Positions 1-64,000 of a stretch of DNA of 64,000 bases are shown here, in pieces. The stretch is from an uncultured Desulfobacterales bacterium (lineage in GTDB: Bacteria; Desulfobacterota; DSM-4660; Desulfatiglandales; HGW-15): NCBI GenBank assembly GCA_964450535.1, contig CAYVDE010000003.1, forward strand, positions 20,585 to 84,584, read 5' to 3'. Under the pieces are notes generated by a model that did not search any database, was not told the origin of the DNA, and worked only from the letters and a program-made list of their open reading frames with translations. How positions within the stretch are numbered: the first letter of the stretch is position 1; each line of letters starts with the position of its first letter. The position numbers were made by a program, and so were the translations under genes.

Positions 1-452
1 GGGGCGGACTGCAAATCGCACTTGGGGCGGATATCCGGTTCGCAGCCCCTGATACTCAGTTTTCCATTATGGAAATCAAATGGGGCATTATTCCTGACAT
101 GTCGATCACCCAGACTATTCGTGACCTGGTGCGCCTGGATGCAGCCAAGGAGCTTATGTTTACAGGCAGGGTTATCGACGCTCAGGAGGCGGGCAGGCTT
201 GGTCTGGTCACCCGGGTGTGTAAAGATCCCCTGTCAGAGGCCCGAAGAGTGGCCGGTGAGATCGCCTGCAAATCGCCGGACGCCATTGCAGCCGGCAAAC
301 AGTTGTTTGAGTCCGCCTGGCACAGCAGCCCCGAGGAGGGGCTGAAACTTGAAGAGGCCTTGCAAAGAACGCTGATAGGCACTCCAAATCAGGTCGAAGC
401 CGTTAAAGCCAATTTTGAGAATCGTGAGCCGGAGTATAGAGATCGTTCGTAA
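1..452 (+). CDS. enoyl-CoA hydratase/isomerase (crotonase) family protein, 5'-truncated by window edge
   Basis: Reading frame open from base 3. Translation GGLQIALGADIRFAAPDTQFSIMEIKWGIIPDMS... resembles the crotonase active-site region. Stop at 450-452. Confidence 0.8.
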   Translation, partial: GGLQIALGADIRFAAPDTQFSIMEIKWGIIPDMSITQTIRDLVRLDAAKELMFTGRVIDAQEAGRLGLVTRVCKDPLSEARRVAGEIACKSPDAIAAGKQLFESAWHSSPEEGLKLEEALQRTLIGTPNQVEAVKANFENREPEYRDRS

Positions 453-477
453 CAATACACAGGAGAAAGGATCGAGA

Positions 478-1140
478 ATGGACTTGAAAGAGGTTCTGCA
501 CAACAGGAGGAGTATTCGTGCTTTTTTACCTGATCCTGTTCCAAGGGATCTAATAGCCAAGGTGATGGACCTGGCCCGGTGGTCGCCTTCATGGGGCAAT
601 ACTCAGCCCTGGGAGGTTGTAGTGGCGGACGGTGAAAAAGCAATGCGCCTGGCTGACGCGTTTGAAGCGGAAGCGAAAAAAGGAGAGAAACCCCGGCCCG
701 ACATCACCATGCCTGGAGACTTCCCTTCCCCGCATAAGGACCGGTATGTGGGGTTGGGAAGGGATCTGTTTTCCAGCATGGGTATCGAGCGGGGAGATAA
801 AGAGGCCCGATCCCGGCACTACATAAATATGTACCGGTTTTTTGGTGCCCCTGCCTGTGTCTATTTCACCGTCGACGGGGCCTTGAATGAGCCTTACGCC
901 TGTCTGGATATCGGCTCCATCGGCACGACCATGTGTTACGCGGCATATCAGGAAGGGCTCGGAACCATATACCTGGCGGCTTCCTCGCATTTTCCGGACA
1001 TAATCAAAAAGACCCTGGATATCCCTGAAACAAAGAAAGTCGCAATCGGAATCGCCGTTGGATACCCTCACCCCTCTGCGCCGGCAAGCCTGTTCCGGAG
1101 CGAGCGTCTATCCGTGGAAGACATTCTTCGCTTTGCTTAG
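478..1140 (+). CDS. nitroreductase family protein
   Basis: Start reset to ATG 478, preceded by purine-rich AGGAGAAAGGA. N-terminus MDLKEVLHNRRSIRAF and SPSWGNTQPW are typical nitroreductase motifs. Confidence 0.85.
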   Translation: MDLKEVLHNRRSIRAFLPDPVPRDLIAKVMDLARWSPSWGNTQPWEVVVADGEKAMRLADAFEAEAKKGEKPRPDITMPGDFPSPHKDRYVGLGRDLFSSMGIERGDKEARSRHYINMYRFFGAPACVYFTVDGALNEPYACLDIGSIGTTMCYAAYQEGLGTIYLAASSHFPDIIKKTLDIPETKKVAIGIAVGYPHPSAPASLFRSERLSVEDILRFA

Positions 1141-1163
1141 GATTCAGGTATTCTTCTACCCCC

Positions 1164-1237
1164 TCTTCGTGCACTTCGTGATCTTCGTGGTATACAGATA
1201 ATCTGTTTCACCACGAAGTACACGAAGAACACGAAGG
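1164..1237. terminator. long hairpin between convergent genes, built from 3x CTTCGTG and 3x CACGAAG heptads; probable bidirectional terminator or REP-like element
   Basis: CTTCGTGcaCTTCGTGatCTTCGTGG - tatACAGATaATCTGTttca - CCACGAAGtaCACGAAGaaCACGAAGG. Heptads pair and the 2-nt spacers do not. It lies 24 nt after the nitroreductase stop and 3 nt after the prfC stop. Confidence 0.5.
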
Positions 1238-1239
1238 TT

Positions 1240-2844
1240 TTATTGATTACATTCGCGGGTCTTGACAAACTGAATGCCCGGCCAGTCTTTTGCCAGGTAT
1301 TTAAGGTGCCATTCACTGTGGGCCAGATAAGTCAGGCTCCCCTCGGCGTCCAGTGCCAGGTTGGCCTGACAGGCCTTCTCAAAAGCGGCAAGCCTGTTCC
1401 TGTCGTCACAGCTTACCCAGCGGGCGGTGGCGTATTCAACCGGCTCATAGACGGCATCAACGCCATACTCGCTTTTGAGCCGTGCCATGGTCACGTCGAA
1501 CTGAAGTACGCCTACCGCCCCCAGAATCAACGCGTTTTCTGTAAGAGGGCGGAATAACTGCACCGCGCCTTCCTCGATCAGCTGGGTCACCCCCTTTTGG
1601 AGCTGTTTCGCCTTTAAGGGTGATTTCAACCGCACTCGCCTGAAATGCTCCGGGGCGAAATTGGGGACGCCGGTGAATGTCAACGGCTCCTTCTCAGAGA
1701 AAGTATCACCGATCCTGATTGTGCCGTGATTGTGGATTCCAATTATATCGCCGGGCCATGCCTCCTCTGCACGAGTCCGGTCCCTGGCCATGAACATGAT
1801 GGGATTGGCAAGTTGAATTTTTTTGCCCAGGCGGTGGTGGCGTACCCGCATGCCTTGACGGAAACGGCCCGAGCAGATGCGCAAAAAGGCGACTCGATCG
1901 CGGTGGGCCGGGTCCATGTTTGCCTGAACTTTAAACACAAAACCGGAAAATGCTTCCTCATCAGGGTGAACCAATCTGGAAGTCGTTGAGCGCGGCAAAG
2001 GGGGCGGGGCGATTTCCACGAAGGCGTCGAGCAGTTCGCGCACTCCGAAGTTGTTGATCGCACTGCCGAAGAAAACCGGAGTCTGGCTCCCGGCGAGGAA
2101 TTCCCGGATGTCAAAAGGGTTCGCCGCCCCCTCGATGAGAGCTATGTCTTCCCGCAACTTGCCGGCCTGACTGCCCAGGGCCTTGTCGAGCAAAGGGTCA
2201 GCCAGATCCCTTATAGTCAAAGCATCGCCGGGCAGCGTCTCCTGACCGGGCGTGAAAAGAATCAGCTCTTTACGGTGGAGATTGTAGGTTCCTCTGAAAG
2301 CCTTTCCCATGCCGATGGGCCAGGATAGAGGAGCGCACTCGATCTGCAGGGTCTCCTCGATATCCCCCAGAATGTCCAGCGGGGGCAGGCCCTCGCGGTC
2401 GAGTTTGTTGATGAAGGTCACGATCGGGGTGTTGCGCATCCGGCAGACCTCCATCAGCTTGCGGGTCTGGGTTTCGACCCCCTTGACGCTGTCGATCACC
2501 ATGACCGCACTGTCTACGGCGGTCAATACCCGGTAGGTATCCTCGGAGAAATCCTGATGGCCGGGTGTGTCCAGCAGGTTGATTGCGTAATCGCGATAGT
2601 TGAACTGCATTACCGAACTGCTGACCGATATGCCCCGCTCCTGCTCAATTGCCATCCAGTCGCTTGTGGCGTGCCGGTTGGCCTTGCGGGCCTTGACCGA
2701 GCCGGCCAGGTGTATAGCGCCGCCGAAAAGCAGCAGTTTCTCGGTGAGCGTAGTTTTGCCTGCGTCTGGATGGCTGATGATGCCGAAGGTTCGGCGCCGG
2801 TTGATTTCCCGGTGTCGTCGTGGTCTGCTTAACTGCGTTTCCAT
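1240..2844 (-). CDS. prfC: peptide chain release factor 3 (translational GTPase)
   Basis: 534 aa. [22 protein letters not shown] (G1), DTPGHQDF (G3), NKLDR (G4). Full-length RF3-like architecture. Confidence 0.95.
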
Positions 2845-3344
2845 AGATTGCGTCCGTATCTAGTTGTTCGTCGCTCCTGCAAAAGGTGTGTTAAGACGCC
2901 TTGCATTATGGCGCAACGGTTATGTCCTGACGGCGAGTGAAGTATGTCTTTTGGAAGGGCTGCTGTAACCTGGCTGTATAGTTGAAAAAAGCTCGTATCA
3001 GGGAGGCGTGGGCGAGGGAGACGCCTTAAAGGGGGTCCTTTTGAAAGGGTGCAAAAGCCGACACGATACGGCCATTGGCCGGAATAGGCGTGAGAGTGCG
3101 TCTGGTTTTTTCATGGGAGTATGAATATACACGTACCGAGCGTTTGTCAATGGCAAGCACAAAATGAGGGCCGGAAATACAAAACCAGTATGGCTGCACG
3201 ATATTCGGACAGGGACACTATGCAATGAAGCTTGTGTTGAATATCCCGGGAGGTTGTGTCAGTGTCGTTGTGAGTGCCGGCACGCAAGTCCCATCGGGTG
3301 GGATATGATTTCAGTAAACCTTATTTGTTGAGAACGAAAATCCA

Positions 3345-4214
3345 ATGTGGCCGGGAGCAAGAAAAGAGGAGCTGGTCCGCATTGCAGGAGAGGGCGGGCC
3401 TGTTCTGGTATATGACGGCGAAACCCTGAACGATATCGTGTTCGACCTGCTCTGCCTGGATTGCGTGGACAGGATGCTCTTTGACCTGGGCCTGAGCTCC
3501 TGCCCGGAACTTCTGGAGGCGCTGGGCAGGTTGGGCGCGGGTTTCCAGTGCCGCTCCCCTGAGGATGCGGCGGCGGTTCGCGGAATTTACCGCGGTGATG
3601 AGGGATTGGCTGTTTACCTCATACAGGATTATGCTCAGGCAGGCGGAAAAGCGAGCGCTCATTACGGCATGATACCGGCCATCCCTCTCTCCGGGATTAC
3701 GGGGGGTGATTCAGAAGGCCTTCGGGAGCGAGACGTGCTTTTAGTACTACACCGCCCTGTCTCCAGCGGAAAAGACCCCGGTGTCGCTTCTTGCCTTCGG
3801 GAGCTGGATCGCTTGCATGCCCGGGTAAGGGGCCTGTACCTGTCTTGGGAGCGGGGACCTGAATTCTATGAGACAAAACAGGACCTACTGGACTGGCAAA
3901 CCATAGCAGGGCGGGATGGAATACTGGTTCCGGCACGGGGCATGGGAATTGTCCTCGAAAGAGAGACCGGCGTTTTGGACTTGGATTCTACGGCGAGAAA
4001 CCTCGAGGAATTGAAGTCTATCTTTCCGGATGGGGCGGTCTGGGTGGAGCCGGGGGCTGAGTTCTTGTCTTTGGCCACGGCGCTGGTGGTGCCCGCAGAC
4101 GGTCAGGCGCGTGTCTTGGGTCCGGGCAACCTGCTGCTCGATGACTTTGAAGAGGATTCTCTAAAAAAGGAGCATTACCTCAGAGCCCGGAGGATCTGCC
4201 AGGTCCCTCTTTGA
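3345..4214 (+). CDS. hypothetical protein with weak resemblance to the N-terminal barrel of Orn/DAP/Arg (fold-type III PLP) decarboxylases, apparently lacking the PLP lysine
   Basis: GPVLVYDGETLNDIVFDL resembles the TP-x-YVYD-x-x-L start of LysA/SpeC-type enzymes, and LGAGFQCRSPEDAAAV resembles G-x-G-F-D-x-x-S-x-G-E-L. The expected (Y/F)AVKAN position reads LFDLGLSS. Only 289 aa. No obvious RBS. Confidence 0.45.
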   Translation: MWPGARKEELVRIAGEGGPVLVYDGETLNDIVFDLLCLDCVDRMLFDLGLSSCPELLEALGRLGAGFQCRSPEDAAAVRGIYRGDEGLAVYLIQDYAQAGGKASAHYGMIPAIPLSGITGGDSEGLRERDVLLVLHRPVSSGKDPGVASCLRELDRLHARVRGLYLSWERGPEFYETKQDLLDWQTIAGRDGILVPARGMGIVLERETGVLDLDSTARNLEELKSIFPDGAVWVEPGAEFLSLATALVVPADGQARVLGPGNLLLDDFEEDSLKKEHYLRARRICQVPL

Positions 4215-4231
4215 AAGGACGACGGAAATTA

Positions 4232-6415
4232 ATGAACAAAAGTCACTTACAACGCGTTGCAAATGAGCTCGGCTTGACTTCCGGGCATGTGAAGGCCGTG
4301 GCCCGGCTGCTTCAGGATGGGGCCACGGTGCCCTTTATATCCCGCTACCGTAAAGAGGCTACAGGCTCCATGGACGAGGTCCAGGTGACGGCTGTTCGGG
4401 ATCTTTTGGCCCGGCTCGAGGAACTGGATAAGCGCAGGGAGGCGGTCGTAAAAAGCCTCACCGAGCGGGGACTCCTCACAGACGATCTCAAGGCGGGTAT
4501 TCAAGCGGCCGAGACCCTGGCTGTACTTGAAGACATGTACCTCCCGTTCCGACCCAAGCGCCGGACCCGCGATACCGTTGCCAGGGAAAAAGGACTGGAG
4601 CCTCTGGCCGCGCTCCTTTTCGAGCAGGACCCTTCCACCTCCCCGGAGAAACAGGCAGCGGCCTTCGTGGACCCTGAAAAGGGCGTAGAAGGGATAGAAG
4701 ACGCCCTGGCCGGAGCCCGGGACATCATGGCCGGGTGGGTGAACGAGAGCCGGGCAGCCCGTGAAAGGATGCGGAAACTTTTTAAAGAAGAGGGTGTGTT
4801 CAGGGTGAAGGTGGTGCCGGGCATGGAGGAAGAGGGCGCCAAGTACCGCGACTACTTCGATCTCGAAGAGCCTGTGAGCAATGCCCCTTCCCACCGGGTA
4901 CTGGCCATGCGCAGAGGCGCACGGGAGGGAATCCTGGATCTTCGGGTGTCCCCGCCGGAGGACAAGGCCGTGGCGATCCTCGAGGCGCTGTTTGTCAAGG
5001 GGGAGGGTCCTGCTTCGGAGCAGGTCAGGGACGCCGTGCATGACAGCTGCCGAAGGCTCCTCTGCCACGCCATGGAAACAGAGATTCGAGTGGAGACAAA
5101 AAAGCTGGCGGACGAAGACGCTATAAGGGTCTTTGCCGGGAACCTCAGGGAGCTTCTCCTCTCACCGCCACTGGGGCAAAAGCGGGTCATGGCCGTGGAC
5201 CCCGGCATCCGGACCGGGTGCAAGGCCGTATGCCTGGACCGCCAGGGGGGACTGCTGGCCACGGAGACTGTATTTCTTGCGGGATCAGGCGCTGCCAAGG
5301 ACAGGGCCGGGGATACACTTCGCCGCCTCTGCCGGGAGCATCGGGTGGAGGCCGTCGCCGTGGGTAACGGGACCGGCGGCCGGGAGACCGAGGCCTTTAT
5401 TCGAGGGCTGGACCTGCCAGGAGAGATCCCCGTGATCCTGGTTAACGAGAGCGGGGCGTCCATCTACTCTGCCTCGGACGTTGCCCGCAAGGAGTTCCCC
5501 GACCTGGACCTGACCTACAGGGGGGCGGTGTCCATCGGCAGGCGGCTCATGGACCCGTTGGCCGAGCTTGTCAAGATCGACCCCAAATCCATCGGGGTGG
5601 GACAGTACCAGCATGACGTGAATCAGACGGCCCTCAAGCGAAGCCTGGACGACGTAGTGGTGAGCTGTGTAAACGCCGTAGGCGTGGAGGTGAATACGGC
5701 CAGCGAGGAGCTCCTGAGCTACGTGTCCGGGCTGGGTCCACAGCTCGCCTCAAACATCCTGTCTTACCGCGGAGAGAAAGGACCGTTCCGCTCGCGTGAA
5801 CAACTCAAGGATGTGAGCCGTCTCGGCCCCAAGGCGTTCGAGCAGGCGGCCGGATTCCTGCGCATCCGGGACGCGGAAAACCCCCTGGACGGAAGCGCGG
5901 TCCACCCGGAATCCTACGGCGTTGTGGAGGCCATGGCCCGGGACCTTGACTGTTCTGTCCGGGACCTAATGGAACTGGAAGACCTTCGAAGAAAGATCAG
6001 ACTCACCGACTACGTAACAGAGACCCTCGGGCTTCCTACACTGAACGACATCATGGAGGAGCTGTCCAAGCCTGGCAGGGATCCCCGGGAGCGCTTGGAA
6101 CCCATATCCTTTGCAGAGGGGATACAAACGATCGGGGACCTGACGCCGGGAATGAAGATTCCCGGTGTGGTGACCAACGTGACAGCCTTCGGCGCTTTTG
6201 TGGACGTGGGCGTTCATCAGGACGGGCTGGTACACGTGAGCCAGATGGCGGACAGGTTCATAAAGGACCCTTCGGAGGTGGTTCGCTTGAACCAGCGGGT
6301 CACGGTAAGGGTCCTGGAGGTCGATCTGGCCCGGAAACGGATATCGCTCTCCATGCGCTCCCAGGGGGAAAGGCGGAAGCCCGGGGAATCCTCTCACAGA
6401 CACCTCTCGCAGTAA
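4232..6415 (+). CDS. tex: Tex/YhgF transcription accessory protein (S1 RNA-binding domain)
   Basis: Start reset to ATG 4232 (the track start is TTG 4211). VPFISRYRKEATG motif, YqgF/RuvC-like and HhH regions, C-terminal S1 domain (GMKIPGVVTNVTAFGAFVDVG). Confidence 0.9.
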   Translation: MNKSHLQRVANELGLTSGHVKAVARLLQDGATVPFISRYRKEATGSMDEVQVTAVRDLLARLEELDKRREAVVKSLTERGLLTDDLKAGIQAAETLAVLEDMYLPFRPKRRTRDTVAREKGLEPLAALLFEQDPSTSPEKQAAAFVDPEKGVEGIEDALAGARDIMAGWVNESRAARERMRKLFKEEGVFRVKVVPGMEEEGAKYRDYFDLEEPVSNAPSHRVLAMRRGAREGILDLRVSPPEDKAVAILEALFVKGEGPASEQVRDAVHDSCRRLLCHAMETEIRVETKKLADEDAIRVFAGNLRELLLSPPLGQKRVMAVDPGIRTGCKAVCLDRQGGLLATETVFLAGSGAAKDRAGDTLRRLCREHRVEAVAVGNGTGGRETEAFIRGLDLPGEIPVILVNESGASIYSASDVARKEFPDLDLTYRGAVSIGRRLMDPLAELVKIDPKSIGVGQYQHDVNQTALKRSLDDVVVSCVNAVGVEVNTASEELLSYVSGLGPQLASNILSYRGEKGPFRSREQLKDVSRLGPKAFEQAAGFLRIRDAENPLDGSAVHPESYGVVEAMARDLDCSVRDLMELEDLRRKIRLTDYVTETLGLPTLNDIMEELSKPGRDPRERLEPISFAEGIQTIGDLTPGMKIPGVVTNVTAFGAFVDVGVHQDGLVHVSQMADRFIKDPSEVVRLNQRVTVRVLEVDLARKRISLSMRSQGERRKPGESSHRHLSQ

Positions 6416-6440
6416 CGTTCCCCGCGGATAGGTCCCTTGG

Positions 6441-8726
6441 TCATGGTTGTTCCTGACTGGGTGCGTCCTGCCCATGGGTCATTGACGCCCTGACCGTATT
6501 CAGCGCCGAGCCTGCAAGCAGCCACCCGATCTGCTCCCGGGTCAGGGTGTGCCGTAGGGAAAGAGAGAGGTTCTTGCCGTTGGATCGCCGGATCTTTGCA
6601 ATGACCGGCTCTCCCGGCACCAGATCCGATAACGGTGGAAAACTGAGCCTGTCCTGTTCCTGGATCAGCTCATAATCAGCCGGGTCCTGGAACGTGAGCG
6701 GGAGGATACCTTGCTTTTTCAGGTTGGCCTCGTGAATGCGGGCGAAAGAGCGGGCCGCCACCACCAGCACCCCCAGGAACCTCGGGCTCATGGCCGCATG
6801 TTCCCGGCTCGAACCCTCCCCGTAGTTCTCATCTCCCACGATCACCGAGCCGCCGGTCCGGTCCCGGTAGGTCGCGGCCAGTTCATGAAAAGGCAACCCC
6901 GCCTCGCCGGTAAGCACATTGGTGCCCAGCCCGGTCTCTCCGGTGAAGGCGTTCACGGCCCCATTGAGAAGGTTTTTGGAGATGTTTGTAAGGTGCCCCC
7001 TGTATCTGAGCCAGGCACCGCCTGGAGAGATATGGTCCGTGGTGGTCTTGCCTCTGGTCTTGACAAGGATAGGCAGGTCTTCGTAAGGACGCCCGTCCCA
7101 GGCCGGAAAGGGCTTCAGGAACTCGAGCCGTTCCGAGCCCGGGGGAATCCGGATCTCGATGTCGTTTCCGTCTTCCGGAGGAGGGACAAAGGCCTTCCTG
7201 TCTTGGACCAGGCCGTTAGGTGGGAGGGAAGGGGGGCTCGGAGGATCGAGCAGGAAGCTTTCACCTTCCGTGCCTTTCAGGGTGTCGGTTCCGGGGTTGA
7301 AGCCGGGATCTCCGCTGAGGGCAAGAGCTGCCGCCAGGGCCGGGGAGGTCAGAAAGGCACGGGTCTCGGGATTATCGTCGTTTCGCCCCCGGAAGTTGCG
7401 GTTGAAGGTTGTGAACAGGCAGTTAGGTACACCCTTGGGGACATCCTGCCGGTCCCACTGGCCTATGCAGGGCCCGCAGGAGGCCGTGAGTACTGTCGCC
7501 CCCGCTTCCAGCAGCACCTGGAGGATCCCGTCCCGGCGAATAGTCTCGTGCACCTGGCGCGAACCCGGCGAGAGCAGAAAGGGCGCCTTGGCCCGAAGGC
7601 CGTGGGCGGCGCCCTGCTCAAGTACCTGCGCCGCAGCGCAAAGGTCTTCATAGGAGCTGTTCGTGCAGGATCCCAGGAGCACGGCCGAGACCGTTGCGGG
7701 CCAACCCTCTGACTTGACGGCTTTCCGAAAATTACGTGTGCTTGTCACCCGGTCCGGGCTGAAAGGTCCGGCATGGGCCGGTTTCACGTCCGAAAGATTC
7801 AGTTCGAGGATCTCGTCGAACACGAGTCGAGGGTCCTCATGGCATGCGGGGTCCTGGGTGAGCAGTTCTTCCAGGGCCTGCACCCTGTCCGCGTCACCGG
7901 CCCGGCCCGCGTTACGCATGTAGGCGTCCATGGCTTCATCGTAGACAAAGAGTGAGGATGTGGCACCGAGTTCGGCGCCCATGTTGGTGATGGTCGCCTT
8001 CTGGGTTGCGGAGAGACTCCGCGCCCCATCGCCGAAGTACTCGAAGATTTTGCCTGTGCCTCCCTTTACCGTGAGACGGCGGAGTATTTCCAGGATCACG
8101 TCCTTGGCCGAGGCCCAACCGGTGAGTCGCCCGTTGAGACGGACGCCCACGATGAGAGGCATGGTGGTCTCCCAAGGCAGCCCGGCCATGACCTCGGCCG
8201 CATCCGCTCCACCCGCTCCGATGGACAGCATGCCCAGCCCGCCTGCGTTGGGGGTGTGGGAGTCCGTGCCGATCATGAGTCGCCCGGGCAGGGCGTAGTT
8301 TTCGAGCAGGACCTGATGAATGATACCGGAACCCGGCCCCCAGAACCCGATTCCGAATCGGGCCGCGGCGCTGGACAGGAACTCGTACACCTCCCGGTTT
8401 TCGGCGAGGGCGGCCTTGAGATCCTCCTCTTCTCCCCTTGCAGCACGAAGGAGATGGTCGCAATGTATGGTGGCCGGTACAGAGGTCTTGTCACGTTTGG
8501 TTGAAAAAAACTGCAGAACGGCCATCTGGGCCGTGGCATCCTGCATGGCCACACGGTCTGGATAGAGCCGGATCGGGTGGCGCCCCCGGATGGGGATTCC
8601 AGAGTTTTCAGCATCGGCCTGGTGAGTGAAAAGGATCTTTTCCGCATAGGAAAGGCCCCGGCCCAGTTGCTTTCGTTTTCCGGCCAGGACGAGTTTTACG
8701 CGCTCTCGAGTGAATGACACGGTCAT
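6441..8726 (-). CDS. aconitate hydratase (about 760-aa mitochondrial-type aconitase family)
   Basis: 761 aa. PDRVAMQDATAQM, IHCDHL, GTDSHTPNAGG and SCGPCIGQW cluster-ligand motifs; swivel domain with NYGEGSSREHAA. Confidence 0.9.
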   Translation of the reverse strand: MTVSFTRERVKLVLAGKRKQLGRGLSYAEKILFTHQADAENSGIPIRGRHPIRLYPDRVAMQDATAQMAVLQFFSTKRDKTSVPATIHCDHLLRAARGEEEDLKAALAENREVYEFLSSAAARFGIGFWGPGSGIIHQVLLENYALPGRLMIGTDSHTPNAGGLGMLSIGAGGADAAEVMAGLPWETTMPLIVGVRLNGRLTGWASAKDVILEILRRLTVKGGTGKIFEYFGDGARSLSATQKATITNMGAELGATSSLFVYDEAMDAYMRNAGRAGDADRVQALEELLTQDPACHEDPRLVFDEILELNLSDVKPAHAGPFSPDRVTSTRNFRKAVKSEGWPATVSAVLLGSCTNSSYEDLCAAAQVLEQGAAHGLRAKAPFLLSPGSRQVHETIRRDGILQVLLEAGATVLTASCGPCIGQWDRQDVPKGVPNCLFTTFNRNFRGRNDDNPETRAFLTSPALAAALALSGDPGFNPGTDTLKGTEGESFLLDPPSPPSLPPNGLVQDRKAFVPPPEDGNDIEIRIPPGSERLEFLKPFPAWDGRPYEDLPILVKTRGKTTTDHISPGGAWLRYRGHLTNISKNLLNGAVNAFTGETGLGTNVLTGEAGLPFHELAATYRDRTGGSVIVGDENYGEGSSREHAAMSPRFLGVLVVAARSFARIHEANLKKQGILPLTFQDPADYELIQEQDRLSFPPLSDLVPGEPVIAKIRRSNGKNLSLSLRHTLTREQIGWLLAGSALNTVRASMTHGQDAPSQEQP

Positions 8727-8794
8727 GTATAGGGCTCTTTGGTTTTAATGTTTAACAGGCAATCCTTTAAGGGAGCAGACGTTTCCGGTCAGGA

Positions 8795-9121
8795 TCAGAA
8801 CGGGAAGAGGTCGTAGATCCTCTGGGCAAGCATGAGGTCGCCTTTTACCTTGAGCTTTCCCGTCATAAAGGCCTGGACCGCGTTGAGCTTGCGGTTTACA
8901 AGGGCGAGCCAGTTTTCCGCGGACATGGTAATGGTCACCCTGGGATTGTCATGGGTCCCCTGTTCAACGGAACAGGAGCCGTCTTGTACCGTGACATTCC
9001 AGGCACCTCCGTCGTCACCGCTGATATCGAACTGAAAGACCGCTTCCAGCCCCTTTGCCGAATTGGGATTGAACACCTCGGGCATTCTGGAAAACACATC
9101 GTGGGTATTGGTAAAAGCCAT
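8795..9121 (-). CDS. SCP2 sterol-binding domain protein
   Basis: Start reset to MAFTNTHDVF. C-terminal FMTGKLKVKGDLMLAQRI is the SCP2 signature. Confidence 0.75.
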   Translation of the reverse strand: MAFTNTHDVFSRMPEVFNPNSAKGLEAVFQFDISGDDGGAWNVTVQDGSCSVEQGTHDNPRVTITMSAENWLALVNRKLNAVQAFMTGKLKVKGDLMLAQRIYDLFPF

Positions 9122-9563
9122 AGCGCCGAAATCTCCTTTCGTGTGTTGGATAGACCCGTTGCGGGTCACGGGTTTCTGTCTACTCCAGGTTTGGTGACGG
9201 AATCAATGGAAAAGGTTTATGCTTGAATGAGAGCACCGCCCCTGCTAAGAAGGAGACAATCACGTTTGATCGTGAAAATCAACTGCGTGGTGTGGATTCC
9301 AGGAGGGATGCTTCCCCTGCCCTGAATTCCGAGAGGACGGTTCATGTTCATACAACAGCCGTTTCATTGACGTAGTTCAACTGGAAGAGGCCGCCTGCGA
9401 TCGGGCGGCCGCTGATGACACGGCCCTTCTGGAACTGGGTATGGCTTATCTCAAAAAAGTCCTTTATGCCCATCCCGCGGGGTGATTCTTTGTCCGGGTT
9501 CGGCCCGCACCGTCGACGGGATGGGACGAACAGGCGGAAGATATTTATCGAAAGGAGCGCTTA

Positions 9564-10580
9564 ATGCCCTCTACATGGACAATCAAAAGGACAATCAGAA
9601 TGATGACCGCCATGGCGGCCCTGTGTTTTTGCCTCTTGCCGGGCCTGGTAGCGGCCGATGAGGCGGCTGTTGAAACCCCTTCGGTCGATGAACCCGTTGC
9701 CGTGGTGAATGGGGACCCTGTTACCAAGGGGCAGGTAAATCGTGAGTTGAGCGGGCACCAGCAGAAGATGATACGGTCGGGGCAGTCCCTTACCCCTGAA
9801 CTCATTGCCGGGCTGAGGGTTCAGGTCATCGAGAGCCTGATAGACCGGACCCTGCTTCACCAGGAGAGCGTGAAAGAGGGCATCACAGTGACCGATGAGG
9901 AGGTGGACGAGCAGTTCAGCGAGATCCGGCAGCAATTTACTTCCCAGGACGCATTTGATTCGGCCCTCAATCAAATGAACATGACCGAGGATCTCATCAA
10001 GGACGAACTGCGCAGCGGCATCGCAGTGCACAAGCTCATCAGCGATCGCTTCGGGAAAACCGCTGAGATATCAGAGGAGGAGGCCCGGGCTTTTTATGAC
10101 AGCCACCCCGAGGCCTTTGTCACTCCCGAGCAGGTCCGCGCGAGACACATCCTGATCCAGGCGGATTCCGAGGCCGGGGAAGAGGACGGACAGGAGGCGA
10201 TAAGGTCTCTACAGAAAATCCGCGAGGAAGCCGAGGCAGGGAAAGATTTCGGAGACCTGGCAAAGGAACACTCCCAGTGCCCGAGCAAGGAGAAGGGCGG
10301 GGACCTCGGCTATTTCCCTCGGGGAAAGATGGCGAAGCCGTTCGAGGACGCAGCCTTTGCCTTGAAGCCCGGAGAGATGAGTGGTGTGGTACGGACGCAA
10401 TTCGGGCACCATCTCATCAAGCTCGAGGACCGGAAGGCGGAGGGGGCGGTGCCCTTCGAGGATGTGCAGGAGAGGCTGCGCATATACCTGGGAAGGGAGG
10501 CCATCAAGGAGGCCGTGCAGAGCTACGTCAAACAGCTCCGGGAGGATGCCGTGATTCAGCGGGCCGGTGGTGAGGGATAG
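9564..10580 (+). CDS. secreted peptidyl-prolyl cis-trans isomerase, parvulin type (SurA/PrsA-like)
   Basis: Signal-like N-terminus (MTAMAALCFCLLPGLVAADE). Parvulin domain ARHILI...CPSKEKGGDLGYFPRGKMAKPFEDAAF...GHHLIKLEDR. Confidence 0.85.
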   Translation: MPSTWTIKRTIRMMTAMAALCFCLLPGLVAADEAAVETPSVDEPVAVVNGDPVTKGQVNRELSGHQQKMIRSGQSLTPELIAGLRVQVIESLIDRTLLHQESVKEGITVTDEEVDEQFSEIRQQFTSQDAFDSALNQMNMTEDLIKDELRSGIAVHKLISDRFGKTAEISEEEARAFYDSHPEAFVTPEQVRARHILIQADSEAGEEDGQEAIRSLQKIREEAEAGKDFGDLAKEHSQCPSKEKGGDLGYFPRGKMAKPFEDAAFALKPGEMSGVVRTQFGHHLIKLEDRKAEGAVPFEDVQERLRIYLGREAIKEAVQSYVKQLREDAVIQRAGGEG

Positions 10581-11566
10581 ACCGGGTTGCCCGGTTCCAG
10601 GCCTGCACCGGTATCAAGGTAGTTGCGTATGTAATCGCTTACGGCGTCCTCCAGTGTCATGCACTGGTGGTTGCACCCTGCGGCCCTGAGCTTTTCCATG
10701 TCCGCGCAGGTGTAATACTGGTACTTTTCCCTCAGGTTTTCCGGCATGGGGATGTACTCGATGCGAGGCTCCTTTTCAAGGGCCTTGAACATGGCGCGGG
10801 CCAAGGCGTTCCAGGAACGCGCCCGGCCTGTACCGATATTGAACAGGCCGTTGGCGCGGCGGTTCTCCAGGAAGAAGAGGGTCATCTCCACTGCGTCTTT
10901 CACATAGATGAAGTCCCTCAACTGCTCACCATTTCCGTAATCCGGGCGATACGACTCAAAGAGCCGGATAGTTCCATGATCCCGGGCGTCAGGGTATGCC
11001 TTGTTGACAACGCTTCGCATGCCGCCCTTATGGCCTTCGTTCGGGCCGAACACGTTGAAATACTTGAGCCCTGCGATCCGGTCGAGCCAGCCTCGGCGAA
11101 GGGCGTGAAGATCGAAGAGCTGCTTGGAGTAACCATAGATGTTGAGGGGACGGAGGGTTTGTATAGAGGCCTCGTCGTCCCTGTATCCCCGGGCACCGTC
11201 ACCGTAAGTCGCTGCGCTGGAAGCGTAAATGAAGCGGCAGTTCGGGTGATGCTCCTGCCAGGATGCAAGGCGCAGGGTGTAGCGGTAATTGTTTTCCATG
11301 AGATATCCGGCGTCCGTCTCAGTGGTGGAAGAGCACGCGCCGAGATGAAGGATGGCCCGTATTCGGCTGCCGAAGTCGCCCTTCTCTATCCGCTCTATGA
11401 ATGCATCCCGGTCCAGGTAGTCTGAAAAGCGCAGAGGGACAAGGTTTTTCCACTTTTCGGTCTCATCCAGGTGATCCACGATTAAAATGTCTTTTTCGCC
11501 CCTCTGGTTGAGACGCCAGACAACGGCGCTACCGATGAATCCGGCCCCGCCTGTGACAATGATCAT
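10556..11566 (-). CDS. hldD: ADP-L-glycero-D-manno-heptose 6-epimerase
   Basis: Start reset to ATG 11566 (MIIVTGGAGFIGS Rossmann motif) with GGAGG RBS 8 nt upstream. YASSAATYG and YGYSK catalytic motif. The 3' end overlaps the convergent PPIase gene by 25 nt. Confidence 0.9.
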   Translation of the reverse strand: MIIVTGGAGFIGSAVVWRLNQRGEKDILIVDHLDETEKWKNLVPLRFSDYLDRDAFIERIEKGDFGSRIRAILHLGACSSTTETDAGYLMENNYRYTLRLASWQEHHPNCRFIYASSAATYGDGARGYRDDEASIQTLRPLNIYGYSKQLFDLHALRRGWLDRIAGLKYFNVFGPNEGHKGGMRSVVNKAYPDARDHGTIRLFESYRPDYGNGEQLRDFIYVKDAVEMTLFFLENRRANGLFNIGTGRARSWNALARAMFKALEKEPRIEYIPMPENLREKYQYYTCADMEKLRAAGCNHQCMTLEDAVSDYIRNYLDTGAGLEPGNPVYPSPPAR

Positions 11567-11723
11567 GATCCGTGTCCTCCCGATTCGCATATCTTGCGCA
11601 AAGGCGTTGAGATTGGAAGAAAAGCCCTCTACTTCTTCCAAAAAAGCAAGGAACCCCGATGCCCGTGCAGTCTAGGTCAGGACGGCTTCGAGTGCAAGTC
11701 CTGTGATGGGGCCGTGAAAGGGC

Positions 11724-11753
11724 TTGACAAGGTGGAAAGCGTCTCGGTATGTT
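11724..11753 (+). promoter_or_regulatory. candidate sigma70-type promoter for the sORF-DUF3842-CooT operon
   Basis: TTGACA (11724-11729), 18-nt spacer, TATGTT (11748-11753). About 135 nt upstream of the first ORF. Confidence 0.35.
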
Positions 11754-11816
11754 TATCAGATAACGGGCAAGAAGCCCGTAATTGCACGTAAAATCAGGGT
11801 GTCATGCTCATGAATC

Positions 11817-11878
11817 AAGCCACGAAGGCCATTTGCTCCACAGAGGAGGAGCGATCCTTTGGTGGCTTTTTCATTTGA
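11817..11878 (+). terminator. intrinsic-terminator-like hairpin inside the 5' leader (possible attenuator or riboregulator expression platform)
   Basis: AAGCCACGAAGG ... CCTTTgGTGGCTT followed by TTTCATTTG. Inner stem GCTCC/GGAGC. Ends 10 nt before ATG 11888. Confidence 0.4.
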
Positions 11879-11887
11879 GACGGGACA

Positions 11888-12058
11888 ATGGAAGGTATGG
11901 CTGATATCAATAGACAGTATACATGTATGGACTACCGGCAGGAGATGGTCCTTTTGGGTCTCAGGCGGCGGCTCGAGCAGGAAGACCTGACCGAGGAGGA
12001 AAGGCGGGCGCTCAAAGCCCGGCTGCTGAAACTCGAGTCTGAGATGGAGATGGATTGA
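11888..12058 (+). CDS. small hypothetical protein (56 aa), charged helical C-terminal half
   Basis: Not in the supplied track (below its length cutoff). MEGMADINRQYTCMDYRQEMVLLGLRRRLEQEDLTEEERRALKARLLKLESEMEMD. The stop TGA lies just upstream of the RBS of the next gene. RBS weak. Confidence 0.35.
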   Translation: MEGMADINRQYTCMDYRQEMVLLGLRRRLEQEDLTEEERRALKARLLKLESEMEMD

Positions 12059-12102
12059 TCGACCCGGTCATGGGGCACCCCCCGGGTCAAGGAGGCTTTT
12101 GC

Positions 12103-12519
12103 GTGATCCTGATGGTTGTGGACGGGCAGGGCGGCGGGATCGGTGCAACTGTAATAAAGCGCCTTAGAGAGATCTTCGGTCACGGGCTGGTCATCTATGC
12201 CCTGGGGACCAACTCAGTAGCTACTTCCCGCATGATGAAGGCCGGGGCCAACAAGGGTGCCACGGGTGAAAACGCCATTATGCGGACCGCTTCGTCGGTG
12301 GACGCGATTATCGGCCCCCTTGCCGTGATCATGCCCAACTCCATGATGGGGGAGTTGACCCCGTCCATAGCAGAAGCCATCAGCACGAGCAGTGCAGCCA
12401 AGATACTGATTCCCCTGACCCAGGAGAACATCAGCGTGGTCGGTGTGCAGGGCGAACCGCTGCCCCACCTGGTGGAGAGGGTGGTCGGGGTGTTAAAGGA
12501 GATGGAAAATCATGTGTGA
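12103..12519 (+). CDS. DUF3842-family protein
   Basis: Start set to GTG 12103, 7 nt after AAGGAGG (ATG 12112 is the alternative). ILMVVDGQGGGIGATVIKRL N-terminus typical of this family. Overlaps the next gene by 8 nt. Confidence 0.7.
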   Translation: MILMVVDGQGGGIGATVIKRLREIFGHGLVIYALGTNSVATSRMMKAGANKGATGENAIMRTASSVDAIIGPLAVIMPNSMMGELTPSIAEAISTSSAAKILIPLTQENISVVGVQGEPLPHLVERVVGVLKEMENHV

Positions 12520-12703
12520 AGCCTCAGTGTACATAGAAAAGGAAGGGGCCCAGGAACTGGTCATGGAGAGTGTGGATGTGCTGGAAGAGCAGGGAGACGA
12601 GGTAATGCTGGTGAGCATCTTCGGAGAAGAAAAACGGCTGAGAGCCAAGATCAAGGGATTCGCCCTGGTGAACCACCGGATTGTCCTGGAGCCGGCGGGG
12701 TAA
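12512..12703 (+). CDS. CooT-family nickel-binding protein
   Basis: 63 aa starting MCEASVY (the conserved Cys2 of CooT), then ...VMESVDVLEEQGDEVMLVSIFGEEK...HRIVL. Confidence 0.75.
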   Translation: MCEASVYIEKEGAQELVMESVDVLEEQGDEVMLVSIFGEEKRLRAKIKGFALVNHRIVLEPAG

Positions 12704-12966
12704 TGGCTTTTCCGTTGACATTCCGCCGTCCACAGGCATAGTATCCCGCGCAAAAGCAACTTTGATGGCCTCGTAAAAAAGTCCCTCAGGCCTCACTCCG
12801 GCGAAGGCCGGAATCCAGAGGTTTCTGATTTAACCGAACCCCGTTTTTCAACGGGGTGACGAAGCAGGTCGTTTTCGGGTTTTTTCGACGCCGTCAACTT
12901 TTCGTTACTCAAAGTGAACCTCGTTCAGTTTTAATTATTGAAATGAATGGAAAGGGGATCGAATTC

Positions 12967-13728
12967 ATGAAAAAGGGCGCGTTTGTTCTTATCACATTGG
13001 CATTTCTCATGATCGGGTTGGCAGGTAGCCCCGGCACTGCTGCAGCGGAACAGGAGCTGATTAACGGGATTGACGCCAACTTTCCGCCGTTCGCTTACAT
13101 TGACAAGAATGGAAACCCGGACGGTTTCGATGTGCAGGCCGTGAACTGGATCGCCAAGGAGATGGGCTTCAAGGTCACGCACAAGCCCATTGACTGGGAC
13201 GCCATAATCCCCACCCTTCGTGCAAAGAAGATCGATTTCATCGCCGCGGGCATGAGTATCACTGAAAAGCGAAGGGAGCAGGTAAACTTCACAAACCCAT
13301 ACTGGACAATCACCCAGGTGCTCGTAGTGAAGAACGACTCCAAGCTGACAGTGGATCAAATCCTTGCCGACGGTAACAAGGTGGGAGTGCAGCGCGGCAC
13401 CAGTGAGGCCAAGTGGATTCAGGATAACTTGATCAAAAAAGAGGGAAAAGTCTTCGAACTCGTGATGTACGATTCCGCCCCCTTGTCAGTGGAGGATGTG
13501 GTGAACGGACGGATCGTGGCAGCGGCCATGGACGACGCCCCGGCCGTTGATGCGGCTAAGAAGAAGCCCGTTAAGATCGTGGGCCGATTCGGTATGCCGG
13601 ACGAGGAATTCGGTTACGCTGTGCGCAAGGAAGACCAGGAGCTCCTGGACACGCTTAACGAAGGACTTCGCCGCCTCATGGAATCCCCCTATTGGGAAGA
13701 ACTCAAGGCCAAGTACGAACTGGAGTAA
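12967..13728 (+). CDS. polar amino-acid ABC transporter substrate-binding protein (SBP_bac_3)
   Basis: Start reset to MKKGAFVLITLAFLMIGLAGSPGTAAA (signal peptide). FPPFAYIDKNGNPDGFDV, IAAGMSITEKR motifs. Confidence 0.9.
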   Translation: MKKGAFVLITLAFLMIGLAGSPGTAAAEQELINGIDANFPPFAYIDKNGNPDGFDVQAVNWIAKEMGFKVTHKPIDWDAIIPTLRAKKIDFIAAGMSITEKRREQVNFTNPYWTITQVLVVKNDSKLTVDQILADGNKVGVQRGTSEAKWIQDNLIKKEGKVFELVMYDSAPLSVEDVVNGRIVAAAMDDAPAVDAAKKKPVKIVGRFGMPDEEFGYAVRKEDQELLDTLNEGLRRLMESPYWEELKAKYELE

Positions 13729-13735
13729 GAAGTTT

Positions 13736-14014
13736 CAGTTAGTTTCCATCCAGAAATGGTCTTTTTTGCCAATCTCTGCGTCAATCTGCGAGGTTGTTTG
13801 TGCGGCGTACTCCAGTACGCCTCCGCGCAACCTCTTGATTTCCTTGATCTTGACAAAAAATCCTCATTTCTGAATTGGAAACTTGGTGGTGCCCAAAAAG
13901 CGTTTCTGCTGGATGGGCACCAGTTAGTTTCCATTCTGAATTGGAAACTTGCTTGGGCACCAGTCGTATCCCCCCCATACCACAGGAAGGCACCGGGCAC
14001 GCCCGGTGCCTTCC
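13736..14014. repeat. repeat- and hairpin-rich intercistronic region between the binding-protein and permease genes
   Basis: - CAGTTAGTTTCCAT at 13736 and 13921.
- (C)ATTTCTGAATTGGAAACTTG at 13865 and 13931.
- GGGCACCAG at 13915 and 13955.
- Inverted repeats TGGTGCCCA/TGGGCACCA (13887/13914) and AGTTTCCA/TGGAAACT (13926/13942).
- Hairpin 13790-13834.
- Perfect 14-bp-arm palindrome GGAAGGCACCGGGC-ac-GCCCGGTGCCTTCC (13985-14014). Confidence 0.6.
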
Positions 14015-14064
14015 CCGTTTATGGAGCGGGCCTGATATTCGCCGTTGAGGGTTGAGAAGACGAA

Positions 14065-14733
14065 ATGGAAGAGAGCCTCATAGCGATCCTGGACGCCTTC
14101 CCTTACATGTTGAGGGGATCCATTGTGACCATAGGCGTAGTACTCGGGGCAATGGTGTTGGGGATGACGCTGGGCGTTTTCCTGGCCCTGGGACAGGTCT
14201 ACGGCCCCGGTTTCCTGCAAAGGCCCATCCGGCTCTACATCTGGTTTTTCAGGGGAGTGCCCCTGCTCGTTTTGCTCTTCCTTTTCTACTTCGGTGTGTT
14301 TTCCATGATAGGGATCAACCTGTCGGCCTTCAGCGTGGCGGCGATCGTCCTTGGCCTCATCAGCGGGGCATACCAGTCCCAGATCGTCCGAGGCGCCATC
14401 CTGTCTCTTCCCGAAGGCCAGTTAAAGGCGGCCCGCGCCCTGGGAATGAGTGACCGGCGGGCCATCGTCCACATAATTCTACCTCAGGCCTTGAGGATGT
14501 CCATTCCCGGGTGGTCCAACGAGTACTCCATCGTTCTCAAAGACTCGGCCGTGGCCTATGCCCTGGGCGTACCCGAGATCATGGCCCGCGCCCATTTCGT
14601 GGCGACACGCACCTACGAGCACCTTCCCCTCTATTTCACCGCCGGCCTTGTATTTCTGGTTCTGACCTTCCTTGGGACCAAGGGACTCCGGCTACTGGAA
14701 GAGCGGGTGCGGATTCCTGGGTACGTCAGGTGA
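14065..14733 (+). CDS. amino-acid ABC transporter permease (His/Glu/Gln/Arg/opine family)
   Basis: 222 aa polytopic protein. EAARALGMS-like EAA loop (LKAARALGMSDRRAIVHIILPQAL). Confidence 0.9.
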   Translation: MEESLIAILDAFPYMLRGSIVTIGVVLGAMVLGMTLGVFLALGQVYGPGFLQRPIRLYIWFFRGVPLLVLLFLFYFGVFSMIGINLSAFSVAAIVLGLISGAYQSQIVRGAILSLPEGQLKAARALGMSDRRAIVHIILPQALRMSIPGWSNEYSIVLKDSAVAYALGVPEIMARAHFVATRTYEHLPLYFTAGLVFLVLTFLGTKGLRLLEERVRIPGYVR

Positions 14734-14743
14734 GGAGGCAATT

Positions 14744-15508
14744 ATGAACAAGGGAGATCCGGTCCTCCGAATCGAGGGGGTAACGAAATGCTACGGAGAC
14801 AAGGAGGTACTCAGGGGGGCTTCCTTGTCCATAGGTCAGGGTGAACTCAAGATCCTCATCGGTCCATCAGGCGCTGGAAAGAGCACATTACTCCAGTGCA
14901 TCAACTTCCTGGTACGGCCCGACGAGGGTCGAATCTGGCTGAACGGAGAGGAAGTGCTGGCGGCCCGGAAAAAGGAAATCTATGCCTACCGGCAGAAGGT
15001 GGGAATGATTTTTCAGGATTTCAACCTCTTTGATCATCTCAATGCCCTTAAAAACGTTCAGATTGCGCTGGTCAAGGTAAAGAAAATGCCTAGAGACGAG
15101 GCCCGCAGGCGGGCCGTTATGGAGCTGGACCGCGTGGGTCTCAAGGAACACATGTACAAGTATCCGGCCCAGCTCTCCGGGGGTCAGAAACAGCGCGTGT
15201 CCATCGCCCGGGCCCTGGCCATGGACCCTGAGGTGATGCTCCTGGACGAACCCACATCCGCTCTGGACCCCGAGTTGATCACCGAGGTCCTGGCCGTGAT
15301 ACGCAACCTGGGACTGGACGGCATGACCATGCTCATGGCAACACACCAGATCGGCTTTGCCCTGGACCTGGCTCATGAGATGATCTTCATGGAAGACGGC
15401 CGCATAGTGGAGGCAGGTCCTCCGAGGAAAATCCTGTCCAGCGCGGACTGTGATCGCACGCGGGAGTTCTGCGGCAAGCTGACCGATCTTTACAGTGACT
15501 CCAGGTAA
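14744..15508 (+). CDS. amino-acid ABC transporter ATP-binding protein
   Basis: Start reset to ATG 14744 after GAGGAGG. Walker A GPSGAGKST, signature LSGGQKQRV, Walker B LLDEPTSALD. Confidence 0.9.
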   Translation: MNKGDPVLRIEGVTKCYGDKEVLRGASLSIGQGELKILIGPSGAGKSTLLQCINFLVRPDEGRIWLNGEEVLAARKKEIYAYRQKVGMIFQDFNLFDHLNALKNVQIALVKVKKMPRDEARRRAVMELDRVGLKEHMYKYPAQLSGGQKQRVSIARALAMDPEVMLLDEPTSALDPELITEVLAVIRNLGLDGMTMLMATHQIGFALDLAHEMIFMEDGRIVEAGPPRKILSSADCDRTREFCGKLTDLYSDSR

Positions 15509-16186
15509 ATGATGAACGAGTTACTCCTCCTCCAACAGGATGTATTCCCTGCGCTGATGCGGGGACTATGGGTGAGCGTTCAGCTCATTATCCCATCATC
15601 CATTCTCGGGCTGGCCATTGGTGTGATCGTTGGGGCGGTCCGTGTCTACGGGCATCCCCTGGCCCGTCGCGCGACCGATATCTATGTCACGGTCTTCCGG
15701 GGCTTTCCCCTGGTGGTGCAACTCTTCATATGGTACTTCGGCCTTCCTCATATAGGCATTTACCTGAGCCCTTATGCGGCGTCGGTCCTTGGGTTCACAC
15801 TGTGCAGCAGCGCCTACCACTCGGAGTATGTCCGCGGGGCGTTCATGAGCGTGAAGCAGGGACAGATGCACGCGGCCGAGGCCCTTGGGTTCGGCAGGTT
15901 GAAAATGATAGTCTCGATAATCCTGCCCCAGGCCTTTCGCCGCGCGCTCCCCGGGTGCGGGAACGAACTGATCTACCTGATCAAGTATTCTTCCCTGGCG
16001 TATATGATAACCTGCATAGAACTCACAGGAGAGGGCAAAATCATCGCCTCGGAGACCTTTCGGTTCACCGAGGTGTTCATGATCGTGGGCGCCATTTACC
16101 TTTTTCTGACCACTGTGAGCAGTTGGGCGGTCCAAAAGCTGGAAACCCGCCTGAAGATTCCGGGGTTTGATCACTACGGCATATAA
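15509..16186 (+). CDS. amino-acid ABC transporter permease (second subunit)
   Basis: 225 aa. EAA loop MHAAEALGFGRLKMIVSIILPQAF. The start abuts the ATPase stop. Confidence 0.9.
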   Translation: MMNELLLLQQDVFPALMRGLWVSVQLIIPSSILGLAIGVIVGAVRVYGHPLARRATDIYVTVFRGFPLVVQLFIWYFGLPHIGIYLSPYAASVLGFTLCSSAYHSEYVRGAFMSVKQGQMHAAEALGFGRLKMIVSIILPQAFRRALPGCGNELIYLIKYSSLAYMITCIELTGEGKIIASETFRFTEVFMIVGAIYLFLTTVSSWAVQKLETRLKIPGFDHYGI

Positions 16187-16264
16187 ATCGCCCTTGATCG
16201 GACAGCAATGCTTTAAGTAAGCCCGGGGTTCGGCTTCCGTTTGTCTGTTTCAGCAGATCATTTC

Positions 16265-18058
16265 TTAGATTTTTTCAAGCGACGGGCCGGCAGGCGTTCC
16301 TGCAGGAAGGCCGGCGCACGCGGGCAGGCAGAGCTCCACTTTAGTCCCGCTTTCCGGAGACGAATCAATGGCTATTCTTCCACGTTGCTCGTGAAGAATC
16401 CTTTGGGCCATGGTCAATCCGAGTCCGGAGGCCTGAGGCTTGGAACCGTAAAATGGCTCGAACACATGAGGAAGGTGCTTCTTTTCTATTCCGGGCCCGG
16501 TATCTGAAAACATGACACAGACGTGTTCCGTCTTTGAATAAGTGCAAACCTCCATCTCCCCGCCTTTCGGCATGGCCTCCATGGCGTTCTTAACAACTTT
16601 TTCAAAGGCTATAAAAAGGAGGTCTTTGTCCGCTGTCGCTCCGGGCAGGCCTTCCGGGATGGCTCGAGAAAGAAGGATGCCGGTGGATTCCAGTTGTCCT
16701 TCCCAATCGGTCAAAAAGGCGTTCACGGCATCCGACAAGGAAATTCTTTTGGTCTCAGGTTCCCGGAGGCTCGTTAGTTCGTGGATGTCGGCCACCATAC
16801 GTTCCAGCCGCCGAACTTCCAGAAGAATAATTTCCAGCCAGTTTTGGGGATCTTCATCTCCGGCATACCGCTTTTGCAACCGAAGGGCGAATCCTCCGAT
16901 GGTGGTCAGAGGGTTTCGCACCTGGTGTGCAATGCCGGAAGCCAGCCTTGTGAGTTCCTCCTCCAGGCGCTTGCGGTCGGTGATATCTACGGCGATGGCA
17001 CGTATGCCTCTGGGTTTCCGCTCCCTTACGATGACGCTCGAATGCACCAGAACGGGAAAGCGGGTGCCGTCCTTTCGCACGGCCGTGTATTCCGTTGCGC
17101 CCACGGTCCTGCCGTTCATGATACGCTGCATGTCTTCGTGAATACGGTGCAGATCCTCTTCGGCGAACATGTCTTTCAAGTAAAGGCCCTGCTCGATATC
17201 GTCCTCGGAACGTTGAAGGGCGCTGAACCCGCTTCTACTCAGGAATAGAAACCGGCCTTCCGTATCCGTCTCATAGATGGTCTCCGGGAGCAGGTTCGCC
17301 AGTTCCTGGTAGCGCCTCCTGCTTTCCCTCAGATCATGGTCCCGCTGGTTGATTTGTTCGGCCATGAAGTTAACGTCACGGATGATGGCATCGAGATCCT
17401 GCTGTTTCACTGAAGGAAGCTTGTGATCATAAACACCGGAAGCGATTGTCTCGAGGCCTTGAGCCAGAATCACCAGCGGTCGCCTCAGAAAGACCCTGAG
17501 CAGGATTTGGATGACAATCACTACCGCCAGTGTGACGCAGGATGTCACAAGGATTGTAAAAAACAGGGCCCTCTTCTGTGCTGCAAGAATATGGCGTGGC
17601 GTGAGCGCGACTTCGATGCGGCCTATTTCCTGTTCTCGATATTGAACCGTTCTTGATGCAGTTATCAGCTGCGGTTCCTGGGGCAGGGGAACCTCGTAGA
17701 CCACGGAGCCGGTGTCATCCACAATGCGGAGGCCGGCCAAGTGCTGGGTCTGTGCGTAGGCGTCGGCCACCATGCGCACCGCATGATGGTTGACGTCCCA
17801 CAGGGGCAGCGTCAGTGCGGCAACCAGCTTTTCGGCCATGTCTTCGCATTGCCTTTCAAGGAGCTTTTCCTCTCTGGAAACCGAGCTTTTGTACTCGAGC
17901 AGGCTCAGAACGGATGTCACGGCTAAGATGGTGAGTGTGATGCCGATGATCAGATCGCCGGAAATAGTTCGCTTTTTCATGAAGTGGAAGCGGGAACCGC
18001 CCGCAGTCTCCTCTGGCTTAGGCTTGCCTCTATAATGGACACTATTTGTGTTTCCCAT
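16265..18058 (-). CDS. sensor histidine kinase (TM-HAMP-PAS-HisKA-HATPase)
   Basis: HisKA box GIAHQVRNPLTTIGGF; HATPase G-boxes (DTGPGI, GLGLTMA). A TM helix follows MKKRTISGDLIIGITL. Start uncertain (ATG 18058 or 17980; neither has a clear RBS). Confidence 0.8.
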   Translation of the reverse strand: MGNTNSVHYRGKPKPEETAGGSRFHFMKKRTISGDLIIGITLTILAVTSVLSLLEYKSSVSREEKLLERQCEDMAEKLVAALTLPLWDVNHHAVRMVADAYAQTQHLAGLRIVDDTGSVVYEVPLPQEPQLITASRTVQYREQEIGRIEVALTPRHILAAQKRALFFTILVTSCVTLAVVIVIQILLRVFLRRPLVILAQGLETIASGVYDHKLPSVKQQDLDAIIRDVNFMAEQINQRDHDLRESRRRYQELANLLPETIYETDTEGRFLFLSRSGFSALQRSEDDIEQGLYLKDMFAEEDLHRIHEDMQRIMNGRTVGATEYTAVRKDGTRFPVLVHSSVIVRERKPRGIRAIAVDITDRKRLEEELTRLASGIAHQVRNPLTTIGGFALRLQKRYAGDEDPQNWLEIILLEVRRLERMVADIHELTSLREPETKRISLSDAVNAFLTDWEGQLESTGILLSRAIPEGLPGATADKDLLFIAFEKVVKNAMEAMPKGGEMEVCTYSKTEHVCVMFSDTGPGIEKKHLPHVFEPFYGSKPQASGLGLTMAQRILHEQRGRIAIDSSPESGTKVELCLPACAGLPAGTPAGPSLEKI

Positions 18059-18083
18059 AATACACCCAGGGCGGGTTCATGGC

Positions 18084-18866
18084 TCAGGGTTCGTGGATAC
18101 CGCTTTTATTTTTGATGGCTTCAATGAGGCCCTCCGAGGTGGTTTCGGAAAGGGCGCGATTGAAATTAGACACTATAGTCCTGTATCCCGGAATCTTTTT
18201 GGAAACGGCGAGGTATAGAGGTTTGACCTGAAGGGGGGGCTCCAGAGAAATCAGGCGGTCTGCAACGTGAGGAATGCGTGTTTCGATAATATGCCGTGCC
18301 GTGTGCCTGTCGATGACCACAAGATCTATGCGCCCTTTGAGCAATTTTCTGAGATTACTTTCGTCGCTGTCAGCAACCTCTTTCAGCAGGTATCCCGCCC
18401 TGTCGAACGCGGGTGAGTTCACGTATCCTCGAACCACGCCGATGCGGTAGCCCACAAGATCCTGAAGGGTTGTGTAGTTTATGTCGTCTTCTATGCGTTT
18501 ATAGAAGACCAGGTAGCTGCGAGCAAAGGGATCGGAGAAGGCGTAGACATGAATCCTTTCCTTGGATTGGTAAGCGGGATACATGGCATCCGCTTCACCC
18601 GTTGCCACCCGGCGAAGGACCCGGGCCCAGGGCATGAAAGCGATGTCCACCTGGTATCCTGCCCGCTCAAACACTCTGGTCACAATTTCGGATGTAAAGC
18701 CGTTGTTCGGGAGGTCTTCTCCCACATAGGGCGCCCAGTTGAGAGTGGCTAGTGATAGGTGTTCTTCTCCCCGGACAGGCAATGCCGAGGATACAATCAA
18801 AAGGAATATCATTATGCTGGACAGGCTGTTTCGCATCGAGATCCAAATATGTCGTTTCGGTGACAC
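18084..18866 (-). CDS. periplasmic SBP_bac_3-type substrate-binding protein (probably signalling-associated)
   Basis: Signal peptide (IMIFLLIVSSALPVRG). LATLNWAPYVGE and FMPWARV motifs of family-3 binding proteins. Sits 25 nt upstream of the kinase gene on the same strand. Confidence 0.75.
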   Translation of the reverse strand: MSPKRHIWISMRNSLSSIMIFLLIVSSALPVRGEEHLSLATLNWAPYVGEDLPNNGFTSEIVTRVFERAGYQVDIAFMPWARVLRRVATGEADAMYPAYQSKERIHVYAFSDPFARSYLVFYKRIEDDINYTTLQDLVGYRIGVVRGYVNSPAFDRAGYLLKEVADSDESNLRKLLKGRIDLVVIDRHTARHIIETRIPHVADRLISLEPPLQVKPLYLAVSKKIPGYRTIVSNFNRALSETTSEGLIEAIKNKSGIHEP

Positions 18867-18970
18867 AATTACATTTTACGCCAAATCAATCAGGAAGGAA
18901 AGGGCGGGAGTCGCCGGCAGGACGGGAGTTGCCATGCCGGCCGACGAGGCGGGCGCGGCAGGCGTTCATT

Positions 18971-21658
18971 TCACTGGGTCATGACGGCAATGTTGACGGT
19001 GGATTTTTGACCTTTCAGGGTCGACTTTATTACTATCTGGCTGGTGTCCTTCTGGAGTTGAAGAATGCCCACCGGCCCTTGGACCACGGCCATTCCGGGC
19101 TGCCAACCCTTAGAGCTCATGGCCTGCTTGTAGAAGTTCACCACTTCTTCCGGGGAAGCCGGTATTTCCATGTCCACCCGGCTGCTGCCGCCCATTGTGG
19201 TCTCCTTGAGCACCGTGGCGCCTTTCATCAGAGGGATCTCACCGTTTAGAATCGTAGTGCTGTCTGAAGCCTCGCCGGTCGTCTTCGTAGCCGGAGCTTT
19301 TCCGGTTGGGGGCTCCGGCGCTGGAGCCGGCTCGGGGGTTTGTTTCGTTGCGGGTTCCGGGGCCTCTTTTTCAACGGGAAAAGAGGCGTTGACTGTAGTG
19401 GCCTTACCGGATTGGACCTGTATCTCACGAATCTCCCGGACCGATCGATCTGCTCGATCTTCCACTTTTGCCGAGTAGGTGCCGGGCAGGACATTGTGCT
19501 CGGCCGGTGAGCCGTCTTCCCTGGTCCAGCCGTCGCCCATGTACTTGCCGTCATCCTGCAGGAAGATCTTGACATATGCCTTGTAAGGCGCGCCGTTTTT
19601 GGTGGCTGTGACTTTAAGCACACCGCCCGCAACAAAGGTGGCAAACCTCTCCACGGTCTGATCCGCCTTGACCTCGACGTTTTCGATCCAGACGATCGGC
19701 CGCTGTTTTACGCTCTGGTCCTGGAGCCTGATCTTGTAGATTCCGGGCAGGAGCTCGTACTCGGCTGGTGAGCCGTCCTCCCTTGTCCAGCCGTCGCCCA
19801 TGTACTTGTCGTCTTGCTGGTGAAAGACCTGTACATAGGTCTTGGCCGGGGCGTTGTTTTTGACGGCCTTCACGCGCAGGATGCCGCCCTCTCCGAAGGT
19901 GGCGATGCGCTCCACGGTCTCTCCGGGTTTGACCTCTACGTCGTCTATCCAGATCTCAGGCCGCTGTTTTACGCTCTGGTCCTGGAGCCTGATCTTGTAG
20001 ATTCCGGGCAGGAGCTCGTACTCGGCTGGTGAGCCGTCCTCCCTTGTCCAGCCGTCGCCCATGTACTTGTCGTCTTGCTGGTGAAAGACCTGTACATAGG
20101 TCTTGGCCGGGGCGTTGTTTTTGACGGCCTTCACGCGCAGGATGCCCCCCTCAGCGAAAACAGCCGTTCGTTCTACGGTCTCTCCTGCCTTGACCTCCAC
20201 ACCACGAATCCACACCTCGGGCTGGTGGGCCAGATCTGTGTCCCTGAAACGGAGGTCATAGGCCCCGGGTTCTACGGGCGCGCCGCGTCGACCCGGGTCG
20301 GTCCCGGTTCGTCCACTTTTGATCACCTGGTTCTCGCCGGCCGCCATAACCTCGACCGCCGCGGAAAAAATTTTCTCGCCGCGGAGGGCGGTCAAACGAA
20401 GAAATCCCTGTTCCCGGGTCTTGCGCACCACCTCTCTGGCTGCCGCCATAAACTCCCCGGCATTGGCGGCCGTATAGTATCGGCCGCCTCCAGCCTCAGC
20501 CATGCACTCCAGTTGCTCCTTTTCATTTTCAGTGACATCAAAGCCGATAACATGCATCACGAATTTGATACCGGCCTCCTTGAGTTCTTTCACCAGCCCG
20601 CAGGGATCCGGATCGCATGTCTCCATGCCGTCGGAAACCAGGATGATGGTGGTCTCGTCCTCCAGGTGCTTGATCCGCTCCGCCGTCATGCGGGCTGAAC
20701 GGTAAATCGGAGTCTTGCCGCGTGCGTTGAGGCCCTGGATGATCTTGATCAGTTTTGACTTGTCGATTTTTGACAAAGGGACCAGTTCTTCCACATCATC
20801 ACAGTCCCCTTTGCGGCGGTGACCGTAGGCCACCAGCCCCACCACGGAATCGTCCGGGAGATCCTGGATCAGGCCTGTCATGACTTCCTTGGCAATTACG
20901 ATCTTGGCCTTGCCCTCGATTTGGCCCCACATGGAGCCCGAGGCGTCCAGGATGAAGATGAGGTTTCCGGAAGAAACGGCCTGCGAAGCAGGTTTTGGGA
21001 CGTCGCGATCGGATGAAGACGAGGTTGCGGGAGCAGATGGCGGTGGCTCGGAGGGTTTGGGTTCAGGGCCTCCGTCCATATCCATTTTGGTATACCCGGC
21101 GGGGATCTCAAAGAGGGCCGGGTCCACAGGCCCCTCCTGAATATTCCGGAGTTCAAGGACCGGGTTTTCGTTCATGCCGAAACGTTCTTCCCGAATGATG
21201 TGGTTGAGTTTTTTCGAGATCCATACCTTGACGGCGATATCTGATTTCCCGGGCTCCGAATAGAGAAATGTGTCGCATTCATAGCCGTTCACTGTCTCGA
21301 CAGGTCCCGGTTTTTCGGTCATGCCTTTCCTGGTGGCGGCCCACCCGGCAAGGGGATTCATAAGGATGGTTTTTTCAAGGTCCTCCATCTCTACATACTG
21401 TTTCATCTGAGGATTCAGCCCCCAGGTTATGCCGGTGTCCCGATTCACAATGGAGGGAAAGGGCGGGATGTGCATGGGCCCTTGGGTCTTTTGAAGACGA
21501 TACAGAGGATCCTTGACATGGAGCTCAAACGAGTACGGATCACCCGGCCCTGTGATGACGACGTCGGCCGTGAACTCCGCCGCCGCACCCGGGGTAGATA
21601 AAAAACCCATTACCCATGCCGTTACAACCGCCGCCATAAGTAACCTTGCCCTTCGCAT
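18971..21658 (-). CDS. large secreted von Willebrand factor A (VWA) domain protein with repeated beta-sandwich-like modules
   Basis: 895 aa. Signal peptide MRRARLLMAAVVTAWVMGFLSTPGAAA. MIDAS DASGSM...SDG VWA domain. At least three 87-aa repeats (GDGWTREDGSPAE core). P/S/T-rich linkers. Confidence 0.85.
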   Translation of the reverse strand: MRRARLLMAAVVTAWVMGFLSTPGAAAEFTADVVITGPGDPYSFELHVKDPLYRLQKTQGPMHIPPFPSIVNRDTGITWGLNPQMKQYVEMEDLEKTILMNPLAGWAATRKGMTEKPGPVETVNGYECDTFLYSEPGKSDIAVKVWISKKLNHIIREERFGMNENPVLELRNIQEGPVDPALFEIPAGYTKMDMDGGPEPKPSEPPPSAPATSSSSDRDVPKPASQAVSSGNLIFILDASGSMWGQIEGKAKIVIAKEVMTGLIQDLPDDSVVGLVAYGHRRKGDCDDVEELVPLSKIDKSKLIKIIQGLNARGKTPIYRSARMTAERIKHLEDETTIILVSDGMETCDPDPCGLVKELKEAGIKFVMHVIGFDVTENEKEQLECMAEAGGGRYYTAANAGEFMAAAREVVRKTREQGFLRLTALRGEKIFSAAVEVMAAGENQVIKSGRTGTDPGRRGAPVEPGAYDLRFRDTDLAHQPEVWIRGVEVKAGETVERTAVFAEGGILRVKAVKNNAPAKTYVQVFHQQDDKYMGDGWTREDGSPAEYELLPGIYKIRLQDQSVKQRPEIWIDDVEVKPGETVERIATFGEGGILRVKAVKNNAPAKTYVQVFHQQDDKYMGDGWTREDGSPAEYELLPGIYKIRLQDQSVKQRPIVWIENVEVKADQTVERFATFVAGGVLKVTATKNGAPYKAYVKIFLQDDGKYMGDGWTREDGSPAEHNVLPGTYSAKVEDRADRSVREIREIQVQSGKATTVNASFPVEKEAPEPATKQTPEPAPAPEPPTGKAPATKTTGEASDSTTILNGEIPLMKGATVLKETTMGGSSRVDMEIPASPEEVVNFYKQAMSSKGWQPGMAVVQGPVGILQLQKDTSQIVIKSTLKGQKSTVNIAVMTQ
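19698..20146. repeat. intragenic tandem repeat, period 261 bp, with a 188-bp identical block
   Basis: 19698-19885 is base-for-base identical to 19959-20146. A diverged third unit lies at about 19437-19697. Confidence 0.9.
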
Positions 21659-21727
21659 CCTGTCCTCCTGTTCACATGCTTGGCATGCATGAGGTGAGTT
21701 CCTCAGAGTCCGCCCGTCAAAAAAAAC

Positions 21728-23731
21728 TCATTCCAAACCCTTGACGAGTTCAGTGATTGTCCCCTTGGCGTCACCGAAAAGGAGGATCGTCCCATCATCT
21801 TTGTATAATGGATTCTCCACACCGGAGTAGCCGGGTTTCTCGTCCAGGTTGCAGACAACGACTTTTCCTGCCTCATGGGCCATCAGGATGGGCATCCCTG
21901 AAATGGGCGTGTCTTCGACGGAGATGGCCGTGGGGTTGACCACGTCGCACGCCCCGACGATCAGGGCCAGGTCTGTGTCCTTGAACTCCGGATTGATCTC
22001 GTCCATCTCGAACAGCTTGTCGTAATCGACGTCAGCCTCTGCAAGCAGCACATTCATGTGCCCCGGCATTCTCCCTGCTACGGGATGAATGGCGAACTTG
22101 ACCTGCTTTCCCATGTCCTCGAGCTTGTTCGCAAGCTCGCAGACCGCGAACTGGGCCTGGGCCAGTGCCATGCCGTAGCCGGGAATAATGATTATTTTGC
22201 CGGCAGCTTTCATGGCAGAGACAACCTGTGACACGCTGTCCGTTTTTTCGCCTTCGGGTGACGGTCCATCATCGGCCGCATCATCTTGGGGCGAATCAGT
22301 GGCAACCGTTCTCTTGATGAGTTCGGTGACTGTCCCCTTGGCGTCACCGAAAAGGAGGATCGTCCCGTCCTCATCATATAGAGGGTTCTCCACACCGGAA
22401 TAGCCGGGCTTCTCATCCAGGTTGCAGACAATGACCTTTCCTGCCTCATGGGCCATCAGGATGGGCATCCCTGAGATGGGCGTGTCTTCGACGGAGATGG
22501 CCGCGGGGTTGACCACGTCGCACGCCCCCACGATCAGGGCCAGATCTGTGTCCTTGAACTCCGGATTGATCTCGTCCATCTCGAACAGCTTGTCGTAATC
22601 GACGTCAGCCTCTGCAAGCAGCACATTCATGTGCCCCGGCATTCTCCCTGCTACGGGATGAATGGCGAACTTGACCTGCTTTCCCATGTCCTCGAGCTTG
22701 TTCGCAAGCTCGCAGACCGCGAACTGGGCCTGGGCCAGTGCCATGCCGTAGCCGGGAATAATGATTATTCTGCCGGCGGCTTTTATAGCCGAAACAGCCT
22801 GTGAGAAGTCGTCCGGTTTTTCGGTTCCCAGTGACGTCTCCTCATCGGCCGCCTCACCTTGAGGTTGCTCCGGGGGATCCGTTTGCAGGGCCTCGCCGCC
22901 CGCCGGTCTCGCTGAGATCTTCTGCTGGATGCCGACAAAGACCTTGAAAAGATTCCTGTTCATGGCCCTGCACATCACGTGGGTCAGGATGGAACCGGAG
23001 GCCGCCACGGTGGCGCCGCAGGCAATGAGCAGGCGGTTTTGAATGATGATGCCGCAGAACGCCGCGGCCAGGCCTGCTGTAGCGTTCAGAAAGGATATAA
23101 GCACAGGCATGTCGGCTCCTCCTATGCGTATGGAGAACAATACGCCCAAGAGAGCCGATAAAAAAATTACGATAACCAGATAAATTGAATTAAAAGACCC
23201 AAAAGAGGTCCAGGCAAAAACGCAGATTGCTCCTATTATCAGTAGGTTAAGGGAAAGGAGCCAGCCGTGGGCCGGGAGTCTCGTGGGCGTCTGTCTCAGC
23301 TTGCCCGCCAACTTTCCGCTGGCCACCATGCTGCCGCTGAAGGTGGCCGAGCCTATTACAAGGCCGAGGAGGCCTGAGACCCTGTTTACGGCCGCAAGTG
23401 CGGCCCCGGTTCCTGTCAGTTCGACAAAGGCCACGAGAAAGGCCGCGATTCCTCCCGCGCCGTGCTGAAAGGCCACCATGGCGGGTATCTGTGTCATGTT
23501 GACCCTCACCGCCACGACCCAGCCGAAGGCCGATCCGATCAGCAGTGCTGCAAGCACAACCATTGGGGAGAGGATGTCGTGCCTCAAGAGGACCAGCAGG
23601 AAAGCGCAAAGAATGGCGAAAGCGGCAGTCAGGTTCCCGATCCTGGCTCCACGCGGCGCCCTGAATTGCCGAATCCCTATAATCAAAATGAGAATAATGG
23701 CCGCGTCAAACAAAAGGTGCATCAAATTCAT
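21728..23731 (-). CDS. pntB: NAD(P) transhydrogenase subunit beta with tandem duplicated C-terminal NADP(H)-binding domain (dIII-dIII)
   Basis: 667 aa. N-terminal polytopic dII domain, then two copies of IIIIPGYGMALAQAQ...HPVAGRMPGHMNVLLAEA...GACDVVNP...LFGDAKG. The start overlaps the pntAB stop (ATGA). Confidence 0.9.
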   Translation of the reverse strand: MNLMHLLFDAAIILILIIGIRQFRAPRGARIGNLTAAFAILCAFLLVLLRHDILSPMVVLAALLIGSAFGWVVAVRVNMTQIPAMVAFQHGAGGIAAFLVAFVELTGTGAALAAVNRVSGLLGLVIGSATFSGSMVASGKLAGKLRQTPTRLPAHGWLLSLNLLIIGAICVFAWTSFGSFNSIYLVIVIFLSALLGVLFSIRIGGADMPVLISFLNATAGLAAAFCGIIIQNRLLIACGATVAASGSILTHVMCRAMNRNLFKVFVGIQQKISARPAGGEALQTDPPEQPQGEAADEETSLGTEKPDDFSQAVSAIKAAGRIIIIPGYGMALAQAQFAVCELANKLEDMGKQVKFAIHPVAGRMPGHMNVLLAEADVDYDKLFEMDEINPEFKDTDLALIVGACDVVNPAAISVEDTPISGMPILMAHEAGKVIVCNLDEKPGYSGVENPLYDEDGTILLFGDAKGTVTELIKRTVATDSPQDDAADDGPSPEGEKTDSVSQVVSAMKAAGKIIIIPGYGMALAQAQFAVCELANKLEDMGKQVKFAIHPVAGRMPGHMNVLLAEADVDYDKLFEMDEINPEFKDTDLALIVGACDVVNPTAISVEDTPISGMPILMAHEAGKVVVCNLDEKPGYSGVENPLYKDDGTILLFGDAKGTITELVKGLE
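21731..22818. repeat. intragenic tandem duplication, period 573 bp (191 codons)
   Basis: 21972-22196 is identical to 22545-22769 (225 bp). Flanks differ by scattered substitutions. Confidence 0.9.
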
Positions 23732-24030
23732 CGTCCTGTCGCTCCCGCCTTGTTTTTCTTCTTGAACATTTTTAGCATGCGGTCGGTGATCACAAAGCCG
23801 CCCAGCACGTTGAATACGGCCGTAGTTATCGCCACAGCCCCCAGCAGTTTTTCAAGGGCGGTGGTCTCAACGGCGAACAGCAGCAGGGCTCCAAGGATCG
23901 TAATGGCTGAAATCGCATTCGTCATGGACATCAACGGGGTGTGGAGCAACGGCGGCACCCTTGATATAAGAAAATAGCCTATAACAAAGGCACCCACAAA
24001 AACGGCCAGCATCAGGAGCAACTCAGACAT
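23728..24030 (-). CDS. pntA: NAD(P) transhydrogenase subunit alpha part 2 (membrane)
   Basis: 100 aa with three predicted TM helices. LHTPLMSMTNAISAITILGAL and FVITDRMLKMF motifs. Confidence 0.9.
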   Translation of the reverse strand: MSELLLMLAVFVGAFVIGYFLISRVPPLLHTPLMSMTNAISAITILGALLLFAVETTALEKLLGAVAITTAVFNVLGGFVITDRMLKMFKKKNKAGATGR

Positions 24031-24063
24031 CAGATATCACCTTTCTTACCTGAATCGTTTCTA

Positions 24064-25221
24064 CTAGGCGCCCATGGCCTTCAAAGCGCCGGCGTGTAAG
24101 ATTTTCCCTTTGTGAGTGACAAGAGAATGGTTGACTATTTCGTCATCCATGTCGAATGTGTCGAGGCCTTTCTTGTACAGGTTCTCTACGTAGTAGTACA
24201 TGTTGTTGGCATAAAGCCATGTGGAATGCACCGGCAAAGAGCCCGGGATGTTCTTGATGCCTGAGATGAGAACGCCATGCCGGTATTCCTCGCGCCCCGG
24301 GCTGGTGAGGGCGCAATTGCCTCCCTGATCCACAGAGACGTCAATGATGACCGAACCCGGCTTCATCCCCTGGACCATGTCTTCGGTTATGAGAGTCGGC
24401 GCCACTTCACCCGGCACAAGGGCGCTCAGCACCACAACATCGGCCTCATAGACCAGGGGTTTCAGGGCGGCTCGTTCCTCCTCGAGGGTGCCTTCAGGCA
24501 AGGATTTAGCATAGCCCCCTTCACCCAGCGCCAGGTCTTCAAGTACTTCATAGCCTGCAATCTTGGCTCCGAGGCTCGCTGCTTCATTTCTGGCGGCATC
24601 CCTGATGTCAACTGCTTTTATGACTCCCCCGAGCCTCTTGGCGGTGGCTGTTGCCTGTAGACCGACAACGCCCGCGCCGATGACCAGAAAATTCGCGGGC
24701 TTTATCATGCCTATGGAGGTGCCGATCATGGGAATGAACTTGGGCAGATGGTTTGCCGCTATCAATACGGCCTTGTAGCCGGTGACCGTACTCATGGAAG
24801 TGAGGGCGTCCATGCGCTGGGCCCTCGAGATCCGTGGGATGCCGTCCATGGTGAAGGATGTGACGTTCTTGTCTCTCAGTTTTCTCACCATGTCGTGGTT
24901 GCCCGGTGAGGCGGGATGAAGGAAGGTTATAAGCGTGCTGTTTTCCCTAATATATTCAAGTTCGTGCCTGTTCGCGGCCTCATTCAGCGTAGGCTCCTTC
25001 ACCTTGAGGACAATGTCCGCCCCGGTAAATACGGATTCCCCGTCAGGTGCTATTCTCGCTCCGGCCTTTTCATACTCCTCATTGGACCGGAAAACTCCTT
25101 CTCCAGCAGCATCTTCAACGAGCACATCAAACCCCATTTTAATAAATTTCTCGACCGTCTCAGGGACAGCGGCAACCCTTTTTTCATTAATCATGACTTC
25201 CTTTGGTATTCCTATCAGCAT
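24064..25221 (-). CDS. pntA: NAD(P) transhydrogenase subunit alpha part 1 (dI, alanine dehydrogenase-like)
   Basis: 385 aa. MLIGIPKE..NEKRVA start, Rossmann VIGAGVVGLQA. Confidence 0.9.
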   Translation of the reverse strand: MLIGIPKEVMINEKRVAAVPETVEKFIKMGFDVLVEDAAGEGVFRSNEEYEKAGARIAPDGESVFTGADIVLKVKEPTLNEAANRHELEYIRENSTLITFLHPASPGNHDMVRKLRDKNVTSFTMDGIPRISRAQRMDALTSMSTVTGYKAVLIAANHLPKFIPMIGTSIGMIKPANFLVIGAGVVGLQATATAKRLGGVIKAVDIRDAARNEAASLGAKIAGYEVLEDLALGEGGYAKSLPEGTLEEERAALKPLVYEADVVVLSALVPGEVAPTLITEDMVQGMKPGSVIIDVSVDQGGNCALTSPGREEYRHGVLISGIKNIPGSLPVHSTWLYANNMYYYVENLYKKGLDTFDMDDEIVNHSLVTHKGKILHAGALKAMGA

Positions 25222-25356
25222 TTCAGCCCCCTTATGTTATGAGGTTAGTTCTTCTATTCCTGAGAGATTAATACGTTATTCGGCAATCGGCGTCAATGTG
25301 GAGGATTGATTTTTCAGTCGCCCCATGGAACAAACAGGTTGATTCTCCCGGTAAAT

Positions 25357-25803
25357 TTAGTCGTAACTTACTCGAGTGGCTTCATCAGCCATGGCAGGTG
25401 CGATCAGGGGCTTCCACTCGTCGGGCTCCCATGTGTTCAGGTGGGTGTGCATATCCAAATATTTTTTGGGAATCGGATGCGTGCCCACAACCACACTGAC
25501 GCCGAAGCGCTTTTCCAGAAAGGCCTTGAATGTCTTGATATGGGGGCAGGGTGGATACCCGACCACCAGACCGGTGGCCAGGTGGATGGCTTCAGCTCCG
25601 TTCTTCACCATCTCTTCCCCGGCATACTCTATGTTGCCTCCAGGACATCCGTCGCAGCTCGTATAGCCGACCAGTTCCACCTCCACGTCCGCGTAGATGC
25701 TGAAGGCCCCTTCCCTGTTCCTCATGGCCCGAAGGCACTTCCCGCCTGCACAGCGGCGATAGCGATCACAGATGATTATTCCGATTTTTCTGGTTGTTTC
25801 CAT
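25357..25803 (-). CDS. CGGC domain-containing protein
   Basis: CDRYRRCAGGKC and YTSCDGCPGG motifs. Start ATG 25803 preferred; ATG 25818 forms an ATGA overlap with the upstream gene and is the alternative. Confidence 0.75.
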   Translation of the reverse strand: METTRKIGIIICDRYRRCAGGKCLRAMRNREGAFSIYADVEVELVGYTSCDGCPGGNIEYAGEEMVKNGAEAIHLATGLVVGYPPCPHIKTFKAFLEKRFGVSVVVGTHPIPKKYLDMHTHLNTWEPDEWKPLIAPAMADEATRVSYD

Positions 25804-25814
25804 TGGGTCCCCTT

Positions 25815-26234
25815 TCATTCTCCTTTGGTGGCGCTTTGCCAGGCCTCGTCCAAGCGGGCCTCGATGTACGCGATCAACTCATCGTCCCATTCCTCGAGGT
25901 CAAAACACATGGCATCCTCACCGAGCAGACCCTCGGGGACAAAGTCGGCCTTTTCATCGTCGTCCTGAATCATTTCACCGTAGAAGCAGATGGAGAGCCA
26001 GCGCGGCTGGTCTTCGATAACATCCACCATCACAAACAGGTCCTTATCTTTCTGATTCTCATGGACTGCACGAAGAGAATGGGTCAGACCCGGCCTTGGC
26101 ACGAAATCCAGCATTACCCCGTCTTTGTTTTCCAGGTATGCCTTGAATCGCAGAAAGGCCTCCCTGTTCCTCTCCGGTGTGTCCTTCCATTCATTCAGAA
26201 ATGCTTCCAGTTCCTGCTTAGAGTCGGTTTTCAT
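25815..26234 (-). CDS. hypothetical acidic protein (139 aa)
   Basis: Start reset to ATG 26234, with AAGGAG 8 nt upstream. No motif recognised. Confidence 0.55.
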   Translation of the reverse strand: MKTDSKQELEAFLNEWKDTPERNREAFLRFKAYLENKDGVMLDFVPRPGLTHSLRAVHENQKDKDLFVMVDVIEDQPRWLSICFYGEMIQDDDEKADFVPEGLLGEDAMCFDLEEWDDELIAYIEARLDEAWQSATKGE

Positions 26235-26503
26235 AGCATACTCCTTGGCGTGAGAAGTCGAAGTGGAAAAATCAGAATGGGCGATTATTTCACGCCCTCG
26301 CACAAATATTCGGCGGCTTCTTAAAAAGCGCTCAGCCGCCGCTGGGAATGCCATAAACAATTGTAATTGAATAAAGGGATTATGAAAGACCTGGTTGGCA
26401 TGGTGTATGCGCAATATAGATCCAATTTCGGCAAAGAACAACGGAGTCAGAAACCATTTGTTTCCGTGAAGGACTGAGTGCATTGACAGCAGCCGCCCGG
26501 CGT

Positions 26504-26728
26504 CTATTCTGTTGAATAGTTAGAACGGTCTTCAACGTAACTCTCGAAGTCCTTTTGCAACAGGAACTTGGATATCATCTCACTCACCTTGTCGGCCGTA
26601 TCCACCCTGTAGACACCTTTTTCATCCGCTCCTGCCATTTCCTTGGCGTGATGTACAATCGCCTGAAGGGCCTTGGGGGTCACTTCCACGTTGGCTCTCA
26701 CTGTTACGGTCTGAACCGAATCACTCAT
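26504..26728 (-). CDS. hypothetical small protein (74 aa)
   Basis: MSDSVQTVTVRANVEVTPKALQAIVHHAKEMAG... Start reset to ATG 26728. Weak RBS. Confidence 0.4.
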   Translation of the reverse strand: MSDSVQTVTVRANVEVTPKALQAIVHHAKEMAGADEKGVYRVDTADKVSEMISKFLLQKDFESYVEDRSNYSTE

Positions 26729-27021
26729 AATCACGGTCCTTTCGATCCGGAATCTTGAAATGTATCTGCCTGCGAACCCGGGACTTTTCCACCCTTTAGG
26801 AAGGAAGACGTCGCAACAGCGGAATGTCGGGCGAATACATCCCGGGCGAGAAAACCCTCGTGCGAAAATGATATATACCACAAGGCCTTTTGTGTCAAAT
26901 CAGCCCTTAACGCTTTCGCAAAAACACTTTTTGCTGCATTGTGCCTTATTTCAGGCCACGGCATTGTATTTCTATGTGCGTATAATTTCCATTGATTCGC
27001 ACACTCTCATCCAGAGCTCAT

Positions 27022-30000
27022 TTATTTGCCATGCTCCGGCAGGTCAGGCCCGGACACATCATCCATCAAGACACGAGTATAGGCGAGTGCACCGTTTTCA
27101 CCGGCGGGGTCCTGGCTTGCCGTGTTTTTCAACCGGCACTCCAGGGTGAGGAGCCATTGCTTAAGGCAGCCTGTGAGAATACTCCTGGCCCGTTTTCTGT
27201 CCAGGCGGTACTTTTCAGGTATGAATGAGAGATCCATAACATAGATCCGGTTTATGCGTCCGAGAAAACGGCAGGCGTCTAGGTCCTCCGTGGGCATCAG
27301 GGCCAGGTGGCAGAGCACGCGGTTCAGAATGGGCTTGCACTGCTTGATCTTGAATCCCTGCATTGTGTAGTTGTTTGCAAAGAGCCTCAAGGCTTCCCCG
27401 GAAGCCGGGCCCCGGTGCTGTCTTTGCGCGAGACCGGTTTGAAGCAGGAAGTAGTAAGGGGCAACCATGGAAACACGACCGGCAGTGTGGGGGAATAGGG
27501 CGGCCCTGATTTCACACAGAAGAGACGGGAGGTCGTCTTCCCCGGCTGGAAGGTCGAAAAACCTCACCTTGTCCTCTATGCCTGGGTGCCGGGCCTGTAT
27601 CCTTTTCTTCACGTCGGGTTGCGAGAGAAACGTGCATCTGCATTGCTCCCAGAAGGGCTCTTCAAAGGCCTCAACGTCCAGCTCTTCAGCTTCCTTGGGA
27701 AGAAACATGCAGCAGCACTCCCTTGGAGACCTCAGCCTGTCTGCGAGAAGGTCGGCCACGGAGAGGGCCTGTGATAAAAACAGGGGCGGCAGCGCTTCCA
27801 GTTCCTCCCGATCCACAAAAGCGATCTCCGCCGCCTGGACCAGGTGGTCCACGGCCACCACCTGCAGCACGTGCCTTTCCGGATCAAAGGGGGGGTGACG
27901 GGTCTTCCATTCCTCATGTGTCAGGATCTGCAGTTCCTGTTTCAGGGCCTTTGGAAGGCGCTCAATCCCCCCCACACCGTGTAGATTGCCCCTGGGTATA
28001 ATGAGGGTCTTGCACCCGGCGTCACTGGCTGCCTCCAGCTTTACATCCAGCCCTCCCACGGGCAGGATGCGCCCCTGGGTGTCGATTTCCCCGGTCATGG
28101 CAACGTCCCTGCGAATGGGCCGGTCCGTCAGAACCGAGGCGAGGGCCAGGCCGATGCCTCCGCCGGCCGACGGGCCGTCTTTGGGTGTGGAGGCCCCCAT
28201 GAAGTGGAGATGGATTTGAGCATTTCCCGGATCCGGGGGGATTCCCAGTTGCGCGGAGCAGTATAACACACCGGTGGTGGCGACCTTGCGGCTTTCATCC
28301 AGGATCTTTTCAATGCTGCCTGTGGCGTGGACCATGCTCAGGTACCCGTCCGACCCCTCTGTTTTTTCTCCTCCGGACGGTATGCGAGTCGCCTGTATGG
28401 GTATGATCGATCCTATACCTCGCTCCAGATTAACTCCCAGTGCCAGCATTTCCCCCACGCGGTCCTCCTCCTTTATACGCCAGGGCCTGGTGGGCGCGTC
28501 CAGGTGTTTCTTGATCATCTCGCGGTCGATACGGACGGTCTTTCGACCTTTCATCAGAATCTCTTTTCTGAAGACCCTCAGGAAAAGGGTGCGAATCACC
28601 CGCTCCAACTGACGCACGCCGGCTTCATAGGTGTAGGTCCTGATCAGGTGCCTGAGCAGGTCCTGTTCCCGGCCCGGCTCAAAGGCGATTTCATCCTCTG
28701 GGATTCGGTATCTCCGCCGGACGCGTCCCATCAGGTAGTCGCCGGCGATGGAGATCTTCTCTTCAATCCCGTATCGATCCAGCAAGATCACTTCACAGCG
28801 GTCCACTACCGCAGGAGGCACGGTCTCCAGGGTGTTGGCGGTCAGTATGAAGTGGCAGCGGGAAAGGTCGATGTCCACGGATGTCTGGGTGTACTTGTCA
28901 TGAAACAGGTGATTCTGCTCCGGATCCAGTATCTCCAGGAGCGTGGCTATGGCGAAGCGTTCGGTCTTGTCCGCCTCATCCATTATGAAGAGTCCATTCA
29001 TGACGCCCATCTTGATGAGACCCTGCACAACGGCGCCCGGTTTGGAACCTTCCCAGGTAAAGCCGTGGCCGCGCAGGTCGGCCTCGTCGCTCATGCCCCC
29101 AAGTGAGATCTTGTGATAAGGAAGGTTCAGGTTTTCGGCAAGAGAGATGGCCAGGGAGGTCTTGCCCACGCCCGGCGGGCCCACGAACAGGAAGGCGCTG
29201 CCGCTTCCGTGGCTGTCTCCGTCCTCTCCGGTCTGTGGTTGCTGGTATCGCCAGATGAGGTTTGTAAAGAAATCACAGAGGATCTCTTTGGGTCGTTTCA
29301 GGCCGTAGTGGGTCTGATCCAGCCCTTCTTCAAAGTTCTTCGGTTCAACTGTTATCTTCCGCGTTTTTCCCCAGGGTATTGCAAGGAGGGTTTCCAGGAG
29401 CTCCGTGTATTTGGGACCGCTGTGGCCTACTGCGCTCATCCTGTTCTTTTCTATCATCTCAACGGCCTGCCGCGGAAAGGCGGGATCGTTTCTGGCCTCT
29501 TCCATTCGGTCCTTAAGGCTTTTTACAGGCTCGGCGCCCGGCTTTACGCCACGGTCCGCCGTCCCTTCGGCAGGCGGCCGGGGCAGCGAGCCTGTCCCCC
29601 GCTCCTTGATGTCCGCCGCCAGATGGCTTTTGAAGAACTCGAAGTCGTCCTTTTTCTCTTCTCCCTCCAGGCTCGACTCGGGGATGTCCAGTTCGTGAAG
29701 GAGGGTGAGAAGGCCCCACCGGTCCTTGAATGCATGAAAGACCTTGCGGGCCTCCTCCTCGTCCTGATTAACGCATGCTTTGAAGAGATCCATCATGGTT
29801 TCCAGGTAATGGTTTCTTCTTCGAAGAGAGTAACGGGTATTACGGCTCCTCCGGTAGTACTCTCCCAGCAGCATACGCTTTTGGTCCGTATCCAGGAGCG
29901 GGAAGAGCTCCTCCATAAAACCGCGGGGCGTGTCCGCCAGCATCGCCACGTGGGCGCTCAGAATTTTAGCGATGAGGTAGTCGTAAGGGCGCCCTTCCTC

Positions 30001-30564
30001 TGCGGAATCAAGCAAGGCGAGGTAAGGAACTCCCTGAAGTCCATTCAACTCGTCCGCGAGGGCGTTTCTGAGCATCCTGTAAAAGGTGGGGTCTTTGTCA
30101 CGCTTTTCCATGGCAAAGACCACGTCCGAGTCGATGGTCTCGGCCTCGGTCCTTTTCGGATATAGAAGGTGCTCGATCTGATGGCGCATGAAAAATTCAG
30201 TAAAAGCGAGCATTTTGGCTTCTTCACTCGTCTTACCGCCCAGACGCGAATCCGGGTTTGTGGGTATGACAAAGGCCAGGAAGTCAAAGATGCGCTCATG
30301 AATGAGGACTCTTTTCCGTCCCGCTCTTGAGGAGACAAGGCTCACGAGGTGTATGCGGTTTTCCTCGTCCTCCAATCTCTCCAGGGACAGCTTGGAGTAG
30401 AGCCGTGCGGTAAGGGTCGCGTCTGTGACTCGTTTTTTTCTGAAATAGGGGAGGACTCTGGCACCGGCTATGGTCTCGAGGATCCGGCGCACACGCGTGA
30501 TGTCATCCTCTTCAGGCATGGGCAGGCTGTCGAGGACCTTGTGATCAAATTCCATGGGGAACAT
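27022..30564 (-). CDS. Lon-family ATP-dependent serine protease with non-canonical N-terminal (about 450 aa) and C-terminal (about 260 aa) extensions
   Basis: Start reset to ATG 30564 (GGAGGG RBS); the longer track ORF would overlap aprA. Walker A GPPGVGKTS, Walker B LFIMDEADK, catalytic Ser in PKDGPSAGG, Lys in GGLDVKLEAA. Confidence 0.85.
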   Translation of the reverse strand: MFPMEFDHKVLDSLPMPEEDDITRVRRILETIAGARVLPYFRKKRVTDATLTARLYSKLSLERLEDEENRIHLVSLVSSRAGRKRVLIHERIFDFLAFVIPTNPDSRLGGKTSEEAKMLAFTEFFMRHQIEHLLYPKRTEAETIDSDVVFAMEKRDKDPTFYRMLRNALADELNGLQGVPYLALLDSAEEGRPYDYLIAKILSAHVAMLADTPRGFMEELFPLLDTDQKRMLLGEYYRRSRNTRYSLRRRNHYLETMMDLFKACVNQDEEEARKVFHAFKDRWGLLTLLHELDIPESSLEGEEKKDDFEFFKSHLAADIKERGTGSLPRPPAEGTADRGVKPGAEPVKSLKDRMEEARNDPAFPRQAVEMIEKNRMSAVGHSGPKYTELLETLLAIPWGKTRKITVEPKNFEEGLDQTHYGLKRPKEILCDFFTNLIWRYQQPQTGEDGDSHGSGSAFLFVGPPGVGKTSLAISLAENLNLPYHKISLGGMSDEADLRGHGFTWEGSKPGAVVQGLIKMGVMNGLFIMDEADKTERFAIATLLEILDPEQNHLFHDKYTQTSVDIDLSRCHFILTANTLETVPPAVVDRCEVILLDRYGIEEKISIAGDYLMGRVRRRYRIPEDEIAFEPGREQDLLRHLIRTYTYEAGVRQLERVIRTLFLRVFRKEILMKGRKTVRIDREMIKKHLDAPTRPWRIKEEDRVGEMLALGVNLERGIGSIIPIQATRIPSGGEKTEGSDGYLSMVHATGSIEKILDESRKVATTGVLYCSAQLGIPPDPGNAQIHLHFMGASTPKDGPSAGGGIGLALASVLTDRPIRRDVAMTGEIDTQGRILPVGGLDVKLEAASDAGCKTLIIPRGNLHGVGGIERLPKALKQELQILTHEEWKTRHPPFDPERHVLQVVAVDHLVQAAEIAFVDREELEALPPLFLSQALSVADLLADRLRSPRECCCMFLPKEAEELDVEAFEEPFWEQCRCTFLSQPDVKKRIQARHPGIEDKVRFFDLPAGEDDLPSLLCEIRAALFPHTAGRVSMVAPYYFLLQTGLAQRQHRGPASGEALRLFANNYTMQGFKIKQCKPILNRVLCHLALMPTEDLDACRFLGRINRIYVMDLSFIPEKYRLDRKRARSILTGCLKQWLLTLECRLKNTASQDPAGENGALAYTRVLMDDVSGPDLPEHGK

Positions 30565-30688
30565 TGGACCCTCCTTCGGCTTCCGGCTATCCGGCGTCGC
30601 GGATGGAGACGCCTTGGGGCCTCGGCGGGGCCGGAAAAGGGTTGCAGGACGGGGGGGTGGCTGATGGGGGATGTGAGGGGGATCGAGA

Positions 30689-30722
30689 ACGACCCCGGGG
30701 GCCTCAGGCTCCCCGGGGTCGT
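30689..30722 (-). terminator. GC-rich stem-loop immediately downstream of aprA
   Basis: ACGACCCCGGGG - 10-nt loop - CCCCGGGGTCGT (perfect 12-bp stem). Starts 13 nt after the aprA stop. On the minus strand it is followed by TCTCGATCC, a weak U-tract. Confidence 0.55.
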
Positions 30723-30734
30723 GCGTAACAGGTC

Positions 30735-32696
30735 TTACATCCCCACGACCTTTTCGATCTTGACGAATCGAATGTTGGGCCTCTTGATCATTTCCCATTC
30801 ATCCTTTTCAGGGTCGTATTTTGAGTTGACAAAGACGTTTCCCCAGCCCTCTTCATCGATCTTGGGGAAATCCGAACGGTAGTAGTAACCGGGCCACCGG
30901 GTCTCTTCCCGATAGAGCTTGTGCCGCACGTGGGCCTCGGCGATATTGAGGCGGTGAACGTTTTCCCAGTAGCGCATGAGCTCATGAATGTCCCTTGCAG
31001 CCACCTTGGGGAGGTCCTCCTTACAGTATTTCAAGTACTCCAGGGCGATGTTGAGGGTGGTGGCGCTGCAGTTGTACTGCGACCCCCAGCCCGCGGCGTA
31101 CTCGTCCATGATTTTCTGGATGCGGAACATGAGCATCTTGGGGTCTATGTAGTTGGGGTTGATTTCTTCCGAGTAGGTGTAGCCGACATACTCGTCACGC
31201 ACGGAGTAATCCTTGTGGTCTTCATAAACCTTGAGAGGAGCATAGGTCTGCTGTTTGATTTCGGTCACAAAGGACTCGCTGAGCTTCGGCATGTCCGGGT
31301 TTTCCACACAGTACTTCACCGCCGCCTTGGCGGCGATCCGCCCTTCCGTGAAGGAGCCCGAGGAGAACTTGTGGCTGGAATCGCCCACCCCGTCTCCGGC
31401 CGCGAAAAGGCCTTTGATGGTGCTCATGCGGTTGTAGCCCCAAAAGTATTCGTTTTTGGACTCTCCGGTCTGCAGGTCTTCCGGGCCGCTGCACCACGCG
31501 CCGGAGGCCCCGGAGTGAGAGCCTATGAAATAGGGCTCGGAGGGCGCGATTTCCGAGGGGCCCTTCTCCGGATAGATGTTCTTCGAGGCCCACAGCATGG
31601 CCTGGCTGATGGTCATGTCCAGAAAGTCCTCCCACGCCTCCGCCTCCAGCTCCTTGAGCCTTTTCTTCTTGGTCTTCTCGTCCGGCGACTCGGACGCGAT
31701 CTTCTCTATGGCCTTGTCCGTGTGCATCAGGATGGGCCCGTCGCCTTTGACGTACATCTCCTGCATCATCAAGTGGTTTCTCAGGCAGGTGGGAATGGGT
31801 TTCACCGCGCCGTAGGGAAGCCAGTTGTGTAGCTCGCCACCCTCCTTGAGCCCTTCCGCCATGTAGTTGGTGCCGCTGGCCGAGGTGGCGGTGGCCTTGA
31901 ACAGGAGGAACCAGGCCCCCACAGGCCCATAGGCGTCCTTGAATCTGGCGGGAATAAAGATAACCTCCTGTGAGGTCATCTCGGCCCCGGCCATCTGCAT
32001 GAGTGCGGAGCTGGAGCCGGACTGCCAGGGTGGATACCAGGCCCGGCCGAGCCCTTCACCCGTCGACCGCGGTCGGAAGACATGAACCGCACCGCCCGCG
32101 GCCACCAAGGCCACCTTGCACTTGAACACGTAAAACTCGTAAGGCTCCCGCACGCCTATGCCCACCGCGCCTGCAATGCGGTCCTTGTCGTTTTCATCCA
32201 CAAGGAGTTGGGTCACGAATACACGCTCAATGATTTCTCCATCCTCACCCAGGGTCGCCATGGCGTTTTTGGCTGCTTCGGCCAGGATGAGTTTGTAGGA
32301 TTCACCGTTGATCATGAGCTGCCAGCGGCCTTCATGGACATAGTTTCCCTCTTCGTCCTTCCATATGGGAAGCCCGAATCCTTCGAACATATGCACCGAG
32401 CTGTTTACGTGGCGGGCGATGTCCATGACCAGGTCCTGGCGGCAGAGCCCCATCAGGTCCTGCTGTACGTAGCTCAGGTAGTCCACGGGCGAGTTGTTCC
32501 CGACATACTGGTTTATGGCGGACAGGCCCATGGCAACGGCCCCGCTTCGGTCAAACGCGGCCTTGTCCACCAGCGTTATTTTCTGGCCGTGCTTTTTCGC
32601 CCAGTAGGCCGCCTCCACGGCGGCTCCGCTAGCGGCCATGCCGCCGCCGATGATGAGGATGTCGGTAACTACTTCTCGAGTAGGAAAATCATTCAT
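30735..32696 (-). CDS. aprA: adenylylsulfate (APS) reductase alpha subunit
   Basis: 653 aa. FAD fold DILIIGGGMAASGAA. Overall length and adjacency to aprB are typical of dissimilatory AprA. Confidence 0.93.
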   Translation of the reverse strand: MNDFPTREVVTDILIIGGGMAASGAAVEAAYWAKKHGQKITLVDKAAFDRSGAVAMGLSAINQYVGNNSPVDYLSYVQQDLMGLCRQDLVMDIARHVNSSVHMFEGFGLPIWKDEEGNYVHEGRWQLMINGESYKLILAEAAKNAMATLGEDGEIIERVFVTQLLVDENDKDRIAGAVGIGVREPYEFYVFKCKVALVAAGGAVHVFRPRSTGEGLGRAWYPPWQSGSSSALMQMAGAEMTSQEVIFIPARFKDAYGPVGAWFLLFKATATSASGTNYMAEGLKEGGELHNWLPYGAVKPIPTCLRNHLMMQEMYVKGDGPILMHTDKAIEKIASESPDEKTKKKRLKELEAEAWEDFLDMTISQAMLWASKNIYPEKGPSEIAPSEPYFIGSHSGASGAWCSGPEDLQTGESKNEYFWGYNRMSTIKGLFAAGDGVGDSSHKFSSGSFTEGRIAAKAAVKYCVENPDMPKLSESFVTEIKQQTYAPLKVYEDHKDYSVRDEYVGYTYSEEINPNYIDPKMLMFRIQKIMDEYAAGWGSQYNCSATTLNIALEYLKYCKEDLPKVAARDIHELMRYWENVHRLNIAEAHVRHKLYREETRWPGYYYRSDFPKIDEEGWGNVFVNSKYDPEKDEWEMIKRPNIRFVKIEKVVGM

Positions 32697-32712
32697 GATA
32701 TCGCCTCCTTAC

Positions 32713-33156
32713 TTATTTTCCAAGGGTCCACAACTCATCGGCTCTAAGCGAAGCAGGTTCCGTGGCCAGCAATTGATCGTCAAGGGTTCCCGGACCGAAC
32801 CCGAACCCGCCGTCCGGGGGGGCCGCTCCTTCCGGAGTTGTACGGATCGGAAACTTGAATCGCTTCACATTCCCGTCTCTGAACTTCACGGTCCACATGA
32901 TATCTTCCGAACCTCTAAGCGGCACACAACTGGAACCCAGGGGCATGAAATCAGCGTATCCTCTCACGTCAATAGCCTGTTGAGGGCATATCTTGACACA
33001 ATTATAACATTCCCAGCACATGGCGGGCTCGCGGTTGTAGGCTTTCATCTTTTTTGTATCCAGCACCATGAGGTCGTTGGGGCAAATATACAAACAGGCG
33101 GTTTTGTCCTGCCCCTTACAACCGTCGCATTTTTCAGCAATTACAAAACTAGGCAT
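32713..33156 (-). CDS. aprB: adenylylsulfate (APS) reductase beta subunit
   Basis: Start reset to ATG 33156 (MPSFVIAEKCDGCKG; GGGAGG RBS). Two ferredoxin-type Cys clusters (CDGC...C...CP, CWECYNCVKICP) and the AprB C-terminal tail. Confidence 0.93.
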   Translation of the reverse strand: MPSFVIAEKCDGCKGQDKTACLYICPNDLMVLDTKKMKAYNREPAMCWECYNCVKICPQQAIDVRGYADFMPLGSSCVPLRGSEDIMWTVKFRDGNVKRFKFPIRTTPEGAAPPDGGFGFGPGTLDDQLLATEPASLRADELWTLGK

Positions 33157-33354
33157 ATCGAACCTCCCGTTGAATGAGGTAAAACCGTTATCGGAACTAA
33201 TCCTGCACTGTAAGGACGATAATCTATTTCCCCCTTTCTTTGATAATGGCATTGAACGGAAGACTCCCCCCTGGCTCTGAGGGGCCCTCTTTGCGAAGCG
33301 GTAAAGACCCAAAAGTAGTATTCCGCTTACACTCCATGTGGTGTGAGCAATGAA

Positions 33355-33370
33355 TGTGCCATAAGGCACA
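33355..33370. promoter_or_regulatory. CRP/FNR-family-type palindrome upstream of aprB
   Basis: TGTGC-CATAAG-GCACA (5-6-5 geometry). One position per half-site differs from TGTGA-N6-TCACA. About 200 nt upstream of the aprB ATG and adjacent to an AT-rich tract. Confidence 0.35.
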
Positions 33371-33491
33371 AGGAAGGAATGCTTTTTAAATATTAAAGCA
33401 ATATTAAATAGTTATGTGGAAGGTTGTTTTGAGGCGATTGGACATGTTTAAAAAGGTCTTTTGGTGAGAAGATCGGTTTATAAGAGAGAGT

Positions 33492-34737
33492 GGAACAAAA
33501 CAATCAATGCGTTTTTGAATAAAACGGAACCAGCGTGAATCCATAAGCATCGTGTTCCTCTTCCCTCCGCAGGCACCGGCATTTTATTTCATCGGTGCGC
33601 CTTATCACATCTACGAATTCGGACCCGAGTGGATTGTCTTGTATTTTATGCTGTTTTGCGTCTCCAATCACGGTTAATATAGTCTCATATTCTGAGCATA
33701 TATTGGCTGATTCAAATTTTATAAATGAAATATATCTGCTCTTTACGTGCTGCCATTTGCGCATACCGGTGGGGAGCCGAAGGACAGTGATGTACAAGCC
33801 CGACTCATCTGCAAACTTTTGGAGTTCGTTCTTCCACTGGGTTATGGAGTGAACGACCCCGCTTCCGCCGTCGGCAATGACCAGAAGGGCGTTGCTCCCA
33901 GGATTCGCCGGAGACCATAATGATATCCACCATCGACGGATGCTCTCCATTGCTGCCGAATAAGTGGTATCGTCCGGTGTAACAGGTCTACAGTCCGGTT
34001 CCTCCAGGATTCGGCCCTCGAACCTCTCAGGCGGTTCGTGGAGAGAAGAGGGGCCGGCGTGAAGGGGTCTGCCGCCCTCAAGCTCACTTTTTTTAATCGA
34101 AACGGATAGTACAGGCAGATTTTCCCGGTGAAAGCACCTTATGCAGTGATAAATCCTTTCGAACCATTCATGTCGATTCAGCGGAGAGACCCCTTTTGGA
34201 GCATGCGCCCTGACCTGGAATCGATAACCCATCTTATGGAGGAGCTCACCCACCATGCGATGGCTGGTGGAGTGCCTGCGTACTTTGAGCTCCTGTGCAA
34301 GCACGCGCAGGCCCTTGCATGTCCACTGCAGGGGAGGCGCCGGATTTCCGCGACTAACAGGTTCCATGAGGTGTTTCAGGTCCCGGATCAATGTGCCGTC
34401 TTTTTCGGTCTCACGCTTTCTGCCCCCACCTCTTCGCCTGGTCCGGTTTGCAAACGATACAGGAAGATTTTCCAGTTCTTCCATGCCCCGGGTGACCGTT
34501 TTACGTGAAATTCCCGTCGCCCTTGACACCGCGGTCACCCCGCCGTGGCCAATGGCCTTGGCCTCAGCTGCTGCAACAAGCCTGAGCATCCGCTCATCCA
34601 GGTGCGGTTTGAGTGCCTTAAAACGCTTGTTGATCAGGCGAAGAGTCATGACAGAAGAAAAGTGTGAGTGGATAAAAATTCGGGAAAGTTATTTCATGAC
34701 AGCTACCTAAAAAAGCATTGTTTCTCCTGTTTGTTCC
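33492..34737 (-). mobile_element. decayed ISAzo13-like insertion sequence (boundaries tentative)
   Basis: Both proposed ends read inward GGAACAAA...CAATGC..TTTTT (33492-33516 versus the reverse complement of 34709-34737), with indels. No target-site duplication found. The 3' third of the element (about 33590-33800) is visibly AT-rich relative to the rest. Confidence 0.4.
33504..34649 (-). CDS. ISAzo13-family transposase homolog, shortened and probably inactive
   Basis: N-terminal MTLRLINKRFKALKPHLDERMLRLVAAAEAKAIGHGGVTAVSRATGISRKTVTRG and central ESIRRWW...LLVIADGGSG...WKNELQKFADESGL match the family. The region expected to carry the first catalytic Asp is shortened. The PPGTSKWNKIEHR box reads LPTGMRKWQHVKSR. 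Confidence 0.65.
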   Translation of the reverse strand: MTLRLINKRFKALKPHLDERMLRLVAAAEAKAIGHGGVTAVSRATGISRKTVTRGMEELENLPVSFANRTRRRGGGRKRETEKDGTLIRDLKHLMEPVSRGNPAPPLQWTCKGLRVLAQELKVRRHSTSHRMVGELLHKMGYRFQVRAHAPKGVSPLNRHEWFERIYHCIRCFHRENLPVLSVSIKKSELEGGRPLHAGPSSLHEPPERFEGRILEEPDCRPVTPDDTTYSAAMESIRRWWISLWSPANPGSNALLVIADGGSGVVHSITQWKNELQKFADESGLYITVLRLPTGMRKWQHVKSRYISFIKFESANICSEYETILTVIGDAKQHKIQDNPLGSEFVDVIRRTDEIKCRCLRREEEHDAYGFTLVPFYSKTH

Positions 34738-34768
34738 CCTGATTGGAGCGTCCCTTGGGCGACATTGA

Positions 34769-34834
34769 AAAACGTTATAGTAACGTTTTATCCGGCCTGG
34801 TTTCGGGCAAAGTAACGTTACTTTGCCCGAAACC
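34769..34834. repeat. two adjacent palindromes sharing a GTAACGTT core
   Basis: AAAACGTTA-tag-TAACGTTTT (34769-34789), and the perfect 36-bp palindrome GGTTTCGGGCAAAGTAAC|GTTACTTTGCCCGAAACC (34799-34834). Confidence 0.7.
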
Positions 34835-35184
34835 GTTTGGCTTCCCCCCGCTGAAACCGGCATACTGACTTCACGCGGACCGCATGGCCTAACAATGAAC
34901 GAAAGGCCCGCTTGACGGCCTTTCCGAGGAAAACCAAGCGGCCCGCAATAGCTTAGACTAAAAGACCTGCAACATAGGGGCCAGATATCATTACTCCTAT
35001 GAATCAAGAAGTGTCATTTCTATTGTGGCACGGATCATGCTTAAAGAGTGTATTGGGAGAAGAACTTGGCATAACCTCCTGATGAGTGTTCTCCTTCCTT
35101 CGGGGCAGGTCGATCCTCGGTGTGGCGCGCCGGCGATCGGCCTGTCTTTTTGGGGCGGGGCATTTGAATGATGATCCGAATGCG

Positions 35185-36147
35185 TCAGATCGCCTCAATG
35201 GTGGAGGGAGGTTTGGTACAGATGTTGTAGGTGACGCTGACAACCCCGGGGACCTCGCGGGTGATCCCGGCGGCGATTTTCTCCAGTAGGTCGAATGAAA
35301 GTATTGTGGGGGTTGCGGTGCGTGCGTCCACGCTGTCCCAGCAGCGAACCTCGATCTGCATACCGAAATCCCGCTTGCCCTCCCGCATACCGGTCACCCG
35401 GTCTTCGTGCAGGATTGCCATGTACTGGAATGCGTCCGTCCCCTCGAGCAGGCGTTCCACCACGACCGTGGCCTTTCGCACCGTCTCAATGCGTTCCGGT
35501 GTCGCCTCCCCGATGATGCGGGCCGCAAGGGCCGGTCCCGGAAACGGGATACGGTCGAAGAGGTCGCTGGGAAGCCCCAGGGCCCTGCCTACTTTTCGCA
35601 CGCCGTCTTTGCGGAGTTGAATGAGAGGCTCGATAATGCCGTAGCCAAAGGCTTCCTGTGGATCGATGCCCAGTTGCTCAAAGACATTGTGCTGTCTCTT
35701 TATTCCCGCTACGGTCTCATCCACATCCGTCAGGATCGTTCCCTGAAGAAGGTGTTTCGCACCGCTTTCGCGGACAATGCGCCCGAACACATCGCGATAG
35801 AAGGCCTGAGTGACGGCTTCCCGCTTTTCCTCCGGGTCCGTGATCCCGGAGAGGGCCGCGAAAAACTCTTCCCGCGCGTCCACGATATCAACCGGCACTC
35901 CCAGCTCTCGAAAGAACCGTACTACCAGTTCGGGCTCTCCCTCCCGCATGAGGCCGTTGTCGATGAAAACGGTCTTGAGCCGATCACCCAGGGCGCGGTG
36001 GCCGAGCATGGTGACTGTGGAAGAATCAACTCCACCTGAAAGGGCGTTGATTGCAGTGCCGTCGGCGACCATCTCGCGGATGGAGCCGACCTTGTCATTG
36101 ATAAAGCCTTCCAAGTCGAGCTGCCGGGAGTCTATTTCCTGAATCAT
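35185..36147 (-). CDS. GMP synthase ATP-pyrophosphatase subunit (split, GuaA-B type; no glutamine amidotransferase domain)
   Basis: 320 aa. PP-loop ALSGGVDSS; C-terminal EPL..LRKDGVRKVGRALGLP....RIPFPGPALA dimerisation-domain motifs. GGAGAT RBS. Confidence 0.8.
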   Translation of the reverse strand: MIQEIDSRQLDLEGFINDKVGSIREMVADGTAINALSGGVDSSTVTMLGHRALGDRLKTVFIDNGLMREGEPELVVRFFRELGVPVDIVDAREEFFAALSGITDPEEKREAVTQAFYRDVFGRIVRESGAKHLLQGTILTDVDETVAGIKRQHNVFEQLGIDPQEAFGYGIIEPLIQLRKDGVRKVGRALGLPSDLFDRIPFPGPALAARIIGEATPERIETVRKATVVVERLLEGTDAFQYMAILHEDRVTGMREGKRDFGMQIEVRCWDSVDARTATPTILSFDLLEKIAAGITREVPGVVSVTYNICTKPPSTIEAI

Positions 36148-36291
36148 GTAAGGTTATCTCCTTTTCATCAATTATGACGTTCGCAAGGGATCACGTATGC
36201 GGATGTTGTTTCATGTCCTGTTCGAGCCGCAGGATTCCTCCAGCCGTGATCGCTTGAGCATACGCCAACCCTTGTTATAGTGTCAATTCGT

Positions 36292-36317
36292 GAATCGCAT
36301 GGATGAATCGCATGGAT
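36292..36317. repeat. perfect tandem direct repeat, 2 x 13 bp (GAATCGCATGGAT), in a divergent promoter region
   Basis: Read directly from the sequence. 138 nt upstream of the MFS ATG and 145 nt upstream of the GMP-synthase-B ATG. Confidence 0.7.
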
Positions 36318-36454
36318 TACCGAGTCATTGCCAGGCGCTCCGAAAATAAAAATGCTTCCAGAACGGGCTGGATATGCTATAGGGTTTTCAGGCATGATCA
36401 GGCTTGGGTTACGATTATTCAGCCCACAAAAAAGAATTCGGAAGGGGGCATACC

Positions 36455-37687
36455 ATGCGTGAGTCAAAGCTTCATTATGGATGGATCGTGGTTTTCATGG
36501 GAATGCTTACCACCATTGCAGCCCACGGTTTCGGCCGTATGGCTTATACCATAATCCTCCCCGCCATGAAAGACGGCCTGGCTTTTGACTACACCCAACT
36601 CGGGCTACTGGGTACCGGCAATTTTATCGGTTATCTCACCATGGCGATAATAGGCGGTTTCCTGGCGGCCCGTTTCGGCACCCGGATCGTGATCACTTTC
36701 GCCCTCCTACTTATGGGGGTGACCCTGATTCTGACCGGCCTCGCCAACTCGTTCGGCTTTGCATTTGCAATGCGGCTGTTGACCGGTCTGGGAAACGGGG
36801 CGTCCTATGTGCCGGCAATGGCCCTCGGTTCCGCCTGGTTCGCCATTAAGCGGCGCGGCTTTGCAACCGGCATTGTTTCCGGGGGTATCGGCGCAGGGAC
36901 TCTCATCTCCGGGCTGGTGGTCCCTCCCATCCTTGCGGCCTACGGCAGTGATGGATGGAGGTACTCATGGTACTACCTCGGGGGCGCGGTCTTGGTCGTC
37001 GCAGCCGTCGTGTTCCTCTTTGTTCGAAGCCGACCCGAGGAAATAGGGCTCAAACAGGTGGGCGAAGAGATTACTGAAAAGGGTGTAGAGGGCGCAGCCT
37101 CCGTGTCAACCCTGGACTGGGGTTTGGTCTACAAGAAGGGGGCGGTCTGGTATCTTGGCATTACATACTTTTTTTATGGACTTTCATATATAATTTATAT
37201 GGTTTTTTTTGCGGCTTATCTGGTCAATGAAATTGGTATGTCACAAAAGCTGGCTGGGGGTCTATGGGCAATGGTGGGAGGTCTCAGCGTTTTCTGTGGC
37301 ATAATATGGGGCGGAGTATCAGATCGCTTTGGCAGAGGAAAGGGTGCTGCCATGGCCTATCTTGTACTCGCCCTGTCCTATATAATCTACGCAACCATCA
37401 AGCTTCCTGTCGGTTATTATCTATCCGCAATCCTTTTCGGCCTGACGGCATGGAGCATACCCACCATCATGGCGGCCACGGCCGGCGACCTGGTGGGGCC
37501 GAGGCTGGCACCGGCGGGTCTAGGCTTTGTGACCATCTTTTTCGGAATTGGTCAGGCCCTGGGACCGGCGATCGGGGGATATCTTGCGGACACAAGCGGC
37601 TCGTTCACCGTTCCCTTCATGGTGGCCGGAGGAATATCGCTCGTGGGGGCCGTTTTCTCACTCTTTCTCAAGCGGCAGCAGGCCTGA
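36455..37687 (+). CDS. MFS transporter
   Basis: Start reset to ATG 36455 (GGAAGGGGG upstream). About 12 predicted TM segments. MRLLTGLGNG and DRFGRGK loop motifs. Confidence 0.85.
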   Translation: MRESKLHYGWIVVFMGMLTTIAAHGFGRMAYTIILPAMKDGLAFDYTQLGLLGTGNFIGYLTMAIIGGFLAARFGTRIVITFALLLMGVTLILTGLANSFGFAFAMRLLTGLGNGASYVPAMALGSAWFAIKRRGFATGIVSGGIGAGTLISGLVVPPILAAYGSDGWRYSWYYLGGAVLVVAAVVFLFVRSRPEEIGLKQVGEEITEKGVEGAASVSTLDWGLVYKKGAVWYLGITYFFYGLSYIIYMVFFAAYLVNEIGMSQKLAGGLWAMVGGLSVFCGIIWGGVSDRFGRGKGAAMAYLVLALSYIIYATIKLPVGYYLSAILFGLTAWSIPTIMAATAGDLVGPRLAPAGLGFVTIFFGIGQALGPAIGGYLADTSGSFTVPFMVAGGISLVGAVFSLFLKRQQA

Positions 37688-37840
37688 AGACATCAGTCTT
37701 GCCGGAGGAGGCCTTTCTTCCCCGGCCGGGCTTCTTTCAACCGTTTTCCCTTGACATTGCAGTTCGCTTTTGATAAACAATTTTAGGTAGATGGGGCTTA
37801 AAGCCTCCCTCTTTTCATTTTTACCCGCCCTGATCCGGAA

Positions 37841-37895
37841 GAAAAGCCACGAAGGCGCCTGAGTTGAGATTCACCCGGGAACCTTGTGGCTTTTC
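37841..37895. terminator. hairpin between convergent genes, same stem sequence family as 11817-11868
   Basis: GAAAAGCCACgAAGG - loop - CCTTGTGGCTTTTC, followed by TGTTTGT on the plus strand. Confidence 0.45.
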
Positions 37896-37980
37896 TGTTT
37901 GTCCCGCCCTATGAGGCCTGTTTTCTCGATTGTTTGTGTCCGGGGCCAAGGCCGATTGATTCGGAAAAATCCGTATCCCT

Positions 37981-39051
37981 TTAGGGGAAGGTGATGAAGA
38001 AGAGGAACAGGCCTCCAACCAGTGCCAGGCTGGCAAGACGGAATAACTGGCTTGCGGCCATGAGCCCGAGCCCGAGCCTGGGAGTGAAGATCCCCATGTA
38101 ATAGGGTAGCTGGTGTCTGAGCGCCCGAACCGGTGCCGCAAGTATATTGCCAAACAAAAGCGCAAGCACTGTCTGGCTTACGGTAAGTGCTCCCGACTCG
38201 AGCATGGCCCCTGCGGCGGCATAACCGGATGTGAACTCCGCCACAAGGCTGAAGAGGACTACTGAAAACGCCTCGATTGGTATGAATGTCGACGTAAAGA
38301 GTGCGGCCAGAATATGACGGAGCCAGTCAAACAGCCCGGCGTCGGAAGCGATCACCACGATGACGTAGACAGGAAGAACGATCATCAGGATACGTACGAT
38401 GCGAACTCTGAACTTGTCTGCGCTTTCTCTCAGAACAACTGACCACTTAAGGGAGCGGTCCTCCCTCTCCCGGTCGGGGGTCGCCGGGGGCGGCGGGAGC
38501 AGGACCCGGGAGGCTGCGAGTGCCGCCAGGAGCCGTATCACGGAGGCGGATAAGACCAGAAGGAGGTAGAGCAGACCTGCGCGGCCCACAAGAGGGATCA
38601 ATATGAAAAAGGTTGTTGGGAGGTGAAGAAAGAAGGAAGGGAAGGTGTTGAGGAGGATACATAGGATGAGCTGTCTTTGATTGAGCCCGCCTTCACGGTG
38701 AAACTCCATGAGCATGGATAGCGATGCTGTTCCTGAAACAAACGCAGTGGTGAAGGCGGCGCCCATGCGGTGTGACATATGGGCCCACCTCATGAAGGGG
38801 CGTGCCAGCAGGCTCAGGCGGTCGGCCCATCCAAGCCCCTCGATGATCTGTCCTACGAAAAGGCCGATGGAGATGAAAAAGGTCAACCTGAGCAGCGGCC
38901 AGAGGACCCTCCGAAGAAAAATGACGGGATCCTTGAAAATCCCGACGGCATCACTGGGCCCCCAAAGGAGCGCCGTCACTACTGCACAGGCCAGGATGCC
39001 CAGCAGTATGTAGAGCCCCGAAGGAAGCCGTTTTAGATCGCTGCTTTTCAT
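37981..39051 (-). CDS. polytopic membrane protein (tentatively nucleoside-recognition/FeoB-Gate-like), translationally coupled to cbiL
   Basis: 356 aa with about 9-10 hydrophobic segments. Its ATG overlaps the cbiL stop (ATGA at 39048-39051). The family assignment is from general resemblance only. Confidence 0.5.
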   Translation of the reverse strand: MKSSDLKRLPSGLYILLGILACAVVTALLWGPSDAVGIFKDPVIFLRRVLWPLLRLTFFISIGLFVGQIIEGLGWADRLSLLARPFMRWAHMSHRMGAAFTTAFVSGTASLSMLMEFHREGGLNQRQLILCILLNTFPSFFLHLPTTFFILIPLVGRAGLLYLLLVLSASVIRLLAALAASRVLLPPPPATPDREREDRSLKWSVVLRESADKFRVRIVRILMIVLPVYVIVVIASDAGLFDWLRHILAALFTSTFIPIEAFSVVLFSLVAEFTSGYAAAGAMLESGALTVSQTVLALLFGNILAAPVRALRHQLPYYMGIFTPRLGLGLMAASQLFRLASLALVGGLFLFFITFP

Positions 39052-39755
39052 TTCTTCTTGATAAGAAGGAGCGAGAGGTAGGGAGGTACCTCGTCCGGGA
39101 GATCTTCCAGGTCCGTGATAATCCGCTCACTTTCAAACCCGCATCGGCTGACCATCACCGAGTATGGTGCGAGGTCCATGTCTCTCAGAGCCTCGATGAT
39201 AGCCCTGTAGTTGCGATAGACCTTGAGCATAACCACGTTGTCCGTGTGCTCGATTACTTCTCTAAGCCTGCTGGGACCCATTGCACCGGAGATCACCGTG
39301 AGGGACTCCTCGCCTTCCGCCAGGACCCGTCTTGCGGCCGCTGCACCGGCCTGGTAGGACGTGATGCCGGGGATCACATGCACGGGCAACTCAGGCGATT
39401 CTTCCTGCAGGGTTCTCATGAGGTAGCCGAATGTGCTGTAAGTCATAGGATCGCCCAGTGTTATGAGTGCTGCGTCCCGCCCTGTGAACAGTGTATCCCG
39501 GACGATTCCTGCGTTGCGTTTCCAGGCGTCGTTCAGGAGTGATTTGTCCCGGGTCATGGGAAAGTCGAGCCTGAGTATGGGGATACCTTCCTTGAGATGG
39601 GGGGTCACGATCTCAACGGCCAGGGAGTAGCTGTTCTTGGTGGACGCGGCCGTATAGACCACGTCGACGCTCTGAAGGGCTTTTACGGCCTTCAATGTGA
39701 GGAGCTCAGGATCCCCGGGACCCACTCCTATTCCATACAAGGTTCCCGTTGACAT
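39048..39755 (-). CDS. cbiL: cobalt-factor II / precorrin-2 C20-methyltransferase
   Basis: LYGIGVGPGDPELLTLKA, GDPMTYSTF, IPGITS motifs of the tetrapyrrole methylase family, with CbiL-type length (235 aa). Confidence 0.88.
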   Translation of the reverse strand: MSTGTLYGIGVGPGDPELLTLKAVKALQSVDVVYTAASTKNSYSLAVEIVTPHLKEGIPILRLDFPMTRDKSLLNDAWKRNAGIVRDTLFTGRDAALITLGDPMTYSTFGYLMRTLQEESPELPVHVIPGITSYQAGAAAARRVLAEGEESLTVISGAMGPSRLREVIEHTDNVVMLKVYRNYRAIIEALRDMDLAPYSVMVSRCGFESERIITDLEDLPDEVPPYLSLLLIKKK

Positions 39756-39779
39756 GATGGATCAACTCCTTTTCTTTAT

Positions 39780-40772
39780 CTAAAATATCTCCGGGTGCAG
39801 AAAGGAGGCCAGGATTTCCACTGCATCCACCGACCTGGGCCCGGGCCTGGAGAAGACCTGTTCGTCCACCTTTAGTATGCGGCCCTCCCGGACCGCCTCC
39901 AGAACACTGAAGTGAGGCCGTTCAGCCGGCGAGGAAGGAGCACGGTTCATAGAGCCTTCCTGAAGTACATAGACCTCGGGATCGCTTTTGATAAGTGCTT
40001 CCATGCCGATTCGGACAAGCTTTCTCGGGACGTCAAGGCAGTTGATTCCGCCGCTTCGCTCGATGACGTCGTTTACGATGGATTCCCGACCCGCGCCCAG
40101 CAGGTTGGGGTAGCGCACCTCGAAGAACACCCTGGGCCGGTGCCGGACGGTCCGAAGGCGTTCTTCCACCGCTTCGAGCCTGGAACGAAGGCTTTGAATA
40201 AGCCTGGAGGCCGCTTCGGTCTCGCCGGTAAGCAATCCCAGCCTTTCGATTACGTCGAAGAGTTCTGTGAAGCTGTGCGGCTGAAAGACAGCCACGTTGC
40301 ACCCGTGACGCCTGAGCTGGTTCACTACAACCGTGGCCTCTCGACGGCCTGCGCTCTGAATGACCAGGTCCGGTTCCAGTGCAAGTACGAGTTCAACATT
40401 GGGCCGCATGTGGGTGCCGATGCTCGGTCTGGACAGGATCGACGGCGGAAGCAAATCCGCCCTGGTCCTGCCGACGAGCCGGTTCTCAAGACCCATGGCG
40501 GCTAGAATCTCGTTATATGCGCCGTAGAGCGCAATGATTCGTTCAGCGGGACGTTCCAGGACCAGCTCACGGCCCGTGTCGTCCTTCACGCGGGTTTCAC
40601 TTGCCCGTGATATCCCCGGGTACATCCAGACCGCCGCCGCAAGAAGCAGGCAGGCCTGCAGGAGGAGTGCCCGGAACAAAGTGGGCCTGCGGGCTGCCTG
40701 TGACAGGGTGCCGCGAAACCATGACCCGGGTCTCGTAAATAGCCGAGAGATTTTGACTGGTAAACAATTCAT
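39780..40772 (-). CDS. periplasmic binding protein of a corrinoid/iron-chelate ABC transporter (BtuF/FepB class)
   Basis: PERIIALYGAYNEILAAMG and PDLVI motifs. Signal region RRPTLFRALLLQACLLLAAAVW. Start uncertain (ATG 40772 or in-frame TTG 40679); either overlaps the upstream ATPase gene. Confidence 0.8.
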   Translation of the reverse strand: MNCLPVKISRLFTRPGSWFRGTLSQAARRPTLFRALLLQACLLLAAAVWMYPGISRASETRVKDDTGRELVLERPAERIIALYGAYNEILAAMGLENRLVGRTRADLLPPSILSRPSIGTHMRPNVELVLALEPDLVIQSAGRREATVVVNQLRRHGCNVAVFQPHSFTELFDVIERLGLLTGETEAASRLIQSLRSRLEAVEERLRTVRHRPRVFFEVRYPNLLGAGRESIVNDVIERSGGINCLDVPRKLVRIGMEALIKSDPEVYVLQEGSMNRAPSSPAERPHFSVLEAVREGRILKVDEQVFSRPGPRSVDAVEILASFLHPEIF

Positions 40773-41439
40773 TAGTAGGCCCGTCCAGGGCGATGCCCCC
40801 GTCCTTGATGAAAATCAGCCGGTCACAGTAAAGCGAGGCCAGATTCAGGTCGTGCATGGCGCAGACGATCGTGATCCCCTGGTCCCTGTTCTTTTTCAAA
40901 AGGAGATCGAAGATCTGGATCTTCCGAGCCACGTCCAGGTTCGATGTGGCCTCGTCCAGCAGAAGAATGGACGGGGCCTGGGCCAGGGCCCGGGCGATCA
41001 CCACCCGCTGGGCCTCGCCGCCCGACACCTCGTTGATGAAGCGCTCGGCCAGAGGAATCGTGCCGGTGAGTTCCATTGCCTCCATTGCCTTTTCAAAGTC
41101 ATCCGCCGTGTAACCGCCCCACCGTGAAAGGTAGGAATAACGGCCCATTAGGACCACGGAAAGGCAGCGGAAGGGGAACGTAACCGAGGCGTTCTGGGCG
41201 ACCGAAGCGGTCCGCCGGGCACGCCGGCGCACCGAGGTGCCCCTGAGGTCCCTTCCCGCTATTCGAACAAATCCCTCCTTGGGTGCCATGAAGCCTGCGA
41301 GCACATGGAGCAGGGTTGTCTTTCCACTGCCGTTGGGGCCGAGAACACCCGCCACCTCTCCCTCGGGAATCCGGAGGTTCACGTTCCGCAGGACATCGGT
41401 TGCGCCGTAGCCGCATCTCAGCGATTCCACCTGGATCAC
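40597..41439 (-). CDS. corrinoid/iron-chelate ABC transporter ATP-binding protein (BtuD/FecE class)
   Basis: Start set to GTG 41439, forming a GTGA overlap with the permease stop. Walker A GPNGSGKTT, signature VSGGEAQRV, Walker B LLDEATSNLD. Confidence 0.85.
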   Translation of the reverse strand: MIQVESLRCGYGATDVLRNVNLRIPEGEVAGVLGPNGSGKTTLLHVLAGFMAPKEGFVRIAGRDLRGTSVRRRARRTASVAQNASVTFPFRCLSVVLMGRYSYLSRWGGYTADDFEKAMEAMELTGTIPLAERFINEVSGGEAQRVVIARALAQAPSILLLDEATSNLDVARKIQIFDLLLKKNRDQGITIVCAMHDLNLASLYCDRLIFIKDGGIALDGPTNELFTSQNLSAIYETRVMVSRHPVTGSPQAHFVPGTPPAGLPASCGGGLDVPGDITGK

Positions 41440-42551
41440 AGTCCGGTCCCCCGCTTGTGTCGCTTGAGGAGCACGCAGAAGAACGGTCCACCCATGAGTG
41501 CCGTGACAACACCTACCGGGAGCTCCTCTCCGCCGGGCAGCAGGATGCGCGCCAGGACATCGGACCACAGAAGGGCGATGGCACCCAGGAGCCCTGCAAG
41601 GGGAAGCAGTCTACGGTGTTCCGCTCCCACGGTCATGCGCACGAGGTGGGGTACGACAAGTCCCACAAACCCGATGACTCCCGACACCGATACCGCTGCC
41701 GCGGTCAGCAGGCTGGCCCCCACAAGGAGTATCAGTCTTACTCTTTCGAGGTCGACCCCCACCTGGACGGCCTGAAGATCACCCATGGCGAGGATGTCCA
41801 GTTCCCGGGAGTGCAGCCAGATCAACGCCAGCCCAGCCGCAGCGTAGGGCAGGGCGAACAGCGTGTGGGTCCAGCCCCGCCCCTGGAAGCTGCCCATGAC
41901 CCAGAACACGATGCTGACCACGGACTCCTCGTCCAGAGACTTCAAGAGCGAGATCAGGGCCGACAGAAACGTGGCCACCACGATACCGGCAAGGATCATG
42001 GTGTCGCGTCTGAGTTGCCCGTCGATTCGTCCGAGAGCGATGACGGCAGACAGGGCGGCCAGTGCGCCTCCGAGGGCCGCGGCCGGGAGTAGCCCGAATC
42101 CCAGGAAAGGCTTCGAGCCCAGCCCGAGGAAAATGGCCAGGGAGGCCCCGAACGCTGCGCCCGTGGAGACCCCGATGGTGAAGGGGTCGGCCAGGGGGTT
42201 CCGAAGAATGCCCTGAAACACGGCTCCAGCCACGGCCAGGCAGAGCCCTACGAGCATGGAAAGCAGGACCCGGCTGAAGCGAATGTCGAATACAACCACT
42301 TTCCTTGTATCGTCCACCGCCTGATCCCCGGCCCATCCCATCCCTGCTGCAAGGGCCCTCACAACCTCCGTTGCAGGGATGTCGATGCGCCCGAACATGC
42401 AAGCGGCAAATGCCGAGAAAACCACTGCGATCGCCAGCCCCGCAAGAAGCAGCCCGAAACGCATGGAGGCCCGCTTTTCAGCAAGGCGTACCTGCTCACG
42501 GGTGATGGATGCAAGGTCTTGCAAAAACGCCTGGTCTGGTTTTTCAGGCAC
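41436..42551 (-). CDS. corrinoid/iron-chelate ABC transporter permease (FecCD/BtuC family)
   Basis: 371 aa polytopic protein. RNPLADPFTIGVSTGAA and VTALMGGPFF family motifs. Confidence 0.9.
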   Translation of the reverse strand: MPEKPDQAFLQDLASITREQVRLAEKRASMRFGLLLAGLAIAVVFSAFAACMFGRIDIPATEVVRALAAGMGWAGDQAVDDTRKVVVFDIRFSRVLLSMLVGLCLAVAGAVFQGILRNPLADPFTIGVSTGAAFGASLAIFLGLGSKPFLGFGLLPAAALGGALAALSAVIALGRIDGQLRRDTMILAGIVVATFLSALISLLKSLDEESVVSIVFWVMGSFQGRGWTHTLFALPYAAAGLALIWLHSRELDILAMGDLQAVQVGVDLERVRLILLVGASLLTAAAVSVSGVIGFVGLVVPHLVRMTVGAEHRRLLPLAGLLGAIALLWSDVLARILLPGGEELPVGVVTALMGGPFFCVLLKRHKRGTGL

Positions 42552-42554
42552 GGA

Positions 42555-43448
42555 TCAAAAACGCCCCGCGGCGATTCTCAGGTGATCTACCCACACCTTC
42601 ACAATGGAATCCAGTTCAGCCGTTCCCCTCAGCACGGAGACGCACTCAATCCCTGCTGCCGTTAGAGTGCTTTTCCAGGAGTCATCATCGTCTCCAGCCA
42701 TGTCATTTACCGCGTGATCGCCGGCAACGGCCATGAAAGGCACAAGAAAGGCCTTGCGGATTTTCCGTTCGGAAAGCACATCCCGAATCTCCTCGATGCT
42801 CGGGATTCCGTGCACCGTTCCCAGGAAGACGTTCGAATCTCTTTTTCGGAGTTCAACCGCCAGGGCGACGTAAAGTGCGTTTGCCGGGTGGTCGGTGCCG
42901 TGGCCCATGAACACGATGGCCTCGTTCTTTTTCCTTCCCTTTGGCTGTTTTTCGAGCAATGCGTCCGCCACCCTCTCGATGTCTTCCTGTCCGTTCAGCA
43001 GGGGCCCTCCCACCATGACCTTGTTAAACCCGGGGACCATGCCGGAAAATGCCTGGACGTTGCGATTGAGGTCGTGGAACTCCCGCCCGCCGATGGTGTG
43101 AAGCGACTGCACGGCCACGTGTGTGAATCCCTCGTCCATCATACGGGCCAGGGCCATTTGAGGGGAGTCGATTTCCAGACCTGTCTCAGCCAGCTTTCGC
43201 CTAACGGTTTTCGAAGTGAAGGCCCAGCGTACGGGTAAGTCCGGGAAAGCCTTTCTTACCATCTTTTCCACGTTGTCGAGCGCGGCCCTGGCCTCGGGCA
43301 CCGTCGTGCCGAAGGCGGCTAGGAGTATCCCGTGTTTTTCGGGACGCTCATGGGCCTCGTGTCCGTGTCCGTGGTGTCCGGCGTAAGCGTGACAGCAGAG
43401 GACGAAAAAGACAAAAACAACGGCCGAAACGATCGATACTTTTTTCAT
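42555..43448 (-). CDS. cbiK: sirohydrochlorin cobaltochelatase CbiK with N-terminal signal peptide and His-rich tract
   Basis: Start reset to ATG 43448 (AAGGAG RBS). MKKVSIVSAVVFVFFVLCCHAYA signal, then GHHGHGHEAHERPEKHG, then the CbiK core (GILLAAFGT...VQSLHTIGGREF...MGHGTDH). Confidence 0.85.
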   Translation of the reverse strand: MKKVSIVSAVVFVFFVLCCHAYAGHHGHGHEAHERPEKHGILLAAFGTTVPEARAALDNVEKMVRKAFPDLPVRWAFTSKTVRRKLAETGLEIDSPQMALARMMDEGFTHVAVQSLHTIGGREFHDLNRNVQAFSGMVPGFNKVMVGGPLLNGQEDIERVADALLEKQPKGRKKNEAIVFMGHGTDHPANALYVALAVELRKRDSNVFLGTVHGIPSIEEIRDVLSERKIRKAFLVPFMAVAGDHAVNDMAGDDDDSWKSTLTAAGIECVSVLRGTAELDSIVKVWVDHLRIAAGRF

Positions 43449-43510
43449 CAGGGTGATCTCCTTTCTCTCGAAGGATGGTGAAACCGCAGGGGGCTCATAG
43501 AGAAGGGGCC

Positions 43511-43547
43511 AAAAAAAACCCCCACGTCTTGAAACCTGACGTGAGGA
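43511..43547 (-). terminator. intrinsic terminator forming the expression platform of the cobalamin riboswitch
   Basis: Minus strand: CCTCACGTC-aggtttcaa-GACGTGGGG followed by TTTTTTTT. Lies between the aptamer and the cbiK RBS. Confidence 0.75.
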
Positions 43548-43614
43548 CTGCACCCAGCTTCCTTGATCCTCTTCCCGCGCAGGCCGCACCCCGCAGCCGG
43601 CCGGTAGGCCGTGA

Positions 43615-43822
43615 TTTACAACGGGCAGGTCTTCTGGCTCACCCGGGCTGCAGACTCGCCTTCCCACCCCGCTTATTGCGGGACAGTGGCTTTACCCCGA
43701 TTTGGAGGGTTGCCTGCATCCGCGCTGCCCCGGTGCAATGCACAAGGGCCGGGTTTACAGCGGCGGGACCGCTCCCGCTTTTCACGGGATTCCCTATTAA
43801 GCGGCTGCACCCGTTGTCTTAC
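43615..43822 (-). promoter_or_regulatory. cobalamin (B12) riboswitch aptamer
   Basis: Minus strand reads GACAACGGGTGCAGCCGCTTAATAGGGAATCCCGTGAAAAGCGGGAGCGGTCCCGCCGCTGTAA ... GCCACTGTCCCGCAATAAGCGGGGTGGGAAGG ... GAGCCAGAAGACCTGCCCGTTGT. The conserved core, the B12 box and the closing P1 helix are all present. Confidence 0.88.
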
Positions 43823-43826
43823 TGAA

Positions 43827-43856
43827 ACCATAGAGAGTGGGCGGGGGATTTGTCAA
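43827..43856 (-). promoter_or_regulatory. candidate sigma70-type promoter driving the riboswitch-cbiK operon
   Basis: Minus strand TTGACA (43856-43851), 18-nt spacer, TATGGT (43832-43827). The predicted start is a few nt before P1 of the riboswitch. Confidence 0.45.
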
Positions 43857-43962
43857 GGTGAATCTATGTGGCTGATCTTTGAGATGTTCGCCTCAGGCAA
43901 ATTGTCAAACGGTCTTGTCGCGCTGACACGGCCGACGGGCACGAATGACGGATCTTGGGAAA

Positions 43963-44808
43963 TTATGAGATTTGTCCGTACTTGTCCAGGTATCCGCGGG
44001 GGGTGACCATTCGGCCGCCCAGCGTACGGGTGGCGCTGTTACCGATGATGAGAATGGAGAGCATGTCCACCTTTTCCACGGGTATATCGGCAAGGGTGGT
44101 CAATGTTACCGCCTGTCCTTTCCTGGCCGCATTTCGAACCAGGCCCACGGGTGTCCCGGGGCCGCGATGGCCCTGTATGAGACGAACGGCCTCATCGAGC
44201 TGGCGGTGTCGCTTTCTGGAGCGAGGGTTGTAAATAACAATGACAAAGTCAGCCGATGCAGAGGCTTCGATCCTTCTTCGAATTGTTTCCCAGGGTGTGA
44301 GTAGATCGCTCAGGCTGATCACAGCGAAGTCGTGCATGAGAGGGGCGCCAAGAAGGGAGGCTGCGGCGGCAAGGGCCGGGATACCGGGGATAATCTCCAA
44401 ATTCAGCCTTCCGGTGAGACCTTCCTCCTCGATGATTTCAAGAGCAAGACCCGCCATGCCGTAGATCCCTGCGTCCCCGCTACTTATGAGCGCGGTAGTC
44501 AGCCCCTTTGAACACGACAATACGGCCGCTCGACACCTGCTGATCTCTCCGGTCATCCCCGTGGACAGGACCTCCTTGCCCTTCAGGATCTCACTATCAA
44601 TAAGGCTTATGTAGGTCTTATAGCCTACTATCACCGCAGCTTCTTTCAGTGCTCTGAGGGCTGCGGGGGCCAAATAGTCAGGATCTCCCGGGCCGAGGCT
44701 TACTATGAAGAGCCTTCCAGTGCGATTGCCAGGGTGGCGTTCCGGCTCAAAGTCTTGGGGACCAGGAGACGCCCCTTTCCCGCTTTTTTCAGCGCGGCTG
44801 CTTCGCAT
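43963..44808 (-). CDS. cbiH: cobalt-factor III / precorrin-3B C17-methyltransferase
   Basis: LFIVSLGPGDPDYLAPAA, SSGDAGIYGMAG, IPGIPA, LTPWETI motifs. The only in-frame start is ATG 44808, giving a 106-nt overlap with cbiFG. Confidence 0.88.
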   Translation of the reverse strand: MRSSRAEKSGKGASPGPQDFEPERHPGNRTGRLFIVSLGPGDPDYLAPAALRALKEAAVIVGYKTYISLIDSEILKGKEVLSTGMTGEISRCRAAVLSCSKGLTTALISSGDAGIYGMAGLALEIIEEEGLTGRLNLEIIPGIPALAAAASLLGAPLMHDFAVISLSDLLTPWETIRRRIEASASADFVIVIYNPRSRKRHRQLDEAVRLIQGHRGPGTPVGLVRNAARKGQAVTLTTLADIPVEKVDMLSILIIGNSATRTLGGRMVTPRGYLDKYGQIS

Positions 44809-46577
44809 ACGCTTTCAACTCCCATATAGTGTTTTACCGTTCCGGACGGATTCGGGACCGGAACGTCTCGAAGGGCCCCGGCCGGATAGAAGGTGATGTT
44901 TACATCCAGTGATTCGGCGGCCTCCAGGATCCCTGCCTCGTCCTTCTTGGCATCGATGGTGGCGAGACCGGAGAGGCTGGCCCGGGAGAGGCCGTGCCTT
45001 GAAAAGGTGGATTCAATCAATTCCAGGATTTCCCGCCCCGATGTCCCCCTGTTGCAGCCCACTCCGGCGACGAGGCAGTGTGGGTGCAGGACCAGGCTGT
45101 CGGTGCATGAGGTTTCGGGTAAGGATTTCCATGAGACGATAACGGAAGGCCGGGTCTCCGGGGGGGATGGGGTGTTTCTCCTTATTATTGACCCCGGCAC
45201 ACAGGATTCCGAAAGGGTTCCCAGTCCGAGGCGGTCTTCCGGATCCAGGACTGAAACAGGGTCCCCTCGAAGCAGGGCCATGTTGAGGGCCTTGATTGCT
45301 TCAGGGTTGGCTATGGTCATATCGCGCTCAACCGCCAGGAGGTCCCAGCTTATCAGACCCGCCGTGTCCGTGGCGGTGGTTATTACAGGATCGCCCCCGG
45401 TTATGCGCGCAACTTCCCTTGCGAGCCGGTTGGCCCCTCCCACATGACCCGATAGGAGGCTCACGGCGAAACGGCCCTCCGAATCCAGGGCCACAACTGC
45501 CGGATCCGTGTCCTTGGAGCGTATGAGCGGTGCTACGGCCCTCACCACGATGCCTGCCGCGGCCACGAAAACGTGATTGTCGTAACGATCGAAGCTCTCG
45601 GCAACAGTCGTAAAAAGTGCTGAAAACGGGTGGGCATTGTAATCGGGGGCGAGCGATTCCGGAAGAAACAGGTCCCCTTTCAGCGCCAGGGCCAAAGTTG
45701 AAGCGGTCTTTGCGCCCTGAGGCGTCAGTCCGTATACCGCTGTCCGTGCCTTCTTGCCCTGAACAGGTGTATCCTCCGGGGGCCTCATGGCTTCCCGAAT
45801 CGAAGGCTCCTTTGGGCCCCGGAAGCCGTGATGGAATTCCGGACTGTACAAGCGGCTGAACGCGGTCTCGTCGCCTTGCCCTGGAAGTATCAGGAAAACA
45901 GCCTGGCGCGAGATTTTTTCCCGGGACACGGTTTCAGATAGGGTGTCCAGTGTGGCCTTTAAAATACGTTCGTCGGGCCAGCCCACGCGGTATGCCGCTA
46001 CCACAGGGGTTTCGCCCGGGTACCCGCCCAGCCGAAGTTCGCGTACAAGGCGTTCTGGATCGCCGGCCGACAGGTACACGGCCATGGAGGCCCGGTGACG
46101 GGCCATCTCTTTCAGGCGTTCACGGTCCGGCACGGGCGTCCGCCCGGCCATTCGGGTAAGTATTAGAGACTGGGTCTTTTCCGGAAGGGTGAAGGAGACT
46201 CCGGCGGCGGCCGCTGCGGCGAATGCCGAGGTCACGCCGGGAATGATACGGCAGGAAATGCCGTCATGCTCCAGGAGGATCATCTGCTCCCTTATCGCAC
46301 CGTAGAGCGAAGGGTCGCCCGTGTGCACGCGGGCCACCAGGCCTCCGGCCCGGACCGTATCGCACATGAGTGCGTGGGTCTCTTCGAGTGTCATGGAAGA
46401 GGAGTCAACCACACGGGCGTCGGGGCGGGCGCAGGCCACAACCTCAGGCGGCACAAGTGACCCTGCGTAGAGAACAAGGTCGGCTTCCTGAATCACCTTT
46501 CTTCCCCGGACCGTGATGAGCTCAGGGTCGCCGGGCCCGGCCCCCACGAAATATACCTGGATCTTATTCTCCGTCAT
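44703..46577 (-). CDS. cbiFG: fusion of cobalt-precorrin-4 C11-methyltransferase (CbiF) and cobalamin biosynthesis protein CbiG
   Basis: N-terminal 250 aa: VYFVGAGPGDPELITVRG, HTGDPSLYGA, IPGVTS (CbiF). C-terminal about 340 aa: AAGIVVRAVAPLIRSKDTDPAVVALD..GRFAVSLLSGHVGGAN (CbiG). Confidence 0.85.
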   Translation of the reverse strand: MTENKIQVYFVGAGPGDPELITVRGRKVIQEADLVLYAGSLVPPEVVACARPDARVVDSSSMTLEETHALMCDTVRAGGLVARVHTGDPSLYGAIREQMILLEHDGISCRIIPGVTSAFAAAAAAGVSFTLPEKTQSLILTRMAGRTPVPDRERLKEMARHRASMAVYLSAGDPERLVRELRLGGYPGETPVVAAYRVGWPDERILKATLDTLSETVSREKISRQAVFLILPGQGDETAFSRLYSPEFHHGFRGPKEPSIREAMRPPEDTPVQGKKARTAVYGLTPQGAKTASTLALALKGDLFLPESLAPDYNAHPFSALFTTVAESFDRYDNHVFVAAAGIVVRAVAPLIRSKDTDPAVVALDSEGRFAVSLLSGHVGGANRLAREVARITGGDPVITTATDTAGLISWDLLAVERDMTIANPEAIKALNMALLRGDPVSVLDPEDRLGLGTLSESCVPGSIIRRNTPSPPETRPSVIVSWKSLPETSCTDSLVLHPHCLVAGVGCNRGTSGREILELIESTFSRHGLSRASLSGLATIDAKKDEAGILEAAESLDVNITFYPAGALRDVPVPNPSGTVKHYMGVESVCEAAALKKAGKGRLLVPKTLSRNATLAIALEGSS

Positions 46578-46606
46578 TTTTTAAGTTCTACCCCCACAGC
46601 TTACAG

Positions 46607-47845
46607 CTATATCGGCTTTCCTGCGCTCACAGCAAAGACAGGGTTGAGTGCCGTAAGCCGCAGGTCCCCTGCCAGGGGCCGTGATCGGCTGATCTGTATC
46701 TGGGTGACAGCCGGGCTCCAGCCGGCCTTGACCAGCACTCCCACAGCGTGCCTCAGGGAACCGAGGAGAACAACGTGTGCCAAGAGGCGCCCTCCGGGTA
46801 AAAGGCGGTTCATTGCCGTTTCAAGGACGCCTTCCTGCCGGACACCACCACCCAGGAAGGCCCGGTCGGGATCCGGCAGCCCTTGCAGGCAGGCGGGCAT
46901 GTCCCCCTGAACCGGTTCCACTGCGTACGCCCCGGTCTTTCTGATGTTGCTCCTTATGATTTCATAACGATCAGGGACGCGCTCCACTGCAAACACCATT
47001 CCTTCAAAGGCGAGGGCCGACGCTTCGATTGCAACAGCCCCGCTTCCGGCGCCGAGATCCCAGACCACATGGCCGGGTTCGATACCCAGGAGGCCGAGGC
47101 CCACGGCACGCACCTCCTGCTTGGTGATGAGCCCGTCTTTGTGAAGAAGACTACCGTCATCCATGGAAGATGTCAGCGGGAACAGGGGATTACGGTTCGG
47201 CTCAAGAATGATGAACGTAAGGGGGGAGAACTCTTCCTCAGCAGCCTTTTCAAGGTCTTCGAAAGTACGGATCCGTTCTTTTTCGGTCCCCATATCCTCG
47301 AATACATGCATTCGGTAACCATCAACGCCAAAGGTCTTGAGGTCTTGCGCAATTCGTGCCGGTGTGAATGCGGCATCGGTGTAGACGCCCACACGGCGCC
47401 TTCGGGCCATGGCCCGGCGAAGGGGCCAGAGGTCTTTGCGGCCGTGAAGAGAAACCGCGCTGATATCGTCCCAATGCGTCTTGATCCGTGCCGCCGCCGC
47501 CTGAAGAATCGATGTGTTGGGGTGTATTAGGACACGGTCCGCACCCAGGGTCTGGACCAGCAGTTTGCCGATTCCAAAGAAACCGGGATCCCCGTCGGCC
47601 AGGACCACGACGCGTTTTCCCGCTCGGTTCTCCCTGTCGGCGGCCTCGACTGCCTCGGAGACGGGCGCGCGCACAGGGATTCTGCCGGCCGGATGGTTCG
47701 GCAGGGCACTGAGAACGCGGTCACCTCCCACGAGCACCTCGGCCTCAGCCACGATGCCGGCGGCCTCGGGTGGAAGCCGGGTCGGATCAAGGCCGATCCC
47801 GACTACGTGAATCGGATTTTGGTTTTTATAAATCATGCCGCGCAT
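46607..47845 (-). CDS. cbiET: bifunctional cobalt-precorrin-7 C5-methyltransferase / cobalt-precorrin-6B C15-methyltransferase (decarboxylating) (CbiE-CbiT fusion)
   Basis: 412 aa. N-terminal tetrapyrrole methylase (VVGIGLDP, GDPGFFGIG) plus a C-terminal SAM-methyltransferase fold (VWDLGAGSGAVAIE). Confidence 0.85.
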   Translation of the reverse strand: MRGMIYKNQNPIHVVGIGLDPTRLPPEAAGIVAEAEVLVGGDRVLSALPNHPAGRIPVRAPVSEAVEAADRENRAGKRVVVLADGDPGFFGIGKLLVQTLGADRVLIHPNTSILQAAAARIKTHWDDISAVSLHGRKDLWPLRRAMARRRRVGVYTDAAFTPARIAQDLKTFGVDGYRMHVFEDMGTEKERIRTFEDLEKAAEEEFSPLTFIILEPNRNPLFPLTSSMDDGSLLHKDGLITKQEVRAVGLGLLGIEPGHVVWDLGAGSGAVAIEASALAFEGMVFAVERVPDRYEIIRSNIRKTGAYAVEPVQGDMPACLQGLPDPDRAFLGGGVRQEGVLETAMNRLLPGGRLLAHVVLLGSLRHAVGVLVKAGWSPAVTQIQISRSRPLAGDLRLTALNPVFAVSAGKPI

Positions 47846-47877
47846 TTCCTGACTTTAGGTAATTTGTTACACTGCCC

Positions 47878-47907
47878 ACTTCGTGTTCTTCGTGTCCTTA
47901 GAAGAAC
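47878..47907. repeat. partial copy of the CTTCGTG-heptad element in the cbiD/cbiET gap
   Basis: ACTTCGTGttCTTCGTGtcCTTAGAAGAAC. Contains the small hairpin GTTCTTC-N9-GAAGAAC. The heptad spacing is the same as in one arm of 1164-1237. Confidence 0.5.
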
Positions 47908-47982
47908 GGCCGCCCCTCACACCTGCAGCCTTGGTGTGATAAACTTCTTGTTTTTTTATGACAGGTTTTCATGAGTAAGGCA

Positions 47983-49107
47983 CTAAATCGTGTTTGTGGA
48001 ACCACTTACTAAGGCGCTGTTTTTGCCGGTTGCGAGCAGGCTTTCATCAAAGTCGAACAGGTAGAAAGCGAGCTCGGGGCCCGGCCCTGCGATCCGCCGT
48101 GCATTTTCCGAGGCGCGGTTCAGGGCATGTTCCAGCACCAGATATCCCGCTTTGTCCCGGCGTATGATTTCCAGGGCCTCCCGGCTGGTATTGGCCAGGC
48201 TAACGGCCTGAACTGATTCCCGATCCAGTCCCGCCCGGCCGCACCATGAGGCGAGGACCGCAAAATCGATCCTGCTCTTACGGGCATGGGTGTATGGGTG
48301 TCCCTGGGCCATCTTGATCAGCTTACCGAAAAAGCAGGCGTAAAGGATCGACTTGAAGCCCCTCTTGGAGGCCTCACGCAGGGAGAAAGCAAAAAAGTCG
48401 CCCACCTGTATGCATGCAGGGTCAGTAAGGTCGGGCCTCAGTTCCCGCAGGAGCCGTTCGCTTCTGCCGCCGGTGGCAAGGGCCACTGAGGCCAGCCCCT
48501 GGGCCCGGGCCACGTCCAAGGACATGGTGATGGTGTCTTTGTAGGCCTTGTTGGAAAACGGCTTGACCGTTCCCCGGGTACCCAGGATGCTTATGCCCCC
48601 CAGTATCCCCAACCGTGGATTGAGTGTCTTATGGGCTATGCGCTCTCCGTCGTCCACCTCTATGGTTACGACAATCTCCCCGCCGATGCCTGTCTCGTCA
48701 AGGACTTCACGAATCGCGGCCTCGATCTGGCGGAGGGGAGCGGGGTTTATTGCCGCCTCCCCCACTGGAACGGGCAGCCCCGGCCTGGTTACCCGTCCTA
48801 CACCCGAACCTCCCCGAATAACGACCCGTGAATTTCCCCGGGTGTGAAGACGGTTCACTATGGCTCGGATACCGGCCTTATGAGTCACATCCGGGTCGTC
48901 TCCTCCATCTTTTACGACCAGGGCTTCAGCCCCGTCCTCCAGGAAGGCGACACCGGCCAGAGGGATGACCAGACGCCCCTCCCGCGGGAGGGGCACGTCA
49001 ACGCTGGACACACTCTTATCTTCCAGCAGGAGGATCAGGGCCGCCTTGGCGGCCGCAGCGGCGGCCGTTCCTGTGGTAAAGCCTTCTCTGAGCCTATTTC
49101 GCGCCAT
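47983..49107 (-). CDS. cbiD: cobalt-precorrin-5B C1-methyltransferase
   Basis: Start reset to ATG 49107 (MARNRLREGFTTGTAAAAAA), 8 nt after the cbiC stop. GGDDPDVTH and GILGGISILGT motifs. Confidence 0.9.
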   Translation of the reverse strand: MARNRLREGFTTGTAAAAAAKAALILLLEDKSVSSVDVPLPREGRLVIPLAGVAFLEDGAEALVVKDGGDDPDVTHKAGIRAIVNRLHTRGNSRVVIRGGSGVGRVTRPGLPVPVGEAAINPAPLRQIEAAIREVLDETGIGGEIVVTIEVDDGERIAHKTLNPRLGILGGISILGTRGTVKPFSNKAYKDTITMSLDVARAQGLASVALATGGRSERLLRELRPDLTDPACIQVGDFFAFSLREASKRGFKSILYACFFGKLIKMAQGHPYTHARKSRIDFAVLASWCGRAGLDRESVQAVSLANTSREALEIIRRDKAGYLVLEHALNRASENARRIAGPGPELAFYLFDFDESLLATGKNSALVSGSTNTI

Positions 49108-49114
49108 GGCTGGC

Positions 49115-49768
49115 TCAGGCCCCGTCACGGGCACCCAGTGCGAGGATGGCCAGCTGGTTGACTGTGGCGGCGGCCAGGGGGGACCCTCCCTTACGTCCGC
49201 GAATCGTGACATAAGGGATGCGTTCCTGTCGGATCAGCAGGTCTTTGGACTCTTCCGCGTTTATAAAGCCGACCGGCATGCCTACGATGAGCGCGGGTGT
49301 GCAGGCCCCGGCACGGACCAATTCGAGGAGCCTGAGAAGGGCGGTGGGTGCGTTTCCCACCGCGTATACGGCTCCGTTCAGCTCCGGCGCCACATAATCC
49401 ACGGCCGCGGCCGCGCGGGTGGTCCCGTTTCTCGTGGCCAGTTCGGCCACAAGCGGTTCCCGCATGCAGCATTGAACCCGGCAGCCTAGACGCTCCGTGC
49501 GCGCGGATGATATGCCGGCCCTGGCCATCTCCGTGTCAGTGATCACGATACACCCGTTTTTCAGTGCGTCTATACCGGCGGTTACCGCTTCCGGGTGAAA
49601 CCGGACGAGGTCGAGAAGCTCGAAATCCGCCGATGTGTGGATCATGCGGCGCACCAGGAGCCATTCGGCTCCATGAAAGGGCCTTGTGTGTCCCACCTCG
49701 CTTTCAATCACGGCAAACGAGCGTGCCTCTATATCATCAGCCACAGGCGGCTTTGCCTTTTCCATCAT
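49115..49768 (-). CDS. cbiC: cobalt-precorrin-8 methylmutase
   Basis: RMIHTSADF and VGNAPTAL motifs. ATGA overlap with the cbiA stop. Confidence 0.9.
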   Translation of the reverse strand: MMEKAKPPVADDIEARSFAVIESEVGHTRPFHGAEWLLVRRMIHTSADFELLDLVRFHPEAVTAGIDALKNGCIVITDTEMARAGISSARTERLGCRVQCCMREPLVAELATRNGTTRAAAAVDYVAPELNGAVYAVGNAPTALLRLLELVRAGACTPALIVGMPVGFINAEESKDLLIRQERIPYVTIRGRKGGSPLAAATVNQLAILALGARDGA

Positions 49769-51264
49769 TTATCGTCTCCGGACTGTTCGATTCTATACCG
49801 GGAGCAAGCCTCAACCAGTGAACGGGCCGCGGCTGGATTTGACCCCCAGTGCAGGTGAATGTATGAGCCTAAGGCGCGCCTGACTGTAAATCCTTCCTCT
49901 GTTTCTTCAAGACCCAGGCGGCCTGTCACAATGTAGACCGTATCTTGGTTATCCCCGGCCCCCGTCATCCTGGAGTAGTGAAACTCATGACCCCTTACAC
50001 GGGTACCGGCGGGGCCCAGCAGGCTGTCCCTTCTGGTGGTGATCTCCCTGTAGCCCAGGGATCGAAACCTGGCCTCCATGACTGCATCAAAGGGAAAAAC
50101 GCCGGCCATGCGGTGGCCTCTGCCTTTGAGGTCCCGTATGGTGCGCATCAGGTACATGAAACCCCCACATTCTGCATAGACTGCTCCTCCTGCCTGTACA
50201 AATGACCTGACGGCCTTTTTCATGGATCGGTTCGCCGACAGGGCCTCACAGTGGAGTTCGGGGTAGCCTCCACCTATATAGAGGCCGGACAGCCCTTCGG
50301 GAAGGGCTTTCTCTCGGAGGGGAGAAAAAGGGACCAGCTCTGCTCCTGCAGCCTCCAGCAGCCGCAGGTTCTCGGCGTAATAGAAACAGAAGGCCTCATC
50401 CCGGGCGATACCGATTCGATCTCTTTTTTCCGCCGGTTCTTCCCTTGACGGCGCAAGCGCCTCGAATTTGGGGGCCCCGGCCGTTAAACGGTCCAGGTCC
50501 AGATGCGTTGCAGCCCAGTCTGCCAGTTGATCGACCCGGTCCTCATCAATGAGGTGGTCGTCCGCCGTCACCAGCCCAAGGTGCCTGGAAGGGATCTCCA
50601 GGCCTTCATCCCTCGGAAGGCATCCTATGAGCGGGATTCCGGGGACCGCTTCCAGGGCCTCCTCGAGCATTCGGGCATGGGCGTCGCTTCCCACCCGGTT
50701 GAACACTATGCCTGCCAGAATAAGCTCCGGGTCGAATTTCGCGAACCCGAGGGCCACTGCCGCAGCTGAACGGGCCATGGAACGGGCGTCAACCACAAGG
50801 AGGACCGGTACACCCAGTTCCTTGGCCGTTCGGGCTGTTGAGCCGGTGTCGTCGGCTCCGGAAACGCCGTCGAACAAACCCATGACACCCTCGATGACGC
50901 CGACATCGGCTCCCCATAGTCCCCGAAGAAAAATGGAGCGGTTGGCCTCCGGCTCCATAATCCATCCGTCCAGGTTGTGTGCCGCCCGGCCCGTGACGGC
51001 CCTGTGATGTCCCGGATCGATGAAGTCGGGGCCAATTTTGAAGCCCTGGACCGTAAGGCCTTTCCGCCTCAGGGCAGCCATGATTCCGAGTGTCACGGTG
51101 GTCTTTCCCGATCCGCTGTGTGTGCCGGCTACAGCCAGCACGGGGACCTTTCTGGTCGGTCCTGCAGATCCGGGTTCAGGCGGTTTCGTGGGGATAGGCG
51201 TCATGACTCGCTTTTCCGGAACAGGGCACCGGGCCCGTAAGGCATGCAGTTTCCGAGGGGTCAC
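49765..51264 (-). CDS. cbiA: cobyrinate a,c-diamide synthase
   Basis: AGTHSGSGKTTVTLG P-loop, KIGPDFIDPGHH, C-terminal GATase with YAECGGFMYL. Start is GTG 51264 (GTGA overlap with the cobQ stop) or ATG 51204. Confidence 0.9.
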   Translation of the reverse strand: MTPRKLHALRARCPVPEKRVMTPIPTKPPEPGSAGPTRKVPVLAVAGTHSGSGKTTVTLGIMAALRRKGLTVQGFKIGPDFIDPGHHRAVTGRAAHNLDGWIMEPEANRSIFLRGLWGADVGVIEGVMGLFDGVSGADDTGSTARTAKELGVPVLLVVDARSMARSAAAVALGFAKFDPELILAGIVFNRVGSDAHARMLEEALEAVPGIPLIGCLPRDEGLEIPSRHLGLVTADDHLIDEDRVDQLADWAATHLDLDRLTAGAPKFEALAPSREEPAEKRDRIGIARDEAFCFYYAENLRLLEAAGAELVPFSPLREKALPEGLSGLYIGGGYPELHCEALSANRSMKKAVRSFVQAGGAVYAECGGFMYLMRTIRDLKGRGHRMAGVFPFDAVMEARFRSLGYREITTRRDSLLGPAGTRVRGHEFHYSRMTGAGDNQDTVYIVTGRLGLEETEEGFTVRRALGSYIHLHWGSNPAAARSLVEACSRYRIEQSGDDK

Positions 51265-52766
51265 GAGACCAGGGCCAGGATTCGATCCACGTCACAGTGT
51301 TCCTCGAAGTGTTCGGCAAGCCGATCATACTGATGAAACCGGGACAACCTTCCTCTCTTCGACCGGCGTTCCTTCAGTCCTTTTTCCCTGCGGATTGAAT
51401 TAAGCAGTTCCTCGCGAAAACCCGGCGCATCAAGGACTCCGTGAACATAGGTGCCCAGGACACGCCCGTTGTTGACAAAAAGACCGTCGTCCCATGAGAC
51501 GCCGGAGCCCGGCCTGTGAATGCGGAGCAGGGGTGAACCCCCTTGCCCCGAGATTCGGGTCCGGCCCATGTGAATTTCATAACCGCTGATCCTTTTCCGG
51601 TTCATGAGGCACGTCCCCGTAACCCGTTGAACCACTTTGTCGCCTGCCAGCACGGTTTCGGCCGGTAGGATCCCCAGGCCTCTGACCTGGGAGCGGTCTG
51701 ATTCAACCCCGTAGGGATCGATGATTCGCCGGCCGAGAAGCTGGTACCCGCCGCAAATACCGAAGACCCGTCCGCCGCGCCCGGCAAACTGGGAGACCGC
51801 CCTTTTCCATCCGGAACGGCCCAGCCAGACCGCGTCTTCCATTACATTCTTGGCACCGGGTATTACCAGGAGATCGTACCTGTCATCAAGCTCCACGGGC
51901 CGGAACAGGTAATTGAGGACAACGCCGGATTCCAGGGCAATGGTTTCAAGATCCGTGAAGTTGGAGATGGAGGGGAGCCGCAACACCCCTATGTTCACGG
52001 CATCGCTTCGCAGGGGGTGAAGGGTTCTCCGGTCCTCCTGGACCACAACGGAGTCCTCCTGGTCAATGGTGATGTCGTTATAGCAGGGAATCAGGCCCAG
52101 GACCGGTTTTCCGCATTTTTTCTCGATGTATTCGATGCCAGAATCGAAAAGACGAGGGTCTCCTCTAAACTTGTTGATCAGGAATCCGGCGGTGAGCTGT
52201 CTTTCCTTCCTGGTCATCAGGTGATAACTCCCCAGGAGCTGCGCGAAGATGCCTCCTCTGTCAATGTCTCCGAGGAGAAGACAGCTCGCTCCTGCAGCTT
52301 TGGCCATGGAGAAGTTGACCAGGTCGTGGTCCTTGAGATTCATCTCACAGCAACTGCCGGCACCTTCCATTACGATGACATCGTATTCCCCGCTGAGGCG
52401 GTTAAAGGAATCAAGGACCGCTTTCCTGAGTTCAGGCTTGAATGCGTGATACCCCGCCGCGTCCATCCGGCCGTATACCTTGCCCTGAAGGACTACTTGA
52501 GAGCCCGTGGATGATGAGGGCTTGAGAAGGACCGGGTTCATGTGAATCGAAGGGGGAAGCCCCGATGCCTCTGCCTGAGCCACTTGGGCCCGGCCTATTT
52601 CACCCCCTTCCATGGTTACAAAGGAGTTGTTGGACATATTCTGGGCCTTGAAGGGCGCCACCCGGACGCCGCGGTTTCGCAGAATTCGGCAAAGGGCCGT
52701 GGCCGTGACGGACTTGCCTACGTCACTCCCTGTCCCCAAAACCATTATGGATCTCGCTCTGTGCAT
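51261..52766 (-). CDS. cobQ: cobyric acid synthase
   Basis: IMVLGTGSDVGKS, APFKAQNMSNNS, C-terminal GATase FGICGGYQLLG. Confidence 0.9.
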   Translation of the reverse strand: MHRARSIMVLGTGSDVGKSVTATALCRILRNRGVRVAPFKAQNMSNNSFVTMEGGEIGRAQVAQAEASGLPPSIHMNPVLLKPSSSTGSQVVLQGKVYGRMDAAGYHAFKPELRKAVLDSFNRLSGEYDVIVMEGAGSCCEMNLKDHDLVNFSMAKAAGASCLLLGDIDRGGIFAQLLGSYHLMTRKERQLTAGFLINKFRGDPRLFDSGIEYIEKKCGKPVLGLIPCYNDITIDQEDSVVVQEDRRTLHPLRSDAVNIGVLRLPSISNFTDLETIALESGVVLNYLFRPVELDDRYDLLVIPGAKNVMEDAVWLGRSGWKRAVSQFAGRGGRVFGICGGYQLLGRRIIDPYGVESDRSQVRGLGILPAETVLAGDKVVQRVTGTCLMNRKRISGYEIHMGRTRISGQGGSPLLRIHRPGSGVSWDDGLFVNNGRVLGTYVHGVLDAPGFREELLNSIRREKGLKERRSKRGRLSRFHQYDRLAEHFEEHCDVDRILALVS

Positions 52767-52769
52767 ATT

Positions 52770-53147
52770 TTACTCTTGTGAGTTATGCCACCAATGATCG
52801 TTGTGAGACACCGGATCGTAGGCCTTCCACGCCCCGTTGATTAGTGTGCGGGGTGCCAGATCCAGCTCATCCCGGCCGCAACGCAGGAGCCGGTCGAAGG
52901 TCATCAACCAGCCCTTCAAGAGACCGTGCTTGCTGAAGGCCTCACGGCTGTAAGCGGAGCAGGAAGGATACATCGGACATGCGCCGCTTCGGACCGCGGA
53001 AAGGCCGTTCAACCCCTTGTCGTAAAACAGGAAAACACCTTGTGCCGGGACCGGGGGATGTCCGTGTCCCTTTTCCGCGGGTGATGTCGAGGCGCAGCCC
53101 GCGAGACAGAAAATCATGCATGGCAGGAGTATGAGATTGAATTTCAT
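52770..53147 (-). CDS. YidD-like (haemolytic domain, PF01809-type) protein with lipoprotein signal
   Basis: MKFNLILLPCMIFCLAGCAS lipobox. CPMYPSCSAYSREAFSKHGLLKGWLMTFDRLLRCGRDE matches the C-x-x-x-PSCS-x-Y...R-x-x-RC pattern of YidD. Confidence 0.6.
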   Translation of the reverse strand: MKFNLILLPCMIFCLAGCASTSPAEKGHGHPPVPAQGVFLFYDKGLNGLSAVRSGACPMYPSCSAYSREAFSKHGLLKGWLMTFDRLLRCGRDELDLAPRTLINGAWKAYDPVSHNDHWWHNSQE

Positions 53148-53164
53148 GGTATAGCAGAGGGCGT

Positions 53165-54010
53165 TCAGCCCCTCCTGGATCTAAAGGAGTCCGCAGCGGC
53201 CACAATCAGGTATATCCCGCCGGCCAGCACAATGGTTGTGGCGCCGGCGGGAAGATCCGGTTCGTAGGCCAGGGCAAGCCCGGACAAGGTGAACAAAACC
53301 GTCAACATCGCGGAGAGGACCATGGTGAGCCACAGCCTGTTGGAGAAACGGCCTGCGACGGCCGCAGGCAGAGTAAGCAGGGCGATGACCATAACCACAC
53401 CCACTACTGTGACCAGCAGCACCACGGTGAGCGCCGTCAGGCAGAGGAGGAGAAGATAGTAGAGCTCGACCCGTATTCCCCGGACGCGAGCGAACTCCTC
53501 GTCGAAACAGACCACCAGCAGCTTGTTGTAGAACAATAGAGAGAACGCCAGGATCAGGATGTCCAGCACCAGGATCAGGCGAAGGTCCTCTGAAGACACC
53601 ATGAGGATATTCCCGAAGAGGTAGCTCATGAGGTCCTCATTGTAGCCGGGCGTGCGGGATATGAACAGGATTCCTACGGCCATACCAATGGCCCACACAG
53701 CGCCGATAACGGTGTCTTCCCGCTGGCGTGCGAAAAGACTCACGAGACCGATGACCAGGGCTGAAACTATGGCGGCGACTACGGCGCCGTAAAGGGGGTC
53801 GAGCCAGGACCAGCGGAAAACAATCTGGCAGTATCTGGCGGCGCCCAACCCGGCGAGCACACTGTGGGCAATAGCGCCTGCTATATAAGTGATGCGCCTC
53901 GTGACCACGTAAGTCCCGATTACACCGCACGGTATGGCTGCGAGAATCCCCACGATCACTGCGTGCTGGAGAAAGGAATGGTGTTGAAGGTCTGCTAGGA
54001 AGTCCGCCAA
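53165..54010 (-). CDS. metal ABC transporter permease (ABC-3 / ZnuB-MntB family)
   Basis: 281 aa polytopic protein. HHSFLQHAVIVGILAAIPCGVIGTYVV..R, typical of ABC-3 permeases. Confidence 0.85.
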   Translation of the reverse strand: MADFLADLQHHSFLQHAVIVGILAAIPCGVIGTYVVTRRITYIAGAIAHSVLAGLGAARYCQIVFRWSWLDPLYGAVVAAIVSALVIGLVSLFARQREDTVIGAVWAIGMAVGILFISRTPGYNEDLMSYLFGNILMVSSEDLRLILVLDILILAFSLLFYNKLLVVCFDEEFARVRGIRVELYYLLLLCLTALTVVLLVTVVGVVMVIALLTLPAAVAGRFSNRLWLTMVLSAMLTVLFTLSGLALAYEPDLPAGATTIVLAGGIYLIVAAADSFRSRRG

Positions 54011-54759
54011 GAATGGCCCTCCTCGCTACAACGGTGATCGTGTCTAACCATCTGCACGTTTCCCCCGTAAAGTTCGTGTATCATCTCGCCGGTGATCGAG
54101 CTCGTGGGGTGTACCGCCAGACGCCGGTTGACGCAGATCACGCTTCGGACGTAGGCCGAGACAAAACCCAGGTCGTGGGTTATGAGCACGATGGTCATGT
54201 GCCGGTTCAATTCATTCAGGATCTCGAACAGTTCCGTTTCAATGGCGGCGTCCACGTTTGCAGTGGGTTCGTCCAGGAGAAGGAGTTGGGGATCCGAGAC
54301 CAGTGCCCTGGCAAGAAGCACTCGCTGGCGCTGCCCTCCGGAGAGCCGGCTGAACGGCCTGTTCCGTAGCGGTTCCATTTCCACGCGTTCGAGGGCCTGA
54401 GTCGCCGCTTTCCGGTCGTCGCGGCCGTAAAACCCTATACCGGCACCGTGACCGAGCCGTCCCATAAGGACCACATCAAGTACGTTCACCGGAAACAGAA
54501 AGTCAAAAGTGCTCTGCTGGGCCATGTAGCCGATACGCGGTCTGGCCTTTACGGGGGGCCGTCCGAACACCCTGACGGTTCCACGGGAGGGTTTCAAAAG
54601 GCCCAGGATGATCTTTAGAAGGGTGGTTTTGCCTCCCCCGTTCGGACCCACTACGGAAACAAAGTCTGCCTCTGTCACGGTCAGGTACACATCCTCCAGG
54701 ACGGGCACCCCGTCATAGGAGAAGTTCACGTCCTTAAGCTGAATCACCGGATCACTCAC
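53995..54759 (-). CDS. metal ABC transporter ATP-binding protein (ZnuC/MntA family)
   Basis: Walker A GPNGGGKTT, signature LSGGQRQRV, Walker B LLDEPTANVD. Confidence 0.85.
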   Translation of the reverse strand: MSDPVIQLKDVNFSYDGVPVLEDVYLTVTEADFVSVVGPNGGGKTTLLKIILGLLKPSRGTVRVFGRPPVKARPRIGYMAQQSTFDFLFPVNVLDVVLMGRLGHGAGIGFYGRDDRKAATQALERVEMEPLRNRPFSRLSGGQRQRVLLARALVSDPQLLLLDEPTANVDAAIETELFEILNELNRHMTIVLITHDLGFVSAYVRSVICVNRRLAVHPTSSITGEMIHELYGGNVQMVRHDHRCSEEGHSWRTS

Positions 54760-54809
54760 GCCGGCTTCCTCTCATCTTGAGTCTTTTCGAAGATGCTTCT
54801 TTCGGCTGT

Positions 54810-56045
54810 TCATTCCTCGTCAGGATAACGTCTTGCAATGGACTTGAGTACATCAAGACAACCGAAAAATGCTTCCACCACGTTCGGGTCGAAGTGGGTG
54901 CCTGAACTGCGCCGCATCTCATCCAGTATGCGTCCTTCGTCCCATGGCTCCTTGTACGAACGCCTGGAGCAGAGGGCGTCGTAGACGTCTGCAACGGCTA
55001 CTATCCGGCCGAACAGGGGAATTTCTTCGCCTTGCTTCGGCCGGGGGAGACCGGCTGATGTCACGAATCCGTCGAGAGGTTTTTCCGTAAAGGGGTTCAC
55101 GTGTCCCGGATATCCGCTTCCGTCCCATTTTTCATGATGGGTCAGCGCCACCTGAGCGGCCACTTCATCGAAATCGGAATTGATGTCCTTGAAGAGGCGG
55201 GCCCCCAGGTAGGTATGGCTCTTTATAATCTCGAATTCATCCATGTTAAGGCGCGCGGGCTTTTTGAGGATAAGGTCGCTGATGGCCACCTTGCCGACAT
55301 CATGTAGCATGGCGGCCATACGCAGGACATCCTTGTTGACGGCGACATCCCCTGCCGGGATTCCCTGATGCCTGGCCCATTCCTCGTAAACCTCCACCGA
55401 GTAGGCCCCTACACGGTTGACATGTGCCCCTGTTTCCCGCGGATCCCGAAGCTCCGCCATGCTGATCATGCGGAGGATGATGTCCCGGGTCATGCGTGCC
55501 CGTTCCACGGCCAGGGCCGCGCTGATGGCGAAGTGCTGGATGAGAGCCTCGTCCGACGCCTCGAACGGGACCGGTTTGCCATGGTCGTCCATGGCGTTTA
55601 TGACCTGCATAACGCCCAGGACATCCCCGCGCTGGTTGGTCATGGGTACGGTGAGCATCGAGCAGGTACGGTAGTCTGAGAGTTCGTCGAACGTGGAGTC
55701 GAAAGAGTAGGGGGTGGACTCGCCCAGGGTATAGACATCAGGGATGTTGACCGGTTGGTTATGTTGGGCAACGTAACCTGCGATGGAGTGGTCATTAATC
55801 GGGATGGTGAATGTGCTGTAAACGAGTTTTCGCCCCGGCCCCAGCCGCCGCTGTAGAGTGTCGTTTTGAGTGTAGCTGAATGTCAGGCTGTTTCCGGACT
55901 TCAGGTAGATGGAGCCGGCGTCGGCGTTGAAGACCGCTCGAACGCTTGTCAGTATCCGTTCGAGAAGGAGGTCGATGTCTTTAACCTCGTTGATGTCCAG
56001 CCCGATTCTGGTTATCAATTGCAGCTTTTCGTGCTCGTTCAGCAT
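54810..56045 (-). CDS. GAF domain-containing HD-GYP phosphodiesterase
   Basis: N-terminal GAF-like region. HD (LHDVGK) and HHEKWDGSGYPG motifs. Confidence 0.85.
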   Translation of the reverse strand: MLNEHEKLQLITRIGLDINEVKDIDLLLERILTSVRAVFNADAGSIYLKSGNSLTFSYTQNDTLQRRLGPGRKLVYSTFTIPINDHSIAGYVAQHNQPVNIPDVYTLGESTPYSFDSTFDELSDYRTCSMLTVPMTNQRGDVLGVMQVINAMDDHGKPVPFEASDEALIQHFAISAALAVERARMTRDIILRMISMAELRDPRETGAHVNRVGAYSVEVYEEWARHQGIPAGDVAVNKDVLRMAAMLHDVGKVAISDLILKKPARLNMDEFEIIKSHTYLGARLFKDINSDFDEVAAQVALTHHEKWDGSGYPGHVNPFTEKPLDGFVTSAGLPRPKQGEEIPLFGRIVAVADVYDALCSRRSYKEPWDEGRILDEMRRSSGTHFDPNVVEAFFGCLDVLKSIARRYPDEE

Positions 56046-56073
56046 GACTGCTCCAGAGTGGTATTTCCCGGGT

Positions 56074-56976
56074 TCAGAAGAGCTTTTTCACTTGCTCTAT
56101 GATGATCCCGCCTTTTTTCAATCCGGAGACCCAGTGGTCCGGGATTGCCTCCATCCCCAGGTAGGCGCCAAGGACCATCCCTGCAATGAGATTCCTGCCG
56201 GCGCTGTCTCCCCCGGCCCCCACCGATTGTATCAGGGCTTCCTCCAGATCGTTTTCATAGCGGGCGATGATGTGAACCACGGACGGGAAGGCCTGTTCTG
56301 TGTGACAACTCTGGCCGAAACCAAGGATGGCTTCCCTGCTGTCTTTGTCAATGGTGTTGATTCCTTCGTGAACCCACAGAGGGATGGGAGTGGACTCGAA
56401 GGCACGGGCGTTTTGTTCCATTGCGGCGGATGGAGAGGCGCCCTGGAAAACCGAGAGGACGGTCTGTGCAAAAAACAGCCCGGCTTGAACAACTATGGGG
56501 TTGTTGTGAGTCATTCGTGTCTGGGCGCTGACCGCTTGCAGCAGCGCATCGCGGTCGTCGGCATACCGGAGTACAAGTGGAGCGATTCGGGCGGCCCCGG
56601 CAAGGTCATCGGAATATGACCCGGCGTCTTCGGGACCGGCCCCGTTTCGAGCATTGCGCAGCGTGGCCTTGGTGGCCTCGTCCATATATCCGTCGTATGA
56701 TGCAAACAACTCCTGCCATCGCAGCCAGAAATCATCCAGGTGAAACTCCCCGCGTTCGGCCAGGGAAGACAGAAGCACAAATGCCTGGTCGCCGTAATGG
56801 GTGAACTCACCGGCATCTCTGTTCGGGTGAAATGATGAAGGGAGCGGTTTCATTAATGATTCCACTCGCCCGAACGTGTCTTCGATCTTCCGGGTGTCGT
56901 ATATCCAGTGTGCTCCCAGGGCGTGGGAGTCCGCTGTGAATGAGGCAAGGACCATGGCTGTTCCGTTGACGTGCAT
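56074..56976 (-). CDS. ADP-ribosylglycohydrolase family protein
   Basis: ADSHALGAHWIY and GGDSAGRN motif regions. 300 aa. Start approximate. Confidence 0.75.
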   Translation of the reverse strand: MHVNGTAMVLASFTADSHALGAHWIYDTRKIEDTFGRVESLMKPLPSSFHPNRDAGEFTHYGDQAFVLLSSLAERGEFHLDDFWLRWQELFASYDGYMDEATKATLRNARNGAGPEDAGSYSDDLAGAARIAPLVLRYADDRDALLQAVSAQTRMTHNNPIVVQAGLFFAQTVLSVFQGASPSAAMEQNARAFESTPIPLWVHEGINTIDKDSREAILGFGQSCHTEQAFPSVVHIIARYENDLEEALIQSVGAGGDSAGRNLIAGMVLGAYLGMEAIPDHWVSGLKKGGIIIEQVKKLF

Positions 56977-57187
56977 GGGAACTCCTTTCCTGACATGCCG
57001 TTTTTATTGACAATTCCGTATCCATTCAAGTTTCTAACACAGAAGAAACCGGTCCACAACCGGAAAGAGGTTGTCGGGGTTTTGGGATGCCACAACACCT
57101 AAAATCCTTCTATTCCCAATATGTTGGGCTTGACCATGACACTACATTCACCTTGACGAATCCATGGGGGCCTGCTAGAACCACGAC

Positions 57188-57757
57188 ATGAACATCCTGG
57201 ATGTAATCATCGTGGTATTGATGGTCTTCCTGATCTTCAGAGGTGTCATGCGAGGGCTGGTGGCGGAAGTCGCTTCTCTTGTCGGCATCGTGCTGGGTAT
57301 CTGGCTGGGCATCCGGTATATGAACCATGTAACGACGCTGTTGAAGCCGCATTTGCCCGAGCTCTCCTTTCTCCCGGTCGTCAGTTTTGCCTTGATATTT
57401 CTGGGAGTCCTTGTGCTCTGCAACCTTTTAGGGTGGGGTCTTAGGGTGCTGTTCAAGAAAACGCTCCTTGGCTGGCTGGACCGGACCCTGGGCGCAGCCC
57501 TGGCCGTGATCAAGGGCGTGGTTATTTCCTACTTGGGTATTGTTATTCTAACGGTTTATCTTGTCCCGGGAACCCCCCTGGTCGCACAGTCGCGCCTGGC
57601 CCCTGCGGTGACGGCCTCGTTCCAAGCTCTGAAAAACACTATATCGCCGGAGCGGATAAAGGGATTGAAAAACCGGTTTTCAGACCTTTACAAAGCGACC
57701 GGGCAAGAGACCCGGAAAGAGACGGAGGTGACGCCGGAAAAGGATGGATTGCAATAG
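57188..57757 (+). CDS. cvpA: CvpA family membrane protein
   Basis: MNILDVIIVVLMVFLIFRGVMRGLVAEV N-terminus and four TM segments. Confidence 0.85.
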   Translation: MNILDVIIVVLMVFLIFRGVMRGLVAEVASLVGIVLGIWLGIRYMNHVTTLLKPHLPELSFLPVVSFALIFLGVLVLCNLLGWGLRVLFKKTLLGWLDRTLGAALAVIKGVVISYLGIVILTVYLVPGTPLVAQSRLAPAVTASFQALKNTISPERIKGLKNRFSDLYKATGQETRKETEVTPEKDGLQ

Positions 57758-58445
57758 ACTCGAGCGGGCGGCGACCCGCCTGGCGGACTTGGTTTCCCGG
57801 CTTCGTGCCCCGGATGGGTGCCCGTGGGATGCCCGGCAGACCGAGCACACCCTCAGAATGTATCTCCTGGAGGAGGCATACGAAGTCGTGGACGCAGTGG
57901 AGAGGGGAGTGTGGCCTGAAATATGCGGCGAGCTGGGCGATCTGCTGTTTCAAATCATTTTTCTCGCGCGCCTCGCAGAGGAAAAAAAGGAATTTGACCT
58001 GGTGGACGTGATGGAGGGGATCATCGAGAAGATGATCCGTCGTCACCCCCACGTTTTCGGTTCGGTGCGTGCGGACACAGTGGAAGAAGTGGCGGAAAAC
58101 TGGGCAAAGATAAAGCGTGATGAGAATTGCGGTGACAAAGCCGGCGCCAATGCCTTGTGCGCGGTTCCCGATGGGTTACCCGCGCTTTTAAGGGCTCACC
58201 GCCTCAACCAGAAGGCCGCAGCTGCGGCGGACCGGGGTGAGGACCCCCGGGGAGACCTGAGTGATATCGAAAGGGATCTGGAGGAGTTCAAAGCGGCCTT
58301 TTATACGTCGGATCCTGAGGCGATGGAAGAGACGCTCGGGGCGATTCTTTTCGACCTGGCCGGCCTTGCCGGCCGGTATGGGTCTAATGCCGAGGATGCG
58401 CTGAGGAAAGCCAATCGGCGTTTCGCGAATCGTAGCCCTTCCTGA
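57744..58445 (+). CDS. mazG: nucleoside triphosphate pyrophosphohydrolase MazG
   Basis: CPWDARQTEHTLRMYLLEEAYEVVDA and ELGDLLFQ motifs. Confidence 0.85.
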   Translation: MDCNRLERAATRLADLVSRLRAPDGCPWDARQTEHTLRMYLLEEAYEVVDAVERGVWPEICGELGDLLFQIIFLARLAEEKKEFDLVDVMEGIIEKMIRRHPHVFGSVRADTVEEVAENWAKIKRDENCGDKAGANALCAVPDGLPALLRAHRLNQKAAAAADRGEDPRGDLSDIERDLEEFKAAFYTSDPEAMEETLGAILFDLAGLAGRYGSNAEDALRKANRRFANRSPS

Positions 58446-58590
58446 ACCAAAACAAGCGCACATGAACCGGTGGCCTGGTCTCGTCAGAAGTTCTATTTCA
58501 CGGCTTATGGCTCGTGCCGGTGAAAAGTGAAGGCGAGGTGCAGGTGAAAAGGCGCCGCTTTCCGGTTGGTCTCAAGAGTGAGGTGTCGAG

Positions 58591-59304
58591 ATGGGCCGCT
58601 CCAGAAAAGGCGGACGGCTGGCCGCCCTGCGCCGCATGCTTTTAAAGGTCGCGATTTGGGGGGTTATCCTGTTGGTCGCTCTGACGGCCCTGGAGGTCCT
58701 GGCGCTCCGGTACGTGAACCCGCCACTGACCGCCAACATGGCCTGGCGCCGAGCCAGAGCTTTCCTGACCTCCGCCGGGTATGAACGGGTCCTTTACGAG
58801 TGGCGGGACCTGGAAGAGATATCGCCCCATCTTCGCAGGGCAGTGCTGGCCGGGGAAGATCAGAGGTTCCCGCTGCACCGGGGGTTCGATTTCGTGGAAC
58901 TGGAGAGCGCCGTCAGGGAGGCGGTTCGTGCGGGGCGGGTCCGGGGAGCCAGCACCATCACCATGCAGGCCGCCAGGACGGTGTTTCTATGGCACGACCG
59001 AACACTCATACGCAAGGCCCTTGAGGCGTACTACGCAGTTTTAATGGAGCTGTTCTGGGACAAGCGGCGGATTTTAGAAGTCTATCTGAATACAGTTGAT
59101 TGGGGAACAGGGATCATGGGTGCCGAGGCGGCATGCAGAACTTATTTCAACGTCGGGGCTGAGCAGGTGACGCCTTCGCAGGCTGCCCTTCTTGCCGCGA
59201 TTTTGCCCAATCCTCATCTCTGGTCTCCCGTCAATCCCGGTCCGCGGGTGCTGGACAGGAAGAGACGCATCTTAAGGGATATGGACCTCATGCCCGATGT
59301 CTAG
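58591..59304 (+). CDS. mtgA: monofunctional biosynthetic peptidoglycan transglycosylase
   Basis: N-terminal TM anchor. EDQRFPLHRGFD, GASTITMQ, RILEVYLN glycosyltransferase-51 motifs. Confidence 0.88.
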   Translation: MGRSRKGGRLAALRRMLLKVAIWGVILLVALTALEVLALRYVNPPLTANMAWRRARAFLTSAGYERVLYEWRDLEEISPHLRRAVLAGEDQRFPLHRGFDFVELESAVREAVRAGRVRGASTITMQAARTVFLWHDRTLIRKALEAYYAVLMELFWDKRRILEVYLNTVDWGTGIMGAEAACRTYFNVGAEQVTPSQAALLAAILPNPHLWSPVNPGPRVLDRKRRILRDMDLMPDV

Positions 59305-59403
59305 ACCGGGGCCCGGATGGAGGTGCATTCGGAGGAGATAAAAAGAGGCAGGTCTTTTCAGCCCCGAGTCCCCCTGTAACTCGGAGCACGGATCGGTGCA
59401 GGC

Positions 59404-61626
59404 ATGTTTGAAAAAACCCTACGGAGAATTCAGGACATAAGCCTGAAGTGGAAGCTCCTCATTCCATTTCTGTTCTTTGCGTTTTCCGGAACCACAACGC
59501 TGACAGTGATCGGGCTTACTTCACAACAGCGGCTCATCAAAAAGGAGGAGCAAGGGACGCTTCTCCTGTACCATCGTAATTTTCGAAATGAACTCGAGCA
59601 AAAGGGAAAACAGTCCATAGCCCTCGCTTCGGTGATTGCCGAGGACCCTGACGTACACCGGATGCTGGCCGGGCGGGATCGAATCGGCCTTAACAAACAC
59701 CTGGCACTTACCTATGTCCGTCTCAAGGCGGATTACGACATCTCCCAGTTCCATTTCCACATCCCGCCGGGTATCTCTTTTTTACGTCTTAACCTCCCCA
59801 CCTGTTACGGGGATGTGCTCCATACCTACAGGGGAACGATTCGGGAGTCCCTGGATCGGCGAGAAGCCGTATGGGGGCTCGAAAAGGGAGAGACCGGCCT
59901 GGGTATTCGGGGTGTTGTTCCGGTATTTAGGGGTGCGGAGGTTTTGGGGACTTTGGAGATCGGACACTCCTTCGGCGAGACTTTTCTGCAGGGGCTCCAC
60001 CGGCGATGGGGGATTGATCTCGCTCTATATTCGATAACGAATGGTTCATTCGAGCTTATGGCCGCGGTTTCCGGAGAAGAGCCGGGCCGTGTCTTCTTCG
60101 AGCCTGCTCCGGCCGTGACTGAACGCGATAAACCGACGATTCTTGTTGCGCCGCCAGGACTTCCTGATCGTGCCGTACTGCAAAGCCCGGTGCTTGACTA
60201 CAACGGCGAACTGGTCGCCCTGATAGAGATAAGCACGGATCGATCCGGCATTCGGAAACGCCTCGTCGGGACCAGGAACCTTATGATCGCTGTGGGGGCG
60301 CTGGGCATCATAGTGTCTTTCCTCCTGACCTATCTGGTGGCGAGTCTCTTCATACGACCTATCAAAACCATCGTGCATGGGGCACAGGAGATCGCCGAGG
60401 AAAAGCGGGACAGCTATCTGGACCCTGGTTACGGGGACGAGATCGGGACCCTGACCAACGCTCTCAATCGAATGCTCGCGGCACTCATGGAGCGCCGGAT
60501 GCAGATCGAGGAGTATGCAAGAAACCTCGAGAAGCGCGTCCAGGAAAGGACCGCCGATCTCGTGGCCTCGGAGGAGAAGTTTCGGACCCTGGTGGAAAAC
60601 GTCCCTCTCCTGGTCTACCGGCTCCTGGAGGACGGGACCACGGAGTTTATCAACTCTTACGTCACAGAAGCCCTGGGTTACGGTATAGAGGAAGCGGTCG
60701 GGGACAAGGACTTCTGGTTTGATAAAATTCTCGGCAAAGATGAAGATGCCTTCCGGGACCTCTTCGAGACCTGCTTTCGAGAAGGAGGGGAGTGCAGGAT
60801 CGAAAGAGTGGTCCGAAACAAGGAGGGCCGGGCCCTTGTGTTTCTGGACCATGCGATTCCAGCTGCTGACGATCAGGGCCGGATTCTATGGGTCGACGGC
60901 ATTATGATGGACATCACTGGTTTGAAACAACTCCAGGAGCGATCCCTCCGAACCGAGGAGATCAGACTCCTGGGTGAGATTTCCGCGCGCGTGGCACACG
61001 AGATTCGAAACCCTCTTTCAACGGCCGGCGGGTTTGCGAGACGTCTGCTGGAAGCTCTGCCCGAGGGTGACCGCAATCGAAAAATGGCGGAAATCATCGT
61101 CCAGGAAGTCGCACGCATGGAGACCTTCCTGAATATTCTTCTTACCTCCATCAGGCGGGTTGATCTCCACATAGCGGATGTCGATATGAATAAGATTTTG
61201 CGGGCTTGTGTGGCCGGGATGGCGGGTCTGGCCGATTCCAGGCGAGTGAGTATCCGCGAGGACCTGGACGTCCGGCTGCCTTTGATTCACGGGGATGAAG
61301 ACCGGTTGAACCAGGCAATGGATAGCCTGATCAAGCATGCGATTGTTTCCATGCCCGAAGGTGACACCCTGGAGGTGCATTCACGGGCGGAGCGGGATCA
61401 TGTCAACATTCGACTGGTGTTTCATGGAGGACGGGTACCCGAGGACGACCTGGAGCAGTTCTTTTTTCCCCACCTGGAGCAGAATCCCGAGGAGAGCGTT
61501 CCGGATCTGCCCCTGTCCAAGATTATTATTCACCGCCACGGGGGCCGTGTCGAAGCATTTAGGGAAAAGGACCTGTTGATTACGGAAATCGATCTGCCCC
61601 TGAGGCCTATAGCCGAATTCCTGTAA
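59404..61626 (+). CDS. sensor histidine kinase (periplasmic Cache-like - HAMP - PAS - HisKA - HATPase)
   Basis: Two TM segments flank a sensor domain of about 270 aa. HisKA box RVAHEIRNPLSTAGGF. The C-terminal ATPase domain looks degenerate in its G-boxes. Confidence 0.8.
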   Translation: MFEKTLRRIQDISLKWKLLIPFLFFAFSGTTTLTVIGLTSQQRLIKKEEQGTLLLYHRNFRNELEQKGKQSIALASVIAEDPDVHRMLAGRDRIGLNKHLALTYVRLKADYDISQFHFHIPPGISFLRLNLPTCYGDVLHTYRGTIRESLDRREAVWGLEKGETGLGIRGVVPVFRGAEVLGTLEIGHSFGETFLQGLHRRWGIDLALYSITNGSFELMAAVSGEEPGRVFFEPAPAVTERDKPTILVAPPGLPDRAVLQSPVLDYNGELVALIEISTDRSGIRKRLVGTRNLMIAVGALGIIVSFLLTYLVASLFIRPIKTIVHGAQEIAEEKRDSYLDPGYGDEIGTLTNALNRMLAALMERRMQIEEYARNLEKRVQERTADLVASEEKFRTLVENVPLLVYRLLEDGTTEFINSYVTEALGYGIEEAVGDKDFWFDKILGKDEDAFRDLFETCFREGGECRIERVVRNKEGRALVFLDHAIPAADDQGRILWVDGIMMDITGLKQLQERSLRTEEIRLLGEISARVAHEIRNPLSTAGGFARRLLEALPEGDRNRKMAEIIVQEVARMETFLNILLTSIRRVDLHIADVDMNKILRACVAGMAGLADSRRVSIREDLDVRLPLIHGDEDRLNQAMDSLIKHAIVSMPEGDTLEVHSRAERDHVNIRLVFHGGRVPEDDLEQFFFPHLEQNPEESVPDLPLSKIIIHRHGGRVEAFREKDLLITEIDLPLRPIAEFL

Positions 61627-61662
61627 CAGGAGTCGGTCCGAGGTGGAGGAGTCGGCTTTTCC

Positions 61663-62373
61663 ATGATACGATCCATATTGCTCAACGGATTCATCGGGCT
61701 TCACACCCTGGTTTTCTGTGCCCTGGCCGTGCCCCTGATGCTGTTCGATCGCACAGGGACGATCATTCACCGCTGGTCAGCGGTGCCCTGGGCCCGGATC
61801 ATAGTCTGGGTCTCCGGGGTGCGGGTCGATGTCCTGGGGCTGGAGAACCTTGACGCCCGGGTACCCAGGGTCTACATGACCAACCACCAGAGCTTCTTTG
61901 ATATCTTTACGCTTCTTGCGTCTCTCCCGGTTGATTTCAAGTTCTTGTTGAAGCAGGAGTTGATGAGGATTCCGGTCCTTGGTTTCACGATGAAAAGGGC
62001 CCGGTACATCGCCATAGACCGGTCCAACCCGCGCAAGGCCGTTCAGAGCATGAATGAGGCGGCTGATCGAATCAAGGCCGGCACCTCGGTTGTGGTGTTT
62101 CCAGAGGGAACCAGGAGTGAAGACGGACGCCTGCAGCCTTTCAAGAGGGGAGGGTTCCTACTTGCCCTCAAGGCGGGATGCGAACTGGTGCCGGTTACCA
62201 TCGAGGGAAGTAATCGGGTTGCGCCCAAGGGAAGCCTTCGAATTCGACCGGGTAGAATTACCCTTACCATCGGGAAACCCATTTCCCTGGACGGCTACAG
62301 CAAGAAGAACGTTGAGGAACTCATGGCCCGGGCCCATGATGTCATGCGGTCGCAGATGGGGGACAGCAAATGA
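61663..62373 (+). CDS. plsC: 1-acyl-sn-glycerol-3-phosphate acyltransferase
   Basis: NHQSFFD (H-x4-D) and FPEGTRS motifs. GGTGGAGGA RBS. Confidence 0.88.
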   Translation: MIRSILLNGFIGLHTLVFCALAVPLMLFDRTGTIIHRWSAVPWARIIVWVSGVRVDVLGLENLDARVPRVYMTNHQSFFDIFTLLASLPVDFKFLLKQELMRIPVLGFTMKRARYIAIDRSNPRKAVQSMNEAADRIKAGTSVVVFPEGTRSEDGRLQPFKRGGFLLALKAGCELVPVTIEGSNRVAPKGSLRIRPGRITLTIGKPISLDGYSKKNVEELMARAHDVMRSQMGDSK

Positions 62374-63095
62374 TAGCGTACGTCGTGGGAGCGGTTTTTC
62401 GGCCCCTGGGGGTTTTGGTGTGTTTGTTCGTTCTGGCGACGGGTTTTTCCGAGGATGCATCAGGATACGTGGTGCCTCCTGAACAGCTGCTCGAGTTCAT
62501 GGCCGAGAACGTAATGGGTTTTGAGACGCTGGGTATAACCTGGAAGTACAGCCCGGGCGGGGGAGAGATGGGTGGAGAGCCTGTCACGGTGGATGTATGG
62601 TTCCGTTCTCCAGCGGATTATTCGGTTCATCACCGTGAGGGGCCTGACCGGGTGAGACCGGGAGGCCCTGGTGCCTGGTTTCTCGAGCTGTTCTGCGGGA
62701 AATCTCATCGGAGCGAGCGGTTCCTTGTCAGGCAGGGCTTGGATCTCGGCACCTCGGTATACACGCGCCTGGACAGGACGGTGGCATATCGCATAGGCCG
62801 GGAGATCCCGGAAGCCCCGGTGCTTCTTCTGGAGAAGTCCCGTTTCATTCCGCTCCTCCTGCGCTGCGAGCCTCACAACGGCGACGGGATCATGGAGGTC
62901 CGCTTTCTGGACTACAGGCGTGTAGACGACGGATGGTTTCCCCATGAAATCCTTTATAAGTCTGCGAGCGGGGTGACCGGTGCCTATACCGTCTTGGAGG
63001 TCCGGCCGAATGACCCCGCTCCACGCGCATTTTCCACTGTTGAGGGGGGGAAGTCAGGCGGAGTCGTTTCGGATATCCCGGCAGCAGACCGTTGA
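62370..63095 (+). CDS. hypothetical exported protein
   Basis: ATGA overlap with the plsC stop. N-terminal hydrophobic segment. No motif recognised. Confidence 0.5.
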   Translation: MIAYVVGAVFRPLGVLVCLFVLATGFSEDASGYVVPPEQLLEFMAENVMGFETLGITWKYSPGGGEMGGEPVTVDVWFRSPADYSVHHREGPDRVRPGGPGAWFLELFCGKSHRSERFLVRQGLDLGTSVYTRLDRTVAYRIGREIPEAPVLLLEKSRFIPLLLRCEPHNGDGIMEVRFLDYRRVDDGWFPHEILYKSASGVTGAYTVLEVRPNDPAPRAFSTVEGGKSGGVVSDIPAADR

Positions 63096-64000
63096 GCGAT
63101 CGATCCGGCATAAGCCTTCGTGTGGCCGTCGCCCTCCCGGTCAAAGAGACCTTCTCTTATGCCCCGCCCGATTCGCATTCTGGAGGACCATTGGTGGGCC
63201 GCCGCGTAACCGTGCCTTTCGGCCGCAGAAAGGCGACCGGCTATGTCCTGCAGCAGGAAAATCACGATCCTGACCAACCTCTTCGTCCGATCCTGAACAT
63301 ACAGGATGACTCCGCCCTTTTCCACGCGGGCATGGTCCCTTTCCTGTTGTGGGTGGCGGACTACTATAGGCACCCTGTCGGCCTCCTTATCCATGCGGTT
63401 CTCCCAGGTGGCGGAAGGTCCCGCTCTTTTTTTTCGGTCCGTTTGACCGACCGGGGGCGTTCCCTCCTATGCGAACTCCCGGTCGCTTCGACCGAACACC
63501 GCATGATGGCTTGGATCGGGGCCCATCCGGACAGGCGTTCTCCGTTTCCACTGCAAGATGTTCGAATGCTGGAGCAGAAAGGACTGGTTTCCATCGAGTA
63601 CCACCATCCGGTAAGGGGCCGAAAGGGTCCCAGCGTCCAGCGGTTGGTGCGCGCCTCCGAGGGTGCCGGCCTCGAATCCCTTCTGGAGAGCAGTTCAGAT
63701 ACCCTCAAGGCCCGGAATGAGTACCCCTTTCTCAAGGAGGTGTTTTCTTCGGACGGTTTGCTGCTCCGCGATATCAGGAAGAAGTATGCAAATGGGGAAT
63801 ACCTGGTGAGGAAGTGGGTCCAAAAGGGGGCCCTTGTGACCTGCAATATTCCCGTGCTCAAGACCCCGGCCGGATGCGAGCCTGTTCTGTTTAAAGAGCC
63901 GGCCGGGCTCTTTCCGCAGCAGGAGGCTGCACTGGAAGATATCCGGGCTTTCCTTCGGAAAGGAGACTTCGCCTCCTGCCTGGTTCACGGGGTGACGGGC
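63092..64000 (+). CDS. priA: primosomal protein N' (PriA), 3'-truncated by window edge
   Basis: Not in the supplied track (the ORF runs off the window). Proposed TTG start at 63092 forms a TTGA overlap with the upstream stop; GTG 63122 is the alternative. VAVALPVKETFSYAPP...GRRVTVPFGRRKATGYVL N-terminus, ending LVHGVTG at the start of the Walker A GVTGSGKT. Confidence 0.8.
   Translation, partial: MSDRSGISLRVAVALPVKETFSYAPPDSHSGGPLVGRRVTVPFGRRKATGYVLQQENHDPDQPLRPILNIQDDSALFHAGMVPFLLWVADYYRHPVGLLIHAVLPGGGRSRSFFSVRLTDRGRSLLCELPVASTEHRMMAWIGAHPDRRSPFPLQDVRMLEQKGLVSIEYHHPVRGRKGPSVQRLVRASEGAGLESLLESSSDTLKARNEYPFLKEVFSSDGLLLRDIRKKYANGEYLVRKWVQKGALVTCNIPVLKTPAGCEPVLFKEPAGLFPQQEAALEDIRAFLRKGDFASCLVHGVTG

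Follow-up and report, generated by a model that had tools for sequence, protein, structure and literature searches.

Proton-translocating transhydrogenases are built from a soluble NAD(H)-binding domain (dI), a membrane domain (dII) and an NADP(H)-binding domain (dIII), a three-domain plan that has been called 'universally conserved' (PMC5742237). The central open question is how hydride transfer at dI is coupled, by one mobile dIII per protomer, to the passage of protons through dII. In current models each head has to flip between two stations, with the protomers out of phase: dIII would be a mobile head that alternates between two positions, exchanging its nucleotide under proton gating when docked on dII, and transferring hydride when docked on dI. 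The Rhodospirillum rubrum transhydrogenase is of the three-subunit type (alpha1, alpha2, beta). In enzymes of this type dI forms a free dimer, (dI)2, which would be held on the complex through a dIII alone. One dIII is bound tightly by (dI)2, with a Kd below 60 nM, whereas the affinity for a second is lower by a factor of about 1000, and its binding would cause a steric clash (PMC5742237). In the three-subunit enzyme of Thermus thermophilus (PDB 4O9U) dI stands alone and is followed by a small membrane subunit and then by the beta subunit. No solved transhydrogenase, and none described in the literature examined, has more than one dIII per beta chain, as a preliminary description of the present DNA had maintained.

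The window, by which we mean the whole stretch of 64,000 nucleotides analysed here, comes from an organism that is probably a member of the Desulfobacterales, to judge by neighbouring metagenome-assembled genomes of that order. It contains an intact operon of three genes, which encode a membrane-bound transhydrogenase that translocates protons and is of the three-subunit type. Its genes are adjacent and co-oriented on the minus strand, where all features given below are found, and they follow each other in the same order as in T. thermophilus. The gene pntAA (24064-25221) encodes the soluble NAD(H)-binding domain I, or alpha1 subunit, of 385 aa; it contains only the Pfam domains AlaDh_PNT_N (1.5e-42) and AlaDh_PNT_C (6.6e-61) without a fused transmembrane region, and from this follows the assignment to the three-subunit type. 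The gene pntAB (23728-24030) encodes the small membrane subunit alpha2 of 100 aa (PNTB_4TM, 9e-31), and its stop codon overlaps the start of pntB (21728-23731), which encodes a beta subunit of 667 aa. Both 4o9u_B (1.2e-86) and 9l76_C, the beta subunit of E. coli (2.5e-84), align end to end with the beta chain, which has in common with the T. thermophilus type the residues of the proton path and of the hinge, as well as most motifs of the NADP(H) site. It differs from that type in that it has two dIII rather than one, N-L-D instead of K-R-S/G in loop E and a dII-dIII linker of about 35 residues in the AlphaFold2 (AF2) model, to be compared with the 14-19 residues stated for all transhydrogenases (PMC5742237).

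The order of parts in the beta chain is dII, linker, dIII, linker, dIII. The membrane domain dII (22922-23731, aa 1-270) is delimited by alignment to 9l76_C and 4o9u_B and has nine long helices in the AF2 model. Its residues H90, D207 and R259 align with H91, D213 and R265 of the E. coli beta subunit, and the proton-path His and the hinge pair are invariant or nearly so in 60 relatives. Linker 1 (22817-22921, aa 271-305) is acidic and rich in Pro, and exceeds the E. coli linker by about 17 residues in the structure-chain alignment. The first dIII (copy 1; 22301-22816, aa 306-477) corresponds to a phmmer domain at 306-475, matches 4j16_C with 3e-53 and has a confident AF2 fold. Linker 2 (22256-22300, aa 478-492, TDSPQDDAADDGPSP) is homologous to the 3' half of linker 1, and the second, C-terminal dIII (copy 2; 21731-22255, aa 493-667) corresponds to a phmmer domain at 497-667 and matches 1e3t_A with 1e-50 over 496-663. 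The identity of both modules as dIII is judged by these matches to solved dIII chains. The Pfam profile PF02233 (PNTB) scores 749.8 bits against the chain (cut-off 31.7) in two stretches, the first taking residues 13-473 to profile positions 9-455 of 456 and the second covering copy 2. Open reading frame, Pfam stretches and phmmer domains therefore bear out the earlier claim of two complete dIII modules in a 667-aa PntB.

The motifs GYGMA, HPVAGRMPGHMNVLLAEA, GACDVVNP and LFGDAKG are found in each copy. In their general forms GYGMA, HPVAGRxPGHMN and GAxDxVNP, the last with the Asp of beta-D392 (here D405 and D596), they do not vary in either copy among 60 two-copy proteins. When the whole chain is modelled by AF2, three confident modules emerge, and pLDDT falls below 50 solely at residues 270-305 and 478-492, so that both linkers are predicted to be disordered. 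The inter-domain geometry of the model is unreliable (pTM 0.57) and gives no confident relative placement of the two heads.

Tandem Repeats Finder returned no rows, since its maximal period of 500 is smaller than that of the repeat, and the DNA was instead compared with itself base by base at a fixed offset. The direct repeat (21740-22039 versus 22313-22612) has a start-to-start distance of 573 nt, as the preliminary description had it, and the duplicated unit is a linker plus a dIII, 191 codons in frame. At this offset there are zero mismatches over 225 nt, between 21972-22196 on the copy 2 side and 22545-22769 on the copy 1 side; mismatches are scattered on either side of this core, and the likeness is gone outside about 21740-22310. 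The identical core with scattered flank changes was thus correctly described before: 32 of 275 aligned sites differ in the flanks and 0 of 225 in the core. The chance of 225 nt without differences at the flank rate is 8e-13, and none of 200,000 permutations reached it. Nei-Gojobori counting gives 17 synonymous and 16 non-synonymous differences in the flanks, corresponding to a pS of 0.25, a pN of 0.08 and a pN/pS of about 0.3, while pS is zero in the core. The two dIII copies are 92% identical in protein, and neither has a frameshift or a stop.

What these numbers mean for the age of the duplication depends on the divergence of the operon as a whole. Between the window and its nearest relative, L001, pS is 0.32 for pntAA, 0.17 for pntAB, 0.23 for dII and 0.22 for the core. 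The flank pS of 0.25 thus matches the values for the operon as a whole (0.17-0.32), from which follows that the duplication is not very recent: the two dIII copies parted at about the time when the organism parted from its nearest sequenced relatives. When the flanks have diverged to the level of orthologues and the core has not diverged at all, the identical tract is a gene-conversion tract, and recent gene conversion is the best explanation of the 225-nt centre. The tract is identical at synonymous sites and bounded by older flanks, as expected for concerted evolution. The same pattern of identical centre and diverged flanks is seen in P0006, a relative with 74% identity whose copies have a pS of 0.02 in the core and 0.34 in the flanks, and there it is an independent occurrence.

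Consider instead a very recent duplication without gene conversion, after which the flanks changed fast and the core stayed undiverged. The 92% protein identity would fit such an event, and the internal copy must be fitted to a new C-terminal linker, which could speed up change at its ends. However, 17 of the 33 differences in the flanks are synonymous, none of 46 synonymous sites is changed in the core (P about 2e-6), and the flanks of copy 1 are as distant from copy 2 as from L001. We therefore regard this course of events as highly improbable, and of the two origins that the preliminary description had left side by side, gene conversion stands while the very recent event does not.

Repeats of this kind may also be produced by assembly, and the preliminary description had required that an artefact be excluded. 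If repeat stutter or a strain chimera in the metagenome assembly had made the second dIII, the organism itself would not have it. The exact protein occurs on one contig only, and an exact look-up in a contig index gave no record; the nearest relatives, from four independent assemblies, carry one dIII; and the flanks of copy 2, together with 150 nt downstream, are unusually close to L001 (pS 0.07, about 95% identity), as could be the case if a second strain were present in the sample. Against stutter speak the 32 differing flank sites and the differences between the linkers. The core of copy 2, with a pS of 0.22 to L001, belongs to the window type and not to the L001 type. At the junction ...ELIK|RTVATDSPQDD... 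the end of a dIII runs into the middle of a linker through sequence that the single-copy relatives lack, and an assembler could not have been misled by a shared k-mer, since none is present. The reading frame and every motif are intact, and the same architecture has been assembled independently hundreds of times, complete Desulfosarcina genomes included. Argued from the unique junction, the diverged flanks and the many parallel cases, an assembly error is very unlikely. The converse, that the single-dIII relatives are collapsed assemblies, was also judged unlikely: neither the L001 nor the L002 contig is broken within the gene, their single dIII is like copy 2 at either flank and not a hybrid of copies 1 and 2, and SPAdes and MEGAHIT assemblies concur on a single dIII.

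The window is by no means the only place where such a protein is found. Among the 120 best-matching database clusters, two dIII occur in 98, three in 17 and four in 2, and in all hundreds of database clusters carry two, three or four tandem dIII modules. Their hosts include Desulfosarcina and assemblies of Desulfopila/Desulforhopalus, as well as metagenome-assembled genomes of Bacillota, Bacteroidales and Coriobacteriia. The two-copy form is present in the complete genomes of Desulfosarcina variabilis str. Montpellier and D. widdelii, and a four-copy Bacteroidales protein, 1036 aa each time, is found in ten separate NCBI and ENA entries. The linkers between dIII copies have 5-29 aa and are rich in A/E/S/P/T/K/D. 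The D. widdelii protein BBO73192.1 (two dIII), that of Desulfopila sp. IMCC35006 (three) and the Bacteroidales protein HHW82072.1 (four) have the architecture of the window, with a three-subunit operon, an N-x-D loop E and acidic linkers rich in Ala, Pro and Ser. All 12 multi-dIII loci whose upstream sequence was examined are of the three-subunit type, three more contigs being too short to tell. Single-dIII members of the same subfamily are likewise of the three-subunit type, and the association with subunit type therefore does not discriminate between them.

In relation to PntB at large, these proteins are few: about 24 multi-copy representatives occur among 2433 dIII-containing clusters at 50% identity, or about 1% of PntB diversity. 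Multi-dIII PntB is thus a widespread but minor, and unrecognised, set of natural variants. The preliminary description knew of no PntB with this architecture. No paper describing multi-dIII transhydrogenases was found in a literature search whose coverage left most subscription journals outside, and to that extent the statement holds, while the uniqueness that it implied does not. It had also been stated that the finding would be refuted if such proteins proved common and already characterised; they are common in some clades but not characterised in the literature found.

Is the second dIII, then, maintained by selection? Suppose that it is real but neutral and transient, a tolerated passenger that comes and goes through unequal recombination and has no effect on the enzyme. 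The nearest relatives of the window protein, P0021/L001/L002, L014, L008, P0059 and P0096 (about 80-90% identity), have a single dIII, and a scan of GTDB species representatives gave best matches of 89% and 81%. Copy number is mixed even inside a 90%-identity cluster, where P0035 has two dIII and P0408 three. From single-copy nearest relatives and mixed cluster it follows that copy number is labile, and in the window's own lineage it may be weakly selected. Several lineages have copies that are 99-100% identical, which points to very young expansions. These facts, along with the low share of multi-copy forms, are what a passenger would lead one to expect.

Other facts speak against a passenger. 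The flanks have a pN/pS of about 0.3, with the frame kept open at a pS of 0.25. There are about 25-30 lineages in which the copies are closest to each other, indicating separate duplication or homogenisation, and they span five or more phyla, a recurrence that argues for an advantage. In the main Desulfobacterales clade, unlike in the window, the duplication is old and the copies are orthologous between species: copy 1 orthologues are 73% and copy 2 orthologues 74% identical, while copy 1 is 61% identical to copy 2, and the two old copy types have 68 invariant columns in common. When both copies are kept for so long with the same invariant residues in the largest clade, the extra copies are selected, and not junk. 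Subfunctionalisation of the two old types finds no support, as just one type-specific column was found. The window copies, 92% identical and equidistant from both old types, represent a separate case, younger or homogenised. Taken together, we hold neutrality of the second dIII to be unlikely, though it deserves to be kept in view.

The best explanation, to which we assign a probability of about 0.6, is that the dIII duplication is real, selected and gene-converted, and that the second dIII is an extra tethered hydride-carrier or dI-docking head. When (dI)2 is held via dIII alone and the heads sit on flexible tethers, a second dIII would be an additional swinging carrier or docking head. With it, (dI)2 would stay bound to the complex, loaded heads would be more concentrated locally, and the two protomers would be held less strictly to anti-phase alternation. 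The argument in the preliminary description that a dIII-dIII beta subunit would alter the stoichiometry of the hydride-transfer site is a reasonable hypothesis.

Tandem carriers of the swinging-arm kind are known elsewhere: pyruvate dehydrogenase E2 has one to three lipoyl domains, and PUFA synthases have tandem acyl carrier proteins (ACPs). There, as in multi-dIII PntB, a bound group is carried back and forth between two catalytic stations by a small mobile domain, the repeats are strung on flexible linkers in which Ala, Pro and charged residues abound, and copy number varies between species with copies that are often near-identical. There is no homology, and the likeness is one of analogy only. 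Moreover, the nucleotide of dIII is dissociable, in contrast to the covalent prosthetic groups of lipoyl domains and ACPs, and proton translocation is coupled to the docking of dIII on dII. By this analogy extra copies may benefit the transhydrogenase, and the extra dIII would most likely act as a hydride-carrier or dI-docking head.

Separate expression of copy 2 from an internal promoter finds no support: there is one promoter-like site at 22218-22191, yet 4 sites occur in the region where chance alone would give 2.6.

In loop E both copies of the window (copy 1, 22394-22426; copy 2, 21821-21853) read CNLDEKPGYSG where E. coli has FKRSMNTGYAG. The KRS motif (E. coli K424-R425-S426), which has been named as part of the NADPH site (PMC9529548), is absent, with N-L-D in its place in both copies: both basic residues are gone and an acidic residue stands in place of S426. 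The same columns have KRS in E. coli and sheep and KRG in T. thermophilus. The whole subfamily has N-x-D in the form N-[LFMYR]-D, with N and D invariant in both copies of 60 two-copy proteins. Single-dIII members have it as well, from which follows that the loop is not tied to the duplication; for these members, and solely for this purpose, we used a homology search with dII only, which missed the query's own cluster and its closest relatives.

The loss of KRS suggests that these dIII heads may bind NADP(H) in a non-canonical way. Carried further, it could mean altered chemistry, where N-x-D heads bind NAD(H) or another nucleotide in a non-standard transhydrogenase, or a division of labour, where one head serves dII and the other dI. 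The subfamily-wide replacement of KRS and, with it, the loss of both basic residues and the gain of an acidic one are in keeping with such changes. The remaining nucleotide-site motifs, however, are canonical (GYGMA, HPVAGRMPGH and the Asp at the beta-D392 position), the altered loop is found with a single dIII too, and an NAD/NAD enzyme would give no net reaction. The dI of pntAA presumably keeps the Asp typical of NAD(H) sites. As for a division of labour, the identical tract spans the centre of dIII from GYGMA to just before GACDVVNP, and the loop E motifs, which lie outside it, are also alike; near-identical copies with the same loop E make specialisation between the window heads unlikely, and the single type-specific column in the clade with the old duplication speaks against it as well. 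Both variants together seem to us distinctly improbable.

It is a speculative and rather unlikely possibility that PntB with two to four tandem dIII and an N-x-D loop E constitutes a mechanistically distinct class of transhydrogenase. If so, the extra tethered heads would do away with the cycle taken to hold for every transhydrogenase, with one head per protomer in strict anti-phase; one head might, for instance, hold the free dI dimer while another cycles, or several might queue at one proton channel. The loss of KRS may also mean that nucleotide preference or the release step is altered. Enzymes with two, three and four heads have evolved repeatedly in nature, in some clades persisting for long periods, and are ready-made test cases. 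With them one may test whether alternation is obligatory, whether retention of (dI)2 is limiting in three-subunit enzymes, and how the number of heads relates to the rate and to the H+/hydride ratio.

In the databases the multi-dIII proteins are annotated merely as 'NAD(P)(+) transhydrogenase subunit beta'. Annotation as ordinary PntB hides the variant from genome-based metabolic reconstructions of sulfate reducers.

The minus-strand pntB frame (21728-23731) encodes 667 amino acids, and its product matches PF02233 (PNTB, Pfam) in two stretches with 749.8 bits. The membrane domain dII (residues 1-270) is followed by an acidic, Pro-rich linker of 35 residues, a first NADP(H)-binding domain dIII (copy 1, residues 306-477), a second linker, TDSPQDDAADDGPSP, and a second dIII (copy 2, residues 493-667). 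With the exception of KRS, the canonical site motifs are complete in both copies, and structure modelling shows both dIII as equivalent folded heads on disordered tethers. In the DNA, the copies form a direct repeat of 573 nt from start to start. Comparison at this offset gives 0 mismatches between 21972-22196 and 22545-22769 (225 nt), scattered mismatches on either side of this core, and no remaining similarity beyond about 21740-22310. The preliminary description had claimed a 667-aa PntB with two complete dIII modules, an acidic P/D-rich linker joining them, a period of 573 and an identical 225-bp core between changed flanks, and the present analysis agrees on each point.

A database look-up finds the exact window PntB on one contig only, as would fit a second dIII created in assembly. 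Such an artefact is nevertheless very improbable. Flanks and linkers are not the same in the two copies, the junction ELIK/RTVATDSPQDD is unique sequence with no common k-mer to mislead an assembler, the reading frame and all motifs are intact in the doubled gene, and the same architecture has been assembled independently many times, complete Desulfosarcina genomes included.

Between copies 1 and 2, 32 of 275 sites differ in the dIII flanks and 0 of 225 in the core. Were the core to change at the rate of the flanks, 225 nt with no difference would have a probability of 8e-13, and 0 of 200,000 permutations produced such a run. Codon counting gives a synonymous divergence pS of 0.25 and a non-synonymous divergence pN of 0.08 for the flanks, while none of about 46 synonymous sites in the core has changed (P about 2e-6). 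Since selection at the protein level is unable to erase synonymous differences, the core is best read as a gene-conversion tract, one of the two readings offered in the preliminary description. The pattern is repeated in P0006, a homologue of 666 aa with 74% identity to the window protein, where pS between the copies is 0.02 in the core and 0.34 in the flanks; an ENA assembly and a JGI assembly each contain it, in the same gene neighbourhood. Conversion of the central part of dIII is thus recurrent.

Closest to the window protein, at 90% identity, is P0021, which is encoded on contigs L001 and L002; L014 comes next at 89% and L008 after it at 81%. In these four independent assemblies there is a single dIII in every case. 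The copy 1 flanks have pS 0.21-0.23 to L001 and 0.25-0.26 to copy 2. The separation of the copies is therefore about as old as the split between the window organism and that of L001. The alternative of a very recent duplication, also raised in the preliminary description, is excluded by these flank distances.

Divergence from L001 is uneven over the operon. Its pS is 0.32 for pntAA, 0.17 for pntAB, 0.23 for dII and 0.22 for the dIII core. The copy 2 flanks stand at just 0.07, with about 95% identity over the 150 nt that follow pntB, and codons 1-100 of pntB at just 0.08. Over 21580-25221 as a whole, pS ranges from 0.07-0.08, its minimum in the two segments just named, to 0.3-0.47, with maxima at the end of dII and in the 5' part of pntAA. 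The unevenness marks the operon as a mosaic, and suggests homologous recombination between related populations or lineages. Two histories are candidates: the duplication may have occurred in a common ancestor and later been lost in L001 and L014, or a related allele may have been captured and then converted.

Of the best 120 clusters of homologues at 90% identity, 98 carry two dIII, 17 carry three and 2 carry four. Such proteins occur in several phyla. Two copies occur in Desulfosarcina variabilis, D. widdelii, Desulfobacula, Desulfococcaceae and Desulfotignum, and outside Desulfobacterota in Coriobacteriia, Myxococcota and Gemmatimonadales; three occur in Desulfopila, Desulforhopalus and Bacillota/Clostridia, and four in Bacteroidales (ten separate entries, all of 1036 aa). 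When 1.84 billion representatives at 50% identity were scanned exhaustively with HMMER, one dIII serving as query, 2433 proteins passed E <= 1e-10. Only about 24 of these have at least two matching stretches, so that multi-dIII proteins account for about 1% of the diversity of PntB. The duplication is old in 86 two-copy clusters, where copy 1 and copy 2 are 61% identical while each is 73-74% identical to its own orthologues. The two old copy types have 68 invariant columns in common and one type-specific column only, from which it follows that both heads have, to judge by conservation, been maintained as working dIII. The three-copy PntB of Desulfopila and Desulforhopalus arose from this clade when copy 1 was duplicated once more. 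In some 25-30 other lineages the copies are nearer to each other (72% to 100% identity) than to any other protein, and the window copies, which are equidistant from both old types, are one of these younger or homogenised cases. P0035 (669 aa, two dIII) and P0408 (854 aa, three dIII) are near-identical members of one 90%-identity cluster, a copy-number polymorphism between very close relatives. P0088 (1150 aa) is a two-dIII PntB that carries an aminotransferase domain (PF00155).

The earlier remark that no PntB so built is known to be described agrees with the full-text literature searched, where no description of a multi-dIII transhydrogenase was found. In the databases, many PntB of this architecture are listed under the generic name. 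According to a structural review (PMC5742237), the three-domain plan is universally conserved and the dII-dIII linker has 14-19 aa in all homologues, in contrast to 35 aa in the window; in papers on sulfate reducers, PntAB is regarded as an ordinary enzyme. Multi-dIII PntB is a real, recurrent and unrecognised form of a well-known enzyme, and the window protein is one instance among hundreds; to the structural and evolutionary statements, a probability of about 0.9 is assigned.

What the extra head does can be considered from the known cycle, in which dIII has to switch back and forth, face down when on dII and face up when on dI. The anti-phase motion of the two dIII is forced (PMC13635403); the dI dimer, (dI)2, binds one dIII with a Kd below 60 nM and a second about 1000-fold more weakly, with a steric clash expected (PMC5742237). 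An extra tethered dIII could keep (dI)2 attached, or stand by in loaded form during nucleotide exchange by its sibling at dII. The complex would thereby be stabilised and the anti-phase constraint relaxed, in the manner of tandem carrier domains such as lipoyl domains or ACPs. The linkers from one dIII to the next, 5-29 aa and rich in A/E/S/P/T/K/D, fit such a tethered carrier, but this role, drawn by analogy, is tentative and rather doubtful.

Loop E of dIII reads CNLDEKPGYSG in both window copies (minus strand, 22394-22426 in copy 1 and 21821-21853 in copy 2), where the alignment has FKRSMNTGYAG in E. coli, KRS in sheep and KRG in T. thermophilus. The KRS motif is part of the NADPH site (PMC9529548). 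An N-x-D loop occurs in 240 of 240 close homologues inspected, with single and multiple dIII alike, and its N and D show no variation in either copy across 60 two-copy proteins. Among the best 150 representatives, about half of the domain instances are N-x-D and half K-R-x, the type of all three solved structures in the alignment. K424 and R425 contact the 2'-phosphate; with these two residues lost and an Asp in position 426, it may be asked how N-x-D heads bind NADP(H), and whether they do so at all. A few K-R-S proteins have two dIII (P0259, and P0260 with two KRS loops), so the duplication is not confined to the N-x-D branch. The large N-x-D subfamily, with members in the sets P0001-P0240 and P0241-P0390, is spread over Desulfobacterota, Planctomycetota, Verrucomicrobiota, Bacteroidota and others.

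All 12 multi-dIII loci examined with upstream sequence (L003-L007, L009-L013 minus duplicates, and L060-L062; L015, L030 and the partial L012 are too short or cut upstream) are of the three-subunit type: a stand-alone dI of about 385-395 aa comes first, then a small membrane subunit of about 90-110 aa, and beta last. Single-dIII members of the subfamily are likewise three-subunit. Several multi-dIII loci in different phyla have sigma-54-dependent activator genes upstream of the operon (L003/L004, 1150-2529; L061, 79-1285; L062, 1-611); in the window, that place is taken by a CGGC-domain gene (25357-25818) together with a 222-aa ORF that has no annotation. In the Bacteroidales locus L060, a four-dIII pntB (3001-6111) is followed by the cytochrome bd oxidase genes cydA and cydB from 6959. 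Domain annotation of the operon's neighbours in the window (a CGGC-domain protein, a VWA-domain protein, a histidine kinase, an amino-acid ABC transporter and a Lon-like protease) gives no functional link to the operon. The VWA-domain gene directly downstream of pntB (18971-21658, minus strand, 895 aa) also contains a tandem repeat (19475-20257), of three 261-nt units with 100, 77 and 65% identity to the reference unit, i.e., three 87-aa modules. A cobalamin riboswitch (43607-43829, minus strand; Rfam RF00174, 78.4 bits, E 1.2e-17) lies just upstream of the minus-strand ORF 42555-43667, with a slight overlap with its predicted start.
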